Part shown: piece after piece, positions 1 to 36,228 of the stretch
How positions within the stretch are numbered: position 1 is the first letter of the stretch
Layout of the letters: every line of letters starts with the position of its first letter
Virus genome (UHGV): UHGV-0248752
Source: a virus
Length of the DNA stretch: 36,228 bases
Strand: one strand, 5' to 3'
Made by a program: the position numbers and the translations under genes
Notes under the pieces: generated by a model
What the model was told of the DNA's origin: nothing
The model's input: only the letters and a program-made list of their open reading frames with translations
Database searches by the model: none

Positions 1-105
1 GCACGATGCTGGCTCCGCTGTCAAACTTACGCCAGTCCACGGTTGCTCCGCTTTCTTTAGCAAAGGTGTTGTCGGCCTGAGCCACTTTCGCCGGTTCGGC
101 TGAGG

Positions 106-295
106 TTTGATACGCCACGTGTAACCAGGTGAATCATTTGATACCGACAAGGGTTTTAGTGAAAGGAGGTGAAATCACCTGTAAGATGCTGAAATAAAAC
201 AGGTGATGTATACTTCGGACGGAAAACTCTTTTTGATACCGACTGCTCAACAAATAGTCAAAAGATCAAAAAACGGCGACACATTTGATACTGCT
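106..295. repeat. Cluster of four direct repeats TTTGATAC(C/G)(G/C)AC, candidate transposase-binding sites of the left end
   Basis: Copies at 106-118 (tttgatacgccac), 137-148 (tttgataccgac), 232-243 (tttgataccgac) and 284-295 (tttgatactgct), all same orientation. The first copy lies just inside a TG dinucleotide at 101-102. A 12-bp palindrome ggtgaaatcacc sits at 169-180. Confidence 0.45.
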
Positions 296-475
296 AATTT
301 ACCCTTAAAATCTTCTTCAAAACATCTTCAAACTGCCAAAATGCTCACATAATCGATCTAACTATAATCAGTATGATAATCATCATGAATTACTATTCAA
401 TAGCGTGATTATCTTGGGATGAGTCATATGATCTCTATATGTATTTACAGCACCACCTCATGATAGCGATGGCGC

Positions 476-1087
476 TTAACCAACAACATTTTTCTTTACT
501 GTCACTGCCCCTGATTCCTGGGTGGCGTTATTGCTCGAGTTGTACTTCTCAATAACGCGCAAAATCTCTTTGTCTGTTTCTTCACTTCCCGCCATTCCTA
601 TCTTTATTGCATTTTTTAGTACGGGACGTAATGGCAAGGCATCAATGATGCTTTCTACCGCATCCTGGCTGATTGTAGATGTATTCATTGCTGCCAGCCT
701 GACAAGGTTGTTAGTACCTTCTCGCCTGATGAATGTAAGGATTAATTGCTTCTCTTGGGGGCTTAGAGAGCTAAGCGCCTGATCAATACCCGAACCTGAA
801 TCGCAATTTTTTCCGATTTTTCCGCATTCATCTTCGTTCTTGCCTGTGGCCAACCAGTCGAGTGAACAATTACAGGCTTTAGCTATTAAGGCCAGTTTAT
901 CCAAAGGAGGGAAGTTTTTCCCCTTCCTGTAATTTCTTACTGTGGCTTCAGATAGTCCACAAAGGGTCGCCAGTTCGACGTTTGTCATGTTTCCCATAGC
1001 CATAGCTAAGCGTTCTGAAAATCGGTTTATTCCTTCCATATCAATAAACCGTTCCGCACTGGATACGGTTTTTTCTGCCTTATCCAT
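476..1087 (-). CDS. Prophage repressor (c-like) with N-terminal XRE-type helix-turn-helix
   Basis: 203-aa ORF transcribed divergently from ner/A/B at the left end. N-terminal segment TNVELATLCGLSEATVRNYRKGK fits an HTH_XRE motif. Position matches the Mu c repressor. Confidence 0.75.
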   Translation of the reverse strand: MDKAEKTVSSAERFIDMEGINRFSERLAMAMGNMTNVELATLCGLSEATVRNYRKGKNFPPLDKLALIAKACNCSLDWLATGKNEDECGKIGKNCDSGSGIDQALSSLSPQEKQLILTFIRREGTNNLVRLAAMNTSTISQDAVESIIDALPLRPVLKNAIKIGMAGSEETDKEILRVIEKYNSSNNATQESGAVTVKKNVVG

Positions 1088-1243
1088 ATAACCCCCTATA
1101 AAACAAAGAAATTATCGACATCGCATTTAATTTCGATATGCTCGCAAAAAACCGTTGATATCGAATTATTTTGCGATTATGATTTACCTAAATCGATAAC
1201 CGGTTTTGATTATCGGTTCAGGTAAACATGAGAGGATCACACA
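1088..1243. promoter_or_regulatory. Divergent early-promoter and operator region between repressor and ner
   Basis: 156-bp AT-rich gap with at least five copies of a TCGATA/TATCGA core, including a GATATC palindrome and CGATAA-N11-TTATCG. RBS gagagga lies just upstream of the ner ATG at 1244. Confidence 0.45.
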
Positions 1244-1510
1244 ATGAGGGTATCCAGACAAGCATCGAATAATTTGTTTGTTCGAGAGGGGTGTGACTGG
1301 TCTGCTAAAGCGGTATATGCAGCCCTTGAAAACAAAGGCACAGACCTCCCTGAACTGGAAAGGGAGTTAGGATTAAAAAGCGGATCAATGCGCAATGTGT
1401 TTTACCGCCAGTGCCGTAAATACGAAGCCGCCATCGCCGAAAAAATAGGGGTTGAACCTGCTGTAATCTGGCCCAGCAGATACCAGGTGGACGCCAGAGA
1501 AGTGGCTTGA
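1244..1510 (+). CDS. ner: Ner-like DNA-binding regulator (Ner/Nlp family)
   Basis: 88-aa product. C-terminal EPAVIWPSRYQ matches the conserved Ner motif PEVIWPSRYQ as I recall it. Sits immediately upstream of the transposase, as in Mu. Confidence 0.8.
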   Translation: MRVSRQASNNLFVREGCDWSAKAVYAALENKGTDLPELERELGLKSGSMRNVFYRQCRKYEAAIAEKIGVEPAVIWPSRYQVDAREVA

Positions 1511-1520
1511 TGGGGGATGT

Positions 1521-3611
1521 ATGTGGGTAACAGCAAAAGAATGTGTTGGTCTTCCTGATTTACCAATGATGGAACATAACATTCGCCATCGACTCACAAA
1601 AGCAGCTGCGGGAAATGCAGCCATGTTACGCAAACGTAAGGGGACAAAAGCAATCGAATTTAATATCGATTGTTTGCCTTCTGGCGCGCAACAAGTATTG
1701 CGTGAACGTTATGCCCTTCAACTGATGACGCAAAAAGCTGATGAATCACCGGCTCCGGTGGTGACAAAGGCCAGACGCTCATCTGCCGTGGTTGATGCGG
1801 TGGAGGCATATCGCGGATCACCACAACTGATGCTCGAACGCCTCAATGCCCTGACTGAAAACCAGCGCCAGGTGGCTGATGCACGAATCGCGATCGTCAG
1901 CGAAGTTCTGAAAGTCGCGCAACAACCTGGTTTCAGCTGTGCGAAGGCTATCCGGTTTATCGTTGACAACCTGGCACGTTCGCAACTGGACGAGCGCATT
2001 GTGGCAATGGTTGAGACGGCGAACGCCAAAAAGGGAAACAGCCGTGCGTTGAGTGAAATCACGCTGAAACGCTGGATTGCGGCCTTTAACAAGGCACAGA
2101 ACGCCGCTGAACGCCTGCTTTTACTGGCACCGGGTAAACGCCAGGAAATAAAAGCCGAAGATATTAACTGGCTGCCCGAATTTCTGGCGCAGTATCGCCA
2201 GTCAAACGGCCGACCAATGACCGAGGCTTACGAGGATTTTGTTGCTGAATGGCAGCACCGGCACGCTGATGAGCCTTATATGCTCGATATCATGCCCTCT
2301 TATGACACCATTCGCCGCGCAATGAAGAAACTGCCGGAAGTGGTGAAACAAAAAGGCCGGGTAACTGGCAGTGAATACCGTCAGCTTGAGGGATTCACGC
2401 GCCGCGACTGGTCCAGAATGCCGGTGAATTATGTCTGGATTGGTGACGGTCACGGCATGAAGCTGAAATGCGCGCACCCGGTTCACGGGCGGCCATTCGC
2501 ACCGGAAGTGACCTTTGTTATCGACGGTGGCACGCGCTTTGTGGTGGGCTGGAGCCTTGACCTGGCTGAAAATGTTTTCGCCGTAGCCGGTGCCATACAG
2601 CACGGTATTCGCCATCATGGCAAACCGTTTCTGTATTACTCGGATAATGGCTCCGGGGAAACCGCCGACGTCCTGGATAAGGAGATTGTGGGGATACTGC
2701 CACGACTGGGGATTAATCACCCGACAGGGATTGCCGGTAATCCGCAGGGACGGGGCATTATCGAACGGCTTAACCGCACATTACCGATGCGCATAGCCCG
2801 TAAATACCGCACCTATTTCGGGAAAGGAGCAGATCGCGAGACGTTACGTAAAACCAACCGCGATTTACGCTCGGCATTCAGTGCCCTGCAACAGGGCAAA
2901 CGGCTGAACGCCCGGCAGCAGTCAGCGATGCGTGATTTACCGTCCTGGTCTGAACTGATTGATGCCATTCGTGACGGTGTTGAGTGGTACAACAACCGGC
3001 CGCACGATGAATTACCCATGAAGCCGAACGGTAAACATTACAGCCCGGCGGAGTTCAGAAAAAAACGCCTGGCGGAAGAGGACACGGAAATTGAATGGCT
3101 GTCCGATGTTGAACTGCGGGATATGTTCCGGCCGATGGTGGAGCGCCCTGTAAGACGCTGTGAAATACGCTGGCTGAATAATATTTACTACGCGCCCGAG
3201 CTGCGTGACGAGCATGGCCGTAAGGTACTTATCAGCTATGACATTCATGATGCCGAACGAATTACCGTGCGCCGCCCGGATGGCAGCGTGATTTGCGAGG
3301 CGGTATGGGACGGCAATAAACGCGAAGCCTTCCCTGTCAGCGCGGAATACTACAAACAGCAGCAGCGCCTTAAAGGCATGCGTAAACGCGCAGAGGAAAA
3401 AATCCGTGATGCCGAGGATGAGGTTGTCAACGTGCTGGAGCACAAGCCGCAGGAGCCCTGGCTGGAAAACATATACCGCCCTGTGGGTAATACGGTGACC
3501 GTTCAGCAACCGGTCGCTGACGATGAACCTGATGAAGAATACGAGCGTAATTTCCAGCGGGGATTGCAACTGCTCGAAGCGAAATTAAAAGAAAGTGAGC
3601 CGCTGGCCTGA
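1521..3611 (+). CDS. A: MuA-like DDE transposase
   Basis: 696 aa. N-terminus WVTAKECVGLPDLP resembles MuA WVSPKECANLPGLP. Candidate DDE residues lie in WIGDGH, YSDNGS and IERLNRT. Position after ner. Confidence 0.93.
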   Translation: MWVTAKECVGLPDLPMMEHNIRHRLTKAAAGNAAMLRKRKGTKAIEFNIDCLPSGAQQVLRERYALQLMTQKADESPAPVVTKARRSSAVVDAVEAYRGSPQLMLERLNALTENQRQVADARIAIVSEVLKVAQQPGFSCAKAIRFIVDNLARSQLDERIVAMVETANAKKGNSRALSEITLKRWIAAFNKAQNAAERLLLLAPGKRQEIKAEDINWLPEFLAQYRQSNGRPMTEAYEDFVAEWQHRHADEPYMLDIMPSYDTIRRAMKKLPEVVKQKGRVTGSEYRQLEGFTRRDWSRMPVNYVWIGDGHGMKLKCAHPVHGRPFAPEVTFVIDGGTRFVVGWSLDLAENVFAVAGAIQHGIRHHGKPFLYYSDNGSGETADVLDKEIVGILPRLGINHPTGIAGNPQGRGIIERLNRTLPMRIARKYRTYFGKGADRETLRKTNRDLRSAFSALQQGKRLNARQQSAMRDLPSWSELIDAIRDGVEWYNNRPHDELPMKPNGKHYSPAEFRKKRLAEEDTEIEWLSDVELRDMFRPMVERPVRRCEIRWLNNIYYAPELRDEHGRKVLISYDIHDAERITVRRPDGSVICEAVWDGNKREAFPVSAEYYKQQQRLKGMRKRAEEKIRDAEDEVVNVLEHKPQEPWLENIYRPVGNTVTVQQPVADDEPDEEYERNFQRGLQLLEAKLKESEPLA

Positions 3612-3684
3612 AATAAAAAAATAACCCGAGGGGTGACTCAGGTTATTTGAGGTTTCAGTCTCGGAGAATGCTGTCTCAAGCGAG

Positions 3685-4626
3685 GTGAATAATATGACCG
3701 ATATTAACGATGTAATCAAGACCATTGATGAACTTATTGATGGCGGCGTACTGACGCAGTATGCCATCGCCAGAGAGGCGGGAATTTCCGACGGCACATT
3801 ATCGGCTTTCCGTAAGGGAAAATATAAAGGCGATAACGCTGCTGTGGCTGCTTCCCTGCGCTCCTGGTATGAGAACTGGAATAAACAAAGCGCACTGCCG
3901 GAACCGCCGCAGTTTGTGGAAACTCAGACAGTCCAGGAGCTGCGCGCACTGTTTCAGGCGGTTCGCCTGATGGGCTGTATTAACGTTATTGTGGGCGTAC
4001 CGGGTGTGGGTAAAACGGCCACTGCCCGTAATTACTGCCAGGAGCAACCAAACACCTGGATGATCACCCTGTCACCCGCGCACTCCAGCGTCACGGAGTG
4101 TCTGCTGGAGCTGGCCGATGCGCTGGGGATTGATTACACCCGCGCGAACAAAGGGGCATTATCCCGCGCCATCCGCCGTCGCCTGACGGGAACGCGTGGA
4201 CTGGTGATTGTGGATGAGGCGGATCATCTTGGTATTGACGGTCTGGAGCAACTCCGGGCAATTCAGGACGCCACGGGGATCGGGATGGTGCTTATTGGTA
4301 ACCCGCGCGGATTGTTTAAAGGTGGACGCCGCGCCTTTGATGATTTATCGCGCCTGTTCAGCCGTCTTGCCCGTACAAAACAACTTCGCAAGGCCAAAAA
4401 GGCGGATGTGCTGGCCATTGCCAGGGCATGGGGTATCAGTGGTGAGGCCGAGCTGGCCGTCATGCAGGCTATCGCTGAAAAGCCGGGAGCATTACGTGTT
4501 CTGACACATACGCTTAACCAGGCGTGGCTCACCGCCAGCGGTGAAGGCGCGGCGCTGACAGAAAAACATATTAATGCGGCCTTTAAAGAGGTTTATACCA
4601 ACCCTGAATTACTCTCACAGGTGTGA
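3685..4626 (+). CDS. B: MuB-like transposition ATPase / target DNA activator
   Basis: 313 aa. Walker A GVPGVGKT and Walker B VIVDEADHL. Extended similarity to my recollection of MuB (DKYNGDN / LPEPPRFVETQTV / KPGALR). Position after A. Confidence 0.93.
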   Translation: MNNMTDINDVIKTIDELIDGGVLTQYAIAREAGISDGTLSAFRKGKYKGDNAAVAASLRSWYENWNKQSALPEPPQFVETQTVQELRALFQAVRLMGCINVIVGVPGVGKTATARNYCQEQPNTWMITLSPAHSSVTECLLELADALGIDYTRANKGALSRAIRRRLTGTRGLVIVDEADHLGIDGLEQLRAIQDATGIGMVLIGNPRGLFKGGRRAFDDLSRLFSRLARTKQLRKAKKADVLAIARAWGISGEAELAVMQAIAEKPGALRVLTHTLNQAWLTASGEGAALTEKHINAAFKEVYTNPELLSQV

Positions 4627-4850
4627 TTATGGCGGTATTTAATATTCCTGATATTTACGGACGCTTTTACCTGGTTAATTTCGATAACGTGAAGGTGATT
4701 TCACTGGCCGAAAATAAAGCATGTGGCGATTTACTTTTTGAATTTAATGACCGCACACGAATGGTGATATCTGCCGGACTTGATCGCGAAGGTGCGACAG
4801 AAGTTTACAGCGGAATATGCCGTTCTGTTGGTGCGAAACAAGTCAGCTAA
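4623..4850 (+). CDS. Hypothetical early protein in the kil position
   Basis: 75-aa ORF immediately after B, as kil is in Mu. No recognisable motif. Start may be the ATG at 4629 rather than the GTG at 4623. Confidence 0.5.
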   Translation: MIMAVFNIPDIYGRFYLVNFDNVKVISLAENKACGDLLFEFNDRTRMVISAGLDREGATEVYSGICRSVGAKQVS

Positions 4851-5117
4851 ATGAGGTGTTATATGAATATGCAATCCTGCGGTAACAAAATGAATTTATT
4901 CGACTCCCTGAACAGCGCGCGCCGTCTGACCGAACTTGCCGGTGCGGTACTGGAACGCAGTAAGCGCTATCCGCAACGTTTTGCACTGAAAACCACGCCG
5001 CCGGTAGGCAACGTGCAGGGAACCGGTGAAATTGAAATCACCATACAGACCAACGGCCTGCGCCGCCGTGTGAAGGCCACCCGCATCAGCGGCTGCACGG
5101 TTTACTGGGAGGTGTGA
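4851..5117 (+). CDS. Hypothetical early protein
   Basis: 88-aa ORF, co-oriented and tightly packed in the early operon. No recognisable motif. Confidence 0.5.
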   Translation: MRCYMNMQSCGNKMNLFDSLNSARRLTELAGAVLERSKRYPQRFALKTTPPVGNVQGTGEIEITIQTNGLRRRVKATRISGCTVYWEV

Positions 5118-5118
5118 G

Positions 5119-5400
5119 GTGAAAAAAAATCTCATTGCATGGGCGTGGTCGAGTGGTCTTATTGAGTTTGGTTACGTCCTGCCGGAAGGTGCATTGCCGA
5201 TAGTTGCCGGAAAGCCCGCCACGGTACGGCATGTGATTGATGTTGTGGCGCGTCATGGACGCGATGAACAGGAACAGCTACTGGTTCCTGGAATACCGGA
5301 AGCGGTGACGGAAGAAGAAGCCTTTAATGCCATGGTTCAGTTCTGCCGTGAGGTCAGACGCCGGGTCAGTTATCCAAACAGAACGAGGGCCAGAGGATGA
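5119..5400 (+). CDS. Hypothetical early protein
   Basis: 93-aa ORF starting 1 bp after the previous stop, with start/stop overlap to the next gene. Confidence 0.5.
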   Translation: MKKNLIAWAWSSGLIEFGYVLPEGALPIVAGKPATVRHVIDVVARHGRDEQEQLLVPGIPEAVTEEEAFNAMVQFCREVRRRVSYPNRTRARG

Positions 5401-5669
5401 GTAAAGTCGTGCGCATTATTTTCGAATACAAGGAGGACGTTATCCGTAAAAACGCTGATGGAACAGTGCACATGGGGGTAAGTCTGGATATACGTTCAAC
5501 CGGAATAAAGCAGAAAAATGATAGCCCCGCCATGATTTTTGGGGTGGTTATGCTGGCAGAAAGCAGAAACTTCGCAGAGCTTGTGGCAATGAAAGCCAGT
5601 GCATTCATGAAAGACAGGGGCATGGCTTCCGGGGTTATTAACGGTAATGAATTTAATCAGCAGGGGTAA
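5397..5669 (+). CDS. Hypothetical early protein, paralogue 1 (MSKVVRIIFEY...)
   Basis: 90-aa ORF whose N-terminus MSKVVRIIFEYKED resembles that of the next ORF (MSKVRVIFEFEH). Looks like a tandem duplicate. Confidence 0.55.
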   Translation: MSKVVRIIFEYKEDVIRKNADGTVHMGVSLDIRSTGIKQKNDSPAMIFGVVMLAESRNFAELVAMKASAFMKDRGMASGVINGNEFNQQG

Positions 5670-5673
5670 TTCC

Positions 5674-5967
5674 ATGAGCAAAGTACGCGTTATTTTTGAA
5701 TTTGAGCATGTTTCGCATGACGAAAAACCGGCAGGCAATGACAGTGTTGAAGTGCATGAAAAGATTGGTGTGGATGTAAAAACAGAACGTGATACGGATA
5801 ACAGGCCGACGTCACTCTGTGACGTTTATGCAAGTATTCTCCAGTATCACAGTCCTGAAATTATTCAGTTTCTCTCAGCGGAATTTCAGGCATCTGTACA
5901 GGCTTTTGGGGCGGATGCCATCATTAAACGCCACCGCGTGCATAAAGCATCAGGCACACTGCAATAA
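5674..5967 (+). CDS. Hypothetical early protein, paralogue 2 (MSKVRVIFEFEH...)
   Basis: ATG at 5674 with RBS-like aggggtaa upstream. 97 aa. N-terminal similarity to the preceding ORF. Confidence 0.55.
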   Translation: MSKVRVIFEFEHVSHDEKPAGNDSVEVHEKIGVDVKTERDTDNRPTSLCDVYASILQYHSPEIIQFLSAEFQASVQAFGADAIIKRHRVHKASGTLQ

Positions 5968-5978
5968 GGAAAAACAAA

Positions 5979-6509
5979 ATGGCTAAACGCGTTACAAAAT
6001 TAAAGGCCGCAGCCGAGGCAGCACCGCAGACCCGTGAAGAGGTCAGCCGCGATATCCGACGCTTTGGGGATATGCAGCGTGAGGCACTACGCCTGGAAAC
6101 GGCGATGAATGACGAAGTGGCAGAAATCACCGCCCGTTATACGCCGCAGATTGAAAACCTTAAAAAAGAAATCAAAGTGCTTTTTAAGGGGATTCATGAC
6201 TGGTGTAAAACCAACCGCAATGAGCTGACGAACGGCGGCGAAACCAAAACAGCCAATCTGACCACCGGAACGGTGTCATGGCGGCTGGGAACGCCATCAT
6301 GCAGCGTCAGCCGTGATGTGGAAGGCGTGATTGAAATGCTGCGCCGTATGGGCCTTGAGCGCTTCATCCGCACGAAAGAGGAAGTGAATAAGCAAGCTGT
6401 CCTGGCGGAGCCAGATGCGGTGAAGGGCATTGCCGGTATAAAGGTGAATAAAGGCGCTGAAAGTTTTTATGTCGAGCCTTTTGAACAGGACGCCGGACTG
6501 AATAAATAA
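5979..6509 (+). CDS. gam: Gam, host-nuclease inhibitor (Ku-like DNA-end binding protein)
   Basis: 176 aa. Long collinear match to my recollection of Mu Gam: DIRRFGDMQREALRLETAMNDEVAEIT, ELTNGGETKTANLTTGTVSWR, LERFIRTKEEVNKQAVLAEP, FYVEPFEQDAG. Confidence 0.92.
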   Translation: MAKRVTKLKAAAEAAPQTREEVSRDIRRFGDMQREALRLETAMNDEVAEITARYTPQIENLKKEIKVLFKGIHDWCKTNRNELTNGGETKTANLTTGTVSWRLGTPSCSVSRDVEGVIEMLRRMGLERFIRTKEEVNKQAVLAEPDAVKGIAGIKVNKGAESFYVEPFEQDAGLNK

Positions 6510-6606
6510 CACCGCATTAAATCTTTAAATATCACATCGTGTTAATTATGGCGCTCGCGTCAGGGGACTGCCTGCGCCTGTAAACTGAAAATAAGGAACA
6601 GGAAAT

Positions 6607-7149
6607 ATGGCATATTTTTATTTCAAATTAGACATAGTGTACACAAATAAATATTTAACCGAATATCAGCGGGATGTTTTACCGCTACGCAACAGTATTC
6701 TTCGGGCATTACTGAAAAATACAGGCGCTGCCGGATTGCGCTTAAAGCCGTTCGCCATGGACGTAATCAGTGAGTTTTATTTTTCTGGTTCTCTGCCTGC
6801 GGGCTGGCGTAAGCGCGATGATGTGGCTTTTATCGGGGACGGACCGTGCTTTATTGCCAGACCTGATGAGTCATGCCCTGAAGGTCCGGCGATTGCCGCA
6901 ATGATTGAAACCGCTGAACGTGAGTTAAGAAAGCGTCCTGATTTCCTTGTCTGGCTCTGTGAAAAGCTGGGGGTAATGAGAATCCCCTCCATGTTTAACA
7001 CGGACTCCTGGTGGACCCCGTCGCTCTCCCGTGATGCCCTGTGCGTGGTGTTTAAAGTAGGCGCTTATGGCAGGGAAATAAAAGGGGGTATTCCTGAAGA
7101 ATGCCAGGAAATTAAACATTCTGAATATGTGGCGCTGACGGAGGAATAA
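6607..7149 (+). CDS. Hypothetical early protein
   Basis: 180-aa ORF in the semi-essential early region. AT-rich 5' end, so the true start may be downstream. No recognisable motif. Confidence 0.45.
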   Translation: MAYFYFKLDIVYTNKYLTEYQRDVLPLRNSILRALLKNTGAAGLRLKPFAMDVISEFYFSGSLPAGWRKRDDVAFIGDGPCFIARPDESCPEGPAIAAMIETAERELRKRPDFLVWLCEKLGVMRIPSMFNTDSWWTPSLSRDALCVVFKVGAYGREIKGGIPEECQEIKHSEYVALTEE

Positions 7150-7152
7150 TTC

Positions 7153-7686
7153 ATGATTGATGCAAAAGTGCTTGAAGGGGTTAAAAGCTGGCTGCGTTTT
7201 TCTGGCCGTCTGACCAGTCGTTCTCTGGCAGAAAAAATGAATATGCCGCTATCCTCCATGGTTTATTTTCTGCGTGATGCGGTCGATGCCGGGGTGCTGA
7301 CGGACCGTAACGGTTTTTATGATATTCCGCGTCCCCGCCCGGTGCAGGCGGTTCGTCGCAAATGCAGCCAGGAAGGTGCGGCTGATGATGTTCAGTGGTG
7401 CAGCTTCAGAAAATCCCTGCCGTGGATTGAGGGGCATGATATTCCGTCGATGGCGTGGGAATTTGCTCAGGGAGTACTGACCTGCGAAACCGTTTATGTG
7501 GTGGCTGAAGTTGATGAGCAGGCCATGAAAGAAGGCGTGCCCCAGTTTGTGATGGCGTATATCGACATTCGCCTGGGCGTCATTATCTGCGGCTTAAGCG
7601 GCTGGAACATCACCGGGCGCGTTCTGCGTTACCTGATTATTGACCGGACAGCGGCATCGGCAGGGATATCTGCGGAGGTGGCGTAA
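7153..7686 (+). CDS. Hypothetical early protein, possible winged-helix N-terminus
   Basis: 177 aa, starting 4 bp after the previous stop. The N-terminal 45 aa have a winged-helix-like pattern. Function unknown. Confidence 0.5.
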   Translation: MIDAKVLEGVKSWLRFSGRLTSRSLAEKMNMPLSSMVYFLRDAVDAGVLTDRNGFYDIPRPRPVQAVRRKCSQEGAADDVQWCSFRKSLPWIEGHDIPSMAWEFAQGVLTCETVYVVAEVDEQAMKEGVPQFVMAYIDIRLGVIICGLSGWNITGRVLRYLIIDRTAASAGISAEVA

Positions 7687-8201
7687 TGTTCTTTAAAACA
7701 TCAAACCCTTCCGCGCTGGCTGCGTGGCAAAAATACCAGCAGGACTGCCAGAAAGTTAAGGATGAGGCAAAACGCCTTGAGGCCGTGCTGAATGTTGCGT
7801 GCCGGTCGGTATTTGTATCCGGTATCAGTGGATTTTGCTTTAAGGGACTGCGTTTTACGGAGGACAAATATCCTTTTCATCGCGACTTATGGCGAAAACC
7901 GACTGCGTCGAATGGCTGGAGCTGCACACCGCGCACATCACGTATCCCTAAAACCCTGCGTGTTGCCTCTGATGAACTGAACAGTCTGTGGCGTGAATAT
8001 TCGCCCGTCACGTATGCCAGAACCGATGCGCTGTTGTTCTGGCTGGGTATTGATTTCTCGGCAATCCTGTTTGGCCCTGTGAAGTGGTTCTGCGTTGACG
8101 ATGTGATTTACCTTCAGTGCGGCGTAAAACCCGCAAAACAGAAAATGACCGAAATACTGTCTGATGAGTTTTATGCTGCTGAAAAGCGAGTCAGGGGGTG
8201 A
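7686..8201 (+). CDS. Hypothetical early protein
   Basis: 171-aa ORF with start overlapping the previous stop. No recognisable motif. Confidence 0.5.
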   Translation: MFFKTSNPSALAAWQKYQQDCQKVKDEAKRLEAVLNVACRSVFVSGISGFCFKGLRFTEDKYPFHRDLWRKPTASNGWSCTPRTSRIPKTLRVASDELNSLWREYSPVTYARTDALLFWLGIDFSAILFGPVKWFCVDDVIYLQCGVKPAKQKMTEILSDEFYAAEKRVRG

Positions 8202-8204
8202 TGC

Positions 8205-8756
8205 ATGATGAAATTACAACCCATGGGACTAAAAGGTCGCGCCCCCGCTCATGTCCGTCCGTGGACACCTGAAGAAGATGCGCTGCTGATTGCGCTTTAT
8301 TCATCCACCCCGGTTAAGGATATTGCTGCCAGAATAAAAAGAACTGTCTGGGCTGTATATAACCGGACTGGTGTATTGCGCAGTTCATACCCGGAGTTAC
8401 TGAAATATAAACACCCAAGATTTACACCTGATGAAGATAAGTTTATTCGAAAAAATGCCAGAACAATGACCTGCCAGCAAATGGGAGAATATCTCGGACG
8501 TAATAAAGATTCTGTCAGATGTCGGGCAGGAATGATTGGTGCTGGATTAACAAAGTGCGGAGAGTTACGCCCCGGCACGCGCATATCTGATGATGATGTA
8601 CGTCTTATACGTGCGCTGCGTGATTCCGATTACCCACGCCGTCTGTCATTCCGGGAAATTGGCGAAAAGTTTGGAATATCTGAACATTCTGCTCACGCAG
8701 TTTATTACCGTCGCCGGACTGCCGAGGACGCTGTATTACGGGAGTTAACGCCATGA
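8205..8756 (+). CDS. Hypothetical protein with three W/F-TP-EED helix-turn-helix-like repeats, putative DNA binding
   Basis: 183 aa containing WTPEEDALLIALY, FTPDEDKFIRKNA and ISDDDVRLIRAL spaced about 50 aa apart, reminiscent of Myb/SANT-type repeats. Function not established. Confidence 0.5.
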   Translation: MMKLQPMGLKGRAPAHVRPWTPEEDALLIALYSSTPVKDIAARIKRTVWAVYNRTGVLRSSYPELLKYKHPRFTPDEDKFIRKNARTMTCQQMGEYLGRNKDSVRCRAGMIGAGLTKCGELRPGTRISDDDVRLIRALRDSDYPRRLSFREIGEKFGISEHSAHAVYYRRRTAEDAVLRELTP

Positions 8757-9085
8757 TAACGACCTTATTTGTTGAATCAGATGAACCTCTTGTGTGTGCC
8801 GCCGGAATGCCGCTCTGTGGCGGAACGCTGACCGGCGTTTATTTCGGGGATTTGCGCGGTTATCCCTGGCATTCACTGGATGACGCATTTCCGCCTGATA
8901 TGGAGGCTGTCGTGCTGATTGTTCAGTATGGTGACCAACAGGAACTGCGCATCGGCCATATGGGGTATGAAGGCTTTTTTATTGATGAAGAAACCGGAGC
9001 CTGCCTTGAAGATGAGGACGGACAGGTGACGCACTGGTGCCATCTTTCGGCCTTGCCGGAATTACAGGGGATACATAATGGATGA
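8753..9085 (+). CDS. Hypothetical early protein
   Basis: 110-aa acidic ORF whose start overlaps the previous stop (translational coupling). Confidence 0.5.
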   Translation: MITTLFVESDEPLVCAAGMPLCGGTLTGVYFGDLRGYPWHSLDDAFPPDMEAVVLIVQYGDQQELRIGHMGYEGFFIDEETGACLEDEDGQVTHWCHLSALPELQGIHNG

Positions 9086-9221
9086 GCAAATTGTTGAATG
9101 TCCCACCTGTGGAAATGAGGACCCGGAGTATCTGAAAGAGTGCCCACATTGTGGTGAGATAAAATGTAACCACTGCGATATGGGCGACGACACTGCATGT
9201 ATAAATTGTGAGGATGAATAA
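9078..9221 (+). CDS. Small zinc-ribbon-like miniprotein (four Cys pairs)
   Basis: 47-aa ORF MDEQIVECPTCGNEDPEYLKECPHCGEIKCNHCDMGDDTACINCEDE. Not in the ORF track (under 60 aa). ATG overlaps the upstream stop. Four Cys pairs (CxxC, CxxC, CxxC, CxxC). Confidence 0.45.
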   Translation: MDEQIVECPTCGNEDPEYLKECPHCGEIKCNHCDMGDDTACINCEDE

Positions 9222-9222
9222 T

Positions 9223-9510
9223 ATGGAAAAAGAAATCAAATTTGCGCCTAAATCTATCGACGAAGAACTGGCTAAAATCGGCATGCTTGAACGTATGCGG
9301 GACATTATCGAATATGCGATAAAAGAAAATCTTGCAGCCAGAGAAGCCCTTTTGATAATGGAGCGGGAGATTAACCTGATTAAGGATGCTGTATCTCTGG
9401 ATAATAAAATAGCCCGCGAGGAATACGTTCGCCGCAGGCTCGGTGTTGATGGTTCAGCAATTCTTACATCTGAACATTATGCAAAAATTTTTAATCTTTT
9501 TCAGCGGTAA
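9223..9510 (+). CDS. Hypothetical protein in a low-GC island
   Basis: ATG at 9223 (MEKEIKF...) directly after the zinc-ribbon stop; the track ORF starts earlier at 9208. 95 aa, Lys/Glu-rich with coiled-coil character, AT-rich codon usage. Confidence 0.5.
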   Translation: MEKEIKFAPKSIDEELAKIGMLERMRDIIEYAIKENLAAREALLIMEREINLIKDAVSLDNKIAREEYVRRRLGVDGSAILTSEHYAKIFNLFQR

Positions 9511-9730
9511 TCCCCATACAGGCCCGGAGATTGTCGAAATGCCGGTCGGTATTAATATATGAGCCATCCTGGATATCTTCTGCATTTTCCGGGGTAGAGT
9601 TTTTTTGAGCGAGATTGATAATATGTATTGCCTCCTCACGGGAAATCAGCCCCTTATCGAACAGGGTTACCATAAGATTTCCAGCCATTGTGAATGCGGC
9701 AACATCAAGTGCATTTTTTATATCTGACAT
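9491..9730 (-). CDS. Hypothetical protein encoded antisense to the early operon
   Basis: 79-aa minus-strand ORF with RBS aagga 7 nt upstream of its ATG (reverse complement of 9731-9745). Converges on and overlaps the 3' end of 9223-9510 by 20 bp. Low-GC region. Confidence 0.4.
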   Translation of the reverse strand: MSDIKNALDVAAFTMAGNLMVTLFDKGLISREEAIHIINLAQKNSTPENAEDIQDGSYINTDRHFDNLRACMGITAEKD

Positions 9731-9800
9731 AGATTTTTCCTTTTATGTTAATTGACATGGCGGTGCGGTAACACCGCCCATTTTTTATGGAGCCACGATA

Positions 9801-10313
9801 ATGAATCGCGCTTCCCTGATTACCTTAATACATGTCGCAAAACGCGATCTACAGCTTGACCATGATACCTATACATCCGCGCTGCTGGCAGCCACCGGCA
9901 AATCCAGTTGCCGTGATATGTCACCCGGTGAGTTATCCCGCGTGCTGGATGTTTTCAAAAAACGCGGTTTTAAAGTGCGTCAGAAGCCGGTTAACCGGGC
10001 CTTAAAACCGGGTACGGTGACCGCCAAAATTCGCGCCATCTGGAAAGTGATGCACCGGCAGGGATTTATCTCTGATGGCGGGGAAACGGCCCTTAACCGC
10101 TGGGTGAAATCGCAGACGGCCGCGCAGAACGACGGCGAAGGTGTGGCTAACTGGCAGTGGCTGGAGCAACAACCCGCGCTGGCCTCTGATGTGCTGGAGC
10201 GTCTCAAACGCTGGCACCGCCGCAAAATGCTGGCAGCCCTGGATATGTCGGAACGTGCAGTGATGAGTTATGAGCGTGTTTGCAGGCTGTATGAAAAATC
10301 ATTCCCCCGTTAA
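9801..10313 (+). CDS. GemA-like protein (Mu gp16 family)
   Basis: 170 aa. N-terminus LITLIHVAKRDLQLDHDTYTSALLAATGKSSCRDMSPGELSRV fits the pattern I recall for Mu GemA. Position immediately upstream of the Mor/C gene, as in Mu. Confidence 0.75.
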   Translation: MNRASLITLIHVAKRDLQLDHDTYTSALLAATGKSSCRDMSPGELSRVLDVFKKRGFKVRQKPVNRALKPGTVTAKIRAIWKVMHRQGFISDGGETALNRWVKSQTAAQNDGEGVANWQWLEQQPALASDVLERLKRWHRRKMLAALDMSERAVMSYERVCRLYEKSFPR

Positions 10314-10317
10314 CCCC

Positions 10318-10349
10318 AAATCCCGCCACAGCGCGGGATTTTTATTTTA
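10318..10349 (+). terminator. Rho-independent terminator after the gemA-like gene
   Basis: Stem aatcccgc / gcgggatt with a short loop, followed by TTTTTATTTT, directly after the stop at 10311-10313. Confidence 0.6.
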
Positions 10350-10383
10350 AACTTGCCCTGTGTAATGATGACCGGAGGCGGGT

Positions 10384-10806
10384 ATGGCTGAAACACAGAT
10401 GAGCATGTTTGGTGACAGCGAACAGCTGCACGCGCTGATTGACCGTCTGGATGATATTCCTGATGATGAGCTGAAAAAGAACTGGCCCGGCACGCTGCGG
10501 GACCTGGTTGATGTGATCAGTGCTGAACTGCACCGTCAGGGGATTGAACCTGCTCAGGCGGGAATGCTTGCCCGTAAGGTTGCAGCCGCACAGGCCGGGT
10601 ACATGGGCGGGCGTGGTTATTATCTCCCGGTCGGTGAATCCCTTTTCACCGAACTGCGCAATAATGAAATTTTTTCCCGCTGGAGCCAGGGCGAAAAAAT
10701 TGAAACCCTGCGCCGCCACTACCAGATGTCAGAGACGCAGATTTACTCCGTTATCCGCAACCAGCGTCGCCTGCATCAGGAGCGCACGCAGCCCCGGCTT
10801 TTCTGA
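10384..10806 (+). CDS. Mor/C-family transcriptional activator of middle/late genes
   Basis: 140 aa. C-terminal GRGYYLPVGESL...IYSVIRNQRRL matches the Mor/C pattern (YIPRG ... VY.AIR..RR). Cannot distinguish Mor from C. It is the only family member between gemA and the lysis genes. Confidence 0.85.
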   Translation: MAETQMSMFGDSEQLHALIDRLDDIPDDELKKNWPGTLRDLVDVISAELHRQGIEPAQAGMLARKVAAAQAGYMGGRGYYLPVGESLFTELRNNEIFSRWSQGEKIETLRRHYQMSETQIYSVIRNQRRLHQERTQPRLF

Positions 10807-10877
10807 TATTCCGCAAATCCTGCCCCCTTTTCCTCACGGTTACGCTGACTCAGAGAACACCATGAGACAGCGTAACA
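10807..10877 (+). promoter_or_regulatory. Candidate activator-dependent late promoter upstream of the endolysin gene
   Basis: 71-bp gap between the activator gene and the first late gene, analogous to Mu Plys. No clear sigma-70 hexamers, as expected for an activator-dependent promoter. Positional inference only. Confidence 0.3.
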
Positions 10878-11378
10878 ATGCCAAAACTCCCCGCACCCCT
10901 GCGTAAAAAGCTGATTGCCCTTGTTCTGGCCGGAGCCGGGACGTTCACCATTGCCACGCACTACACCGGCTACTGGGAAGGGAAAGAAAACACCACGTAC
11001 ATTGATCCCACCGGCACCCCCACCATCTGTTACGGCCATACCGGCCCGGATGTGAAACCGGGGATGACAAAAACTGATGAAGAGTGTCTGGAGCTGCTGG
11101 AAAAGGACATGAAATGGGCCTTTGCGGCTATCGATCGTCATGTTCAGGTGCCGCTTACCCGTGGTCAGACGGTGGCGCTGGCCTCCTGGATTTTCTGGGC
11201 CGGTGAAACGAACTTTCGCAACTCCACGCTCCTGCGCCTTATCAATGCCGGGCAGATGCCCGCGTCCTGTAAGCAGTATATCCGCTGGATTTATTCAAAG
11301 GGGGTAAAACTCCCCGGTCTTGAGGCCCGCCGTTCGGCGGATGAATGGTTATGTCGTTACGATTTGCCGAAAGTCTGA
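10878..11378 (+). CDS. SAR endolysin (lysozyme-like, Mu gp22 type)
   Basis: 166 aa. N-terminal weakly hydrophobic signal-anchor-release segment LIALVLAGAGTFTIATHY, then a lysozyme-like core (TICYGHTGPD ... VPLTRGQTVALASWIF ... STLLRLINAG) resembling Mu endolysin. Confidence 0.85.
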   Translation: MPKLPAPLRKKLIALVLAGAGTFTIATHYTGYWEGKENTTYIDPTGTPTICYGHTGPDVKPGMTKTDEECLELLEKDMKWAFAAIDRHVQVPLTRGQTVALASWIFWAGETNFRNSTLLRLINAGQMPASCKQYIRWIYSKGVKLPGLEARRSADEWLCRYDLPKV

Positions 11379-11451
11379 ACCGCTTCTGGCGACCGCTCAT
11401 GATTGCGCTGCTGTGTGCCGTTGTGCTGCTGCGGGGTGTGCTGTGTCTGCG

Positions 11452-11841
11452 GTGAACAATCCCTTACCGGCCCTGATTGCCGGAGGCTGTATGGCGGCGC
11501 TGGGGGTGATGAGCGTGCTGGCTGCCGTGGTATGGGGAATGCACCAGAAGACGCAGCGCCTTGAGGACAATAATCATGTGCTTGTGCGTGAACGGGACGA
11601 AGCCCGTCTGGTGCTGGCAAACCAGCAACGCACCCTGCAACTCATTTCACAAATCAGCAAGGCGGCCACGAATGAAAAACAGCAGAACATGCAGCACAGC
11701 GAGGAACAGCAGAGCATTGTCCGCCGGTCACTGGCAACGGTGCCTGCTGCCGCTGTGCCTGTGCCTGATGATGTGGCTGACCGGGTGCGGCGGGCCGTCT
11801 GTGAAATTCGTCCCTGTGCCGCCGGTGCCGATCCCCGCTGA
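11452..11841 (+). CDS. Rz-like inner-membrane spanin (i-spanin)
   Basis: Frame of track ORF 11320-11841. N-terminal TM segment LPALIAGGCMAALGVMSVLAAVVW followed by a long coiled-coil region. Start uncertain: GTG at 11452 or a nearby ATG; the upstream in-frame ATGs lie inside the endolysin gene. Confidence 0.65.
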   Translation: MNNPLPALIAGGCMAALGVMSVLAAVVWGMHQKTQRLEDNNHVLVRERDEARLVLANQQRTLQLISQISKAATNEKQQNMQHSEEQQSIVRRSLATVPAAAVPVPDDVADRVRRAVCEIRPCAAGADPR

Positions 11842-12043
11842 ATGGCTGGCTGACTGCCTGGTCCCTCCCGCGCCGCAGCCGTTCACGTTTGGTGCATCGG
11901 TCACTTACAACCTGCAACTGCTGGCGGTGATTAAAAACTGCAACGTGGACAAGGCCAGCATCCGCCGTCTGGAGACACAGCGACAGCATGAATTTACTGA
12001 TATGGCCGGAACGACTGCTGTTCCGGCAGGAAAGACGAAGTAA
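11672..12043 (+). CDS. Rz1-like outer-membrane lipoprotein spanin (o-spanin)
   Basis: In the +1 frame, overlapping the 3' end of the i-spanin and extending beyond it. Signal-like segment ending in lipobox LTGC, then a proline-rich mature region VPVPPVPIP...PPAPQP. Start codon uncertain. Confidence 0.6.
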   Translation: MKNSRTCSTARNSRALSAGHWQRCLLPLCLCLMMWLTGCGGPSVKFVPVPPVPIPAEWLADCLVPPAPQPFTFGASVTYNLQLLAVIKNCNVDKASIRRLETQRQHEFTDMAGTTAVPAGKTK

Positions 12044-12053
12044 GGAAAAAGGT

Positions 12054-12281
12054 ATGGATGATTCAGATTGTGCTCAGGCAGTCATGGAGCGTGCAACAGA
12101 ACGCGCCCTTTGTGACCGGCTGACACGTAAGCGCCGGGTGGCGGAGACACCGGGCAGGCGTGTATGCGCGGACTGCGGGGGTGACATTCCGGCTGCCCGT
12201 CTGGTTGCCGTGCCGGATGCCATCCGTTGTGTGAACTGCCAGAACATCATGGAGGCCGGTCATGTGGGTCAGCATCGTTAA
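12054..12281 (+). CDS. TraR/DksA-family C4 zinc-finger protein
   Basis: ATG at 12054 with RBS aaggaaaaagg. 75 aa containing CADCGGDIPAARLVAVPDAIRCVNCQ (CxxC-N17-CxxC), typical of phage TraR/DksA-like proteins. Confidence 0.8.
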   Translation: MDDSDCAQAVMERATERALCDRLTRKRRVAETPGRRVCADCGGDIPAARLVAVPDAIRCVNCQNIMEAGHVGQHR

Positions 12282-12573
12282 AGATTATGTCGTGCCGATC
12301 CTGTCGGCAACGGCCACAGCCGGGGGGATCTTCATGGCGCTGATGCGCAAAACCTTTGTCCCCCGCGAGGCCTTTGAAAAACTCTCCGACCGGGTTGAGC
12401 GGGTGGAGAGCCGGATTTCCGGCCTGCCCACGCAGCAGGAGGTGAACAGACTCAATATCGAAATCACCACCCTGCGCGGTGAGCTTAAGGCCACCAATGC
12501 CACCCTGAAATCCGTCTCCCATCAGAACGAACTGCTGCTGGAGCAGGCTGTAAGGAAAAAACACAATGAGTGA
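12262..12573 (+). CDS. Membrane-anchored coiled-coil protein (Mu gp25 position), possibly lysis-associated
   Basis: 103 aa with one N-terminal TM helix VVPILSATATAGGIFMALM, then a coiled coil. Role unknown. Confidence 0.6.
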   Translation: MWVSIVKDYVVPILSATATAGGIFMALMRKTFVPREAFEKLSDRVERVESRISGLPTQQEVNRLNIEITTLRGELKATNATLKSVSHQNELLLEQAVRKKHNE

Positions 12574-12856
12574 TTTCATTACTGAAGATCAGCGTCTTGT
12601 CATTCTGCGGTCGCTGGCGGATTACAACGGCGAACTGGGCGAATCCGTGCTTCAGGACTGCCTGGATGATTACGGTCACCGCGTGTCCCGCGACACCGTT
12701 CATACCCACATTGCCTGGCTTGCCGAGCAGGGACTGGTGCGTAAGCGCACGCTTGTTAACGGTTATTTCATCGCTGAACTGACCGGCCGGGGTCAGGATG
12801 TGGCGGAAGGCCGCGCCACCGTTCCGGGTGTGAAGAAACCACGCGCAAGGGGGTAA
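12566..12856 (+). CDS. Hypothetical protein (Mu gp26 position)
   Basis: 96-aa ORF with RBS aaggaaaaaac upstream of its ATG, lying immediately before the small terminase gene. Confidence 0.6.
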   Translation: MSDFITEDQRLVILRSLADYNGELGESVLQDCLDDYGHRVSRDTVHTHIAWLAEQGLVRKRTLVNGYFIAELTGRGQDVAEGRATVPGVKKPRARG

Positions 12857-12858
12857 CG

Positions 12859-13440
12859 ATGGATAAGCCAACGCGTGGCCGTGTACGCAAGGTGGATTTG
12901 CTCCCCGACAGCATCCGTAAGCCGCTGCTGGAAATGCTGCGTGAAAAACGTCTGACGCAGGTCCAGATCCGCGAGGAAATCAACCGTCTGATCCGTGAAG
13001 CAGGTCTGCCGGAAGAGCAGCAGCTCTCACCGGCGGCCATCAGCCGGGAAGCCTCCCGTAATGAGCTGATTGCCCGTAATCTGCGTGATTTACGCGAGCA
13101 GACAAAAGCCATGATGGCCGAACTGGGGGATAAGCCGACCGGTGAAACCACGGCACTGATTCTGGAGATGTCCCGTGCCCTGATGTACCGCCGTCTGCGT
13201 GCCGCCACCGAATCCCTGAACAGCGACAGCGATGTGGATATGCGCCTTATTAAGGACATCCTCCTGTCGGCACAGCGTGCAGAAAGTGCCGCCGAGCGCA
13301 GCATTAAGCGTGAAAAAGAAATCCGGGCCGCATTTGCTGAAGAGATGGCGAATGCGGTCACCGATGAGTTGCGCGGCGTGGATGGCATGAGCGAGCAGAT
13401 CGAATTCCGTATCAGGCAGATGCTGCTGGGTAAGGCGTAG
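12859..13440 (+). CDS. Terminase small subunit (Mu gp27-like)
   Basis: 193 aa, highly charged and helical, immediately upstream of the large terminase. Position and composition as in Mu gp27. Confidence 0.7.
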   Translation: MDKPTRGRVRKVDLLPDSIRKPLLEMLREKRLTQVQIREEINRLIREAGLPEEQQLSPAAISREASRNELIARNLRDLREQTKAMMAELGDKPTGETTALILEMSRALMYRRLRAATESLNSDSDVDMRLIKDILLSAQRAESAAERSIKREKEIRAAFAEEMANAVTDELRGVDGMSEQIEFRIRQMLLGKA

Positions 13441-13450
13441 GAGGTGAATC

Positions 13451-13699
13451 ATGGCAACAGATAACCGCTCACTGATGAGCAGTGCCCATCAGAAAGCATT
13501 CAGTCTTGCAACACAGTTACCTCCTGAAACCATAAAGGTATGTCGTGAGTTGACTGAACTCAGCATTGCCGGGGAAATATCCCTGGAACAACTGCATTCG
13601 CTGCTGGCAGAGGCTGCCACTGATGAGTTGAGCGGCGTGGACGTGATGACTGAAGAGCTTGAGTCCCGAATCAAAAGCATTCTGACAGGTAAAGCATGA
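13451..13699 (+). CDS. Small protein duplicating the C-terminus of the small terminase
   Basis: 82 aa with RBS ggaggtga. C-terminus ATDELSGVDVMTEELESRIKSILTGKA parallels the small-terminase C-terminus VTDELRGVDGMSEQIEFRIRQMLLGKA. Confidence 0.55.
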   Translation: MATDNRSLMSSAHQKAFSLATQLPPETIKVCRELTELSIAGEISLEQLHSLLAEAATDELSGVDVMTEELESRIKSILTGKA

Positions 13700-15363
13700 T
13701 GAACAAAGCCAGAGAAACGTCGCCTTCACTGATGCAAATGACGCCTCCCCGCAAAATTGATCTGTCAGGTGAAAAAGCCCTGCTGGGCGTGGATGTGCCG
13801 GACAGCCTTGATTTGCCCGGTGATATGCCGGTGTTTCTGGATTATCAGGCCCGCTGGTTTGCAGATGAAAGTCAGGTCTGCATCGCGGAGAAATCCCGCC
13901 GCACCGGTCTTACCTGGGCGGAAGCCGGGCGTAACGTCATTACTGCTGCAAAACCGAAGCGTCGTGGTGGCCGCAATGTGTTTTATGTGGGATCAAAGCA
14001 GGAGATGGCGCTGGAATATATTTCTGCCTGCGCGCTGTTCTCCCGTGCCTTTAACCAGCTGGCAGATGCTGATGTGTATGAGCAGACATTCTGGGATCGG
14101 GATAAAAAAGAAGAAATTTTGACCTACATGATCCGCTTTCCGAACAGTGGATTCAAAATTCAGGCATTGTCTTCCCGTCCGTCAAACCTGCGCGGCCTTC
14201 AGGGGGATGTGGTGATTGATGAAGCCGCGTTCCACGAGTCACTGGATGAGCTTCTCAAGGCGGCAATGGCGCTCACTATGTGGGGCGCGCGCGTGCGTAT
14301 TATCTCCACGCATAACGGCGTCGATAATCTGTTTAATCAGTACATTCAGGAAGCCCGCGAGGGGCGCAAGGATTACAGCGTCCACCGCATAACCCTGGAT
14401 GATGCCATTGCGGACGGGCTGTACCGTCGTATCTGTTACGTCACCGATCAGGAATGGTCACCGGAAAGCGAGCAGAAATGGCGTGATGATCTCTACAAAA
14501 ACGCCCCGACCCGTGAGGATGCCGACGAGGAATACGGCTGTATCCCGAAAAAATCCGGCGGTGCCTATATCCCCCACGCGCTTATTGAAATGGCGATGAT
14601 CCGCGACATCCCGATTCTGACGTTTGAAGCCCCGGACAACTTCATCAGCCGTGCCGCATGGCTGCGTGAATCGGAAGTTTTAACCTGGTGTGAAGAACAT
14701 TTAAAACCGCTTTTAGAGAAATTAAATCCCCGTTCCCGCTTCAGCTTCGGGGAAGACTTTGCCCGCACCGGTGACCTGTCCTGCTTTGTGCTGCTGGAAA
14801 TCACCGAATCCCTGGCAAAGCGCGAGGTGTTTCGCGTGGAGCTGCGCAACCTGCCGTATGCCCAGCAGGAACAGGTGATGATGTACATCCTGACCCGCGT
14901 TCCGGCGCTGGTCGGTGCGGCGTTCGACGCCACCGGTAACGGCGGCTATCTGGCAGAGGCCGCACTGCTGGCCTTTGGCCCGGATATCATCGACTGCGTG
15001 ATGTTGTCGCCGAAGTGGTACGGCGAGTGGATGCCAAAACTGAAAGCCGAGTTTGAAGATCAGAATATCCTCGTCGCCCGCCATCAGACCACGCTTGATG
15101 ATTTGCGCCATGTGAAGGTAGTGAATGGTATCCCGCAAATCGACAAGGGGCGCACGAAGGACCAGAACGCAACGGCTGCGAACGCCCGCCGCCATGGTGA
15201 TTTTGCCGTGGCGCTCTGTATGGCAAACCGGGCGTCATACATGGAGGGCTTCATCCTGGATGAATCAGCCTGTCAGGCGCTACCGGAGCGGTCGCGGGCA
15301 ATGGAGGGCGGTTATCGTGATGACGATGAGGCATATCATGAATTTGATCGGGGGGGCTGGTAG
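13696..15363 (+). CDS. Terminase large subunit (Mu gp28-like)
   Basis: 555 aa, directly upstream of the portal gene and overlapping it by one base. Size and position match Mu gp28. No motif-level check was possible. Confidence 0.85.
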   Translation: MMNKARETSPSLMQMTPPRKIDLSGEKALLGVDVPDSLDLPGDMPVFLDYQARWFADESQVCIAEKSRRTGLTWAEAGRNVITAAKPKRRGGRNVFYVGSKQEMALEYISACALFSRAFNQLADADVYEQTFWDRDKKEEILTYMIRFPNSGFKIQALSSRPSNLRGLQGDVVIDEAAFHESLDELLKAAMALTMWGARVRIISTHNGVDNLFNQYIQEAREGRKDYSVHRITLDDAIADGLYRRICYVTDQEWSPESEQKWRDDLYKNAPTREDADEEYGCIPKKSGGAYIPHALIEMAMIRDIPILTFEAPDNFISRAAWLRESEVLTWCEEHLKPLLEKLNPRSRFSFGEDFARTGDLSCFVLLEITESLAKREVFRVELRNLPYAQQEQVMMYILTRVPALVGAAFDATGNGGYLAEAALLAFGPDIIDCVMLSPKWYGEWMPKLKAEFEDQNILVARHQTTLDDLRHVKVVNGIPQIDKGRTKDQNATAANARRHGDFAVALCMANRASYMEGFILDESACQALPERSRAMEGGYRDDDEAYHEFDRGGW

Positions 15364-16952
15364 TGGGACGCATCATTGATACTGACGGAAAACCTTTCTC
15401 CTTTGACCCGGAGATGCAGAGTGCCGCGCTGGATATTCCGCAGATTGCCAGCCGTTATATTGAACATCCGGCTTCGGGTATCACCCCGAACCGGGCGGCG
15501 CAGTGCCTTCGCGGGGCTGAACGTGGCGATCTGATTGCCCAGTCCGATCTGGCCGCTGATATTGAAGAAAAGGACACCCACCTTTTTGCGGAGCTGGGCA
15601 AGCGACGTCTTGCCATTCAGGGGGTGCCATGGAGTATTGAGCCGCCACCGAACGCCAGCGCGAATGAGAAAAAGGACGCGGAAATGCTCGACGAATATCT
15701 GCATTCCGCAGACTGGTTTGATGCCATGCTGTTTGACGCCACGGATGCCATCCTGAAGGGCTATTCCTGCATGGAAATTGAGCACGGGATGCTCGGTAAA
15801 ATGCACATCATCCGCGCCATCCGCTGGCGTGACAGCGGGCATTTCTGCCTTAACCCGGATGATTTGAGCGAACTGCGGCTGCGTGACGGCAGCCATGCCG
15901 GGGTGGCGTTTCAGCCTTTTGGCTGGATAGTGCATCAGTCACGTTCACGGACCGGTTACGGTGGCGCAACGGGGCTTGTCAGGACGCTTATCTGGCCGTT
16001 CATTTTCAAAAACTATTCCGTGCGCGATCTGGCCGAATTTCTGGAGGTGTACGGACTGCCGATGAAGGTCGGGAAATACCCGTCCGGGGCAACACCGGAG
16101 CAGAAAAGCGCCCTGATGCGGGCGGTGATGGATATCGGGCGACGTACAGGCGGGATCATCCCGGCCGGGATGTCGCTGGAATTTCAGGCGGCAGCAAACG
16201 GTCAGGCCGATCCATTTGAAACCATGATTTCGTGGGGGGAGCGTTCCATCTCCAAAGCAATACTCGGCGGCACGCTGACCACGGAAGCCGGAGACAAAGG
16301 CGCGCGCTCGCTGGGTGAGGTGCATAACGAGGTGCGCCGGGAAATCAGGGATTCTGATTTACGGCAGCTGGCTGCAACCCTGAACCGCGATCTGGTGTAT
16401 CCGCTGTACGCCCTGAACACCACGCACACTATTGATATCCGCCGTCTGCCACGTATCTGCTTCCAGACCAAAGAACCAGGTGATATCACCAAAATCACCA
16501 GTGCGGTGATGCAGCTCAGTACGGGGATGGATATTTCTGATCCCTGGATACGGGAGCAGACCGGTATTCCGCAGCCCACGCCCGGTGAAGCCATATTCCG
16601 TGTCCGTCAGAGTGGCAATGAACCGGCTCAGACCGACAGGGAAACACCACCGGAAAAACAGGAAAAAACAGAGCAGACGGCGCTGTCAGCCAGACTGCCG
16701 GAAGCGAAAAGCACGCCGCGTGATGAACTGGATGATATGGGGGACGCGGTGCCTGCCCGCCGCTTACAGGAGGCCATCGACCCGGTACTGGAGCCGGTCA
16801 TTGATGCCATCAGAACGCGGGGGCTGGCGGATGCGCTGGCAGACCTGCCTGCCCTTTATCGTGAAATGGATGATTCCCGCCTGATGACGCTGCTCAGTGA
16901 TGCCATGTTTGCTGCGGAAATGAAGGGGATGCTGGATGACACAGGGGATTGA
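15363..16952 (+). CDS. Portal protein (Mu gp29-like)
   Basis: 529 aa, GTG start overlapping the terminase stop. Acidic C-terminal region. Position between large terminase and the F-like protein. Confidence 0.85.
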   Translation: MGRIIDTDGKPFSFDPEMQSAALDIPQIASRYIEHPASGITPNRAAQCLRGAERGDLIAQSDLAADIEEKDTHLFAELGKRRLAIQGVPWSIEPPPNASANEKKDAEMLDEYLHSADWFDAMLFDATDAILKGYSCMEIEHGMLGKMHIIRAIRWRDSGHFCLNPDDLSELRLRDGSHAGVAFQPFGWIVHQSRSRTGYGGATGLVRTLIWPFIFKNYSVRDLAEFLEVYGLPMKVGKYPSGATPEQKSALMRAVMDIGRRTGGIIPAGMSLEFQAAANGQADPFETMISWGERSISKAILGGTLTTEAGDKGARSLGEVHNEVRREIRDSDLRQLAATLNRDLVYPLYALNTTHTIDIRRLPRICFQTKEPGDITKITSAVMQLSTGMDISDPWIREQTGIPQPTPGEAIFRVRQSGNEPAQTDRETPPEKQEKTEQTALSARLPEAKSTPRDELDDMGDAVPARRLQEAIDPVLEPVIDAIRTRGLADALADLPALYREMDDSRLMTLLSDAMFAAEMKGMLDDTGD

Positions 16953-18267
16953 TTTAGGTTATGCCGCCACGCTTCCCTCAAAAGAGGCGGTAGCATACTT
17001 CCGTGTCAAAGGGGCGCATATCAGCTGGAACTGGTTCGAAACAGCCGCGGATGTTCATGCCCGCTCATTCACGGCAGCAAAAGCGGCACGCCTGGATGTG
17101 GTGACCACGTTACAGGCCGAAGTGCAGCGGGCCATTGATGAGGGAATTTCACAGAAAGCATTTATCCGCACGCTGACGCCACGCCTGCAAAAGCTGGGAT
17201 GGTGGGGAAAGCAGATTGTGGTGGACAGCGACGGTAACGCGGAAGAAGTGCAACTGGGCAGTCCCCGTCGTCTGGCGCTGATTTACAACGTGAACACCCG
17301 TGTGGCTTACAATGCCGGGCGTTACACGCAGATGATGAACAACACGGACACGCATCCGTTCTGGCAGTATGTGGCGGTCATGGACAGCCGTACCCGCCCG
17401 TCGCATTCCGCCCTTAACGGTCTGGTATTCCGCTATGACGATCCGTTCTGGAAAACACACTACCCACCTAATGGCTGGAACTGCCGCTGCCGTGTGCGGC
17501 CATTGTCTCAGGCTCGTCTGGATGCAATGGGGTTATCCGTTTCATCCGGTGAGGATCATCTCTCCACCCGCAATGTTGAGGCTGGCGTGGATAAACAGAC
17601 CGGAGAAGTCAGAGAAATGCCGGTGACCACATATTCAGATGGCACCAGAACCATGACACCGGATGTGGGCTGGTCATATAACCCCGGCTCGGCAGCGTTC
17701 GGCACAGACCAGGCGCTGATCCGCAAACTGATCGAGGTGAAAAGCCCGGCGTTACGGGAAATGGTGGTTCAGGAGATGAACAACAGCCCGGAGCGGCAGC
17801 TGGCGTTCCGCATCTGGGCAAAAAACATCATGCAGACCCGGCGAGGTGGTAACGATATCCGCACGCTGGGCTTTATGACTGAAAGCATTGCGCAGGCAGT
17901 GGAAAGCCGGACGGGAACGCCACCGGCCCGCCTGCTGGCGATGAGCGGTAAAAATGTGCTCCATGCAGACAGTGTGAAACATCAGAATGACGGCATCGCC
18001 CTGATGCCAGAGGACTTCGGGCGCTTACCGGCAATGCTGGCAAAGCCAAAAGCGGTGCTGTGGGACAAACGGCACAAAAATCTGATGTATATCGTGGAAA
18101 ATAAGGATGGCAGTGTGCAGATTGCCGTTAATGCACCGTACAGTCTGAAACGTCAGCCCGACAAACTGGATGTGATTGTGAATGCTTACCGGGTTATCAA
18201 TATGGATAAGCTGAAATCGGATATCCGGGGCGGAATGCTTGAGGTGCTGGAAGGACAAATTGATTAA
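16936..18267 (+). CDS. Head morphogenesis protein (Mu F / gp30-like)
   Basis: 443 aa. Contains the Mu F-type motif PFWQYVAVMDSRTRPSHSALNGLVFRYDDPFW...NGWNCRCRV. Confidence 0.85.
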   Translation: MTQGIDLGYAATLPSKEAVAYFRVKGAHISWNWFETAADVHARSFTAAKAARLDVVTTLQAEVQRAIDEGISQKAFIRTLTPRLQKLGWWGKQIVVDSDGNAEEVQLGSPRRLALIYNVNTRVAYNAGRYTQMMNNTDTHPFWQYVAVMDSRTRPSHSALNGLVFRYDDPFWKTHYPPNGWNCRCRVRPLSQARLDAMGLSVSSGEDHLSTRNVEAGVDKQTGEVREMPVTTYSDGTRTMTPDVGWSYNPGSAAFGTDQALIRKLIEVKSPALREMVVQEMNNSPERQLAFRIWAKNIMQTRRGGNDIRTLGFMTESIAQAVESRTGTPPARLLAMSGKNVLHADSVKHQNDGIALMPEDFGRLPAMLAKPKAVLWDKRHKNLMYIVENKDGSVQIAVNAPYSLKRQPDKLDVIVNAYRVINMDKLKSDIRGGMLEVLEGQID

Positions 18268-18388
18268 CGGTCAGTGGCGGGGGTCGAACCCGCATACATG
18301 ATCCACCCGGAGGCAGGCACCGACTTTACCAGTTAAGCGTACACTGACCGCCTGTTTATTTTATATTCATCCTTTATGCGGAGGCAAT

Positions 18389-18862
18389 ATGTCATCCATT
18401 GATGCCGCTGTCGTTGTTGACGTTACGCGTCTCCAGCGGGTGTTTGCCCGGCTTCAGTTTGTGGGCGGCGGAAAAGACCTGGCCCGCAGTGTGGCGGAGA
18501 GTCTTCTGTCATCGTCAGAAATGGCGTTTGAACAGGAAAAAGAGCCGGACGGCGAACGCTGGCATGACTGGTCAGATCCTTACCGCAAGTGGCGTACCCG
18601 TAAGGGATACACGCCCGGCAAAATCCTGACACTGAACGGCGATCTGGCCCGCCGCCTGACCACGGATTATGGCGATACCTGGGCGCTGATTGGATCAAAT
18701 GAACCTTATGCGGCCATTCATCAGTGGGGTGGCCTGCCTGGTATGCCACCGGGACCGGCGGCCATTGGCGCACGTCCGTATATGGGCTTTGATCAGGTGG
18801 CAGAACAGGAGATCATGGACGAAATCAGAAAACGCTTTAAAAAGGCCACAGAAACGCCGTAA
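18389..18862 (+). CDS. Virion morphogenesis protein (Mu G-like)
   Basis: 157 aa, located between the F-like gene and the protease/scaffold gene, as Mu G is. Confidence 0.65.
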   Translation: MSSIDAAVVVDVTRLQRVFARLQFVGGGKDLARSVAESLLSSSEMAFEQEKEPDGERWHDWSDPYRKWRTRKGYTPGKILTLNGDLARRLTTDYGDTWALIGSNEPYAAIHQWGGLPGMPPGPAAIGARPYMGFDQVAEQEIMDEIRKRFKKATETP

Positions 18863-19039
18863 TGGTTTAAGGTATACAAACGCATTACCTTACCCTCTTC
18901 AGGCGCGTGTCGTGATTTTCTAACCTGTATTTAACGGGCTTTAAAATCTGCGTGAAGCGCCTTTCTCATTTTTCCCCTGTCAGCACTTTCTGAAGTCCCG
19001 CAAAACCGGCCCCGAAAAACACCGGCTTATGCTGCCGGA
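18863..19039 (+). promoter_or_regulatory. Candidate late promoter region upstream of the protease/scaffold gene
   Basis: 177-bp non-coding gap inside an otherwise tightly packed late region, analogous to Mu PI. Positional inference only. Confidence 0.3.
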
Positions 19040-20164
19040 ATGAAGACGAAAAACACGCCCAAACTTGCTTATGCCATTCTGAATGCCATCAGCCTGTCCG
19101 CAGACGGGGACGGTGACTGGTGTCAGATCATGCCAGCCGGTCGGGTAAAGGCCCGTGACGGTCGCCCGGAAAAACCGGCGGAAGGCTGGCTGATTAACCA
19201 TGCGGCCGTTGAGCGCATGGTATCCCGGGTTGTGGCGCTCAATCAGCCGGTAAAAATTGACTACAACCACCAGACCCTGATTAAGGGGCATCCGGCACCG
19301 GCTGCCGGTTTTGTCATGGCCTCACCGGAAAACTTCCGCTTCAGTGAAGAGCGGGGTTTTGAAGTGCGTCCGGACTGGAACCCTCCGGCCATTGAACACC
19401 TGCGCAATAACGAATTTCCCTGGTTTTCCCCGGTGATTGGTTATGACGAAATCACCGGTGAACCTGTTGAGCTTCGGATGCTGGCTATTACCGGTGACCC
19501 CGGTCTGACTGGCATGAATCCTGTCGCCGCACTGTCGGCGGATGACCTTTATAACGCCTTAAACCCTCCTTTAAAGGACACCTCCATGAATGAGCAATTA
19601 CGCCAGTTGCTGACGGCGCTCGGTCTGACCGTGGCCGACGGTGACGAATTTACACCGGAACTGGGCACGGCGGCGCTGTCTGCCCTTACCGGGATCAAAA
19701 CCCGTGCGGATGCGCACGACACCCTGAAAACGCAGGTTGCCAGCCTGTCGGCAGAGCTGGAAACCGCAAAAGGCACACCAACTGGCGGCACTATTGATCT
19801 GACGAAATACGTGCCCGTTGAGACGTATAACGCCCTGCGTACCGAATATGTCGCGTTGTCGGCACAACACGGCAGCACCACGCTGGAGCAGTTGCTGGAT
19901 AAGGCCGAGTCCGAAGGACGCATTTTCAAAAGCGAACGCGGATACATGGAAGGACTCGGACAACAGATTGGTGTTGCGGCACTTTCTGCACAGCTTGACG
20001 CCCGCCAGCCGGTTGCGGCTCTGACCACTCTTCAGACCGACACCGTAACCGTGCCGGATAAAAAGACCGCCACCGCTGCGCTGTCGGCTGAAGATATCGC
20101 CGCCGCCCATCTGCTGGGTAAAACCGAAGCCGAGTTCCTGAAAATGAAAGAGGAAATGCAATAA
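19040..20164 (+). CDS. Head maturation protease / scaffold (Mu I-like)
   Basis: 374 aa immediately upstream of the major capsid gene. Ala-rich, helical C-terminal half consistent with a scaffold domain. Confidence 0.75.
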   Translation: MKTKNTPKLAYAILNAISLSADGDGDWCQIMPAGRVKARDGRPEKPAEGWLINHAAVERMVSRVVALNQPVKIDYNHQTLIKGHPAPAAGFVMASPENFRFSEERGFEVRPDWNPPAIEHLRNNEFPWFSPVIGYDEITGEPVELRMLAITGDPGLTGMNPVAALSADDLYNALNPPLKDTSMNEQLRQLLTALGLTVADGDEFTPELGTAALSALTGIKTRADAHDTLKTQVASLSAELETAKGTPTGGTIDLTKYVPVETYNALRTEYVALSAQHGSTTLEQLLDKAESEGRIFKSERGYMEGLGQQIGVAALSAQLDARQPVAALTTLQTDTVTVPDKKTATAALSAEDIAAAHLLGKTEAEFLKMKEEMQ

Positions 20165-21111
20165 TGCCTACCCCGATCACACCGGCGATGATCACCGCCC
20201 TGATGACGGGCTACCGTTCTGATTTTCAGGCCGGGATGTCCATGGCTCCGTCTCAGTACCAGAAAATTGCGATGACCGTACCGTCCACGTCGAAATCCAA
20301 CACCTACGGCTGGCTGGGGCAGTTCCCGCAGTTCCGTGAGTGGATCGGCTCCCGCGTCATCGAGAAGATGAAAGCCTATGGCTACGCCATCGTGAACAAA
20401 ACCTTTGAAGGCACCGTTGCCATTAGCCGCGATGACTTTGAAGACGACAATCTTGGCATCTACTCCCCGTTGTTCCAGGAGATGGGGCGCGCTGCGGCGG
20501 CACAACCGGATGAACTGGTCTTTGCTGCACTGCGTGATGGTCTGAATGCGGCCTGCTATGACGGCCAGAACTTCTTTGATACCGAACACCCTGTTTACCC
20601 CAAAGTGGATGGCTCCGGTGATGCACAGATGGTCAGCAATATGTTTGTGGCAAAAACCGGCTCTGTCGGTGCACAGGCGGATTACAGCGGCCCGGCCTGG
20701 TATCTGCTTGACTGCTCCCGCGCGGTAAAACCGCTGATTTATCAGGATCGCCGCAAGGCCGAACTGGTTGCCCAGACAAAAGTCGATGAAGGCCGTGCGT
20801 TTACTGATAACGAGTTTGTGTTCGGTGCTTCCGCCCGTCGCAATGTGGGCTACGGCTTCTGGCAGATGGCCTACATGATGCAGTCACCGCTGACGCTGGA
20901 TGCGCTGTGGCACGGCTGGTCAGCCATGCGTGACTTTAAGGCTGACGGTGGCCGCAAACTCGGCATCAAACCCACCCATATTGTTGTCCCCACCTCGCTG
21001 GAAAAACAGGCGGTGCAGCTGCTGGAGCGCGAGCTGTTCGCGGACGGTAACACCACCGTCTCTAACGAGATGAAGGGCAAGCTGGAGCTGGTTGTCGCGG
21101 ATTATCTGTAA
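20164..21111 (+). CDS. Major capsid protein (Mu T-like)
   Basis: 315 aa, start overlapping the protease stop. Size and position match the Mu major head subunit. Confidence 0.85.
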   Translation: MPTPITPAMITALMTGYRSDFQAGMSMAPSQYQKIAMTVPSTSKSNTYGWLGQFPQFREWIGSRVIEKMKAYGYAIVNKTFEGTVAISRDDFEDDNLGIYSPLFQEMGRAAAAQPDELVFAALRDGLNAACYDGQNFFDTEHPVYPKVDGSGDAQMVSNMFVAKTGSVGAQADYSGPAWYLLDCSRAVKPLIYQDRRKAELVAQTKVDEGRAFTDNEFVFGASARRNVGYGFWQMAYMMQSPLTLDALWHGWSAMRDFKADGGRKLGIKPTHIVVPTSLEKQAVQLLERELFADGNTTVSNEMKGKLELVVADYL

Positions 21112-21154
21112 ACGGTGAGCCGGGCTTACGGCCCGGCCCCTGCGGAGGGCAAAT

Positions 21155-21508
21155 ATGAATGAACATCACACTGTGGCAGCAACAGATGATTCAGGCCTTC
21201 AGGTCAGTGGTGACAGTCCTGTCACGGTACTGGCAGAAGTGCGTTGCAGTCGTGCGCAGTTTCGTCGTGCGGGGTTCCTGTTCATGCGGGGACGCCAGCA
21301 GGTTGACGTCACCCCGGAGCAGCTTGCCCGACTGGAAGCGGAGCCATGCCTCACTGTACGAATACTACAGACGCCTGGTGATGATGCGGGAGCCGTGGCG
21401 GGTGTGGTTCATGCAGAGACCGGTGCAGATTTAGCCGAAGCCGGACAGGATGCTCCCCGGAAAAAGACCGGCAATAACGCCAGACAGGCGAAAAAGGCTC
21501 GCGCATGA
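21155..21508 (+). CDS. Hypothetical head-region protein
   Basis: 117-aa ORF between the capsid gene and the gp36-like gene. No recognisable motif. Confidence 0.5.
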   Translation: MNEHHTVAATDDSGLQVSGDSPVTVLAEVRCSRAQFRRAGFLFMRGRQQVDVTPEQLARLEAEPCLTVRILQTPGDDAGAVAGVVHAETGADLAEAGQDAPRKKTGNNARQAKKARA

Positions 21509-21924
21509 ATTACGCCACCGAAACCGATATGCGGGCACGTTACCGCGAGGATTTGCTCAGGCCATTACTGGCCGTGCCCCGTTCGGATGAGCCGGACGCG
21601 CGCAAGCTGAACCGGGCACTGACGGACGCGTCTGCCCTTATCGACAGTTACCTGTCTGCCCGTTACACGCTGCCGCTGGCGGTGGTTCCGGCGGTCCTTG
21701 TTCAGCATTGCTGCACGATTGCCTTTTATTACCTGTGCGATCAGCGGGCATCCGATCAGGCGCGTGACCGTTACCGTGAGGCGCTGGCCTGGCTGAAAGA
21801 TGTCATGAACGGTAACGTGCCGGTCGGCGTGGATACAGACGGTGCGGCCCCTGAATCCGGGGATTTACCGCAGGTGCAGTCTGATGCGGCGGTGTTCGGG
21901 CGCAACCAGAAGGGCTTTATATGA
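21505..21924 (+). CDS. Head-tail joining protein (Mu gp36-like)
   Basis: 139 aa, translationally coupled to its neighbours, in the Mu gp36 position. Confidence 0.65.
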   Translation: MNYATETDMRARYREDLLRPLLAVPRSDEPDARKLNRALTDASALIDSYLSARYTLPLAVVPAVLVQHCCTIAFYYLCDQRASDQARDRYREALAWLKDVMNGNVPVGVDTDGAAPESGDLPQVQSDAAVFGRNQKGFI

Positions 21925-22484
21925 TTACGGAAACCGAGCAAGCGTACATCGCCCGTATCCGTGAGTATTTCGGGAATGAACTGGTGTCAGTTGACACGCA
22001 TCCCGGCGACTGGAGCGACAGTGTGCTGCGCACCATGCTGATTAGCGCCCCGGCGATCTACGTTGCCTGGCTGGGTGCCGGTGAAGGCCGTACCCGTGGG
22101 CGTCTGGTCAGCCACTGGGTGTTCTACGTCATCGGCGACATGCTCAATGGCCGTGAGGTCAGCCGTCCCGGGCTTTATCAGATTGTGGCCCGCCTGATTA
22201 CCGTGCTGGACGGCTTCAGAACCGAAAAAACCTCACCGCTTTACTTTGAAAAGGCGGTCAACGGTTACACCGAAACGCAGGCCGACAGTGGCGCGGTGAT
22301 GTATGCGCTTTATTTCTCCTGCGAGGAAATGATCGCACCGCTGACTGATATCAGCTCGCTGGATGATTTCCTGCGCCATTACGAAACCTTCACCGAACCG
22401 GAAGGCACACCGGAATTTAAGGCGCACATCAGCCTGCCAGGTGCAACCGCCGCCGGTGAAAAAGCCGGACCGTCAGAGGAATAA
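21921..22484 (+). CDS. Head-tail joining / neck protein (Mu gp37-like)
   Basis: 187 aa, translationally coupled, in the Mu gp37 position. Confidence 0.65.
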   Translation: MITETEQAYIARIREYFGNELVSVDTHPGDWSDSVLRTMLISAPAIYVAWLGAGEGRTRGRLVSHWVFYVIGDMLNGREVSRPGLYQIVARLITVLDGFRTEKTSPLYFEKAVNGYTETQADSGAVMYALYFSCEEMIAPLTDISSLDDFLRHYETFTEPEGTPEFKAHISLPGATAAGEKAGPSEE

Positions 22485-22487
22485 CAG

Positions 22488-22775
22488 ATGACAACCATTT
22501 TTATCAAACCCGCGCCGGGATGCCTGATCCGCGATCCGGACACCATGAAACCGCTGGCGCAGGAGGGAGAGGAAAAACCCTTCACCCCGTTCTGGTGCCG
22601 CCGTCTTAATGACGGGGACGTCATTGTGGTGGAAAAAGCGGCTGAAGCAGCACCGGCAGCAGCGTCTGCAACGACTGATGCCGCCGGAAAACCCGCGGGA
22701 GCGGCAGCAGAAAAACCTGCGACTGAAAAACCCGCGACTGAAAAACCCGCAGCATCAGACAAGGGGACGTCCTGA
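22488..22775 (+). CDS. Small protein with Ala/Pro/Glu/Lys-rich repetitive C-terminus (Mu gp38 position)
   Basis: 95 aa. C-terminus contains the tandem repeats EKPAT-EKPAT-EKPAA. Lies directly before the tail sheath gene. Confidence 0.6.
   Translation: MTTIFIKPAPGCLIRDPDTMKPLAQEGEEKPFTPFWCRRLNDGDVIVVEKAAEAAPAAASATTDAAGKPAGAAAEKPATEKPATEKPAASDKGTS
22710..22754 (+). repeat. Three tandem 15-bp repeats (gaaaaacc-Y-gcgact) encoding EKPAT
   Basis: Direct tandem copies at 22710-22724, 22725-22739 and 22740-22754, inside the 22488-22775 CDS. Confidence 0.8.
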
Positions 22776-24277
22776 TGATTAACTTTGATTATATCGGCGA
22801 TAACAATCGCATTCCGCTGGTACAGATTGAAATCAATAATTCAATGGCCGTGACCGGCACTCCACCACAGCGTCAGGCGGTACTGTTGTTTGGTCAGGCT
22901 GCAATGAAAGACACCACCATTCAGGGGCGCGGTCAGCTTGATGTACCAGTACGTATTACCCGAGCTTCACAAGCAAGAGAACTCTGGGGGCGAGGTTCCA
23001 TGATTGCACTGATGGTAGAGGAATTTATCGCCATTAACCCTGACACAGAGTTATATGCCATTGCACAGGGGGCTGGAACAGGTCAGTCCAGGGCATGCGT
23101 GATGAATATCATTGGAACAGCATTGGCAGACGGGGTGTTAAGTGTTTACATCGGCGGTCGCCGTTACCTCCTGCCCGTCAGTAAGGGGAAAAAAGGTAAA
23201 GAGCTTGTGGAAGAGCTGGCTAAGGTCATTAACGCTGACACTGATGCGCCATTCACTGCTATCGCAGCTGAAGTCAGTGGTGATAATGCTGAAGGACTTA
23301 AAGGGAGCATGGGGGTTAACGCCCGCTTTATCGGTGAATGCTCAGCTCATGATTTACGGGTGAACTATTATGACGGTGAAACTACACCGGCCGGTCTTAC
23401 GCTGGAGCTCGTCGCGCCAACACAGAAGGCAACAAACCCCGATATCACCCGTAGCGTCTCAGGGATGGGGAATCGTCAGTACAACTACATCGTCATGCCC
23501 TATAAGGATGCGGCAAATCTCAAAATTCTGGCGGATGAACTGCTGAAACGCTGGGGACCGGTAAAAATGTCGGACGGTATGGTCTGGATGGCGCATACCG
23601 GCACCTTCGGTACGGCAACCAGTTTTGGTGAATCCCGTAATGACTTCCTGTTTACCTGCACTTCTATTCCTAAAGCACCAGAGCCGGATTATGTCTGGGC
23701 GGCCTCCATTTGTGCGGTCTGTGCGCCCTCCCTGTCAACGGATCCGGCCCGACCATTACAGACACTGGCGCTGCCTGCCCGTATGGCACCTGAAGCACCG
23801 GCTCGTCTGACGCGGGAAGAGCGAAACAGCCTGCTTTATACCGGCATGTCCACGGTGACCGTTGCGGCCGCTGATGTGGTGCAGATTGAACGTCAGGTGA
23901 CGATGTACCGTCAGAATGCATACGGCGAAAGCGATCCCAGCTATCTGGATGTAGAAACCATCTACACCCTGTCATATCTGCGTTATTCCCTGCGCACCTT
24001 TATCACGCAGCGTTTCCCGCGCCACAAACTGGCCGATAACGGTACTCCCGTCCGGCCCGGTCAGAATATCGTGACGCCGGAGATTATGACGCTCCAGCTG
24101 ATTGCACTGGGGGAAGAATGGGTGGAACTCGGGCTGGTCGAAAATCTGGACACCTTTAAAAAGAATCTGCTCGTGGAGCGCAACACAAAAGACCGTAACC
24201 GTCTGGATGTGATGTGTACACCGGATCTGGTTAACCAGTTCCGCTTCATGGCCGCGCAGATCCGTTTCATTTTGTGA
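22775..24277 (+). CDS. Contractile tail sheath protein (Mu L-like)
   Basis: 500 aa immediately upstream of the tube gene. Size and order typical of a myovirus sheath. Confidence 0.85.
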   Translation: MINFDYIGDNNRIPLVQIEINNSMAVTGTPPQRQAVLLFGQAAMKDTTIQGRGQLDVPVRITRASQARELWGRGSMIALMVEEFIAINPDTELYAIAQGAGTGQSRACVMNIIGTALADGVLSVYIGGRRYLLPVSKGKKGKELVEELAKVINADTDAPFTAIAAEVSGDNAEGLKGSMGVNARFIGECSAHDLRVNYYDGETTPAGLTLELVAPTQKATNPDITRSVSGMGNRQYNYIVMPYKDAANLKILADELLKRWGPVKMSDGMVWMAHTGTFGTATSFGESRNDFLFTCTSIPKAPEPDYVWAASICAVCAPSLSTDPARPLQTLALPARMAPEAPARLTREERNSLLYTGMSTVTVAAADVVQIERQVTMYRQNAYGESDPSYLDVETIYTLSYLRYSLRTFITQRFPRHKLADNGTPVRPGQNIVTPEIMTLQLIALGEEWVELGLVENLDTFKKNLLVERNTKDRNRLDVMCTPDLVNQFRFMAAQIRFIL

Positions 24278-24285
24278 GGTAAGGC

Positions 24286-24651
24286 ATGAGCGGAAAACAG
24301 CATCAGGGCACGGCCACCATCCGTGTGAACGGACAGGAGTACGCCACCCTTGAGGGAGCCACGTTCTCCCCGTCCGGCTTTGAGCGTGAAGTGGTGAAAG
24401 GCGCGAAAGTCTATGGCTATCGTGAGAAACCCCGTGAGGCGACGCTGGACTGTAAATTTCCGGCTGGCGGAGAAGGTTCACCGGCTGCCGATGAAATCAA
24501 CACCTGGACTGCGGTCACGATTGAGTTCGTGGCCGATACCGGTGAAGTCCATATGATGACGAAGGCCTGGAGCAGTGAACCGGCCTCGCTTGACGGTGGC
24601 GGTGATATCTCCGCGAAGTTCGCCAGCGCCACCAGTACCCGTGTCCAGTAA
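24286..24651 (+). CDS. Tail tube protein (Mu M-like)
   Basis: 121 aa following the sheath gene. Size and position typical. Confidence 0.8.
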   Translation: MSGKQHQGTATIRVNGQEYATLEGATFSPSGFEREVVKGAKVYGYREKPREATLDCKFPAGGEGSPAADEINTWTAVTIEFVADTGEVHMMTKAWSSEPASLDGGGDISAKFASATSTRVQ

Positions 24652-24665
24652 TCAGGAAAAATGCA

Positions 24666-25145
24666 ATGACCACACGTAAGAAAAAAACGGCGGTTTCTGA
24701 CGAGGCCGTGATGGAGGCTATCCGGGATGTACTTGAAGACGGCGATCCCCGCACCGCCGGGCTGGCTGAACAGCTGGCGAACGGCTATGTGGATCTGCTC
24801 GACGGTCTGCCGTTCGGGGAATCCCGTGAATACCGCGTCACCTTCCGCGAACTGACGGCGAAAGACAGCATTGACGCGGAAACCGAGGCCGAGCGTCTTA
24901 TGGAAACCCGAAATGGCGGCCCGGTTCTGATAGCCTCGCCGGCACTGCGCGGCATTGCACTGCTGCGCCGTCAGATTGCCGCTGTTGGCCAGATTGAGGG
25001 GCCATTGTCTCCGCGTCAGATCGGACAGCTCAGCGAGCGCGATCTCTCCCGTCTGATGGCGGCGGTAAGCCTGCTTGATTCCGCGATGGCAGGAAAGCTG
25101 GTCGCTGAACGGGGGCGACCAGATGCAGTGCCGGGATCAGATTGA
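24666..25145 (+). CDS. Tail assembly chaperone (upstream ORF of a putative frameshift pair)
   Basis: 159 aa between the tube and tape measure genes. Overlaps a second open frame (25069-25269) that ends 3 bp before the tape measure start. Confidence 0.7.
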   Translation: MTTRKKKTAVSDEAVMEAIRDVLEDGDPRTAGLAEQLANGYVDLLDGLPFGESREYRVTFRELTAKDSIDAETEAERLMETRNGGPVLIASPALRGIALLRRQIAAVGQIEGPLSPRQIGQLSERDLSRLMAAVSLLDSAMAGKLVAERGRPDAVPGSD

Positions 25146-25269
25146 AGAAGCCGCAATTGTGCTGGGGATGGTGACAAAAAGCGGCCCGGAGTGGGCGCTT
25201 AACCTCCCCTTATCGCAGCTTTACCGGCACTGCCGACAGACCGAAAAAATTCTCAGAACGAAGCAGTAA
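25069..25269 (+). CDS. Tail assembly chaperone extension (overlapping alternative frame)
   Basis: Frame +1 relative to 24666-25145, open from 25069 to the stop at 25267-25269, with a 77-bp overlap. Track start at 25075 is a TTG. Same arrangement as the conserved chaperone frameshift pair upstream of tape measure genes. Confidence 0.45.
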   Translation, partial: ACLIPRWQESWSLNGGDQMQCRDQIEEAAIVLGMVTKSGPEWALNLPLSQLYRHCRQTEKILRTKQ

Positions 25270-25272
25270 CCC

Positions 25273-34374: not shown

Positions 34375-34947
34375 ATGCTGATTGGGTATATCAGGGTGTC
34401 AACAAATGACCAGAATACGGCGCTACAAAGAAATGCGCTGGAATGTGCAGGATGTGAGCTGTTTTTCGAAGACAGAATAAGCGGTAAGACAAGGGAGCGT
34501 CCCGGACTTAAACGCGCATTAAAGCGACTCCGGCCAGGGGATACCCTGCTGGTCTGGAAACTGGATCGCCTTGGACGCAGTATGCAGCACCTTGTCCTTT
34601 TAACAGAAGAACTCCGGCAACGCGGCGTTAACTTCCGCAGCATTACGGACAATATTGATACATCCACTCCCATGGGACGTTTCTTTTTCCATATAATGGG
34701 CGCGCTGGCGGAAATGGAGCGGGAACTCATTATTGAACGTACACGCGCGGGTCTTGCTGCTGCCCGTGCTCAGGGGCGTCATGGCGGCAGACCTCAGAAA
34801 CTGACAGAGAAAGAGCGGGAGCAAATCGCCCGTTTGCTGGCTAATGGCGAGTCCCGTAAACAAATCGCACTGATATTTGATATTGGCCTTTCCACCCTTT
34901 ATCGTTATTTTCCTGCCTCACCAGCTCCGTCACCAAAAGTACCGTGA
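34375..34947 (+). CDS. gin: Gin/Pin/Cin-family serine DNA invertase
   Basis: 190 aa. Near-identical in long stretches to my recollection of Mu Gin: MLIGYIRVSTNDQNT, RPGLKRALKRL, WKLDRLGRSM, PMGRFFFHIMGALAEMERELIIERT. Catalytic Ser within VSTNDQ. Lies just outside the right crossover site. Confidence 0.95.
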   Translation: MLIGYIRVSTNDQNTALQRNALECAGCELFFEDRISGKTRERPGLKRALKRLRPGDTLLVWKLDRLGRSMQHLVLLTEELRQRGVNFRSITDNIDTSTPMGRFFFHIMGALAEMERELIIERTRAGLAAARAQGRHGGRPQKLTEKEREQIARLLANGESRKQIALIFDIGLSTLYRYFPASPAPSPKVP

Positions 34948-35032
34948 CGCTTTTTTGAATTTCCGCAAAACACATATTTTTCAGCGGTCGCTATTCTGAC
35001 TCTGTTTAATTCAGAAACAGGCAGAAAAGACG

Positions 35033-36228
35033 ATGTCAGACTCCAAGTGGAAAATGCTCTCCGCCATGCCCGGAGAGTTTTCAGTCAAGGTTGCCGGTGG
35101 CACGGTGGCATTTATTGAAAGCCCTTTCCGCCCTTCGGGTAATAAAGGGGGGATCACCTTCGCAGACTGCGTGATCCGCTTCAGCACGAAAGAGCCATTA
35201 TGGGTAATGCCGGTATCCGGTAATCCCAGTGCAGAAATCACCAGTTCAGGCGTGACTGGCATCATTCCAATCACATCTGACGTGGCCGGAACGCTCACGC
35301 CCTCCGACTGGAATGCACCGGATAACGCCGGGCCTTCCGGTAGCACGAATGGCAGCAGTTCAGAGCCGGAATATTACTTTGTTGTCATTCTCGCGGGTCA
35401 GTCAAATGGCATGGCCTACGGCGAGGGGCTGCCGTTACCGGATTCGTTTGACCGCCCGGACCCACGCATTAAGCAACTGGCACGCCGCAGTACGGTAACG
35501 CCCAACGGTACGTCGTGTACATACAACGACATCATTCCGGCAGACCACTGCCTGCATGATGTTCAGGATATGAGCGGGATAAACCACCCGAAAGCTGATC
35601 TGGCAAAAGGCCAGTACGGGACTGTCGGTCAGGGGTTGCATATTGCCAAAAAACTGCTTCCCTATATCCCACAGAATGCCGGGATACTTCTGGTGCCCTG
35701 TTGTCGTGGCGGGTCAGCATTCACCACTGGAGCCGACGGCTCATTCAGTGAGGCCAGCGGTGCTTCCGCTGATTCTTCACGCTGGGGGGCCGGTAAACCT
35801 CTGTATCAGGACCTGGTAAGCCGCACCAAAGTCGCGCTGGCGAAAAACCCGAAAAACAAACTTCTGGCTGTGGTCTGGATGCAGGGAGAGGCAGACCTTG
35901 CCTCAGGAAGCCAGCAGCATAATAGTTTATTCACGGCCATGGTTCAGCAGTTCAGAACTGACCTGGCTCCGCTTGCTGCGCAGTGCGTGAGTGGAAATGC
36001 CACCACGGTGCCGTGGATTTGCGGTGATACCACGTATTACTGGAAAAACGCTGGCACCGATAAATATGAGGCAGTATACGGTGGCTACAAAGGCAAGGAA
36101 GCACAGAAAATTTTCTTTGTACCGTTCCTGACGGATGAGAATGGACAGAGCACGCCAACGAATGCTCCGGCGGAAGACCCGGATATTGTGGCTGTCGGGT
36201 ATTACGGTGCAGCATCCCGAACCCAGGG
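35033..36228 (+). CDS. SASA/SGNH-type esterase-like protein (sialate O-acetylesterase-like cargo gene), 3' end truncated by the window
   Basis: Open frame from the ATG at 35033 to the window end with no stop; absent from the ORF track for that reason. After a roughly 110-aa N-terminal domain comes YYFVVILAGQSNGMAYGEG, the GQSN block typical of DUF303/SASA esterases such as prophage NanS-like enzymes. Confidence 0.65.
   Translation, partial: MSDSKWKMLSAMPGEFSVKVAGGTVAFIESPFRPSGNKGGITFADCVIRFSTKEPLWVMPVSGNPSAEITSSGVTGIIPITSDVAGTLTPSDWNAPDNAGPSGSTNGSSSEPEYYFVVILAGQSNGMAYGEGLPLPDSFDRPDPRIKQLARRSTVTPNGTSCTYNDIIPADHCLHDVQDMSGINHPKADLAKGQYGTVGQGLHIAKKLLPYIPQNAGILLVPCCRGGSAFTTGADGSFSEASGASADSSRWGAGKPLYQDLVSRTKVALAKNPKNKLLAVVWMQGEADLASGSQQHNSLFTAMVQQFRTDLAPLAAQCVSGNATTVPWICGDTTYYWKNAGTDKYEAVYGGYKGKEAQKIFFVPFLTDENGQSTPTNAPAEDPDIVAVGYYGAASRTQ

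What the first reader, a model, noticed from the sequence alone, without database searches (positions are those of the whole stretch)
101..300. Prophage left end with four direct repeats as candidate transposase-binding sites; host junction near position 101
Four same-orientation copies of TTTGATAC(C/G)(G/C)AC lie at 106-118, 137-148, 232-243 and 284-295, with spacing analogous to Mu L1-L3. The first lies just inside a TG at 101-102. Bases 1-100 have higher GC and are probably host DNA. The exact end cannot be fixed without the right end or an uninterrupted host allele.
Basis: partly seen in the sequence, partly recalled or inferred. Interest (0 to 1): 0.45.

Follow-up and report, generated by a model that had tools for sequence, protein, structure and literature searches.

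The report
Left end of Mu-like prophage
This is the ordinary left end of a known kind of transposing (Mu-like, Sp18-family) prophage sitting inside the E. coli tauA gene: three of the four repeats are its transposase docking sites, the fourth is a chance match in host DNA, and the true junction is at 119/120, not 101.

Summary
The four TTTGATAC copies are real and far too clustered for chance.

- **Junction.** Bases 1-119 are E. coli tauA, 100% identical to thousands of genomes. The intact allele diverges exactly after 119.
- **Left end.** The prophage starts at T120 (5'-TGTAACCAGG...). Ten other insertions, all in different flanking DNA, start with the same base.
- **Copy 1 (106-118)** is therefore host DNA and a coincidence.
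- **Copies at 137, 232 and 284** are genuine. Their cores begin 18, 113 and 165 nt from the end, like Mu L1-L3.
- **Right end.** A metagenome contig carrying the right junction of an insertion at this same tauA site shows three inverted copies at 18, 40 and 75 nt from the terminus.
- **Conservation.** The core and the 18-nt offset hold in Sp18 and in Klebsiella and Yersinia phages, whose transposases are only 58-79% identical. They also hold across different immunity regions.
- **Target duplication.** It is 4 bp (CACG here; 4 bp in 8 of 8 informative insertions), not Mu's 5 bp. The right terminus ends TA, not CA.

A published paper already states that Sp18 has six putative transposase-binding sites. 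This is a known feature of low interest.

The parts
1..119 (-). Host DNA: the 5' part of E. coli tauA (taurine ABC transporter substrate-binding protein). The prophage interrupts the gene about 80 nt into its coding sequence.
   Evidence: Bases 1-119 are 100% identical to tauA in thousands of E. coli genomes. The uninterrupted allele L003 continues ...CCACG|GTGACGTTCACC.
106..118 (+). It is a chance match inside tauA and not part of the prophage.
   Evidence: The same bases are present in phage-free tauA alleles. There are no exact TTTGATAC copies in 1900 nt of flanks from ten other insertions.
116..119 (.). Left copy of the 4-bp target-site duplication, CACG.
   Evidence: Right-junction contig L016 reads ...GCCGCGCTATA|CACG|GTGACGTTCACC. 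The intact host has a single CACG. Seven other clean insertions also show 4-bp duplications.
120..136 (+). Prophage left terminus, 5'-TGTAACCAGGTGAATCA. It contains the terminal TG (120-121) where the transposase would cleave, plus the 17-nt segment before the L1 core.
   Evidence: Ten other insertions, all in different flanking DNA, have the same first base. Homology with relatives starts at 118-120.
137..148 (+). L1, the terminal transposase-binding site (TTTGATACCGAC). The core starts at nt 18 from the end.
   Evidence: The core starts at nt 18 from both termini in four phages.
149..231 (.). L1-L2 spacer. It holds a perfect 9-nt inverted repeat, ATCACCTGT (174-182) / ACAGGTGAT (199-207). 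Its function is unknown: possibly packaging or an architectural role.
   Evidence: It is 97% identical to Sp18 over nt 1-90 of the end.
232..243 (+). L2 transposase-binding site (TTTGATACCGAC). The core starts at nt 113 from the end.
   Evidence: The core is an identical island in DNA that is otherwise 55% identical to Sp18.
284..295 (+). L3 transposase-binding site (TTTGATACTGCT). The core starts at nt 165 from the end.
   Evidence: Similarity to heteroimmune relatives ends at about 294.
476..1087 (-). CI-type HTH repressor. It belongs to an immunity region different from that of Sp18.
   Evidence: Pfam Phage_CI_repr / HTH_3. No homologue is found in Sp18 by tblastn, and window 210-1686 has no megablast match to Sp18.
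1244..1510 (+). Ner-like small DNA-binding protein.
   Evidence: Pfam HTH_35. It is 37.5% identical to Mu Ner by tblastn.
1521..3611 (+). Transposase (A protein, 696 aa), the protein inferred to bind L1-L3 and R1-R3.
   Evidence: Pfam Mu-transpos_C and HTH_Tnp_Mu_1. It aligns end to end with MuA at 22.6% identity, E 4.5e-13. The inferred catalytic residues D309, D375 and E415 are present. It is 93% identical to the Sp18 transposase.
3685..4626 (+). MuB-like AAA+ target-DNA activator.
   Evidence: Pfam Phage-MuB_C and AAA_22. It is 48% identical to MuB.

Best explanation
Window 120-~295 is attL, the left end of an Sp18-family Mu-like transposable prophage of about 39.3 kb. The prophage is inserted about 80 nt into the E. 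coli tauA coding sequence.

The three same-orientation sites are L1 (137), L2 (232) and L3 (284), with core TTTGATAC. They are the docking sites for the phage's own 696-aa DDE transposase. Three inverted copies sit at the right end, with cores 18, 40 and 75 nt from that terminus.

By analogy with Mu, transposase subunits bound at the six sites pair the two ends into a transpososome. They nick the 3' ends at the termini (5'-TG at the left, TA-3' at the right). With the MuB-like ATPase choosing the target, they join the ends to target DNA with a 4-bp stagger, which leaves the CACG duplication seen here.

**Shown:** the junction, the termini, the six-site layout, its conservation, the 4-bp duplication, and the many different insertion sites.

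**Inferred:** that the transposase is the protein that binds these sites, and the order of the reaction steps.

The copy at 106-118 is host sequence and plays no part.
For: **Junction.** Host identity runs 1-119 and the intact allele diverges at 120.

**Left terminus.** Ten other insertions, all in different flanking DNA, start TGTAACCAGG. Homology in 34 genomes begins at 118-120, next to different host genes.

**Right end.** Relatives, and contig L016 from an insertion at the same tauA site, carry GTATCAAA three times, ending ...GCCGCGCTATA.

**Site table.**
- The core is invariant in 22 of 24 sites across four phages.
- L1 and R1 cores start at nt 18 from the terminus in all four.
- R2 is at 40, a 22-bp step, as between Mu R1 and R2.
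- R3 is at 74/75.

**Conservation against background.** Versus Sp18, the L2 and L3 cores are 16/16 identical and in the same register. Surrounding bases are 55% identical, and DNA beyond nt 180 is 29% identical.

**Link to the transposase.** The sites track the transposase (93% identical to Sp18; 79% and 58% in the Yersinia and Klebsiella phages), not the repressor, which has no Sp18 homologue.

**Transposition genes.** The transposase is a full-length MuA homologue with a DDE triad. The neighbouring protein is 48% identical to MuB.

**Target duplication.** 4-bp duplications flank 8 of 8 informative insertions.

**Literature.** PMC2628397 states that Mu, FluMu, Pnm1 and Sp18 each have six putative transposase-binding sites.
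Against: - No binding experiment exists for this transposase. The assignment rests on architecture, conservation and analogy.
- The site sequence is unrelated to the MuA site. Mu ends have no TTTGATAC, and these ends have no CGAAA-type sites.
- The transposase is only 22.6% identical to MuA. A single-sequence search of solved structures retrieved retroviral integrase cores, not MuA.
- R3 is in direct orientation here but inverted in Mu.
- The right terminus is TA rather than the canonical CA, and the duplication is 4 bp, not 5. Details of the Mu mechanism may therefore not transfer exactly.
- The right end is not in the window. L016 is 99.1% identical to the window over the shared 2 kb and may come from a sister strain rather than the same genome.
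Confidence: 0.86

Rival explanations
1. One reading: the phage ends at the TG at 101-102, and four transposase sites, including 106-118, make up the left end.
For: All four copies share the 8-nt core in one orientation. A TG does occur at 101-102.
Against: Bases 101-119, including the 106-118 copy, are present unchanged in phage-free tauA alleles of thousands of genomes. All other insertions of this phage start at TGTAACC and have unrelated sequence upstream. The CACG duplication abuts 120.
Confidence: 0.01
2. The TTTGATAC repeats are operators for the phage repressor or the Ner-like regulator, not transposase sites.
For: They lie within 350 nt of the repressor gene. Phage regulators commonly bind short repeated motifs.
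Against: The same motif occurs three times, inverted, at the far right end, at an identical 18-nt offset from the terminus. The motif is unchanged between this phage and Sp18, although the repressor has no detectable Sp18 homologue and the Ner-like proteins are only 39% identical. No copy lies in the repressor-ner intergenic region, 1088-1243.
Confidence: 0.04
3. The repeats are packaging (pac) or host architectural-protein sites rather than transposase sites.
For: From memory, Mu packaging starts from the left end and its pac site lies near L1. Host bending proteins act in the Mu L1-L2 spacer.
Against: A pac signal is needed at one end only, yet the motif is mirrored at both ends at equal distance. 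The motif follows the transposase lineage. The Yersinia phage keeps it although its L1-L2 spacer resembles that of Mu.
Confidence: 0.03
4. The host TTTGATAC at 106-113 is not pure coincidence: a pseudo-site in the target attracted or stabilised this insertion.
For: The prior chance of an exact same-orientation 8-mer within 31 nt of the junction is about 5e-4.
Against: There are no exact copies in 1900 nt of flanks from ten other insertions. The motif was chosen after the fact. By analogy with Mu target immunity, which I state from general knowledge, transposase-bound sites should repel rather than attract insertion.
Confidence: 0.05

Closest known systems
[quoted passage not shown]
   Same: - Same termini (TGTAACC... 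...GCGCTATA) and the same six TTTGATAC sites at the same offsets.
- 97% identity over the first 90 nt of the end, 93% identical transposase and 94% identical early region.
- 4-bp duplication (TAAA in Sakai).
- The literature calls these Mu-like, transposing to variable sites, with six putative transposase sites.
   Different: - The immunity region (window 210-1686: repressor and Ner-like gene) is unrelated or only distantly related to that of Sp18.
- The tail region is only 76-82% identical.
- The insertion site is tauA rather than sorM.
Phage Mu attL / attR (MuA sites L1-L3 and R1-R3)
   Same: - Three sites per end, inverted between the ends.
- A terminal site close to the end, a roughly 95-105-bp gap to L2, and L3 40-52 bp further on.
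- An R1-R2 step of exactly 22 bp.
- Adjacent repressor, ner, A and B genes.
- The B protein is 48% identical, and late genes are 65-72% identical at DNA level.
   Different: - Unrelated site sequence: TTTGATAC versus the CGAAA-containing Mu sites.
- Transposase only 22.6% identical.
- R3 is direct rather than inverted.
- Right terminus TA rather than CA.
- 4-bp rather than 5-bp duplication.
- CI-type repressor rather than a Mu c-type repressor.
Yersinia phage vB_YpM_5 and Klebsiella phage Kp4866-3
   Same: - Transposases 79% and 58% identical.
- The same TTTGATAC core, with L1 and R1 at nt 18, R2 at 40 and R3 at 74-75.
- Right terminus ending TA.
   Different: - L2 and L3 positions differ (88-122 and 130-164).
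- Their L1-L2 spacer resembles the Mu spacer, unlike the window's.
- The exact Yersinia left terminus is uncertain, because the record is a circularised assembly.
Other transposable phages whose target duplication is not 5 bp (Pseudomonas B3, Leptospira prophages: 6 bp)
   Same: They show that duplication length varies among Mu-like phages (PMC8705779).
   Different: Those are 6 bp. The Sp18 group gives 4 bp in every informative case here.

Membership tests
Mu-like transposable phages (Sp18 group) | The same element is inserted at many unrelated chromosomal sites | tested here: met
   34 E. coli genomes carry the left end next to different host genes. 226 genomes carry a match covering at least 80% of the 501-nt right-end query. 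Sequenced junctions lie in yghD, cho, glrR, siiEA, sorM, other prophages and tauA.
Mu-like transposable phages (Sp18 group) | A DDE transposase homologous to MuA, followed by a MuB-like AAA+ protein, next to a repressor/ner switch at the left end | tested here: met
   Pfam Mu-transpos_C, HTH_Tnp_Mu_1, Phage-MuB_C and HTH_35. Full-length alignment to MuA, E 4.5e-13, and 48% identity to MuB. D309, D375 and E415 are present.
Mu-like transposable phages (Sp18 group) | Several subterminal repeats in one orientation at the left end, with inverted copies at the right end | tested here: met
   L1-L3 are in the window. R1-R3 are in L016 from the same insertion site and in Sp18, LC727895 and four other E. 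coli relatives whose right ends were read. The offsets are conserved in four phages.
Mu-like transposable phages (Sp18 group) | Near-identity of the ends to Sp18 itself | tested here: met
   87/90 identical over nt 1-90 of the end, and identical L2 and L3 cores in the same register.
Phage Mu proper (Muvirus mu att sites) | 5-bp target-site duplication | tested here: not met
   The duplication is 4 bp in 8 of 8 informative insertions and never 5 bp.
Phage Mu proper (Muvirus mu att sites) | Terminal 5'-TG ... CA-3' | tested here: not met
   The left terminus is TG (120-121). The right terminus is ...CTATA-3'. Homology stops at that A in many genomes, and the duplication abuts it.
Phage Mu proper (Muvirus mu att sites) | Sites match the MuA end-site sequence (CGAAA-containing 22-mers) | tested here: not met
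   Mu ends carry CGAAA at 22/127/167 and 22/44/57 and have no TTTGATAC. The sites here share the core TTTGATAC instead and do not carry CGAAA (site table).
Transposase end-binding sites (functional class) | The element's transposase binds the repeats directly | not testable with these tools
   This needs a gel-shift (EMSA) or footprinting experiment, or a mini-element assay.

The most novel reading that the evidence does not exclude
The Sp18 group of E. coli, Klebsiella and Yersinia transposable phages may use a variant of Mu-type chemistry that has not been described explicitly. It would combine a 4-bp staggered target cut (Mu 5 bp, B3 6 bp) with asymmetric termini, 5'-TG at the left and TA-3' at the right. 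That would imply a different active-site spacing in the transpososome and tolerance of a non-CA cleaved end. The sequence pattern itself looks solid: 8 of 8 insertions, and the TA terminus is conserved in three genera. What is uncertain is whether this is already recorded in literature I could not read, such as Morgan et al. 2002, and whether the TA end is cleaved like a CA end.
Probability: 0.35. Interest if true: 0.35.

Novelty: already known. Interest (0 to 1): 0.15.

Why it matters
It matters little beyond correct annotation.

- It fixes the prophage boundary to the base (119/120).
- It shows that tauA is disrupted by a transposing phage.

The Sp18-type ends were already reported to have six putative transposase sites. 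The 4-bp duplication and the TA right terminus are useful practical rules for delimiting Sp18-like prophages, which are common in Shiga-toxin-producing E. coli. They would also be a small point of interest for people who study how DDE transposases set the target stagger.

Tried and rejected
- **Right-junction scan of species-representative genomes:** no hit. The same pattern in metagenome contigs gave one hit, which I used.
- **Insertions that gave no duplication:** L004 and L006 have non-matching flanks, probably because of rearrangement between phage copies. L011 lacks the right end.
- **Single-sequence search of solved structures with the transposase:** it returned only retroviral integrase cores, not MuA. 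NCBIfam gave only sub-threshold IS3/IS481 matches. Homology to MuA rests on Pfam and direct BLASTP.
- **MAFFT placement of the third catalytic residue:** unreliable. E415 was taken from the integrase alignment instead.
- **Literature searches:** nothing for the motif or for a 4-bp duplication in Mu-like phages. The SuMu paper says nothing about ends. One review id was not held. I could not verify the position of Mu pac from the papers read.
- **RNA searches:** ARAGORN and Rfam found nothing in the window.
- **Rejected explanations:** repressor operators, a pac signal, chance, and target attraction by the host pseudo-site. See the rival explanations.

Full report
**1. The observation**

The 8-mer TTTGATAC occurs on the + strand at 106, 137, 232 and 284. 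The only other copy in the 36,228-nt window is at 20575, and there are none on the - strand. Shuffles predict about one copy per window. The expected number in the 186-nt stretch is about 0.005, so P(>=3) is about 2e-8.

The copy at 106 needs an extra base, and the copy at 284 diverges after the core. No additional copies with up to 1 mismatch exist in bases 1-1300.

**2. Where the host ends**

Bases 1-119 are 100% identical to the tauA gene of thousands of E. coli genomes, and the match stops at 119. An uninterrupted allele (L003) reads ...GGTTTGATACGCCACG|GTGACGTTCACC. The window reads ...GGTTTGATACGCCACG|TGTAACCAGG.

The junction is 119/120, not 101.

Ten other insertions of the same phage, all in different flanking DNA, start with TGTAACCAGGTGAATCATTTGATACC directly after unrelated host sequence. 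They lie in yghD, cho, glrR, siiEA, sorM, other prophages and a plasmid-borne locus. In 34 complete genomes the homology starts at 118-120. The terminal TG is at 120-121.

**3. What the element is**

Downstream lie four genes:
- a CI-type repressor (476-1087, - strand);
- a Ner-like gene (1244-1510);
- a 696-aa transposase with Pfam Mu-transpos_C and HTH_Tnp_Mu_1;
- a MuB-like AAA+ protein.

The transposase aligns end to end with MuA, but at only 22.6% identity (E 4.5e-13). The B protein is 48% identical to MuB, and head and tail genes are 65-72% identical to Mu at DNA level. Catalytic residues D309, D375 and E415 are inferred from alignments to MuA and to ASV integrase.

The closest named relative is prophage Sp18 of O157:H7 Sakai. 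The first 90 nt of the end are 97% identical, the transposase is 93% identical and the early region 94%. Window 210-1686, the immunity region, has no megablast match to Sp18, and the repressor has no detectable Sp18 homologue. Published work describes Sp18-like phages as Mu-like elements found at variable sites in Shiga-toxin-producing E. coli.

**4. The right end**

The window stops about 3.2 kb short of the right end. Relatives end ...TTAGTATCAAATAAG...GCGGTATCAAATGAAATGCAAATCGGTATCAAAAAAATCGCCGCGCTATA-3'. Homology stops at that final A in many genomes.

A metagenome contig (L016, OGUN01005267.1) carries the right junction of an insertion at exactly this tauA position...GCCGCGCTATA|CACG|GTGACGTTCACCGCC. 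It is 99.1% identical to window 34171-36228, and its invertible segment is in the other orientation. Read from the right terminus, its TTTGATAC cores start at nt 18, 40 and 75.

**5. Site architecture and conservation**

| Phage | L1 | L2 | L3 | R1 | R2 | R3 |
|---|---|---|---|---|---|---|
| Window / AST198 | 18 | 113 | 165 | 18 | 40 | 75 |
| Sp18-type LC727895 | 18 | 113 | 165 | 18 | 40 | 75 |
| Klebsiella Kp4866-3 | 18 | 88 | 130 | 18 | 40 | 74 |
| Yersinia vB_YpM_5 | 18 | 122 | 164 | 18 | 40 | 75 |

Positions are the first base of the core, counted from the nearer terminus. The window's R positions are taken from the near-identical relative AST198. The Klebsiella transposase is 58% identical to the window's and the Yersinia one 79%. 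The core is invariant in 22 of 24 sites, and all sites at one end are in direct orientation.

Against Sp18, the L2 and L3 cores are 16/16 identical and in the same register. The surrounding 74 bases are 55% identical, and DNA beyond nt 180 is at random level, 29%. The cores are thus conserved islands, and similarity between heteroimmune relatives ends just after L3.

The motif is unchanged where the repressor is replaced, so it tracks the transposase and not the immunity system.

**6. Comparison with Mu, tested directly on NC_000929**

The conserved CGAAA of the Mu sites lies at 22, 127 and 167 at the left end. At the right end it lies at 22 and 44, with an inverted copy at 57.

The layout matches well: a terminal site, a long gap to L2, a short gap to L3, and a 22-bp R1-R2 step. 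Four things do not match:
- the site sequence is unrelated;
- R3 is direct here;
- the right terminus is TA rather than CA;
- the target duplication is 4 bp.

The 4-bp duplications are CGGG, CACC, AGAG, AGAG, CGTA, CACC and TAAA in seven other clean insertions, and CACG here. None can be read as 5 bp. The GenBank record LC727895 also annotates a 4-bp duplication. Literature gives 5 bp for Mu and 6 bp for B3 and the Leptospira prophages. I found no paper mentioning 4 bp for this group.

**7. Mechanism**

- **Shown:** the exact ends, the six mirrored sites at fixed offsets, many different insertion sites, the 4-bp duplication, and an apparently intact MuA-like and MuB-like gene pair.
- **Inferred by analogy with Mu:** transposase subunits bind L1-L3 and R1-R3, pair the ends, nick the 3' termini, and transfer them with a 4-bp stagger into a target selected with the B protein.

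I put about 0.86 on the three repeats being transposase end-binding sites. Rivals are disfavoured by the mirror symmetry at both ends and by the co-variation with the transposase:
- repressor or Ner operators;
- a pac or architectural site;
- attraction of the insertion by the host pseudo-site.

**8. The host copy**

An exact same-orientation 8-mer within 31 nt of the junction has a prior of about 5e-4. The motif was chosen after the fact, and 1900 nt of flanks from ten other insertions contain no exact copy. I treat it as coincidence.

**9. Novelty**

The KS10 paper (PMC2628397) states that Mu, FluMu, Pnm1 and Sp18 each have six putative transposase-binding sites. The feature is thus already known, and this is another copy of a common prophage family with a swapped immunity region.

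The finding is ordinary. Its value is a corrected boundary and site count. The 4-bp duplication and the TG/TA termini are the only mildly unusual points.

Noticed in passing
window 116-119; L016 6056-6059; loci L002, L005, L007, L010, L012, L013, L015: The target-site duplication of Sp18-type phages is 4 bp (CACG, CGGG, CACC, AGAG, AGAG, CGTA, CACC, TAAA) in 8 of 8 informative insertions, not the 5 bp of Mu. I found no paper that says so.
   Followed up: yes
L016 6045-6055; L002, L015, L008 and L009 right ends: The right terminus ends ...GCGCTATA-3' (TA, not the canonical CA), while the left terminus is 5'-TG. The TA end is conserved in E. coli, Klebsiella (…CGCGCTATA) and Yersinia (…GCGCTTTA) relatives.
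   Followed up: partly
window 106-113: Host tauA happens to contain an exact, same-orientation TTTGATAC that ends 6 nt before the insertion point (prior chance about 5e-4). Ten other insertions show no such flank motif.
   Followed up: yes
window 149-231 (inverted repeat 174-182 / 199-207; CAGGTGA also at 126-132): The L1-L2 spacer holds a perfect 9-nt inverted repeat, ATCACCTGT/ACAGGTGAT, and repeated AGGTGA words. In the Yersinia and Klebsiella relatives the spacer instead resembles the Mu L1-L2 spacer (CCGGGAGGA..TGGAT..CGGGAT.TGATGGGAT). From memory, that is where Mu pac lies. This suggests the spacer follows the packaging module while the sites follow the transposase.
   Followed up: partly
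window 210-1686: The immunity region (CI-type repressor and Ner-like gene) has no megablast match to Sp18, although both flanks are 94-97% identical. This looks like a heteroimmune variant made by module exchange, with the breakpoint between L1 and L2.
   Followed up: partly
window 32962-33906 versus L016 1-944; recombinase ORF at 34375-34947: The tail-fibre segment is inverted between the window and the metagenome contig from the same insertion site. That is consistent with an active Gin-like invertible host-range segment.
   Followed up: no
window 20575-20586: The only other TTTGATAC in the window lies in frame (codons F-D-T-E) in the major head gene. It is conserved at the same place in Sp18 and in the Yersinia and Klebsiella phages. 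This is most likely a coding constraint, not a transposase site.
   Followed up: partly
L004 and L006 (flanks); L011 (right end): Some relatives have non-matching left and right flanks, and one sits on a 167-kb 'plasmid' between chromosomal genes. Another has lost mom and the right end. These look like phage-mediated rearrangements or deletions.
   Followed up: no
relatives at about locus 18.3 kb (e.g. L011 18223-18302); window about 18270-18390: RefSeq annotates an 80-nt 'tRNA-OTHER' between the head genes of several relatives. ARAGORN and Rfam find no tRNA or RNA family anywhere in the window.
   Followed up: partly
L009 4654-4732: The Yersinia phage vB_YpM_5 record is a circularised assembly. 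About 79 nt of unrelated DNA lie between its right and left ends, so its exact left terminus (TA or TG) is uncertain.
   Followed up: no

What the first reader, a model, noticed from the sequence alone, without database searches (positions are those of the whole stretch)
4623..9085. Early semi-essential block of about ten uncharacterised small genes, including a tandem paralogue pair
Between B and the gemA-like gene, apart from Gam, lie tightly packed translationally coupled ORFs of 75-183 aa with no recognisable function. Two adjacent ORFs (5397-5669 and 5674-5967) share an N-terminus (MSKVVRIIFEY versus MSKVRVIFEFEH), suggesting tandem duplication and divergence. In Mu this region encodes host-takeover and anti-restriction functions, so it is the most likely place for novel anti-defence genes.
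Basis: partly seen in the sequence, partly recalled or inferred. Interest (0 to 1): 0.45.

Follow-up and report, generated by a model that had tools for sequence, protein, structure and literature searches.

The report
Mu-like prophage early accessory gene block
This is the ordinary "semi-essential" early gene block of a Mu-like E. coli prophage: its small genes are real but mostly of unknown function, two neighbours are ancient duplicates, and nothing yet shows any of them blocks host defences.

Summary
The window is an Sp18-type Mu-like transposable prophage of E. coli. This block occurs at 90-97% identity in 232 of 5426 complete E. coli genomes.

All eleven ORFs at 4623-9085 are real. They are tightly packed and under purifying selection (dN/dS 0.1-0.5).

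Several are not fully uncharacterised:
- w02 is a Kil homologue.
- w08, w09, w12 and w13 are homologues of Mu gp11, gp12, gp13 and gp14.
- w07 is DUF5420-like.
- w10 is a Myb/HTH DNA-binding protein.

The proposed paralogue pair (5397-5669 and 5674-5967) holds up as remote homologues. BLASTP is marginal. A profile that includes distant relatives aligns 64 columns (hhalign 93.5%). No shuffle out of 5000 reaches the HMM score, and both AlphaFold models share one topology. Related prophages carry a single copy, always just upstream of Gam or DUF3164.

The "host nuclease inhibitor" label on w03 traces to a one-base frameshift in the phage D3112 gam record.

No ORF matches a known anti-defence or defence protein, a solved structure or a paper, so the anti-defence reading is untested.

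Mu has it too.

The parts
4623..4850 (+). w01, 75 aa (PGAP-equivalent ATG start at 4629). Conserved small protein directly after B. Function unknown.
   Evidence: phrog_3375, E 4.5e-46. A 51%-identical homologue sits in the same position in the distant prophage L099. A 70-80 aa gene follows B in L102-L107. dN/dS 0.25.
4851..5117 (+). w02, a Kil homologue. The true start is probably 4890 (75 aa) or 4863 (84 aa), not 4851.
   Evidence: phrog_2679 'Kil', E 7.8e-46. 33% identity to the C-terminus of Mu Kil. Mu Kil cross-hits phrog_2679. The 67%-identical L099 homologue carries PF26843 Kil_protein and starts at MTNLFDSL. Alternative starts are listed.
5119..5400 (+). w03, 93 aa. An optional cassette, homologous to the gene next to gam in Pseudomonas Casadabanviruses. 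The 'host nuclease inhibitor' label is an annotation artefact.
   Evidence: phrog_1518. 43-47% identity to DMS3-12, JBD69 gp14 and the C-terminus of D3112 'gam'. The D3112 fusion comes from a 1-nt deletion. The gene is missing from about a third of related E. coli loci.
5397..5669 (+). w04, 90 aa. The diverged extra paralogue of w05, seen only in the E. coli Sp18-type lineage.
   Evidence: phrog_4107. All homologues found are from E. coli. hhalign to the w05 family gives 93.5% over 64 columns. The AlphaFold model is poor (pLDDT 60) but has the same strand-strand-helix order as w05.
5674..5967 (+). w05, 97 aa. Member of a small family always encoded immediately upstream of Gam or DUF3164. Predicted fold is a long beta-hairpin plus two helices.
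   Evidence: phrog_2230. Only 11 hits among 1.84 billion representative proteins. Synteny is shown. The AlphaFold model has pLDDT 85.5. There is no specific fold match.
5979..6509 (+). Gam, the Ku-like protein that binds double-stranded DNA ends.
   Evidence: PF07352, E 7e-40. 55% identity to Mu Gam. dN/dS 0.09.
6550..6578 (+). Conserved intergenic hairpin, preceded by a conserved AT-rich tract, in the only non-coding gap of the block.
   Evidence: Conserved in Mu, SfMu and seven other loci that were retrieved through proteins. 92 of 118 IMG/VR pattern hits lie just after Gam or DUF3164. Covariation: 86% of cells paired versus 29-51% in slid controls, and 0/500 shuffles reach the observed score. 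Folding energy is -14 to -20 kcal/mol. It occurs once in the window. No Rfam match.
6607..7149 (+). w07, 180 aa, DUF5420-like. Absent from Mu. It has a second allele at 24% identity in related prophages.
   Evidence: phrog_2260. 40% identity to SfMu gp11, annotated 'DUF5420'. 31% identity to the L099 gene that carries PF17457.
7153..7686 (+). w08, a homologue of Mu gp11 (formerly E10-12). The N-terminus looks like a winged helix and the C-terminus is the Gp11_C domain.
   Evidence: PF25754, E 2.7e-39. 63% identity to Mu gp11. Only a weak AsnC-type resemblance at the N-terminus.
7686..8201 (+). w09, a homologue of Mu gp12 (E13).
   Evidence: 54% identity to Mu gp12. phrog_2314. Relatives carry PF26885 Phage_Mu_Gp12.
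8205..8756 (+). w10, 183 aa, basic (net charge +13). A Myb/SANT-like plus HTH DNA-binding protein in the same PHROG as Mu gp9/E8.
   Evidence: Sub-threshold Pfam Myb and HTH hits. phrog_323, E 2e-52. Mu gp9 is also in phrog_323. PGAP names it 'SANT/Myb-like'.
8753..9085 (+). w11, 110 aa, strongly acidic (pI 4.1, net charge -17). Function unknown.
   Evidence: phrog_6925. A weak DUF551 hit, E 0.06 and below the Pfam cut-off. 82% identity in L099, where its neighbours are about 53% identical. No PDB hit with a family profile.
9078..9510 (+). w12 (9078-9221, 47 aa, acidic zinc ribbon, matching the C-terminus of Mu gp13) and w13 (9208-9510, matching Mu gp14).
   Evidence: 88% identity to Mu gp13 and 49% to Mu gp14.

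Best explanation
The block is the semi-essential early region of an Sp18-type Mu-like transposable prophage of E. coli.

Inferred from Mu, it is read as one polycistronic early message together with ner, A and B. It supplies accessory functions that are not essential but help lytic growth.

Shown here by homology:
- a Kil-type host-killing or division-blocking protein (w02);
- the Ku-like end-binding protein Gam, which shields phage DNA ends from RecBCD;
- homologues of Mu gp11, gp12, gp13 and gp14, whose functions are unknown;
- two probable DNA-binding proteins (w08 N-terminus and w10).

Around this backbone sit swappable small cassettes (w03, w04, w07 alleles and w11).

w04 and w05 are diverged paralogues of a small alpha/beta family with a long beta-hairpin and two helices. 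The ancestral single copy always sits immediately upstream of Gam or of DUF3164, the protein that replaces Gam in some relatives. The E. coli lineage carries an extra, faster-diverged copy.

My best guess for the family is an inference only. I think these are small protein-binding adaptors that act with the end-protection module on host DNA-end or replication proteins, not enzymes.

The conserved hairpin after Gam most likely acts at the RNA level. It could be an intercistronic stability or processing element, or a protein-binding element, that sets the relative expression of the genes on either side.
For: Identity of the element:
- B, Gam, GemA and Mor/C Pfam hits.
- Gene-by-gene matches to Mu and SfMu.
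- The block is in 232 of 5426 complete E. coli genomes, and PGAP calls the same genes.
- Sp18 is described as an intact Mu-like prophage (PMC2669165).
- Mu's semi-essential genes are described as being on the early transcript and largely of unknown function (PMC3820752).

Coding status: dN/dS 0.09-0.5 and tight coupling of the genes.

Backbone versus cassettes.

Paralogy:
- Sequence and profile tests.
- Matching predicted topology.
- Single copy in relatives with an invariant gene order: 21 loci with w05-like then gam; 15 with w03, w04, w05, gam; 6 with w04, w05, gam; 2 with w03, w05-like, DUF3164.

Hairpin.
Against: - No function was demonstrated for any product except by homology (Kil, Gam).
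- The w04 model has low confidence (pLDDT 60.5).
- The link between the w05 family and Gam or DUF3164 rests on gene order alone. Gene order is conserved across the whole operon, so it is weak evidence for a functional link.
- w04 is about as far from w05 (22% identity) as from the single-copy relatives (27%). In-situ tandem duplication therefore cannot be told apart from an older duplication followed by loss, or from acquisition by recombination.
- Transcription as one early operon is inferred from Mu and was not measured here.
- The hairpin could act at the DNA level.
Confidence: 0.7

Rival explanations
1. Anti-defence island. Under this reading, the lineage-specific small proteins (w01, w03, w04, w05, w11) inhibit host defence systems. 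They would be expressed first on infection or induction and would sit next to Gam, the RecBCD antagonist.
For: - Early position, small size and cassette-like presence or absence: w03 is missing in about a third of loci, w07 has alleles at 24% identity and w05 has alleles at 61%.
- w11 is strongly acidic like DNA mimics, with net charge -17.
- A Mu-type Gam of another phage was reported to inhibit SIR2+HerA and DUF4297+HerA and to trigger a retron (bioRxiv 10.1101/2024.04.14.589459).
- Mu-type Gam licenses Gabija (PMC12407980), which gives a motive for nearby counter-measures.
Against: - No similarity to any characterised anti-defence protein, solved structure or paper.
- dN/dS is well below 1 for every ORF.
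- w01, Kil and the w05 family are conserved backbone genes in several distinct prophage lineages rather than rapidly exchanged cargo.
- No dedicated anti-defence profile library was available to search.
Confidence: 0.2
2. w04 did not arise by tandem duplication in place. It is a distant family member brought in by recombination with another phage, or the survivor of an older duplication that the relatives later lost.
For: - w04 is 22% identical to w05 and 27% to the single-copy relative P0071, while w05 is 30-35% identical to those relatives.
- The region is visibly mosaic.
Against: - w04-like sequences were found only next to w05 in E. coli Sp18-type elements. No separate donor lineage was seen.
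- Fast divergence after duplication explains the distances equally well.
Confidence: 0.3
3. The w04/w05 resemblance is not homology. It would be a short N-terminal motif kept by chance or by a shared constraint such as translation initiation or a common beta-strand.
For: - In the direct pairwise comparison all the signal lies in the first 12 or so residues.
- PHROGs keeps the two proteins in separate families.
Against: - The profile alignment extends over 64-84 positions.
- An HMM built only from non-E. coli members, which lacks the MSKVRVIFEFEH sequence, still scores w04 at 15.6 bits, against a maximum of 11.7 in 5000 shuffles.
- Both models have the same secondary-structure order.
Confidence: 0.07

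Closest known systems
Semi-essential early region of Escherichia phage Mu (kil through gemA; AF083977)
   Same: - Same position after B and the same tight single-strand packing.
- Homologues of Kil, Gam (55%), gp11 (63%), gp12 (54%), gp13 C-terminus (88%), gp14 (49%) and GemA (46%).
- The same conserved hairpin in the gap after gam.
   Different: - Mu gp6, gp7 and gp8 have no detectable counterparts here.
- w01, w03, w04, w05, w07 and w11 have no detectable Mu counterparts.
- The Myb/HTH gene lies after gp12 instead of before gam.
- Kil is the second gene after B, not the first.
Prophage Sp18 of E. coli O157:H7 Sakai and its relatives (Mu-like elements inserted in Stx phages, LC727881 and LC727895)
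   Same: The same block at 90-97% nucleotide identity with the same gene calls, all annotated hypothetical except Gam and the Myb-like protein.
   Different: The differences are allelic and mosaic: w03 present or absent, different w05 and w07 alleles, and a different gene set between w11 and gemA.
The gene next to gam in Pseudomonas Casadabanviruses (DMS3-12, JBD69 gp14; fused to gam in the D3112 record)
   Same: 43-47% identity to w03 over about 75 residues. It is a small early gene close to Gam in a transposable phage.
   Different: It lies downstream of gam there and upstream here. No function has been shown for it. The 'host nuclease inhibitor' name comes from a frameshifted record.
Intercistronic stem-loops of polycistronic phage and bacterial mRNAs (RNase III sites of T7 early mRNA, REP-type stabilisers, lambda boxB). 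This comparison is recalled from my own knowledge, not tested.
   Same: A stable conserved hairpin in an intergenic gap of a long early operon, with no U-run after it.
   Different: There is no sequence or Rfam match. The stem is short (12-13 bp), and no processing or protein binding has been shown.

Membership tests
Mu-type semi-essential early region | Lies between the transposition gene B and gemA/mor, on the same strand, in a Mu-like transposable phage | tested here: met
   Pfam finds B (Phage-MuB_C), Gam, GemA and Mor. The gene order is shown.
Mu-type semi-essential early region | Transcribed early from Pe and dispensable for plaque formation | not testable with these tools
   Inferred from Mu only (PMC3820752).
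Kil (Mu-type host-killing / septation inhibitor) | Sequence membership in the Kil family | tested here: met
   phrog_2679, E 7.8e-46. 33% identity to Mu Kil, with a reciprocal PHROG cross-hit. A 67%-identical relative carries PF26843.
Kil (Mu-type host-killing / septation inhibitor) | Expression kills or filaments the host | not testable with these tools
   This needs an expression experiment.
Tandem paralogue pair (w04/w05) | Statistically supported homology between the two adjacent products | tested here: met
   hhalign 93.5%, E 2e-7, 64 columns. HMM E 9e-5 among 1984 ORFs. 0 of 5000 shuffles reach the score. The direct BLASTP is only marginal.
Tandem paralogue pair (w04/w05) | Same fold | tested here: inconclusive
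   Both models have the same element order, a beta-hairpin followed by helices. The w04 model has pLDDT 60.5 and the w05 model 85.5. No tool was available to superpose the two models.
Tandem paralogue pair (w04/w05) | Duplication arose in place: relatives have one copy and the duplicate groups with its neighbour | tested here: inconclusive
   Relatives do have one copy. However, w04 is equidistant from w05 and from those relatives.
Host nuclease inhibitor (the label on phrog_1518 and on NCBI names for w03) | Homology to a protein shown to inhibit a host nuclease (Mu Gam PF07352, lambda Gam, Abc2, gp5.9) | tested here: not met
   w03 has no Pfam, NCBIfam or PDB hit. The label derives from D3112 'gam', where a 1-nt deletion joins Gam to the next gene.
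Mu gp7 (E6) family as the counterpart of w05 | Profile-level homology | tested here: not met
   Mu gp7 hits phrog_2230 only weakly (E 0.009). hhalign of the two family alignments gives a probability of 0.4%. Both alignments are shallow.
DUF551 (C-terminal domain of lambda Ea22) for w11 | Pfam score above the gathering threshold | tested here: not met
   14.6 bits against a cut-off of 22, E 0.06. The family profile finds nothing in the PDB.
Known anti-defence proteins | Similarity to a characterised inhibitor, or a demonstrated rescue of phage from a defence system | tested here: inconclusive
   No hits in Pfam, NCBIfam, PADLOC, the PDB or the literature. No dedicated anti-defence library and no experiment were available.
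Structured RNA element (hairpin 6550-6578) | Conserved base pairing with compensatory changes across relatives | tested here: met
   86% of cells are paired versus 29-51% when the partners are slid. There are 28 double-change cells versus 10 in shuffles (0/500). The pair that the search pattern did not constrain shows AU 11 and GC 9. Caveat: several positions were fixed by the search pattern.
Structured RNA element (hairpin 6550-6578) | Membership of a described RNA family | tested here: not met
   Rfam finds nothing at gathering thresholds or at E up to 10.

The most novel reading that the evidence does not exclude
The w05 family (duplicated here as w04 and w05) and the Gam-neighbour protein w03 may form an unrecognised accessory module of the phage's DNA-end protection system (Gam or DUF3164). 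They could, for example, tune or shield end binding so that it does not trip defences that sense RecBCD antagonism, such as Gabija or retrons. The conserved hairpin just downstream would be a new regulatory RNA element of Mu-like early operons.
Probability: 0.12. Interest if true: 0.55.

Novelty: new member of a known kind. Interest (0 to 1): 0.25.

Why it matters
Mu-like prophages are common in pathogenic E. coli, and about 4% of complete genomes carry this block. Their early accessory genes have stayed a blank for forty years.

This work turns a vague "uncharacterised block" into a map:
- which genes are conserved backbone;
- which are swappable cassettes;
- which annotation is wrong (the "host nuclease inhibitor" label);
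- which pair is a true duplication;
- where a conserved non-coding element lies.

That map tells an experimenter what to delete first. If the Gam-adjacent small proteins do modulate end protection or counter a defence, the result would bear on how transposable phages cope with RecBCD-linked immunity. As things stand, the region is ordinary.

Tried and rejected
1. Mu gp7/E6 as the counterpart of w05. It sits in a similar position, has a similar size and gives a weak PHROG hit. hhalign gives only 0.4%, so I did not claim it.

2. D3112 Gam as a true fusion of Gam and w03, which would link the two functionally. I rejected this. Alignment with DMS3 shows a single missing base in the D3112 record, and DMS3 and JBD69 have two separate genes.

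3. Structural neighbours for w05.
   - BFVD gives nothing.
   - afdb50 was not available.

4. Sequence or profile searches of the PDB for w03, w07, w08, w09, w10 and w11 found nothing.

5. PADLOC and NCBIfam found nothing meaningful.

6. DUF551 for w11 is below threshold.

7. A genome-contig scan for the w05 family found one extra locus only, in Citrobacter braakii.

8. Literature searches for the families, for RefSeq accessions and for Mu early-transcript structure found nothing specific.

9. The hairpin as a small ORF. I rejected this because the frame and length are not conserved; many variants read ATG-GCG-TAA.

10. The hairpin as an intrinsic terminator or sigma-70 promoter. The consensus scans did not detect either.

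11. Rfam has no family for it.

12. The weak similarity of w01 to the Mor N-terminus (E 7e-4 in a tiny database) was not pursued.

Full report
**What the window is**

The 36.2-kb window is a Mu-like transposable prophage. It encodes:
- a CI-type repressor (476-1087, minus strand);
- a Ner-like protein;
- a Mu-type transposase A;
- B (3685-4626; Phage-MuB_C);
- the block in question;
- GemA (9801-10313);
- one Mor/C-family activator (10384-10806);
- a lysozyme.

The block matches two "inserted Mu-like phage" regions in Stx phage records at 90-92% identity. It matches 232 of 5426 complete E. coli genomes at 90-97%. These include O157:H7 strains, whose Mu-like prophage Sp18 is described as intact (PMC2669165). 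Phage Mu itself matches only at about 68%, and only across gam to gp12.

**Checking the observation**

The junctions are 4-nt or 1-nt overlaps or gaps of 0-11 nt. The exception is a 97-nt gap after Gam. PGAP calls the same genes in the closest genome.

Against distinct alleles in related loci, every ORF shows dN/dS of 0.09-0.5. B is 0.06 and Gam 0.09. The genes are therefore real and under purifying selection, which is somewhat relaxed for w04, w05 and w07.

**What the genes are**

| ORF | Coordinates | Assignment |
|---|---|---|
| w01 | 4623-4850 | Conserved gene of unknown function that follows B in all related lineages examined |
| w02 | 4851-5117 | Kil homologue; relatives start at the internal MNLFDSL, so the real start is probably 4890 |
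| w03 | 5119-5400 | See the section on w03 |
| w04, w05 | 5397-5669, 5674-5967 | The proposed paralogue pair |
| Gam | 5979-6509 | 55% identical to Mu Gam |
| w07 | 6607-7149 | DUF5420-like (40% to SfMu gp11); absent from Mu |
| w08 | 7153-7686 | Mu gp11 homologue (63%; Pfam Gp11_C) |
| w09 | 7686-8201 | Mu gp12 homologue (54%) |
| w10 | 8205-8756 | Basic Myb/SANT-like plus HTH protein, in the same PHROG as Mu gp9/E8 |
| w11 | 8753-9085 | Strongly acidic (net charge -17); only a sub-threshold DUF551 hit |

w12 matches the C-terminus of Mu gp13 (88%), w13 matches Mu gp14 (49%), and a minus-strand ORF follows.

About half the ORFs therefore belong to catalogued Mu early families. Those families themselves have no known function. 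PMC3820752 states that the semi-essential genes are "largely unknown".

**The paralogue pair**

The direct comparison is marginal:
- BLASTP gives E=0.009 and 22% identity over 74 residues.
- The Smith-Waterman score beats 99.6% of shuffles.
- Nothing remains once the first 12 residues are removed.
- Both families are nearly confined to E. coli in the 5.8-billion-protein search.

An exhaustive HMMER search with the w05 profile found only 11 proteins among 1.84 billion. Five of these are full-length relatives at 27-31% identity. Adding them changed the picture:
- hhalign of the w04 family against the w05 family gives 93.5% probability, E 2e-7, over 64 columns.
- The w05 HMM picks w04 as the only other hit among 1984 ORFs from twelve loci (E 9e-5).
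- No shuffle out of 5000 reaches its score. This holds even with an HMM built only from the non-E. coli members (15.6 bits against a maximum of 11.7).

The AlphaFold model of w05 has pLDDT 85.5. It shows a long beta-hairpin (4-21 and 24-39) followed by two helices. The w04 model is poor (pLDDT 60.5) but has the same order of elements.

Gene context:
- In six prophage loci that carry the distant family members, and in a Citrobacter braakii genome, there is one family member. It lies immediately upstream of Gam or of DUF3164, which occupies Gam's place.
- Among 119 further loci the only gene orders seen were: w05-like then gam (21 loci); w03, w04, w05, gam (15); w04, w05, gam (6); and w03, w05-like, DUF3164 (2). 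There were also three singletons that showed extra family or gam hits in the same order.

So w05 is the ancestral copy and w04 is an extra copy of the E. coli lineage. Because w04 is as far from w05 as from the relatives, I cannot say whether it arose in place and then diverged fast, or is older, or was acquired.

**Function of the w04/w05 family**

Nothing informative turned up:
- BFVD gave nothing.
- The AlphaFold database library was unavailable.
- A link to Mu gp7/E6 is not supported.

**w03 and a wrong label**

PHROGs and NCBI call w03 relatives "host nuclease inhibitor". tblastn shows 43-47% identity to a stretch of Pseudomonas Casadabanvirus genomes.

In D3112 that stretch is the C-terminal third of a 266-aa "gam". 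In DMS3 and JBD69, Gam is 172 aa and the w03-like protein is a separate gene. The D3112 record differs from DMS3 by one missing base just before the Gam stop.

The label is therefore carried over from a frameshifted record, and no nuclease-inhibitor evidence exists for this domain. What remains is proximity to gam in two very distant groups of transposable phages. The domain also occurs alone in Burkholderia podophages, and at the N-terminus of a longer protein near rdgC in a Stenotrophomonas phage.

**Variation**

Within E. coli the block is mosaic:
- w03 is absent from about a third of loci.
- A 139-aa gene is sometimes inserted before Kil.
- w05 has alleles at 60-62% identity.
- w07 is replaced by a 24%-identical allele or is missing.
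- The stretch between w11 and gemA differs between genomes.

**The anti-defence reading**

This pattern fits accessory genes, and Gam-type proteins do interact with defences. However, no ORF resembles any known anti-defence or defence protein. Selection is purifying, and several members are backbone genes. I rate the anti-defence reading at about 0.2. It remains untested rather than refuted.

**An unnoticed element**

The single gap in the block (6510-6606) holds a hairpin at 6550-6578, GGCGCTCGCGTCAGGGGACTGCCTGCGCC, after a conserved AT-rich tract.

- It is conserved at the same place in Mu, SfMu and seven other loci retrieved through proteins. This holds whether Gam or DUF3164 lies upstream, and whether DUF5420, gp11 or another gene lies downstream.
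- A pattern scan of IMG/VR gave 120 hits, and 92 of the 118 that could be assessed lie directly after Gam or DUF3164.
- On 27 distinct variants, 86% of cells pair, against 29-51% when the partners are slid. Double changes exceed every one of 500 shuffles. A pair the pattern did not constrain splits AU 11 and GC 9.
- Folding energies are -14 to -20 kcal/mol.
- It is unique in the window and absent from Rfam.
- It is not annotated in either Mu record.
- No U-run follows it, and it is not a conserved small ORF.

Its role is unknown. I think an RNA-level stability, processing or protein-binding element is the most likely.

**Verdict**

The anti-defence idea is only a possibility. This is a known kind of region in a common, already sequenced prophage family, so overall interest is low to moderate. 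The useful by-products are the gene map, the corrected label and the conserved hairpin.

Noticed in passing
window 6510-6606 (hairpin 6550-6578); Mu AF083977 about 6368-6397: A conserved stem-loop with compensatory changes sits after Gam or DUF3164 in Mu, SfMu and many Mu-like prophages. It is preceded by a conserved AT-rich tract. It is not annotated in either Mu record and is not in Rfam. Its function is unknown.
   Followed up: yes
L108 (D3112, AY394005) 2976-3776 versus L111 (DMS3) 675-1476: The 266-aa D3112 'gam' results from one missing base relative to DMS3, which fuses Gam to the next gene. This seems to be the source of the 'host nuclease inhibitor' name on phrog_1518 and on NCBI entries for w03 relatives.
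   Followed up: yes
window 10384-10806: Only one Mor/C-family activator lies between gemA and the lysis genes. It is closer to Mu C (40%) than to Mu Mor (28%). Mu has two such regulators, so the middle/late cascade may be organised differently here.
   Followed up: no
window 476-1087 (minus strand): The repressor is a CI/HTH_3-type protein (Phage_CI_repr), not a Mu c-type repressor. Related loci L105 and L106 have the same type, while L107 has a Mu-type repressor.
   Followed up: no
L099 6303-6941; L105 and L106 5303-5941: In some close relatives a 212-aa DUF3164 protein replaces Gam exactly, with the same flanking genes and the same downstream hairpin. This suggests the two are functional analogues.
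   Followed up: partly
window 8753-9085 (w11) and 9078-9221 (w12): w11 is very acidic (net charge -17). It is 82% identical in L099, where neighbouring proteins are only about 53% identical. w12 is an acidic 8-cysteine zinc ribbon that is 88% identical to the C-terminus of Mu gp13, while its neighbours are about 50% identical. Both are unusually conserved for this region.
   Followed up: partly
window 9491-9730 (minus strand), within the low-GC stretch 9001-10000 (GC 0.45): A 79-aa ORF on the opposite strand (phrog_32893) overlaps the end of w13. It has dN/dS 0.28 against five alleles. SfMu has a minus-strand gene at the same place. It may be a moron-like insert.
   Followed up: no
window 9759-9778 and 10318-10341: Terminator-like hairpins with T-runs flank gemA on the plus strand. 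They may mark the end of the early transcript and the start of a separate gemA unit, as in Mu.
   Followed up: no
window 4623-4850 (w01): There is weak local similarity between the w01 C-terminus and residues 31-69 of Mu Mor (38% over 39 aa, E 7e-4 in a 42-protein database). It is probably chance.
   Followed up: no
L108 (D3112) orf15, 4089-4577: By eye, the N-terminus of D3112 orf15 (MCRIDGLIELREEHPGEGYFALAVGD...) resembles the w03 domain motif. w03 also hits phrog_12417, a 162-position profile. The domain may therefore occur twice in Casadabanviruses.
   Followed up: no

What the first reader, a model, noticed from the sequence alone, without database searches (positions are those of the whole stretch)
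9078..9800. Low-GC three-gene island with an antisense ORF inside the early operon
The stretch 9078-9800 is visibly more AT-rich than its surroundings. It encodes a 47-aa four-Cys-pair zinc-ribbon miniprotein, a 95-aa Lys/Glu-rich protein, and a 79-aa ORF on the opposite strand with its own RBS. The two larger ORFs converge and overlap by 20 bp. A hairpin ggcggtg-cggtaa-caccgcc followed by a T-run sits at about 9760-9787, just before the gemA-like gene. This looks like an acquired moron, possibly an antisense-regulated or toxin-antitoxin-like pair. None of the products is recognisable.
Basis: seen in the sequence. Interest (0 to 1): 0.5.

Follow-up and report, generated by a model that had tools for sequence, protein, structure and literature searches.

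The report
Phage Mu gp13-gp14-gp15 early-gene cassette
The low-GC "island" is the counterpart of phage Mu's long-annotated but uncharacterised early genes 13, 14 and 15. It is not a newly acquired gene set. The backwards-facing gene (gp15) is real, and in every relative examined it occurs together with gene 14 and two conserved RNA hairpins.

Summary

**Gene identities**
- The 47-aa zinc ribbon is Mu gp13: 88% identity over the 41 aligned residues.
- The 95-aa protein is Mu gp14: 49% identity.
- The 79-aa minus-strand ORF is the positional and sequence counterpart of Mu gp15, in the same slot, on the same strand, with the same hairpin before gemA.

**The minus-strand ORF is a real gene**
- dN/dS is about 0.25 in its own frame only.
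- Homologues at 36-48% identity lie at exactly this place in at least five other lineages.

**What is new here**
- gp14, gp15 and the GGCGGTG-N6-CACCGCC hairpin always occur together: 26 loci, about 11 lineages, including Mu and D108.
- A leftward intrinsic terminator for gp15 is embedded in the gp14 coding sequence. It shows G-C/A-U covariation and has G·U pairs that work only on the minus-strand RNA.
- The two genes therefore form a convergent pair in which each transcript should run antisense across the other.

**What remains unknown or unsupported**
- The functions of all three proteins are unknown.
- Nothing links them to defence or toxin-antitoxin systems.
- Low GC is shared by the same module in Mu and two other lineages, so it does not indicate recent acquisition.

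**Side result:** the current GenBank Mu record replaced gp15 with a plus-strand "gene 54". The comparative evidence here favours gp15.

The parts
9078..9221 (+). gp13-like zinc-ribbon miniprotein (47 aa, four CxxC pairs), homologue of Mu gp13/E14. It is not obligatorily linked to the gp14-gp15 cassette.
   Evidence: blastp against Mu gp13 gives 88% identity over 41 aa, E 6e-27. phrog_5584 matches at E 3e-26. gp13 is present in only 13 of the 26 gp14/gp15 loci and also occurs in two DUF2513-type loci.
9223..9510 (+). gp14-like protein (95 aa, helical), homologue of Mu gp14/E15. It is the convergent partner of gp15.
   Evidence: blastp against Mu gp14 gives 49% identity over 94 aa, E 2e-30. phrog_6075 matches at E 5e-44. 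The AF2 model has pLDDT 87 and a long helix at 39-73, with no PDB fold match. gp14 always co-occurs with gp15.
9400..9440 (-). Leftward intrinsic terminator for the gp15 transcript, embedded in gp14 codons 60-74 (DNKIAREEYVRRRLG). The stem is at 9411-9440 and the U-rich tail is at 9400-9410, 51 nt past the gp15 stop.
   Evidence: RNAfold and my own scan find it in the window. It is present in all 11 gp14 lineages, including Mu (the TransTermHP feature at 7839-7873) and D108. 92.7% of cells are paired against 37-56% when the partner is slid. There is G-C to A-U covariation, and 1 of 500 shuffles reaches the covariation score. 102 of 110 cells pair on the minus-strand RNA against 89 of 110 on the plus strand, with 14 G·U cells.
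9491..9730 (-). gp15-like gene (79 aa, four predicted helices), counterpart of Mu gp15 (Mup15). This copy carries R63 where the relatives have Trp.
   Evidence: phrog_32893 matches full length at E 2e-43. dN/dS is 0.22-0.39 in this frame only. Homologues at 36-48% identity sit at the same site in other Mu-like prophages. hhalign against Mu gp15 gives 92% probability, E 5e-7. Mu gp15 also hits phrog_32893 at E 6e-4.
9738..9742 (-). Shine-Dalgarno sequence AAGGA of gp15, 7 nt before its ATG (9730-9728).
   Evidence: Read directly from the sequence. An AAGGA or GAGG motif occupies the same place in the other lineages.
9759..9787 (+). Conserved GC-rich stem-loop GGCGGTG-N6-CACCGCC (9759-9778) plus a T6 tail (9781-9786). 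In this window it reads as a rightward terminator or attenuator immediately before the gemA ribosome-binding site (GGAG, 9789-9792).
   Evidence: The terminator scan finds it. The exact stem occurs in Mu, D108 and every gp15-family locus. The five outer pairs are invariant and the two inner pairs covary. The Mu record places a 'semi-early promoter' over it.
9801..10313 (+). gemA (gp16 family), the gene downstream of the cassette and divergent from gp15 across a 70-bp spacer.
   Evidence: Pfam GemA matches at E 2e-28. RefSeq names it 'gp16 family protein'. The spacer is 68-71 nt in four lineages.

Best explanation
**Shown.** 9078-9800 is the gp13-gp14-gp15 segment of the semi-essential early region of a Mu-like prophage. 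ORF79 is a real protein-coding gene read leftward and is the counterpart of Mu gp15. It has its own Shine-Dalgarno sequence. It also has its own leftward intrinsic terminator, which lies inside the coding sequence of gp14. gp14, gp15 and the GGCGGTG-N6-CACCGCC stem-loop in front of gemA form one unit that is present or absent as a whole among Mu-like phages.

**Inferred mechanism.**
- Rightward early transcription from Pe passes through gp14 and then runs antisense, untranslated, across all of gp15 until it reaches the stem-loop.
- Leftward gp15 transcription runs antisense across the last third of gp14 until it reaches its terminator.
- The two genes should therefore oppose each other by transcriptional interference and RNA pairing. 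gp15 would be favoured when Pe is repressed (the lysogen) and silenced when Pe fires.
- In this window the stem-loop plus its U6 tract should attenuate early read-through into gemA-mor. The cassette would then split the early operon just ahead of the middle-gene activator.

**Not inferable.** What the gp14 and gp15 proteins do cannot be derived. Both are small helical proteins with no recognisable fold. The gp15 promoter was not found.
For: **Identity with Mu genes**
- blastn of the region hits Mu and D108 at genes 13/14.
- Protein identities to Mu gp13 and gp14 are 88% and 49%.
- RefSeq Mu and SfMu annotate a minus-strand gene in the same slot.
- hhalign of the ORF79-family profile against Mu gp15 gives 92% probability, E 5e-7.
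- Mu gp15 has a secondary hit to phrog_32893, E 6e-4.

**Coding status**
- dN/dS is 0.22-0.39 in the gp15 frame. The other five frames contain stops and have pN about equal to pS.
- A full HMMER scan finds 67-91-aa homologues that conserve both the N-terminal motif and the C-terminal WH(L/F)DNL motif.

**Synteny**
- The four homologues whose contigs were fetched lie opposite-strand between a gp14-like gene and gemA, three with a 68-71-nt spacer; on the short P0012 contig the downstream gene carried no GemA call and its called start gave 155 nt.

**Co-occurrence**
- Among 93 gemA-anchored loci, 19 have gp14, gp15 and the hairpin, and 74 have none of them.
- Seven further loci found through gp14 or gp15 all have the complete set.

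**Leftward terminator**
- See: covariation, strand-specific G·U pairs and a U-tail in all lineages.

**Stem-loop before gemA**

**Loci without a reverse gene**
- They lack the stem-loop, and gemA is translationally coupled to the upstream gene.
Against: - No promoter for gp15 could be identified. The sigma-70 scan found no more sites than shuffled sequence gives.
- No expression data were available.
- The U-tract after the stem-loop is weak in several lineages (Mu: CCCUUUCC). Averaged over lineages the tail is no more T-rich on the + strand than on the - strand (4.9 against 4.5 of 9). "Rightward terminator" is therefore secure only for this lineage.
- Symmetric covariation in the stem would also arise in a palindromic protein-binding site.
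- The Mu GenBank record places a rightward promoter over this element. I could not read the paper behind that annotation.
- The window's own gp15 copy has Arg at the family's near-invariant Trp and may be impaired.
- The conserved gp14 amino-acid motif could by itself account for part of the conservation of the terminator sequence.
Confidence: 0.6

Rival explanations
1. ORF79, with or without its neighbours, is a horizontally acquired moron. On this reading it is a prophage-expressed accessory gene such as superinfection exclusion, defence or anti-defence, inserted in reverse orientation into the early operon.
For: - The slot in front of gemA does hold alternative reverse-oriented genes in related prophages. 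Twelve of the surveyed loci carry DUF2513/phrog_585.
- Other reverse genes lie between gemA and mor.
- Many Mu-like phages have no reverse gene at all.
- The region is low in GC.
- The gene has its own terminator.
- It is on the same strand as the repressor gene.
Against: - The gene family is old within Mu-like phages. Homologues are down to 36% identity yet keep the same position, partner and hairpin, and the family is present in Mu and D108.
- Low GC is shared by all lineages checked.
- There is no hit in PADLOC, Pfam or NCBIfam.
- The strict linkage to gp14, a gene of the early operon, is not expected of a free-standing moron.
Confidence: 0.15
2. gp14 and gp15 form a toxin-antitoxin-like pair. 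One product or RNA would neutralise the other, either through the 3' antisense overlap (type I-like) or by protein binding.
For: - The two genes co-occur strictly.
- They are convergent with overlapping 3' ends and mutually antisense transcripts, a layout seen in some type I systems (established knowledge).
Against: - No toxin or antitoxin domain is recognised.
- gp15 has no transmembrane-length hydrophobic segment and is acidic, unlike small type I toxins.
- Both partners are proteins of 80-100 aa.
- The coding overlap varies from 4 to 62 bp.
- The co-occurrence is already explained by gp15's terminator lying inside gp14.
Confidence: 0.07
3. The stem-loop at 9759-9778 acts on DNA rather than RNA. 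On this reading it is a palindromic operator in the 70-bp divergent gp15/gemA control region, bound by a dimeric regulator that controls the 'semi-early' gemA-mor promoter and/or the gp15 promoter.
For: - The five outer base pairs are sequence-invariant across phages whose flanking spacer has diverged completely. That is unusual for a plain terminator.
- The element lies roughly mid-spacer.
- The Mu record annotates a promoter across it.
- The U-tract is not conserved as strongly as the stem.
- Within Mu, the early terminator t9.2 sits inside the annotated, Mor-activated middle promoter region.
Against: - gp15 itself is acidic and shows no helix-turn-helix motif.
- The sequence does not resemble the dyad upstream of Pm.
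- In this window the element has a canonical U6 tail.
- One variant keeps pairing through a G·U pair that works only on + strand RNA.
Confidence: 0.15
4. The minus-strand ORF is not a gene. The coding strand would be the plus strand, as in the current GenBank Mu annotation (gene 54), or the stretch would be non-coding.
For: - The updated AF083977 record drops gp15 and annotates plus-strand Mu_54.
- D108 RefSeq annotates nothing in this stretch.
- All five Mu/SfMu differences within gp15 are non-synonymous in the gp15 frame, though this sample is too small to weigh.
Against: - In this window every plus-strand frame across the stretch contains stops, and only the gp15 frame shows purifying selection.
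- Mu_54 matches no PHROG, whereas Mu gp15 matches phrog_8747 (E 7e-60) and phrog_32893.
- The minus ORF is conserved in length and motifs down to 36% identity.
- It has a conserved Shine-Dalgarno sequence and a strand-specific terminator.
Confidence: 0.03

Closest known systems
Phage Mu gp15 (Mup15, NP_050619.1; 'F-134' in M64097; phrog_8747) and its homologue in SfMu
   Same: It occupies the same slot between gp14 and gemA, on the opposite strand. It converges on and overlaps gp14. The same GGCGGTG-N6-CACCGCC stem-loop lies between its start and gemA, and the same leftward terminator lies inside gp14. The N-terminal 52 residues are homologous: hhalign 92% probability, and Mu gp15 hits phrog_32893 at E 6e-4.
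   Different: Over the aligned N-terminal part identity is only 25%, and the two proteins fall in different PHROG families. The C-terminal halves are not alignable: the window family has WH(L/F)DNL and Mu does not. Lengths are 79 aa against 88 aa, and the overlap with gp14 is 20 bp against 62 bp. D108 carries a copy closer to the window family, and it is unannotated.
Phage Mu gp13 (E14) and gp14 (E15), semi-essential early region
   Same: The gene order and strand are the same. gp13 is 88% identical over the zinc-ribbon core and gp14 is 49% identical over its full length. Both are of unknown function in Mu as well.
   Different: The window's gp13 lacks the 19-residue N-terminal extension of Mu gp13. 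Upstream neighbours differ: the window has a SANT/Myb-like gene and a 110-aa gene where Mu has gp11 and gp12.
Convergent gene pairs with overlapping 3' untranslated regions / type I toxin-antitoxin layouts (txpA/RatA, bsrG/SR4 in Bacillus subtilis; overlapping 3' UTRs in Staphylococcus aureus). This comparison rests on my own knowledge.
   Same: Two transcription units face each other, and each should end beyond the other's stop codon. The RNAs are therefore complementary over tens to hundreds of bases.
   Different: Both partners here encode conserved proteins. No toxicity is known. One partner is embedded in a long phage early operon rather than being a free-standing locus.
Mu early terminator t9.2 nested in the middle promoter Pm
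   Same: Both are GC-rich stem-loops with a T-run at the boundary between two temporal transcription units. In both cases the reference record annotates a promoter across the stem-loop.
   Different: The sequences differ (AAGCCGG-TTAAT-CCGGCTT). t9.2 and Pm have an experimental record; the element before gemA was analysed here by sequence only.
DUF2513 / phrog_585 reverse genes in the same slot of other Mu-like prophages
   Same: They are also on the opposite strand, immediately upstream of gemA, and converge on and overlap a ~100-aa plus-strand partner (phrog_1988). Several have a related stem-loop: GGCGGCG..TGCCGCC or GGCGGTT..CACCGCC.
   Different: The protein is unrelated (136-151 aa). My scan found no embedded leftward terminator in L002. 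Two lineages have no GC-rich stem-loop (L066, L102).

Membership tests
Mu gp15 family (phrog_32893 / phrog_8747) | Sequence similarity to family members | tested here: met
   phrog_32893 matches full length at E 1.8e-43. The family profile against Mu gp15 gives hhalign probability 92%, E 5e-7. Mu gp15 hits phrog_32893 at E 6e-4.
Mu gp15 family (phrog_32893 / phrog_8747) | Location between gp14 and gemA on the strand opposite to the early operon | tested here: met
   This holds in the window and in Mu, SfMu, D108, L019-L027, L053, L101 and L110-L116.
Mu gp15 family (phrog_32893 / phrog_8747) | The gene is expressed as a protein | not testable with these tools
   Only indirect evidence is available: dN/dS of 0.22-0.39, a conserved Shine-Dalgarno sequence and a strand-specific terminator.
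Mu gp14 family (phrog_6075) | Sequence similarity and a position upstream of gp15/gemA on the early strand | tested here: met
   phrog_6075 matches at E 5e-44. Identity to Mu gp14 is 49%, E 2e-30.
Mu gp13 family (phrog_5584) | Four-CxxC zinc-ribbon core similar to Mu gp13 | tested here: met
   phrog_5584 matches at E 3e-26. Identity to Mu gp13 is 88% over 41 aa. Pfam zinc-ribbon models match only below their thresholds.
Moron (autonomously expressed accessory gene in a prophage) | Own terminator | tested here: met
   A conserved leftward terminator is at 9400-9440. The evidence is from sequence only.
Moron (autonomously expressed accessory gene in a prophage) | Own promoter | tested here: inconclusive
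   No convincing or conserved sigma-70 promoter was found. The scan found 3 sites against 2.7 expected, and the only minus-strand candidate upstream of gp15 scores 9/12 and lies inside gemA.
Moron (autonomously expressed accessory gene in a prophage) | Presence/absence between otherwise similar phages, with composition that sets it apart as a recent arrival | tested here: not met
   The gp14-gp15 cassette does show presence/absence. However, it is conserved down to 36% identity, it is present in Mu itself, and its low GC is shared by all lineages checked.
Toxin-antitoxin system | Recognisable toxin or antitoxin domain, or a small hydrophobic toxin | tested here: not met
   No hit in Pfam, NCBIfam or PADLOC. 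gp15 is acidic and is predicted to be a soluble four-helix protein.
Toxin-antitoxin system | Toxicity of one partner that is relieved by the other | not testable with these tools
   This needs expression experiments.
Known anti-phage defence systems (PADLOC) | Match to a defence-system protein model | tested here: not met
   gp13, gp14 and gp15 matched no family at E up to 10. DUF2513 and the other reverse-slot genes matched none at E up to 1; one plus-strand partner had a negligible hit, E 0.068.
Rho-independent terminator (stem-loop at 9759-9787, + strand) | GC-rich stem of at least 5 bp, a short loop and a U-tract directly after the stem | tested here: met
   The window has a 7-bp stem with 6 G-C pairs, a 6-nt loop and the tail CATTTTTTAT. 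In other lineages the U-tract is weaker.
Rho-independent terminator (stem-loop at 9759-9787, + strand) | Transcripts actually end there | not testable with these tools
   This needs 3'-end mapping.

The most novel reading that the evidence does not exclude
The gp14-gp15 cassette would be a built-in convergent antisense switch at the junction between the early operon and the gemA-mor unit of Mu-type phages. In the lysogen, gp15 would be made from its own leftward unit. On induction, Pe-driven transcription would silence it and supply gp14 as its protein-level partner or antagonist. The stem-loop would terminate Pe transcripts, while a promoter starting inside its 5' arm (the annotated 'semi-early' promoter) would escape termination. 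Together these would set the timing or dose of the middle activator Mor.
Probability: 0.2. Interest if true: 0.6.

Novelty: new member of a known kind. Interest (0 to 1): 0.35.

Why it matters
Mu is a model phage, yet genes 13-15 have no known function, and the two reference annotations disagree on whether gene 15 exists. RefSeq annotates gp15 on the minus strand. The updated GenBank record annotates gene 54 on the plus strand.

- The comparative evidence here favours the minus-strand gene.
- It also points to an unannotated homologue in D108.
- It shows that gp15 has a terminator written into the codons of gp14, which accounts for the two genes always travelling together.
- That gives concrete, cheap experiments on Mu itself: transcript-end mapping, stop-codon mutants and stem-loop mutants. 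These bear on how early transcription is handed over to the gemA-mor unit.

For genome annotation more generally, it is a reminder that a reverse-oriented small ORF inside a phage operon can be real.

Tried and rejected
**Family and fold searches that gave nothing useful**
- Defence and toxin-antitoxin profiles (PADLOC), Pfam and NCBIfam gave nothing for the three proteins. PADLOC also gave nothing usable for the other reverse-slot genes.
- AlphaFold models of gp15 (pLDDT 78) and gp14 (pLDDT 87) had no significant PDB or BFVD match. The best BFVD lead was the old 134-aa Mu 'left end' ORF, which I take to be an extended version of gp15, at probability 0.6.
- A PDB sequence search with the gp15 profile gave marginal hits (E 0.014-0.05) to the Hsp70 helical lid. 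I judged this a chance resemblance of a KG-LS-EE helix.
- Rfam had no match in the region.

**Promoter and structure checks**
- The sigma-70 promoter scan found nothing above the shuffled expectation.
- Inspecting the spacers by eye gave -10-like hexamers abutting the stem-loop, but no conserved promoter.
- The stem-loop does not resemble the dyad upstream of the Mu middle promoter.

**Collection scans**
- Both genome-contig scans returned nothing.
- The nine-sequence gp14 alignment was too diverse to scan with.
- The metagenome scan added only 5 loci.

**Comparisons that were uninformative or negative**
- Mu against SfMu has only 5 differences within gp15, too few to compare frames.
- The apparent frameshift variants of gp15 at the A7 run are most likely homopolymer sequencing errors. 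The one such contig I inspected (L113) also has homopolymer differences in gp14 and in the hairpin tail.
- No similarity was detected between gp15 and DUF2513, or between gp14 and the DUF2513 partner.

**Literature**
- The paper behind the Mu 'semi-early promoter' annotation (PMID 9454718) is not held.
- I found no Mu transcriptome or any study of gp13-15.
Full report
**Setting.** The window is a nearly complete Mu-like prophage of E. coli.
- It has a leftward repressor-like gene at 476-1087, transposase A and B genes, and a run of small rightward early genes.
- These are followed by gemA (9801-10313, Pfam GemA E 2e-28), a Mor-family gene (10384-10806), a lysozyme gene and the morphogenetic genes.
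- Prophages 99.8-99.9% identical over 8700-10400 occur in five complete E. coli genomes. In all, 232 of 5426 genomes match at least part of that stretch.

- 9078-9800 is 42.0% GC against 54.4% for the window. Only 2.6% of windows of the same length are as low.
- The three ORFs are present: the four CxxC pairs, the Glu/Lys/Arg-rich 95-aa protein (which starts at 9223), and the 79-aa minus-strand ORF with AAGGA 7 nt before its ATG.
- The 20-bp convergent overlap and the stem-loop GGCGGTG-CGGTAA-CACCGCC at 9759-9778 followed by T6 are also present.
- RefSeq annotates the same convergent pair in the near-identical prophages.

**What the genes are.**
- blastn links 9096-9443 to genes 13 and 14 of phage Mu and D108.
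- At protein level the zinc ribbon is 88% identical to Mu gp13 over 41 residues, and the 95-aa protein is 49% identical to Mu gp14 over its full length.
- They match phrog_5584 and phrog_6075 respectively.
- The minus-strand ORF matches phrog_32893 over its full length, E 2e-43.
- RefSeq Mu (NC_000929) annotates a minus-strand gene in the same slot: gp15 (Mup15, 7896-8162). It overlaps the end of gp14 and lies 70 nt from gemA. SfMu annotates the same gene. The 1991 'left end' record has it as an extended ORF, F-134.
- A profile of the ORF79 family aligns to the N-terminal 52 residues of Mu gp15 with hhalign probability 92%, E 5e-7. Mu gp15 has a secondary hit to phrog_32893, E 6e-4.
- The three genes are therefore the counterparts of Mu gp13, gp14 and gp15, not an unrecognisable island.
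- The GC dip is shared. The same module is 46.5% GC in Mu against 54.6% for gemA-mor. It is 46.1% against 55.5% and 42.6% against 50.4% for gemA in two other lineages.

**The antisense ORF is a gene.**
- Between E. coli variants that are 82-84% identical in protein, dN/dS is 0.22-0.39 in the ORF79 frame. The other five frames contain stops and have pN about equal to pS.
- A word-index-free HMMER scan of 1.8 billion representatives found six further small proteins (67-85 aa) at 35-48% identity.
- These conserve both an N-terminal motif, FD(V/I)AAFT(M/L)AGN..L..L..KG..S.EEA, and a C-terminal motif, WH(L/F)DNL.A.
- I fetched the contigs for four of them (P0011, P0012, P0013, P0014). Each gene lies between a 95-103-aa gp14-like gene, which it converges on and overlaps, and the next rightward gene, from which it diverges. 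In three loci that gene is a called gemA and the spacer is 68-71 nt. On the 1-kb P0012 contig it carried no GemA call, and only the hairpin-guided start gives a comparable spacer.
- One of them (P0011) is listed in 679 blocks of the collection.
- D108 also has a family member, and its RefSeq record leaves it unannotated.

**A linked cassette.**
- I collected 80 viral contigs through GemA (79 usable) and typed the region upstream of gemA in all 93 gemA-anchored loci held.
- gp14 and the gp15 family occur together in 19 loci and are both absent from 74. The 19 include Mu, assigned by profile comparison, and two loci assigned by my first HMM.
- Seven further loci reached through gp14 or gp15 all carry gp14, gp15, the stem-loop and gemA.
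- In total this is about 11 distinct lineages.
- gp13 is not part of the unit. It is absent from half of these loci and present in two loci that lack gp14 and gp15.
- Phages without the cassette fall into two groups. In some, gemA is translationally coupled to a rightward gene and there is no stem-loop. Others carry a different reverse-oriented gene in the same slot. That gene is most often a DUF2513/phrog_585 protein of 134-151 aa, which also converges on a ~100-aa partner (phrog_1988).
- Reverse genes also occur between gemA and mor in some E. coli prophages.

**A terminator for gp15 inside gp14.**
- On the minus strand, 51 nt past the gp15 stop, there is a 9-10-bp GC-rich stem (9411-9440) followed by AUUUUAUUAU.
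- The same element occupies the same codons of gp14 (N-x-K-A-R/H ... V-R-R-E/R-L-G) in all 11 lineages.
- In Mu it coincides with a TransTermHP terminator that the GenBank record lists, on the + strand, inside gene 14.
- On a gap-free alignment, 92.7% of cells are paired, against 37-56% when the partner is slid.
- One pair switches G-C to A-U in three lineages. In L098 the Arg-to-His change in K-A-R is matched by a synonymous change in the partner Arg codon. In D108 it is matched by an Arg-to-Cys change. Only 1 of 500 shuffles reaches the covariation score.
- Fourteen cells are G·U pairs, which become A·C mismatches on the other strand. As a result, 102 of 110 cells pair on the minus-strand RNA against 89 of 110 on the plus-strand RNA. 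The U-rich tail exists only on the minus strand.
- This is independent evidence for a leftward transcription unit. It also explains the obligatory linkage of gp15 to gp14.
- Caveat: the amino-acid motif is itself conserved, so part of the sequence conservation is due to the protein.

**The stem-loop before gemA.**
- The exact 7+7-nt stem occurs in the window, Mu, D108 and every gp15-family locus, and the spacer around it has diverged completely.
- Variants keep the pairing: U-A to C-G at pair 6, and G-C, G·U or U-A at pair 7, in two gp15-type loci (L098, L107) and in the DUF2513-type loci represented by L002. The five outer pairs never vary.
- In this window it has all the features of a rightward intrinsic terminator, and the tail runs into the gemA Shine-Dalgarno sequence.
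- Across lineages the picture is less clear. The U-tract is poor in Mu (CCCUUUCC). The tail is on average no more T-rich on the plus strand than on the minus strand. Folding energy alone is unremarkable.
- The GenBank Mu record places a 'semi-early promoter' (8151-8217) over the element. I could not obtain the paper behind it.
- The literature I could read reports that the gem operon is expressed constitutively in lysogens (Paolozzi and Ghelardini 1992, as cited in PMC3820752).
- AT-rich -10-like hexamers abut the left side of the stem in most lineages (TGtTAATTG at 9746-9754 here). A rightward promoter starting inside the 5' arm would escape the terminator. This is an untested idea.
- A palindromic protein-binding site remains a live alternative.

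**How it most likely works.**
- Shown: gp14 (rightward) and gp15 (leftward) converge. The gp15 unit ends inside gp14. Rightward transcripts must cross all of gp15 antisense and untranslated before reaching the stem-loop and gemA.
- Inferred: the two units interfere with each other. gp15 would be favoured when Pe is repressed and shut off when Pe fires.
- Inferred: in this lineage the stem-loop attenuates early read-through into gemA-mor.
- The protein functions are unknown. gp15 is a small acidic protein with four predicted helices (pLDDT 78). gp14 is a helical protein with one long helix (pLDDT 87). Neither matches a solved or predicted viral fold.
- No promoter for gp15 was found.

**Comparison with what is known, and novelty.**
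- The genes are members of families already annotated in Mu, SfMu and RefSeq E. coli genomes, all as hypothetical proteins. The finding is therefore a new member of a known kind.
- I did not find three things described in the papers available to me: the strict gp14-gp15-stem-loop linkage, the terminator embedded in gp14, and the comparative case for gp15 over the plus-strand 'gene 54'. Gene 54 was introduced when the Mu annotation was revised (acknowledged in PMC9239132).
- Mu_54 has no PHROG family. It has no counterpart in this window, where every plus-strand frame is closed.

**Limits.**
- All transcription signals are inferred from sequence.
- The lineage count is modest, and many loci are near-identical.
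- The Mu/SfMu comparison is too small to weigh frames.
- The window's own gp15 copy carries Arg at the family's near-invariant Trp.

Noticed in passing
window 9542-9544 (codon 63 of the minus-strand gene): The window's gp15 copy has Arg (CGG). The 99.9%-identical prophages and nearly all other family members have Trp here, in the WH(L/F)DNL motif. This copy may be functionally impaired, or the base may be a sequencing error.
   Followed up: partly
window 9600-9606 (T7 on +, A7 in the gene): Database 'variants' of gp15 with a different C-terminus (P0005, P0008-P0010) switch frame close to this homopolymer. The contig behind one of them (L113) also has homopolymer-length differences in gp14 and in the hairpin's T-run, so these look like sequencing errors rather than phase variation.
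   Followed up: partly
window 10318-10341 plus tail to 10351: A second rightward terminator-like hairpin (AAATCCCGC-CACAGC-GCGGGATTT followed by TTATTTTAAA) lies between gemA and mor. In Mu these two genes overlap and there is no such element. Together with the hairpin at 9759, it brackets gemA in this phage.
   Followed up: no
L003 2369-2635 (Mu 7896-8162) and L029 (D108, between 7905 and 8282): The reference annotations disagree. RefSeq Mu and SfMu annotate minus-strand gp15. The updated GenBank AF083977 replaces it with plus-strand Mu_54 (7960-8127). D108 annotates nothing, although it encodes a gp15-family ORF (up to 119 aa as an open frame).
   Followed up: yes
L002 1746-2426; L030, L035, L036, L055, L056, L064, L066, L102: A second family, DUF2513/phrog_585 (N-terminus MKIDYDE...), occupies the same reverse slot before gemA in other Mu-like prophages. 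It also converges on and overlaps a ~100-aa plus-strand partner (phrog_1988). Several of these loci have a related GC-rich hairpin. Its function is unknown, and there is no PADLOC hit.
   Followed up: partly
L015 2022-2444 (-) and L016 2029-2370 (-): Other E. coli Mu-like prophages carry unrelated reverse-oriented genes (140 aa and 113 aa, matching no family) between gemA and mor. Both sides of gemA therefore act as insertion points for leftward genes.
   Followed up: no
E. coli genomes NZ_CP027586.1 and NZ_CP145714.1 (H24 and H31): IS1 and IS5 (ISKpn26) elements are annotated within the stretch matching window 8700-10400. This suggests the region tolerates disruption, as expected of semi-essential genes.
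   Followed up: no
window 10-700 and 33200-33760: These are the only other stretches as GC-poor as the finding. The first covers the leftward repressor-like gene region. The second covers a leftward 173-aa ORF near the right end, possibly an invertible tail-fibre segment.
   Followed up: no
window 8205-9085: Upstream of gp13 are a 183-aa SANT/Myb-plus-HTH protein and a 110-aa protein (phrog_6925, with a weak DUF551 match). Neither has a counterpart at this position in Mu, where gp11 and gp12 lie.
   Followed up: no

What the first reader, a model, noticed from the sequence alone, without database searches (positions are those of the whole stretch)
13300..13699. Small ORF downstream of the small terminase duplicates its C-terminal 27 residues
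The 82-aa ORF at 13451-13699 ends in ATDELSGVDVMTEELESRIKSILTGKA, paralleling the small-terminase C-terminus VTDELRGVDGMSEQIEFRIRQMLLGKA. It has its own RBS and its stop overlaps the large terminase start. Since the small-subunit C-terminus usually contacts the large terminase, this could be a competitor or adaptor, or a remnant of a partial duplication.
Basis: seen in the sequence. Interest (0 to 1): 0.45.

Follow-up and report, generated by a model that had tools for sequence, protein, structure and literature searches.

The report
Small ORF carrying a borrowed terminase tail
An 82-residue gene between the two DNA-packaging (terminase) genes of an E. coli Mu-like prophage really does end in a copy of the small terminase's conserved tail. 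It looks like a patchwork made by recombination between related phages: weakly constrained, missing from about 90% of sibling prophages, and of modest interest.

Summary
ORF82 (13451-13699) ends in a 27-31 residue copy of the gp27 small-terminase (TerS) tail (BLASTP E=3e-10; profile-profile P=7.5e-10). It has a strong ribosome-binding site, and its stop overlaps the large-terminase (TerL) start (TGATG).

It is probably not a simple local duplication. Residues 1-55 appear homologous (moderate support) to small tail-less proteins at the same position in Salmonella/Citrobacter Mu-like prophages. They are clearly related to a 67-aa tail-less variant in a metagenomic contig. At the DNA level the tail is closer to the gp27 tail of the ORF-less E. 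coli prophage type (77-81%) than to the adjacent gp27 tail (67%). Divergence from ORF-less siblings is confined to about 13398-13755.

The best reading is a recombination chimera at a variable terS/terL junction. Only 25 of 235 prophage-carrying complete E. coli genomes have it. Mu and the Vibrio, Pseudomonas and Shewanella relatives inspected have no gene there.

ORF82 polymorphism is not distinguishable from neutral (26 nonsynonymous, 17 synonymous; p=0.11). The adjacent gp27 tail shows 0 nonsynonymous and 10 synonymous changes. A role as a TerL-binding competitor or adaptor is not excluded, but nothing here supports it.

The parts
12859..13440 (+). gp27, the small terminase subunit (TerS), 193 aa
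   Evidence: PF11985 Phage_Mu_Gp27, E=3.1e-33. phrog_426 terminase small subunit, E=8.6e-55. 57% identical to Mu gp27. pN/pS 0.01 among ORF82-bearing loci.
13345..13437 (+). gp27 C-terminal tail (aa 163-193), the first copy of the repeat
   Evidence: The most conserved segment of the gp27 family across E. coli, Salmonella, Mu and Vibrio. Among ORF82-bearing loci it shows 10 synonymous and 0 nonsynonymous changes. The part from about 13398 onward (IEFRIRQMLLGKA) belongs to the divergent block.
13439..13444 (+). Shine-Dalgarno sequence AGGAGG for ORF82, overlapping the gp27 stop TAG
   Evidence: Read directly from the sequence. AGGAGG is kept in 14 of the 15 ORF82-bearing loci examined and in types 3 and 4; L024 reads AAGAGG because its gp27 stop is TAA. 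It is kept where the ORF82 start codon is GTG.
13451..13699 (+). ORF82, an 82-aa chimeric small protein (PGAP: WP_000179787.1, hypothetical protein)
   Evidence: phrog_30922, E=6.9e-52. Annotated as hypothetical in the 100% identical E. coli prophage. Homologues found only in E. coli and metagenomes.
13451..13615 (+). ORF82 core (aa 1-55), predicted as three helices
   Evidence: AF2 helices 4-21, 25-39 and 45-60. hhalign against the Salmonella/Citrobacter 65-aa family at the same position: P=3e-5, probability 73%, 47 columns. Matches the 67-aa P0132 over residues 1-56.
13604..13696 (+). ORF82 tail (aa 52-82), the second and partly degenerate copy of the TerS tail
   Evidence: In 84-nt DNA comparisons it is 77-81% identical to the gp27 tail of the ORF-less type and 67% to the adjacent gp27 tail. 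Four of 15 gp27-invariant tail positions differ in the window's copy (V167A, G176V, S178T, L190T), plus R172S; V167 is retained in other ORF82 forms. AF2 shows a low-confidence linker at 61-67 followed by a helix at 68-79.
13697..13701 (+). TGATG stop/start overlap between ORF82 and TerL
   Evidence: The ORF-less prophages have the same junction between gp27 and TerL.
13699..15363 (+). TerL, the large terminase subunit (Mu gp28-like), 554 aa from ATG 13699
   Evidence: phrog_2 terminase large subunit, E=5.7e-43. PGAP start as. pN/pS 0.08 for residues 20-555.
13699..13755 (+). Hypervariable TerL N-terminus (first ~19 codons)
   Evidence: 35% nucleotide divergence from the ORF-less type, against a 2-5% background. 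pN/pS 0.94. At least four different N-termini occur among the junction types.
13398..13755 (+). Divergent mosaic block that separates ORF82-bearing from ORF-less prophages
   Evidence: Sliding-window divergence and alignment.

Best explanation
ORF82 is a chimeric accessory gene made by recombination at a variable junction between the small (gp27) and large terminase genes of enterobacterial Mu-like prophages.

Origin (largely shown, direction inferred):
- Residues 1-55 are the three-helix core of a small, fast-evolving protein family. The same family sits at this position, without a tail, in Salmonella/Citrobacter prophages and in a metagenomic variant (type 3).
- Residues 56-82 are the 3' end of a gp27 gene from a different lineage, one resembling the ORF-less type.
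- That 3' end arrived together with the TGATG junction and the first ~15 codons of TerL.

How it most likely works (inferred):
- It is transcribed with the late genes and translated from its own AGGAGG site.
- Its termination at TGATG places ribosomes at the TerL start, as gp27 termination does in ORF-less phages.
- The product is a small helical protein with a flexible, partly degenerate TerS-like tail that may still touch TerL.
- It is dispensable for packaging. The resident gp27 keeps a fully constrained tail and remains the working small terminase.
For: 1. The window is an E. coli Mu-like prophage. The searched 2-kb stretch (12500-14500) is 100% identical to NZ_CP189662, whose annotation shows a Mu-like prophage.

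2. Distribution. The ORF82-specific DNA is in 25 of 5426 complete E. coli genomes. The prophage region is in 235. The others are exactly 259 nt shorter, with gp27 overlapping TerL by TGATG.

3. Localised divergence. ORF82-bearing and ORF-less prophages differ by only 2-5% on both sides, the same as within each group. They differ by 12-35% only between about 13398 and 13755.

4. Nearest relative of the tail. Over 84 nt, the ORF82 tail is 65-68/84 identical to the ORF-less type's gp27 tail and 56/84 to its own neighbour.

5. The core pre-exists without a tail.
- L011 has the identical gp27, the same TAGGAGGTGAATCATG junction, and a 67-aa homologue of ORF82 residues 1-56 with no TerS tail. A 120-nt gap and a third TerL N-terminus follow.
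- Salmonella/Citrobacter prophages carry a 65-aa ORF at the same place. hhalign against the ORF82 family gives P=3e-5, probability 73%; phrog_30922 hits it at E=0.007.

6. Mosaic TerL start. The TerL N-terminus of the ORF82 type resembles the ORF-less type for about 14 residues (MNKARETSPSLMQM against MNNAEELSPLLTNT). It then resembles type 3 (PPRKIDLSGEK).

7. No gene between gp27 and TerL in Mu, the Vibrio phage, Pseudomonas JBD25 or Shewanella MuM16-1.

8. Selection.
- gp27 tail: 0 nonsynonymous, 10 synonymous changes (p=4e-6 against neutral).
- ORF82: 26 nonsynonymous, 17 synonymous (p=0.11).
- ORF82 against gp27: Fisher p=2e-9.
- Salmonella ORF65: omega 0.33, against 0.05-0.06 for its neighbours.

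9. The tail has lost gp27-invariant residues. Some forms also change G173 to S, L to P, or A193 to V or S.

10. No sigma-70-like promoter lies nearby. In type 4 (L023, L028) the ORF is reduced to 9 codons whose stop still overlaps the TerL ATG.
Against: - The direction of events is not proven. The ORF-less type's gp27 tail looks like the 5' half of the window's gp27 tail joined to the 3' half of the ORF82 tail. That pattern also fits a deletion by unequal crossover in an ORF82-bearing ancestor.
- No donor phage with exactly the ORF82-type tail on a full gp27 was found.
- The ORF is intact in all 15 loci examined, and its ribosome-binding site is conserved.
- The hydrophobic positions of the tail helix (L, I, I, L) and the acidic residues are kept, so some function of the tail is possible.
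- With only 43 polymorphisms, the neutrality test has little power to exclude omega of about 0.3-0.5.
- Homology between the ORF82 core and the Salmonella family is moderate only (probability 73%).
- Translational coupling and late expression are inferred from sequence, not measured.
Confidence: 0.6

Rival explanations
1. ORF82 is a selected TerL-binding factor. Its TerS-like tail docks on the site of TerL that normally receives the gp27 tail. ORF82 would then act as a competitor that times or limits holoenzyme assembly, or as an adaptor that brings the three-helix core to the terminase.
For: - The copied segment is the most conserved motif of the gp27 family. In other phages the TerS C-terminal region is the TerL-binding domain (PMC7617512; lambda in PMC6739421).
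- The ORF is intact in 15 of 15 loci, and its ribosome-binding site is conserved (L024 has AAGAGG).
- 11 of 15 gp27-invariant tail positions are retained, including the helix hydrophobic positions.
- AF2 models the tail as a free helix on a flexible linker, as expected for a docking peptide.
- The derived tail substitutions (S, V, T, T) are fixed in all ORF82 forms. That could reflect a changed specificity.
Against: - It is absent from about 89% of otherwise near-identical prophages. Mu and the other Mu-like phages inspected have no gene between gp27 and TerL.
- Homologues of the core lack the tail.
- Polymorphism is not distinguishable from neutral. It is significantly more nonsynonymous than in the adjacent gp27 tail (Fisher p=0.03 for the tails, 2e-9 overall).
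- Some forms carry G173 to S, a helix-breaking L to P, in-frame deletions at the core-tail joint, or frameshifts.
- No interaction could be tested with these tools.
Confidence: 0.2
2. ORF82 arose in place, by a tandem duplication of about 259 nt covering the 3' end of gp27. The two copies then diverged, and the N-terminal 55 residues are duplicated sequence that has diverged beyond recognition or shifted frame.
For: - The length difference from ORF-less prophages is exactly one repeat period, 259 nt.
- The two tails are in the same orientation and each is followed by a start codon.
- tblastn gives a weak match of ORF82 residues 3-46 to the TerL N-terminus, E=0.04.
Against: - The unique 170 nt show no significant DNA similarity to upstream gp27 or to the TerL 5' region (p=0.03-0.3 in shuffles).
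- The core has tail-less homologues at the same position in other lineages.
- The tail is closer to another type's gp27 tail than to its neighbour.
- A 259-nt duplication (3n+1) would not put TerL's frame in frame with the second tail. This follows from the coordinates.
Confidence: 0.1
3. ORF82 encodes no functional protein. It is only a translated spacer, or a chance open frame, left by recombination. All that matters is that ribosomes reach the TGATG.
For: - Polymorphism is near neutral.
- The neighbouring TerL N-terminus is also unconstrained (pN/pS 0.94).
- Type 4 keeps only a 9-codon mini-ORF ending on the TerL start.
- Truncated and frameshifted forms exist in the protein database.
Against: - The core family is recognisable between E. 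coli and Salmonella at the same position. It has omega 0.33 at dS 0.54, which indicates some protein-level constraint.
- AF2 predicts a consistent three-helix core with pLDDT 77-86 over residues 21-50.
- In type 3, a 120-nt untranslated gap separates the ORF from TerL, so coupling is not required there.
Confidence: 0.1

Closest known systems
Phage Mu gp27 / PF11985 (Phage_Mu_Gp27, DUF3486), the small terminase subunit
   Same: ORF82 residues 52-82 align with the conserved C-terminal tail (ELRGxDGMSExLExRIRxxLLGKA) of this family: P=7.5e-10, E=3e-10 against the neighbouring gp27.
   Different: ORF82 lacks the N-terminal and central ~160 residues, where TerS proteins in general carry their DNA-binding and oligomerisation domains (PMC7617512). 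It gives no PF11985 or phrog_426 hit. Four invariant tail residues are substituted. It is not a small terminase.
phrog_30922 (unknown function) and the tail-less 65-67-aa ORFs between gp27 and TerL in Salmonella/Citrobacter and metagenomic Mu-like prophages
   Same: Same genomic position and same three-helix core. Support: phrog_30922 E=6.9e-52 for ORF82; hhalign P=3e-5; P0132 E=1.2e-10. Similar fast evolution, with omega about 0.3-0.5.
   Different: Only the E. coli ORF82 form carries the TerS-like tail and the TGATG junction copied from a gp27/TerL boundary.
Proteins that interfere with or redirect the terminase by imitating part of TerS, e.g. Rpp of E. coli PICIs (PMC6739421)
   Same: A small protein carrying a piece that resembles part of TerS. 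In principle it could engage the packaging machinery.
   Different: Rpp imitates the TerS DNA-binding domain, forms heterodimers with TerS and is encoded by a satellite element (PMC6739421). ORF82 imitates the C-terminal tail, is encoded by the phage itself in its late operon, and has no demonstrated interaction or phenotype.
Mosaic junction genes ('morons' or ORFans) at module boundaries of temperate phages (general knowledge, not tested here)
   Same: Presence/absence polymorphism among near-identical prophages. Sharp divergence boundaries, several alternative forms at one junction, and weak constraint.
   Different: No promoter or terminator of its own was detected by the scan. Part of the coding sequence is recycled from the neighbouring essential gene family.

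Membership tests
PF11985 Phage_Mu_Gp27 (small terminase) | Full-length match to the family profile above the gathering score | tested here: not met
   hmmscan of ORF82 against Pfam returns no PF11985 hit at E<=0.1, while gp27 scores 116 bits. ORF82 also gives no phrog_426 hit.
PF11985 Phage_Mu_Gp27 (small terminase) | N-terminal and central regions of ~160 aa, where TerS proteins in general carry the DNA-binding and oligomerisation domains | tested here: not met
   ORF82 is 82 aa. Residues 1-51 show no similarity to gp27. hhalign aligns only residues 52-82.
PF11985 Phage_Mu_Gp27 (small terminase) | Conserved C-terminal tail motif ELRGxDG[MI]SExLExRIRxxLLGKA | tested here: inconclusive
   The tail is clearly homologous. 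However, 4 of 15 family-invariant positions are changed in the window's copy (V167A, G176V, S178T, L190T), plus R172S; V167 is retained in other ORF82 forms.
phrog_30922 (unknown function) | Full-length profile match | tested here: met
   E=6.9e-52, residues 2-82 on profile positions 2-82 of 82.
Small ORF family between gp27 and TerL of enterobacterial Mu-like prophages (defined here: A4, P0132) | Position between gp27 and TerL, plus a homologous ~55-aa helical core | tested here: met
   Same position in L011, L017, L040 and L043. hhalign P=3e-5, probability 73%. HMMER E=1.2e-10 to P0132. Support for the Salmonella branch is moderate.
TerS-imitating packaging hijackers (Rpp of PICIs) | Encoded by a satellite element; imitates the TerS DNA-binding domain and forms heterodimers with TerS | tested here: not met
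   ORF82 lies in the prophage's own late operon between terS and terL. Its similarity to TerS is limited to the C-terminal tail. Sequence comparison with Rpp itself was not done.
TerL-binding peptide or decoy (hypothetical class) | Physical binding of the tail to TerL | not testable with these tools
   Only single-chain structure prediction was available. No complex prediction or experiment was possible.

The most novel reading that the evidence does not exclude
ORF82 is a phage-encoded imitation of the small-terminase C-terminal tail that docks on the large terminase. On this reading it tunes when or how TerL joins gp27, or blocks the terminase of co-resident or superinfecting Mu-like phages of the ORF-less type, whose gp27 tail it resembles most closely. 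That would be a natural peptide decoy for a viral packaging motor, made by gene fusion.
Probability: 0.15. Interest if true: 0.6.

Novelty: new member of a known kind. Interest (0 to 1): 0.3.

Why it matters
If it is only a recombination chimera, its value is as a clear example of how phage mosaicism recycles a piece of an essential gene. Here that piece is the TerS tail together with the TerL translation start. It also marks the terS/terL boundary of enterobacterial Mu-like prophages as a junction with at least four alternative forms. A practical result for annotation is that the 82-aa protein should not be called a small terminase.

If the tail still binds TerL, ORF82 would be a natural reagent for two purposes. 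It could also serve as a model for peptide inhibitors of packaging motors.

Tried and rejected
- Origin of the N-terminal 51 residues inside the window. blastn-short and tblastn of the unique part against the whole window found only chance-level matches. The best was ORF82 residues 3-46 against the TerL N-terminus at E=0.04. Local DNA alignments to the TerL 5' region and to upstream gp27 were not significant against shuffles (p=0.03-0.3). The idea of a TerL-N::tail fusion by a 259-nt duplication was dropped, also because the reading frames do not fit.\n\n- Deep homologues. An exhaustive HMMER search of the ORF82 profile against 1.84 billion representative proteins gave only 4 hits, all from the same locus family. 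Pfam gave nothing.\n\n- Fold. Two AF2 models (pLDDT 69.7 and 69.4) gave no Foldseek match with E<0.5 in PDB or BFVD.\n\n- Species-representative genomes. The scan returned only 2 loci.\n\n- A vestigial TerS tail in the other small ORFs (L042 87-aa, L017/L040 65-aa, L011 67-aa). DNA alignments were not significant (p=0.06-0.98), and hhalign of the 87-aa ORF against gp27 found no tail match. Rejected.\n\n- A naturally split TerS in Pseudomonas and Shewanella phages, suggested by matches that covered two annotated features. The annotation shows only small overlaps with neighbouring genes. Rejected.\n\n- A gp27-ORF82 fusion by frameshifting. An in-frame TGA (13445-13447) lies immediately upstream of the ORF82 ATG in its own frame. 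Rejected.\n\n- An own promoter for ORF82. None was found.\n\n- Co-adaptation of the TerL N-terminus with the tail. Not supported: the TerL N-terminus evolves neutrally (pN/pS 0.94), and an identical gp27 occurs with three different TerL N-termini.
Full report
**What the window is**

The searched 2-kb stretch of the window (12500-14500) is 100% identical to the chromosome of E. coli strain 102651. The annotation there shows a Mu-like prophage: Mu-type transposase, Mor, lysis genes, DUF2730, gp26-like, gp27, large terminase, Mu portal, MuF and so on. gp27 (12859-13440) matches PF11985 (Phage_Mu_Gp27) and phrog_426 (terminase small subunit, TerS). The 555-aa ORF after the finding matches phrog_2 (terminase large subunit, TerL). 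gp27 is 57% identical to Mu gp27.

**Check of the observation**

- BLASTP aligns gp27 163-193 with ORF82 52-82: 18/31 identical, E=3e-10.
- hhalign of the ORF82 family against a gp27 family alignment that includes Mu and a Vibrio phage aligns the same residues: P=7.5e-10.
- DNA identity of the two tails is 63/96.
- Nothing outside the tail is similar.
- AGGAGG lies 6 nt before the ORF82 ATG, and the ORF82 stop overlaps the TerL start as TGATG.

**Distribution**

- The 2-kb region around the finding is present in 235 of 5426 complete E. coli genomes.
- The ORF82-specific DNA is present in only 25 of them, at 29 places.
- The other prophages are exactly 259 nt shorter. In them a 193-aa gp27 ending ...GMSEQLESRIKGILLGKA overlaps TerL by TGATG.
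- Protein searches find ORF82 homologues only in E. coli and metagenomes: 11 clusters in a word-indexed search of 5.8 billion proteins, and 4 representatives in an exhaustive HMMER scan of 1.84 billion.
- Mu, a Vibrio Mu-like phage, Pseudomonas JBD25 and Shewanella MuM16-1 have gp27 directly next to TerL.

**Anatomy of the difference**

I aligned six ORF82-bearing and four ORF-less loci.
- On both sides the two groups differ by 2-5%, no more than members within each group.
- Divergence is confined to about 13398-13755: the last 13 codons of gp27, ORF82, and the first ~19 codons of TerL (35% nucleotide divergence).
- This is a small mosaic block in an otherwise freely recombining prophage population.

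**Other forms of the same junction**

The junction has at least four forms.
- *Type 1 (ORF-less).* gp27 overlaps TerL directly. This is the majority form.
- *Type 2.* The ORF82-bearing form in the window.
- *Type 3.* A metagenomic contig (L011) has an identical gp27 and the identical TAGGAGGTGAATCATG junction. A 67-aa ORF follows whose residues 1-60 match ORF82 residues 1-56, but it has no TerS tail. Then come a 120-nt gap and a third TerL N-terminus.
- *Type 4.* Two IMG/VR contigs (L023, L028) keep only a 9-codon mini-ORF whose stop overlaps the TerL ATG.

Citrobacter and Salmonella relatives (L017, L040, L043) carry a 65-aa ORF at the same place, and L042 has an 87-aa variant. The 65-aa family has 16 clusters, the named ones Salmonella. 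It aligns with the ORF82 core over 47 columns: hhalign P=3e-5, probability 73%. It also hits phrog_30922 at E=0.007. So the first ~55 residues of ORF82 appear to belong to a small-protein family native to this position. Support for the Salmonella branch is moderate. Only the E. coli ORF82 form has the extra tail.

**Where the tail came from**

- Over the last 84 nt, the ORF82 tail is 67% identical to the adjacent gp27 tail. It is 77-81% identical to the gp27 tail of the ORF-less type, and 58-70% to the Salmonella, Citrobacter, Vibrio and Mu tails.
- The TerL N-terminus downstream (MNKARETSPSLMQM) has the length and pattern of the ORF-less type (MNNAEELSPLLTNT). From PPRKIDLSGEK onward it matches type 3.
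- The simplest reading is that a type-3-like junction received a patch of about 130 nt from a diverged ORF-less-type phage. The patch carried the gp27 tail, the TGATG and TerL codons 1-15. This fused the resident small ORF in frame to a foreign gp27 3' end.
- The direction is not proven. The ORF-less gp27 tail also looks like the gp27 5' half joined to the ORF82 3' half, as a deletion by unequal crossover would produce.
- An origin by simple tandem duplication in place is disfavoured. The unique part resembles neither gp27 nor TerL, and the frames of a 259-nt duplication do not fit.

**Constraint**

Figures are pN/pS among the 14 ORF82-bearing loci with a complete TerL, followed by counts of changes and the p-value against neutral expectation.

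| Segment | pN/pS | Nonsynonymous / synonymous | p against neutral |
|---|---|---|---|
| gp27 residues 1-162 | 0.01 | 1 / 32 | 2e-14 |
| gp27 tail | 0.00 | 0 / 10 | 4e-6 |
| ORF82 core | 0.46 | 21 / 12 | 0.25 |
| ORF82 tail | 0.33 | 5 / 5 | 0.18 |
| ORF82 whole | – | 26 / 17 | 0.11 |
| TerL residues 2-19 | 0.94 | 5 / 2 | 0.65 |
| TerL residues 20 onward | 0.08 | 24 / 79 | 6e-22 |

- ORF82 as a whole is not distinguishable from the neutral expectation of 70% nonsynonymous.
- It differs from gp27 at Fisher p=2e-9. The two tails differ at p=0.03.
- The gp27 protein is identical (WP_000360580.1) in the window's prophage and four of the five other E. coli ORF82-bearing genomes inspected, while the ORF82 protein differs in every one.
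- At greater depth, the Salmonella 65-aa ORF has omega 0.33, against 0.05-0.06 for its neighbours. The family is a real gene, but only weakly constrained.
- The gp27 tail is the most conserved part of the gp27 family. The ORF82 copy has lost four of 15 invariant positions (V167A, G176V, S178T, L190T) plus R172S.
- Some ORF82 forms add G173 to S, L to P, in-frame deletions at the joint, or frameshifts.
- The resident gp27 therefore remains the constrained small terminase, and the ORF82 tail is drifting.

**Structure and expression**

- AF2 predicts three helices (4-21, 25-39, 45-60), a low-confidence linker (61-67) and a short C-terminal helix (68-79). Mean pLDDT is 69-70.
- No fold match reached significance.
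- No sigma-70-like promoter lies nearby, so expression with the late operon is inferred.
- The GGTAAAGC codons of the tail (G-K-A) lie 5-8 nt upstream of the TerL ATG and look like its weak ribosome-binding site. The tail end therefore doubles as the TerL translation start region. This is read from the sequence, and the function is inferred.

**Mechanism**

- Most likely (confidence about 0.6), ORF82 is a recombination chimera that is translated late. Its termination hands ribosomes to TerL. Its product is a dispensable small helical protein with a partly degenerate TerS-like tail.
It rests on general knowledge that the TerS C-terminal region binds TerL (PMC7617512; lambda in PMC6739421), and the tools offered no interaction test.
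- A tandem duplication in place (about 0.1) and a purely non-functional translated spacer (about 0.1) are the other rivals.

**Comparison with what is known**

- ORF82 is a member of phrog_30922 (unknown function).
- It is not a member of PF11985, since it fails the profile match and lacks the domains ahead of the tail.
- It resembles TerS-imitating hijackers such as Rpp only loosely. Rpp imitates the DNA-binding domain and is encoded by a satellite element (PMC6739421).
- The two literature searches I ran turned up no paper describing this ORF or a TerS-tail-bearing small protein. That is a negative from a limited library.

**Verdict**

The feature is real and the repeat is statistically solid. 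It is best explained as a mosaic-junction chimera with weak constraint. Interest is modest at 0.3. The unexcluded decoy reading has a probability of about 0.15 and would be moderately interesting if true.

Noticed in passing
window 13370-13384, 13629-13643, 13781-13795: A 15-nt motif (TGCGCGGCGTGGATG and two copies at 87% identity) occurs three times: in the gp27 tail, in the ORF82 tail, and in TerL codons ~28-32. At protein level, TerL LLGVDV resembles the tail's L[RS]GVD[GV]. LLGVD is conserved in TerL of the Mu and Citrobacter-type relatives examined. This may be chance or an old internal similarity.
   Followed up: no
window 13699-13755 and loci L001, L011, L017, L023: The first 12-24 residues of TerL are hypervariable. 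At least four unrelated or highly diverged N-termini converge on the shared motif [PT][PR]RKIDL. pN/pS is 0.94 within the ORF82-bearing group.
   Followed up: partly
L023 3582-3625 and L028 (IMG/VR contigs): A fourth form of the junction. The small ORF is deleted after 11 nt, leaving a 9-codon mini-ORF (MATDWFSYE*) with the same ribosome-binding site. Its stop overlaps the TerL ATG.
   Followed up: partly
window 13451 and the equivalent position in L004, L005, L019, L021, L025-L027: The ORF82 start codon is ATG in some prophages and GTG in others, with the AGGAGG site unchanged.
   Followed up: no
window ~18261-18348, minus strand (= L002 23762-23849): PGAP annotates a 'tRNA-OTHER' between the MuF-like gene and the virion morphogenesis gene of the prophage in strain 102651. 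ARAGORN finds no tRNA or tmRNA anywhere in the window.
   Followed up: partly
window 12379-12498 (inside the DUF2730 gene): A second local peak of divergence, 10-22%, seen both within and between the ORF82-bearing and ORF-less groups. It indicates another mosaic patch unrelated to ORF82.
   Followed up: no
L017 3590-3787 (Citrobacter braakii prophage): The 65-aa ORF between gp27 and TerL hits phrog_220 ('minor head protein and DNA pilot') at profile positions 917-974 of 1338, E=2.5e-5. A related domain may therefore occur inside large head proteins of other phages.
   Followed up: no
P0013 (Logan contig, 291 aa): In one assembly the gp26-like protein and gp27 are fused into a single 291-aa ORF. 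This could be a sequencing error or a real fusion.
   Followed up: no

What the first reader, a model, noticed from the sequence alone, without database searches (positions are those of the whole stretch)
35033..36228. SASA-type esterase cargo gene where Mu carries com/mom
Downstream of the invertase, where Mu encodes the com/mom DNA-modification module, there is instead an ORF with a GQSN esterase block (VVILAGQSNGMAYGEG) after a roughly 110-aa N-terminal domain. This architecture is reminiscent of prophage sialate O-acetylesterases (NanS-p-like). It is a candidate lysogenic-conversion or receptor-modifying gene. The ORF runs off the window, so its end and the prophage right end are not seen.
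Basis: partly seen in the sequence, partly recalled or inferred. Interest (0 to 1): 0.55.

Follow-up and report, generated by a model that had tools for sequence, protein, structure and literature searches.

The report
Sialic-acid esterase gene in Mu-like prophage
The open reading frame is a prophage copy of the known NanS-p sialic-acid O-acetylesterase, sitting between the invertase gene and the still-present com/mom genes of an E. coli Mu-like prophage. It is ordinary except that its usual N-terminal domain, reported to bind the capsid in one Shiga-toxin (Stx) phage, is replaced by an unrelated small domain found only in Mu-like prophages.

Summary
An ORF starts at 35033 (+), stays open for 398 codons to the window end, and carries VVILAGQSNGMAYGEG at aa 117-132.

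It is a true NanS-p-family sialate O-acetylesterase:
- Pfam SASA, E = 2.9e-14.
- E. coli NanS structure 3PT5, E = 1.8e-117.
- 66% identity to phage 933W NanS-p over aa 94-683.

Identical DNA in complete E. coli genomes gives the full 684-aa protein (WP_001284083.1), which databases already name sialate O-acetylesterase. Its C-terminal lectin-like domain matches the solved NanS-p C-terminal domain 6YP6 (E = 7e-98).

The "instead of com/mom" claim is wrong. com and mom lie about 1.3 kb further right. The esterase, DUF1378, DUF826 and one reverse ORF form a 3.5-kb block between gin and com, where Mu has 94 bp.

What is new is the N-terminus. The DUF1737 domain of lambdoid and P2-like NanS-p is replaced by a ~90-aa all-beta domain with no Pfam family. 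It occurs in only three lineages (two E. coli/Shigella, one Salmonella/Serratia). In every locus read it lies to the right of the tail-fibre genes of a Mu-like prophage.

A 2026 preprint reports that DUF1737 anchors NanS-p to the phi24B capsid. A Mu-specific virion anchor is therefore a plausible but untested reading.

The parts
34375..34947 (+). gin-type serine DNA invertase, the gene immediately upstream
   Evidence: Pfam Resolvase 1.6e-51 and HTH_7 4.9e-15; phrog_125 DNA invertase 1.9e-94.
34948..35032 (+). 85-bp leader between the gin stop and the esterase ATG; no convincing promoter or terminator
   Evidence: The promoter/terminator scan is not above the shuffle expectation. The hairpin at the gin stop is weak (dG -6.8, z -1.1). 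The leader is kept in relatives that have lost gin.
35033..35311 (+). N-terminal domain (aa 1-93) that replaces DUF1737; predicted small all-beta domain restricted to Mu-like prophages
35312..35368 (+). Ser/Gly/Pro-rich linker (aa 94-112); alignment to canonical NanS-p begins here
   Evidence: BLASTP to 933W L0105 starts at query aa 94 / subject aa 57. pLDDT is below 50 from aa 93.
35369..36228 (+). SASA/SGNH catalytic domain (aa 113-398 of about 113-430), cut by the window end
   Evidence: Pfam SASA 2.9e-14. Aligned to PDB 3PT5 NanS over aa 110-428, E = 1.8e-117. 66% identity to 933W NanS-p over aa 94-683.
35396..35410 (+). Block I GQSNG: nucleophile Ser124 and oxyanion Gln123
   Evidence: Position; aligns to 3PT5 17-GQSNA-21.
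35705..35722 (+). Block II RGGSAF
   Evidence: Position; identical to 3PT5 120-RGGSAF-125.
35879..35896 (+). Block III MQGEAD, the SASA-specific (H/M)QGE motif
   Evidence: Position; aligns to 3PT5 178-MQGEFD-183. The motif's role is described in PMC9487903.

Best explanation
The ORF is the 5' 58% of a nanS-p-type gene encoding a 684-aa, three-domain sialate O-acetylesterase carried as accessory cargo by an E. coli Mu-like prophage. The central SASA/SGNH domain is inferred to hydrolyse O-acetyl esters on sialic acids (Neu5,9Ac2 and O-acetylated mucin sialoglycans). The proposed catalytic residues are a Ser124-His409 dyad, with Gln123 held in the oxyanion hole by the MQGE motif, as in E. coli NanS. 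The C-terminal lectin-like jelly-roll (DUF6645) probably holds the enzyme on its glycan. The N-terminal ~90 residues are a Mu-lineage-specific replacement for DUF1737, and their role is unknown. The protein has no obvious signal peptide. It presumably reaches its substrate on phage-induced lysis, or attached to virions, so that nearby E. coli can take up and catabolise Neu5Ac. Shown here: homology, domain order, motif conservation and genomic position. Inferred: substrate, release route and benefit to the lysogen.
For: Catalytic domain: Pfam SASA 2.9e-14; E = 1.8e-117 over aa 110-428 to the solved and enzymatically characterised NanS 3PT5; 66% identity over aa 94-683 to 933W L0105/NanS-p. All four SGNH/SASA blocks listed for 3PT5 in PMC10792757 are present: GQSNG 122-126, RGGSAF 225-230, MQGEAD 283-288 and SHFS 408-411. 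C-terminal aa 469-683 match the solved NanS-p C-terminal domain 6YP6 at E = 7e-98. The four aromatic residues proposed for sugar binding (Y510, Y515, Y540, F611; PMC10462455) align to Y554, Y559, Y584 and F654, read from the alignment. The exact protein sits on at least 1000 contigs and sources name it sialate O-acetylesterase or YjhS. NanS-p enzymes of EDL933 and O104:H4 prophages were reported active on Neu5,9Ac2 and mucin (PMC8065619). The gene is intact and under purifying selection: dN/dS is 0.09 for SASA and 0.12 for the C-terminal domain against a 66% allele. Maximum Kyte-Doolittle hydropathy over 15-residue windows starting in the first 60 residues is 1.08, so there is no signal-peptide-like hydrophobic core.
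Against: No enzymology exists for this allele; about 65% identity to characterised enzymes does not fix substrate range. The catalytic His and the whole C-terminal domain lie beyond the window and are known only from 100%-identical genomic copies. No promoter was identified, so it is unknown whether the gene is expressed in the lysogen or only late. The N-terminal domain has no assigned function. The phi24B preprint reports that a canonical NanS-p is a virion protein, which questions the simple 'metabolic gene for the lysogen' picture.
Confidence: 0.85

Rival explanations
1. Virion-displayed enzyme. The N-terminal domain is an anchor that fixes the esterase and lectin domains to the Mu-like particle (capsid hexons or the tail/baseplate), as reported for DUF1737 on the phi24B capsid. 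The enzyme would then serve the phage, for example in mucus adherence or glycan or receptor de-O-acetylation, more than the lysogen's diet. The catalysis is the same as in the best explanation; only the site of action and the beneficiary differ.
For: A preprint reports gp84 (NanS-p) in phi24B virions, with its DUF1737 domain as a hexamer in hexon centres. DUF1737 is present in lambdoid (933W) and P2-like (ON470599) NanS-p but absent from all Mu-like versions. The replacement domain is found only in Mu-like prophages, in three lineages down to 30% identity. It is never seen fused to anything but SASA and is conserved at protein level while synonymous sites are saturated. The gene follows the tail-fibre genes. 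SASA domains also hit PHROG 'tail protein' families weakly and an Arthrobacter phage minor tail protein.
Confidence: 0.3
2. An esterase with a different natural substrate, for example O-acetylated O-antigen, capsule or plant/xylan-type glycans, rather than sialic acid.
For: The SASA family includes acetylxylan esterases (PMC9487903). A role in O-antigen de-acetylation for phage adsorption has been proposed for NanS-p (PMC8065619). The C-terminal domain varies strongly between alleles, down to 40% identity, which could mean different glycan targets.
Against: The close similarity to 3PT5 and to tested NanS-p enzymes, both reported active on Neu5,9Ac2, with identical or near-identical active-site blocks.
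Confidence: 0.1
3. A decaying, non-functional remnant of a lambdoid phage gene picked up by recombination.
For: The region is mosaic: mom stays at 96-100% identity while the esterase drops to 62-69% between prophages. Truncated copies exist (for example 318, 419 and 524 aa).
Against: Full-length 680-692-aa ORFs occur in most loci, catalytic motifs are intact, dN/dS is 0.09-0.12, and the same gene order holds in three diverged lineages.
Confidence: 0.03

Closest known systems
NanS-p of Stx/lambdoid phages (933W L0105 = z1466; phi24B vb_24B_21 / gp84)
   Same: The central SASA esterase domain and the C-terminal lectin-like DUF6645 domain are shared: 66% identity over aa 94-683, and E = 7e-98 to 6YP6. 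The SGNH block variants are the same. A DUF1378 gene follows about 150 bp downstream in both. Both are prophage-borne.
   Different: The N-terminal DUF1737 (aa 3-53 in 933W) is replaced by an unrelated ~90-aa all-beta domain. The host element is a transposable Mu-like myovirus prophage. The gene lies between gin and com/mom, not between stx/Q and the lysis genes.
E. coli chromosomal NanS (YjhS), PDB 3PT5
   Same: The catalytic domain aligns over its whole length with E = 1.8e-117. Blocks I, II, III and V are conserved, including the lack of the Block V Asp.
   Different: The solved NanS chain is a single domain of 337 residues and is chromosomally encoded (PMC8065619). Here the domain is flanked by an N-terminal domain and a C-terminal lectin-like domain and sits in a prophage.
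Phage Mu right end (gin, com, mom)
   Same: gin, com and mom are present in the same order and orientation. The Pmom-type triple-GATC block is kept upstream of com.
   Different: Mu has 94 bp between gin and com. This prophage has 3474 bp there, carrying nanS-p, DUF1378, DUF826 and a reverse 85-aa ORF.
P2-like (Peduoviridae) NanS-p copies (vB_EcoM-569R5, P88-like)
   Same: These are NanS-p homologues carried as cargo by a non-lambdoid myovirus.
   Different: They keep DUF1737 (7.4e-07) and are inserted after the lysis genes, not after the tail-fibre inversion module.

Membership tests
SASA / CE6 branch of SGNH hydrolases | Block I GQSN carrying the nucleophile Ser, with the adjacent Gln used in the oxyanion hole | tested here: met
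   GQSNG at aa 122-126 (nt 35396-35410) aligns to 3PT5 17-GQSNA-21.
SASA / CE6 branch of SGNH hydrolases | Block III (H)QGE motif instead of the classical GxND | tested here: met
   MQGEAD at aa 283-288 aligns to 3PT5 MQGEFD 178-183; the motif is defined in PMC9487903.
SASA / CE6 branch of SGNH hydrolases | Block V catalytic His | tested here: met
   RDSHFS with His409 aligns to 3PT5 R-x-SHFS, ending at residue 303 in that paper's numbering. It lies 11 codons beyond the window end and is seen only in 100%-identical genomic copies.
SASA / CE6 branch of SGNH hydrolases | Pfam PF03629 above the gathering score | tested here: met
   53.7 bits against a cut-off of 24.8.
NanS-p (prophage sialate O-acetylesterases) | Close homology of the catalytic domain to E. 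coli NanS | tested here: met
   E = 1.8e-117 over aa 110-428.
NanS-p (prophage sialate O-acetylesterases) | C-terminal lectin-like jelly-roll domain (6YP6 / DUF6645) with a conserved aromatic sugar-binding site | tested here: met
   E = 7e-98 to 6YP6; Pfam DUF6645 7.4e-68; Y554, Y559, Y584 and F654 align to Y510, Y515, Y540 and F611. This part is outside the window.
NanS-p (prophage sialate O-acetylesterases) | N-terminal DUF1737 domain | tested here: not met
   No DUF1737 hit at E <= 1 for this protein, the 61% allele or the Salmonella allele. In the same search 933W scored 4.3e-18 and a P2-like copy 7.4e-07. The predicted fold is all-beta, whereas the preprint describes DUF1737 as a helix plus three strands.
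NanS-p (prophage sialate O-acetylesterases) | Encoded in a prophage | tested here: met
   Mu-like prophage. The order tail fibre genes, gin (where present), esterase is seen in 36 related loci; DUF1378, DUF826 and mom follow wherever the contig extends that far.
NanS-p (prophage sialate O-acetylesterases) | Esterase activity on Neu5,9Ac2 or mucin sialoglycans | not testable with these tools
   Reported for other alleles (PMC8065619), not for this one.
Mu com/mom DNA-modification module | Com zinc-finger translational activator plus Mom protein | tested here: not met
   The ORF in question has no Mom or Com similarity. A genuine com and mom (Pfam Mom 6.9e-78) lie further downstream.

The most novel reading that the evidence does not exclude
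The Mu-specific N-terminal domain is a virion-attachment module. If so, NanS-p is a portable 'esterase plus lectin' payload that different temperate phage lineages mount on their particles through interchangeable lineage-specific anchors: DUF1737 for lambdoid and P2-like phages, this domain for Mu-like phages. Display of a sialoglycan-editing enzyme on virions would then be a general, repeatedly selected trait of enterobacterial gut phages, not a lysogen nutrition gene.
Probability: 0.25. Interest if true: 0.6.

Novelty: new variant of a known kind. Interest (0 to 1): 0.35.

Why it matters
NanS-p is one of the few phage cargo genes, besides Stx, with a demonstrated effect on how pathogenic E. 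coli use host mucus. Three things follow from this case:

- The same enzyme and lectin pair, with its DUF1378 partner gene, also lives in transposable Mu-like prophages of E. coli, Shigella and Salmonella. This widens the set of elements that spread the trait.
- Only the N-terminal domain has been exchanged, and in a phage-lineage-specific way. That gives a clean natural experiment for the recent claim that this domain fixes the enzyme to the capsid.
- If the Mu-type domain binds Mu-type particles, the biological role of the whole family shifts from lysogen metabolism toward phage-mucus interaction.

If the domain does not bind particles, the finding is simply one more allele of a known cargo gene.

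Tried and rejected
- **Single-sequence AlphaFold2 of the 398-aa window protein:** it failed (pLDDT 32) and was not used.
- **Two genome-contig scans for the N-domain:** nothing found. A viral-contig scan with the Salmonella allele also found nothing.
- **The search for homologous proteins:** returned only fragments of the three known lineages.
- **Promoter/terminator scan around the gene:** not above the shuffle expectation.
- **Hairpin plus T-run at the gin stop:** weak (z -1.1), so rejected as a terminator.
- **Leader motif TGAATTWMCGCAAAA:** a near-copy (two mismatches) lies upstream of the Mu I-like gene, but there were 6 hits against 3.2 expected (9 of 100 shuffles reach 6). Not pursued.
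- **Alignment of the leader to Mu Pmom:** only a shared T6 run was seen, too weak to call a C-dependent promoter.
- **Paralogue search for the N-domain in the window:** tblastn found none.
- **Papers not held:** Rangarajan 2011 and Rangel 2016. The catalytic blocks were taken from PMC10792757 and PMC9487903 instead.

Full report
**1. Observation**

Translation from the ATG at window 35033 gives 398 codons with no stop up to 36226, so the frame leaves the window open. My first attempt used the wrong frame. The quoted block VVILAGQSNGMAYGEG is at aa 117-132, nt 35381-35428.

Immediately upstream, 34375-34947 encodes a 190-aa serine invertase (Pfam Resolvase 1.6e-51, phrog DNA invertase 1.9e-94). 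Upstream of that lie a tail-fibre gene, a reverse tail-fibre assembly gene and 86-nt and 50-nt inverted repeats, typical of a G-type invertible segment.

The rest of the window has Mu transposase, MuB, Mu portal, Mu F, Mu I, gpT, sheath and gp27. "Downstream of the invertase of a Mu-like prophage" is therefore correct.

**2. What the ORF is**

- Pfam SASA scores 53.7 bits, E = 2.9e-14.
- PHROG 143 scores E = 1e-187, but only from residue 71 onward.
- Megablast found 18 complete E. coli genomes with 99.6-100% identity over window 33300-36228.
- In these genomes the gene is 2055 nt and encodes a 684-aa protein (WP_001284083.1), annotated "DUF6645 domain-containing protein". Its first 398 residues are identical to the window translation.
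- Against the PDB, aa 110-428 match E. coli NanS/YjhS (3PT5) at E = 1.8e-117. Residues 469-683 match the crystallised C-terminal domain of NanS-p (6YP6) at E = 7e-98.
- Against 933W L0105, the prototype NanS-p, identity is 66% from aa 94 to 683.
- The four catalytic blocks tabulated for 3PT5 (GQSNA, RGGSAF, MQGEFD, R-x-SHFS; PMC10792757) correspond to GQSNG 122-126, RGGSAF 225-230, MQGEAD 283-288 and RDSHFS 406-411. The first three are inside the window.
- The SASA-specific inverted oxyanion hole, in which Gln next to the Ser is held by (H)QGE, is described in PMC9487903. Its residues are all present.
- The exact sequence is on at least 1000 contigs, and sources already name it sialate O-acetylesterase or YjhS.

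The enzyme identification is therefore secure, and it is not new.

**3. The "instead of com/mom" claim**

In NZ_AP022815 and NZ_CP147059 the order to the right of gin is:

1. esterase;
2. a 60-aa DUF1378 gene (9.4e-32);
3. an 84-aa DUF826 gene (6.4e-16);
4. a reverse 85-aa ORF with no family;
5. com;
6. mom (Pfam Mom 6.9e-78);
7. the prophage end, followed by host ybfB/rhsC.

In Mu itself the gin stop and the com start are 94 bp apart, and that gap holds Pmom. Here they are 3474 bp apart. The triple-GATC block of the Mu mom control region is still recognisable upstream of com. So the esterase block is an addition, not a replacement.

**4. The N-terminal domain**

Canonical NanS-p proteins begin with DUF1737, aa 3-53 in 933W (PMC10462455). 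In one Pfam run at E <= 1:

- 933W scored 4.3e-18 for DUF1737.
- A P2-like phage copy (ON470599) scored 7.4e-07.
- The window protein, a 66%-identical allele (61% in the N-terminal domain) and a Salmonella allele gave nothing.

BLASTP to 933W finds no similarity before aa 94.

The domain is very narrowly distributed:

- HMMER of aa 1-105 against 1.84 billion representative proteins gave four hits. Two are fragments of the same protein and one looks spurious. The fourth, P0006, is a real distant relative: 30% identity, truncated at a contig end, followed by a Pro-rich linker and PEYYFVIPVAGQSNMMAYGEG.
- P0006's cluster comes from Salmonella enterica and Serratia marcescens.
- tblastn of the domain against 50,697 phage records hit only two, both inside regions annotated "inserted Bacteriophage Mu-like phage".
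- An IMG/VR scan gave 34 loci in two allele groups, at 97-100% and about 61% identity.
- A profile search of 5.8 billion proteins found only these three lineages, and never a fusion to anything other than SASA.
- Among 5426 complete E. coli genomes, 32 carry the domain, with up to three copies each.

**5. Context is constant**

I ran tblastn with the neighbouring proteins against all fetched loci. Wherever the contig reaches far enough upstream, the gene follows the tail fibre gene, the reverse tail-fibre assembly gene and gin (where present). Wherever it reaches far enough downstream, the gene is followed by DUF1378, DUF826 and mom, with only rare rearranged or divergent exceptions.

Several loci lack gin but keep its last ~70 bp and the same leader.

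The Salmonella locus shows Mu Gp45, GP46, Baseplate_J, Mu Gp48, a tail fibre, reverse assembly and fibre fragments, Resolvase, two small ORFs and then the N-domain-SASA gene.

Between prophages, mom stays at 96-100% identity. The esterase falls to 62-69%, and its C-terminal domain to 40%. This is a recombination hot spot.

The DUF1378 partner also follows nanS-p about 150 bp downstream in roughly 309 lambdoid/Stx phage records, at about 52% identity. The pair is therefore old and shared, not a recent transfer.

**6. Structure of the N-domain**

A 6-row alignment gave an AlphaFold2 model with mean pLDDT 76.5, and about 90 for most of the core. It has five beta strands and no helix before the linker.

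- Foldseek against BFVD gives nothing below E = 0.02.
- The preprint describes DUF1737 as one helix plus three strands, so the two domains appear unrelated.
- Against the 61% allele, dN is 0.285 with synonymous sites saturated. dN/dS is 0.09 for SASA and 0.12 for the C-terminal domain. The domain is therefore a maintained protein domain.
- No paralogue exists elsewhere in the window.

**7. Mechanism**

The catalytic mechanism follows NanS: Ser124 as nucleophile, His409 as base, and an oxyanion hole formed by the backbone and Gln123. This is an inference from homology to a characterised enzyme.

The biological route is less certain.

- There is no signal-peptide-like segment and no identifiable promoter or terminator near the start.
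- Published work shows that NanS-p alleles let EHEC grow on Neu5,9Ac2 and de-O-acetylate mucin glycans (PMC8065619).
- A 2026 preprint reports phi24B NanS-p (gp84) as an abundant virion protein whose DUF1737 domain sits as a hexamer in hexon centres. The esterase and lectin parts are cleaved off later.
- Given that report, a lineage-specific replacement of exactly this domain in Mu-like phages is what one would expect if the N-terminus is a particle anchor.

This is circumstantial, and I rate it at about 0.25-0.3.

**8. Verdict**

The gene is a known kind of cargo that is already annotated in databases.

I found no paper in the held library that links NanS-p to Mu-like prophages or that mentions DUF6645. 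The non-DUF1737 N-terminus is a genuine variant with a testable implication. Interest is moderate to low.

Noticed in passing
window 32972-33057 / 34219-34304 and 33071-33120 / 34156-34205: Inverted repeats of 86 nt (93%) and 50 nt (84%) bracket the reverse tail-fibre assembly gene (33363-33884) and a truncated alternative fibre C-terminus. This is a G-type invertible segment served by gin. The alternative fibre arm appears shortened; RefSeq calls it 'phage tail protein, missing N-terminus'.
   Followed up: partly
L009, L013, L016, L019, L023-L025 (IMG/VR relatives): Several related Mu-like prophages have lost gin but retain its last ~70 bp and the identical 85-bp leader in front of the esterase gene. 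The fibre orientation is therefore frozen in them.
   Followed up: partly
L002 12933-13115 (just beyond the window end); about 309 phage records: A 60-aa DUF1378 gene, whose N-terminus is hydrophobic by eye, follows nanS-p about 150 bp downstream in both Mu-like prophages and lambdoid Stx phages (~52% identity). This conserved gene pair has no known function.
   Followed up: partly
L002 12803-12836 (15 nt after the esterase stop, beyond the window): A strong 10-bp GC-rich hairpin (dG -20 kcal/mol, z -3.9 and -5.2) has an A7 run before it and an A5 run after it. It looks like an intrinsic terminator for the minus strand rather than for the esterase transcript.
   Followed up: no
L002 13573-13833 (minus strand): An AT-rich (40% GC) reverse 85-aa ORF with no Pfam family sits between DUF826 and com, with promoter-like sites of its own. 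It looks like a moron, and it is absent from some relatives.
   Followed up: no
L002 14040-14080, compared with Mu 35693-35759: The upstream region of com keeps the Mu Pmom-type block with three GATC sites (AAATCGATCG...GATCGATT). Dam/OxyR-type control of mom is therefore probably conserved, although the spacing to the annotated com start is shorter than in Mu.
   Followed up: no
window 34956-34970 and 18991-19005: The motif TGAAnTnCCGCAAAA occurs in the esterase leader and about 35 bp upstream of the Mu I-like protease/scaffold gene. There are 6 hits at <= 3 mismatches against 3.2 expected, which is not significant.
   Followed up: partly
NZ_AP022815, NZ_CP069093, NZ_AP043606: Some genomes carry three copies of the N-domain allele. 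This would fit several Mu-like prophage insertions per genome. JKHS016 holds a rearranged, partly deleted copy.
   Followed up: no
L040 (ON470599) and L041 (PV468777): P2-like Peduoviridae carry a DUF1737-type NanS-p directly after holin, endolysin and a DUF2570 gene. This is a third phage lineage and insertion site for the same cargo.
   Followed up: partly
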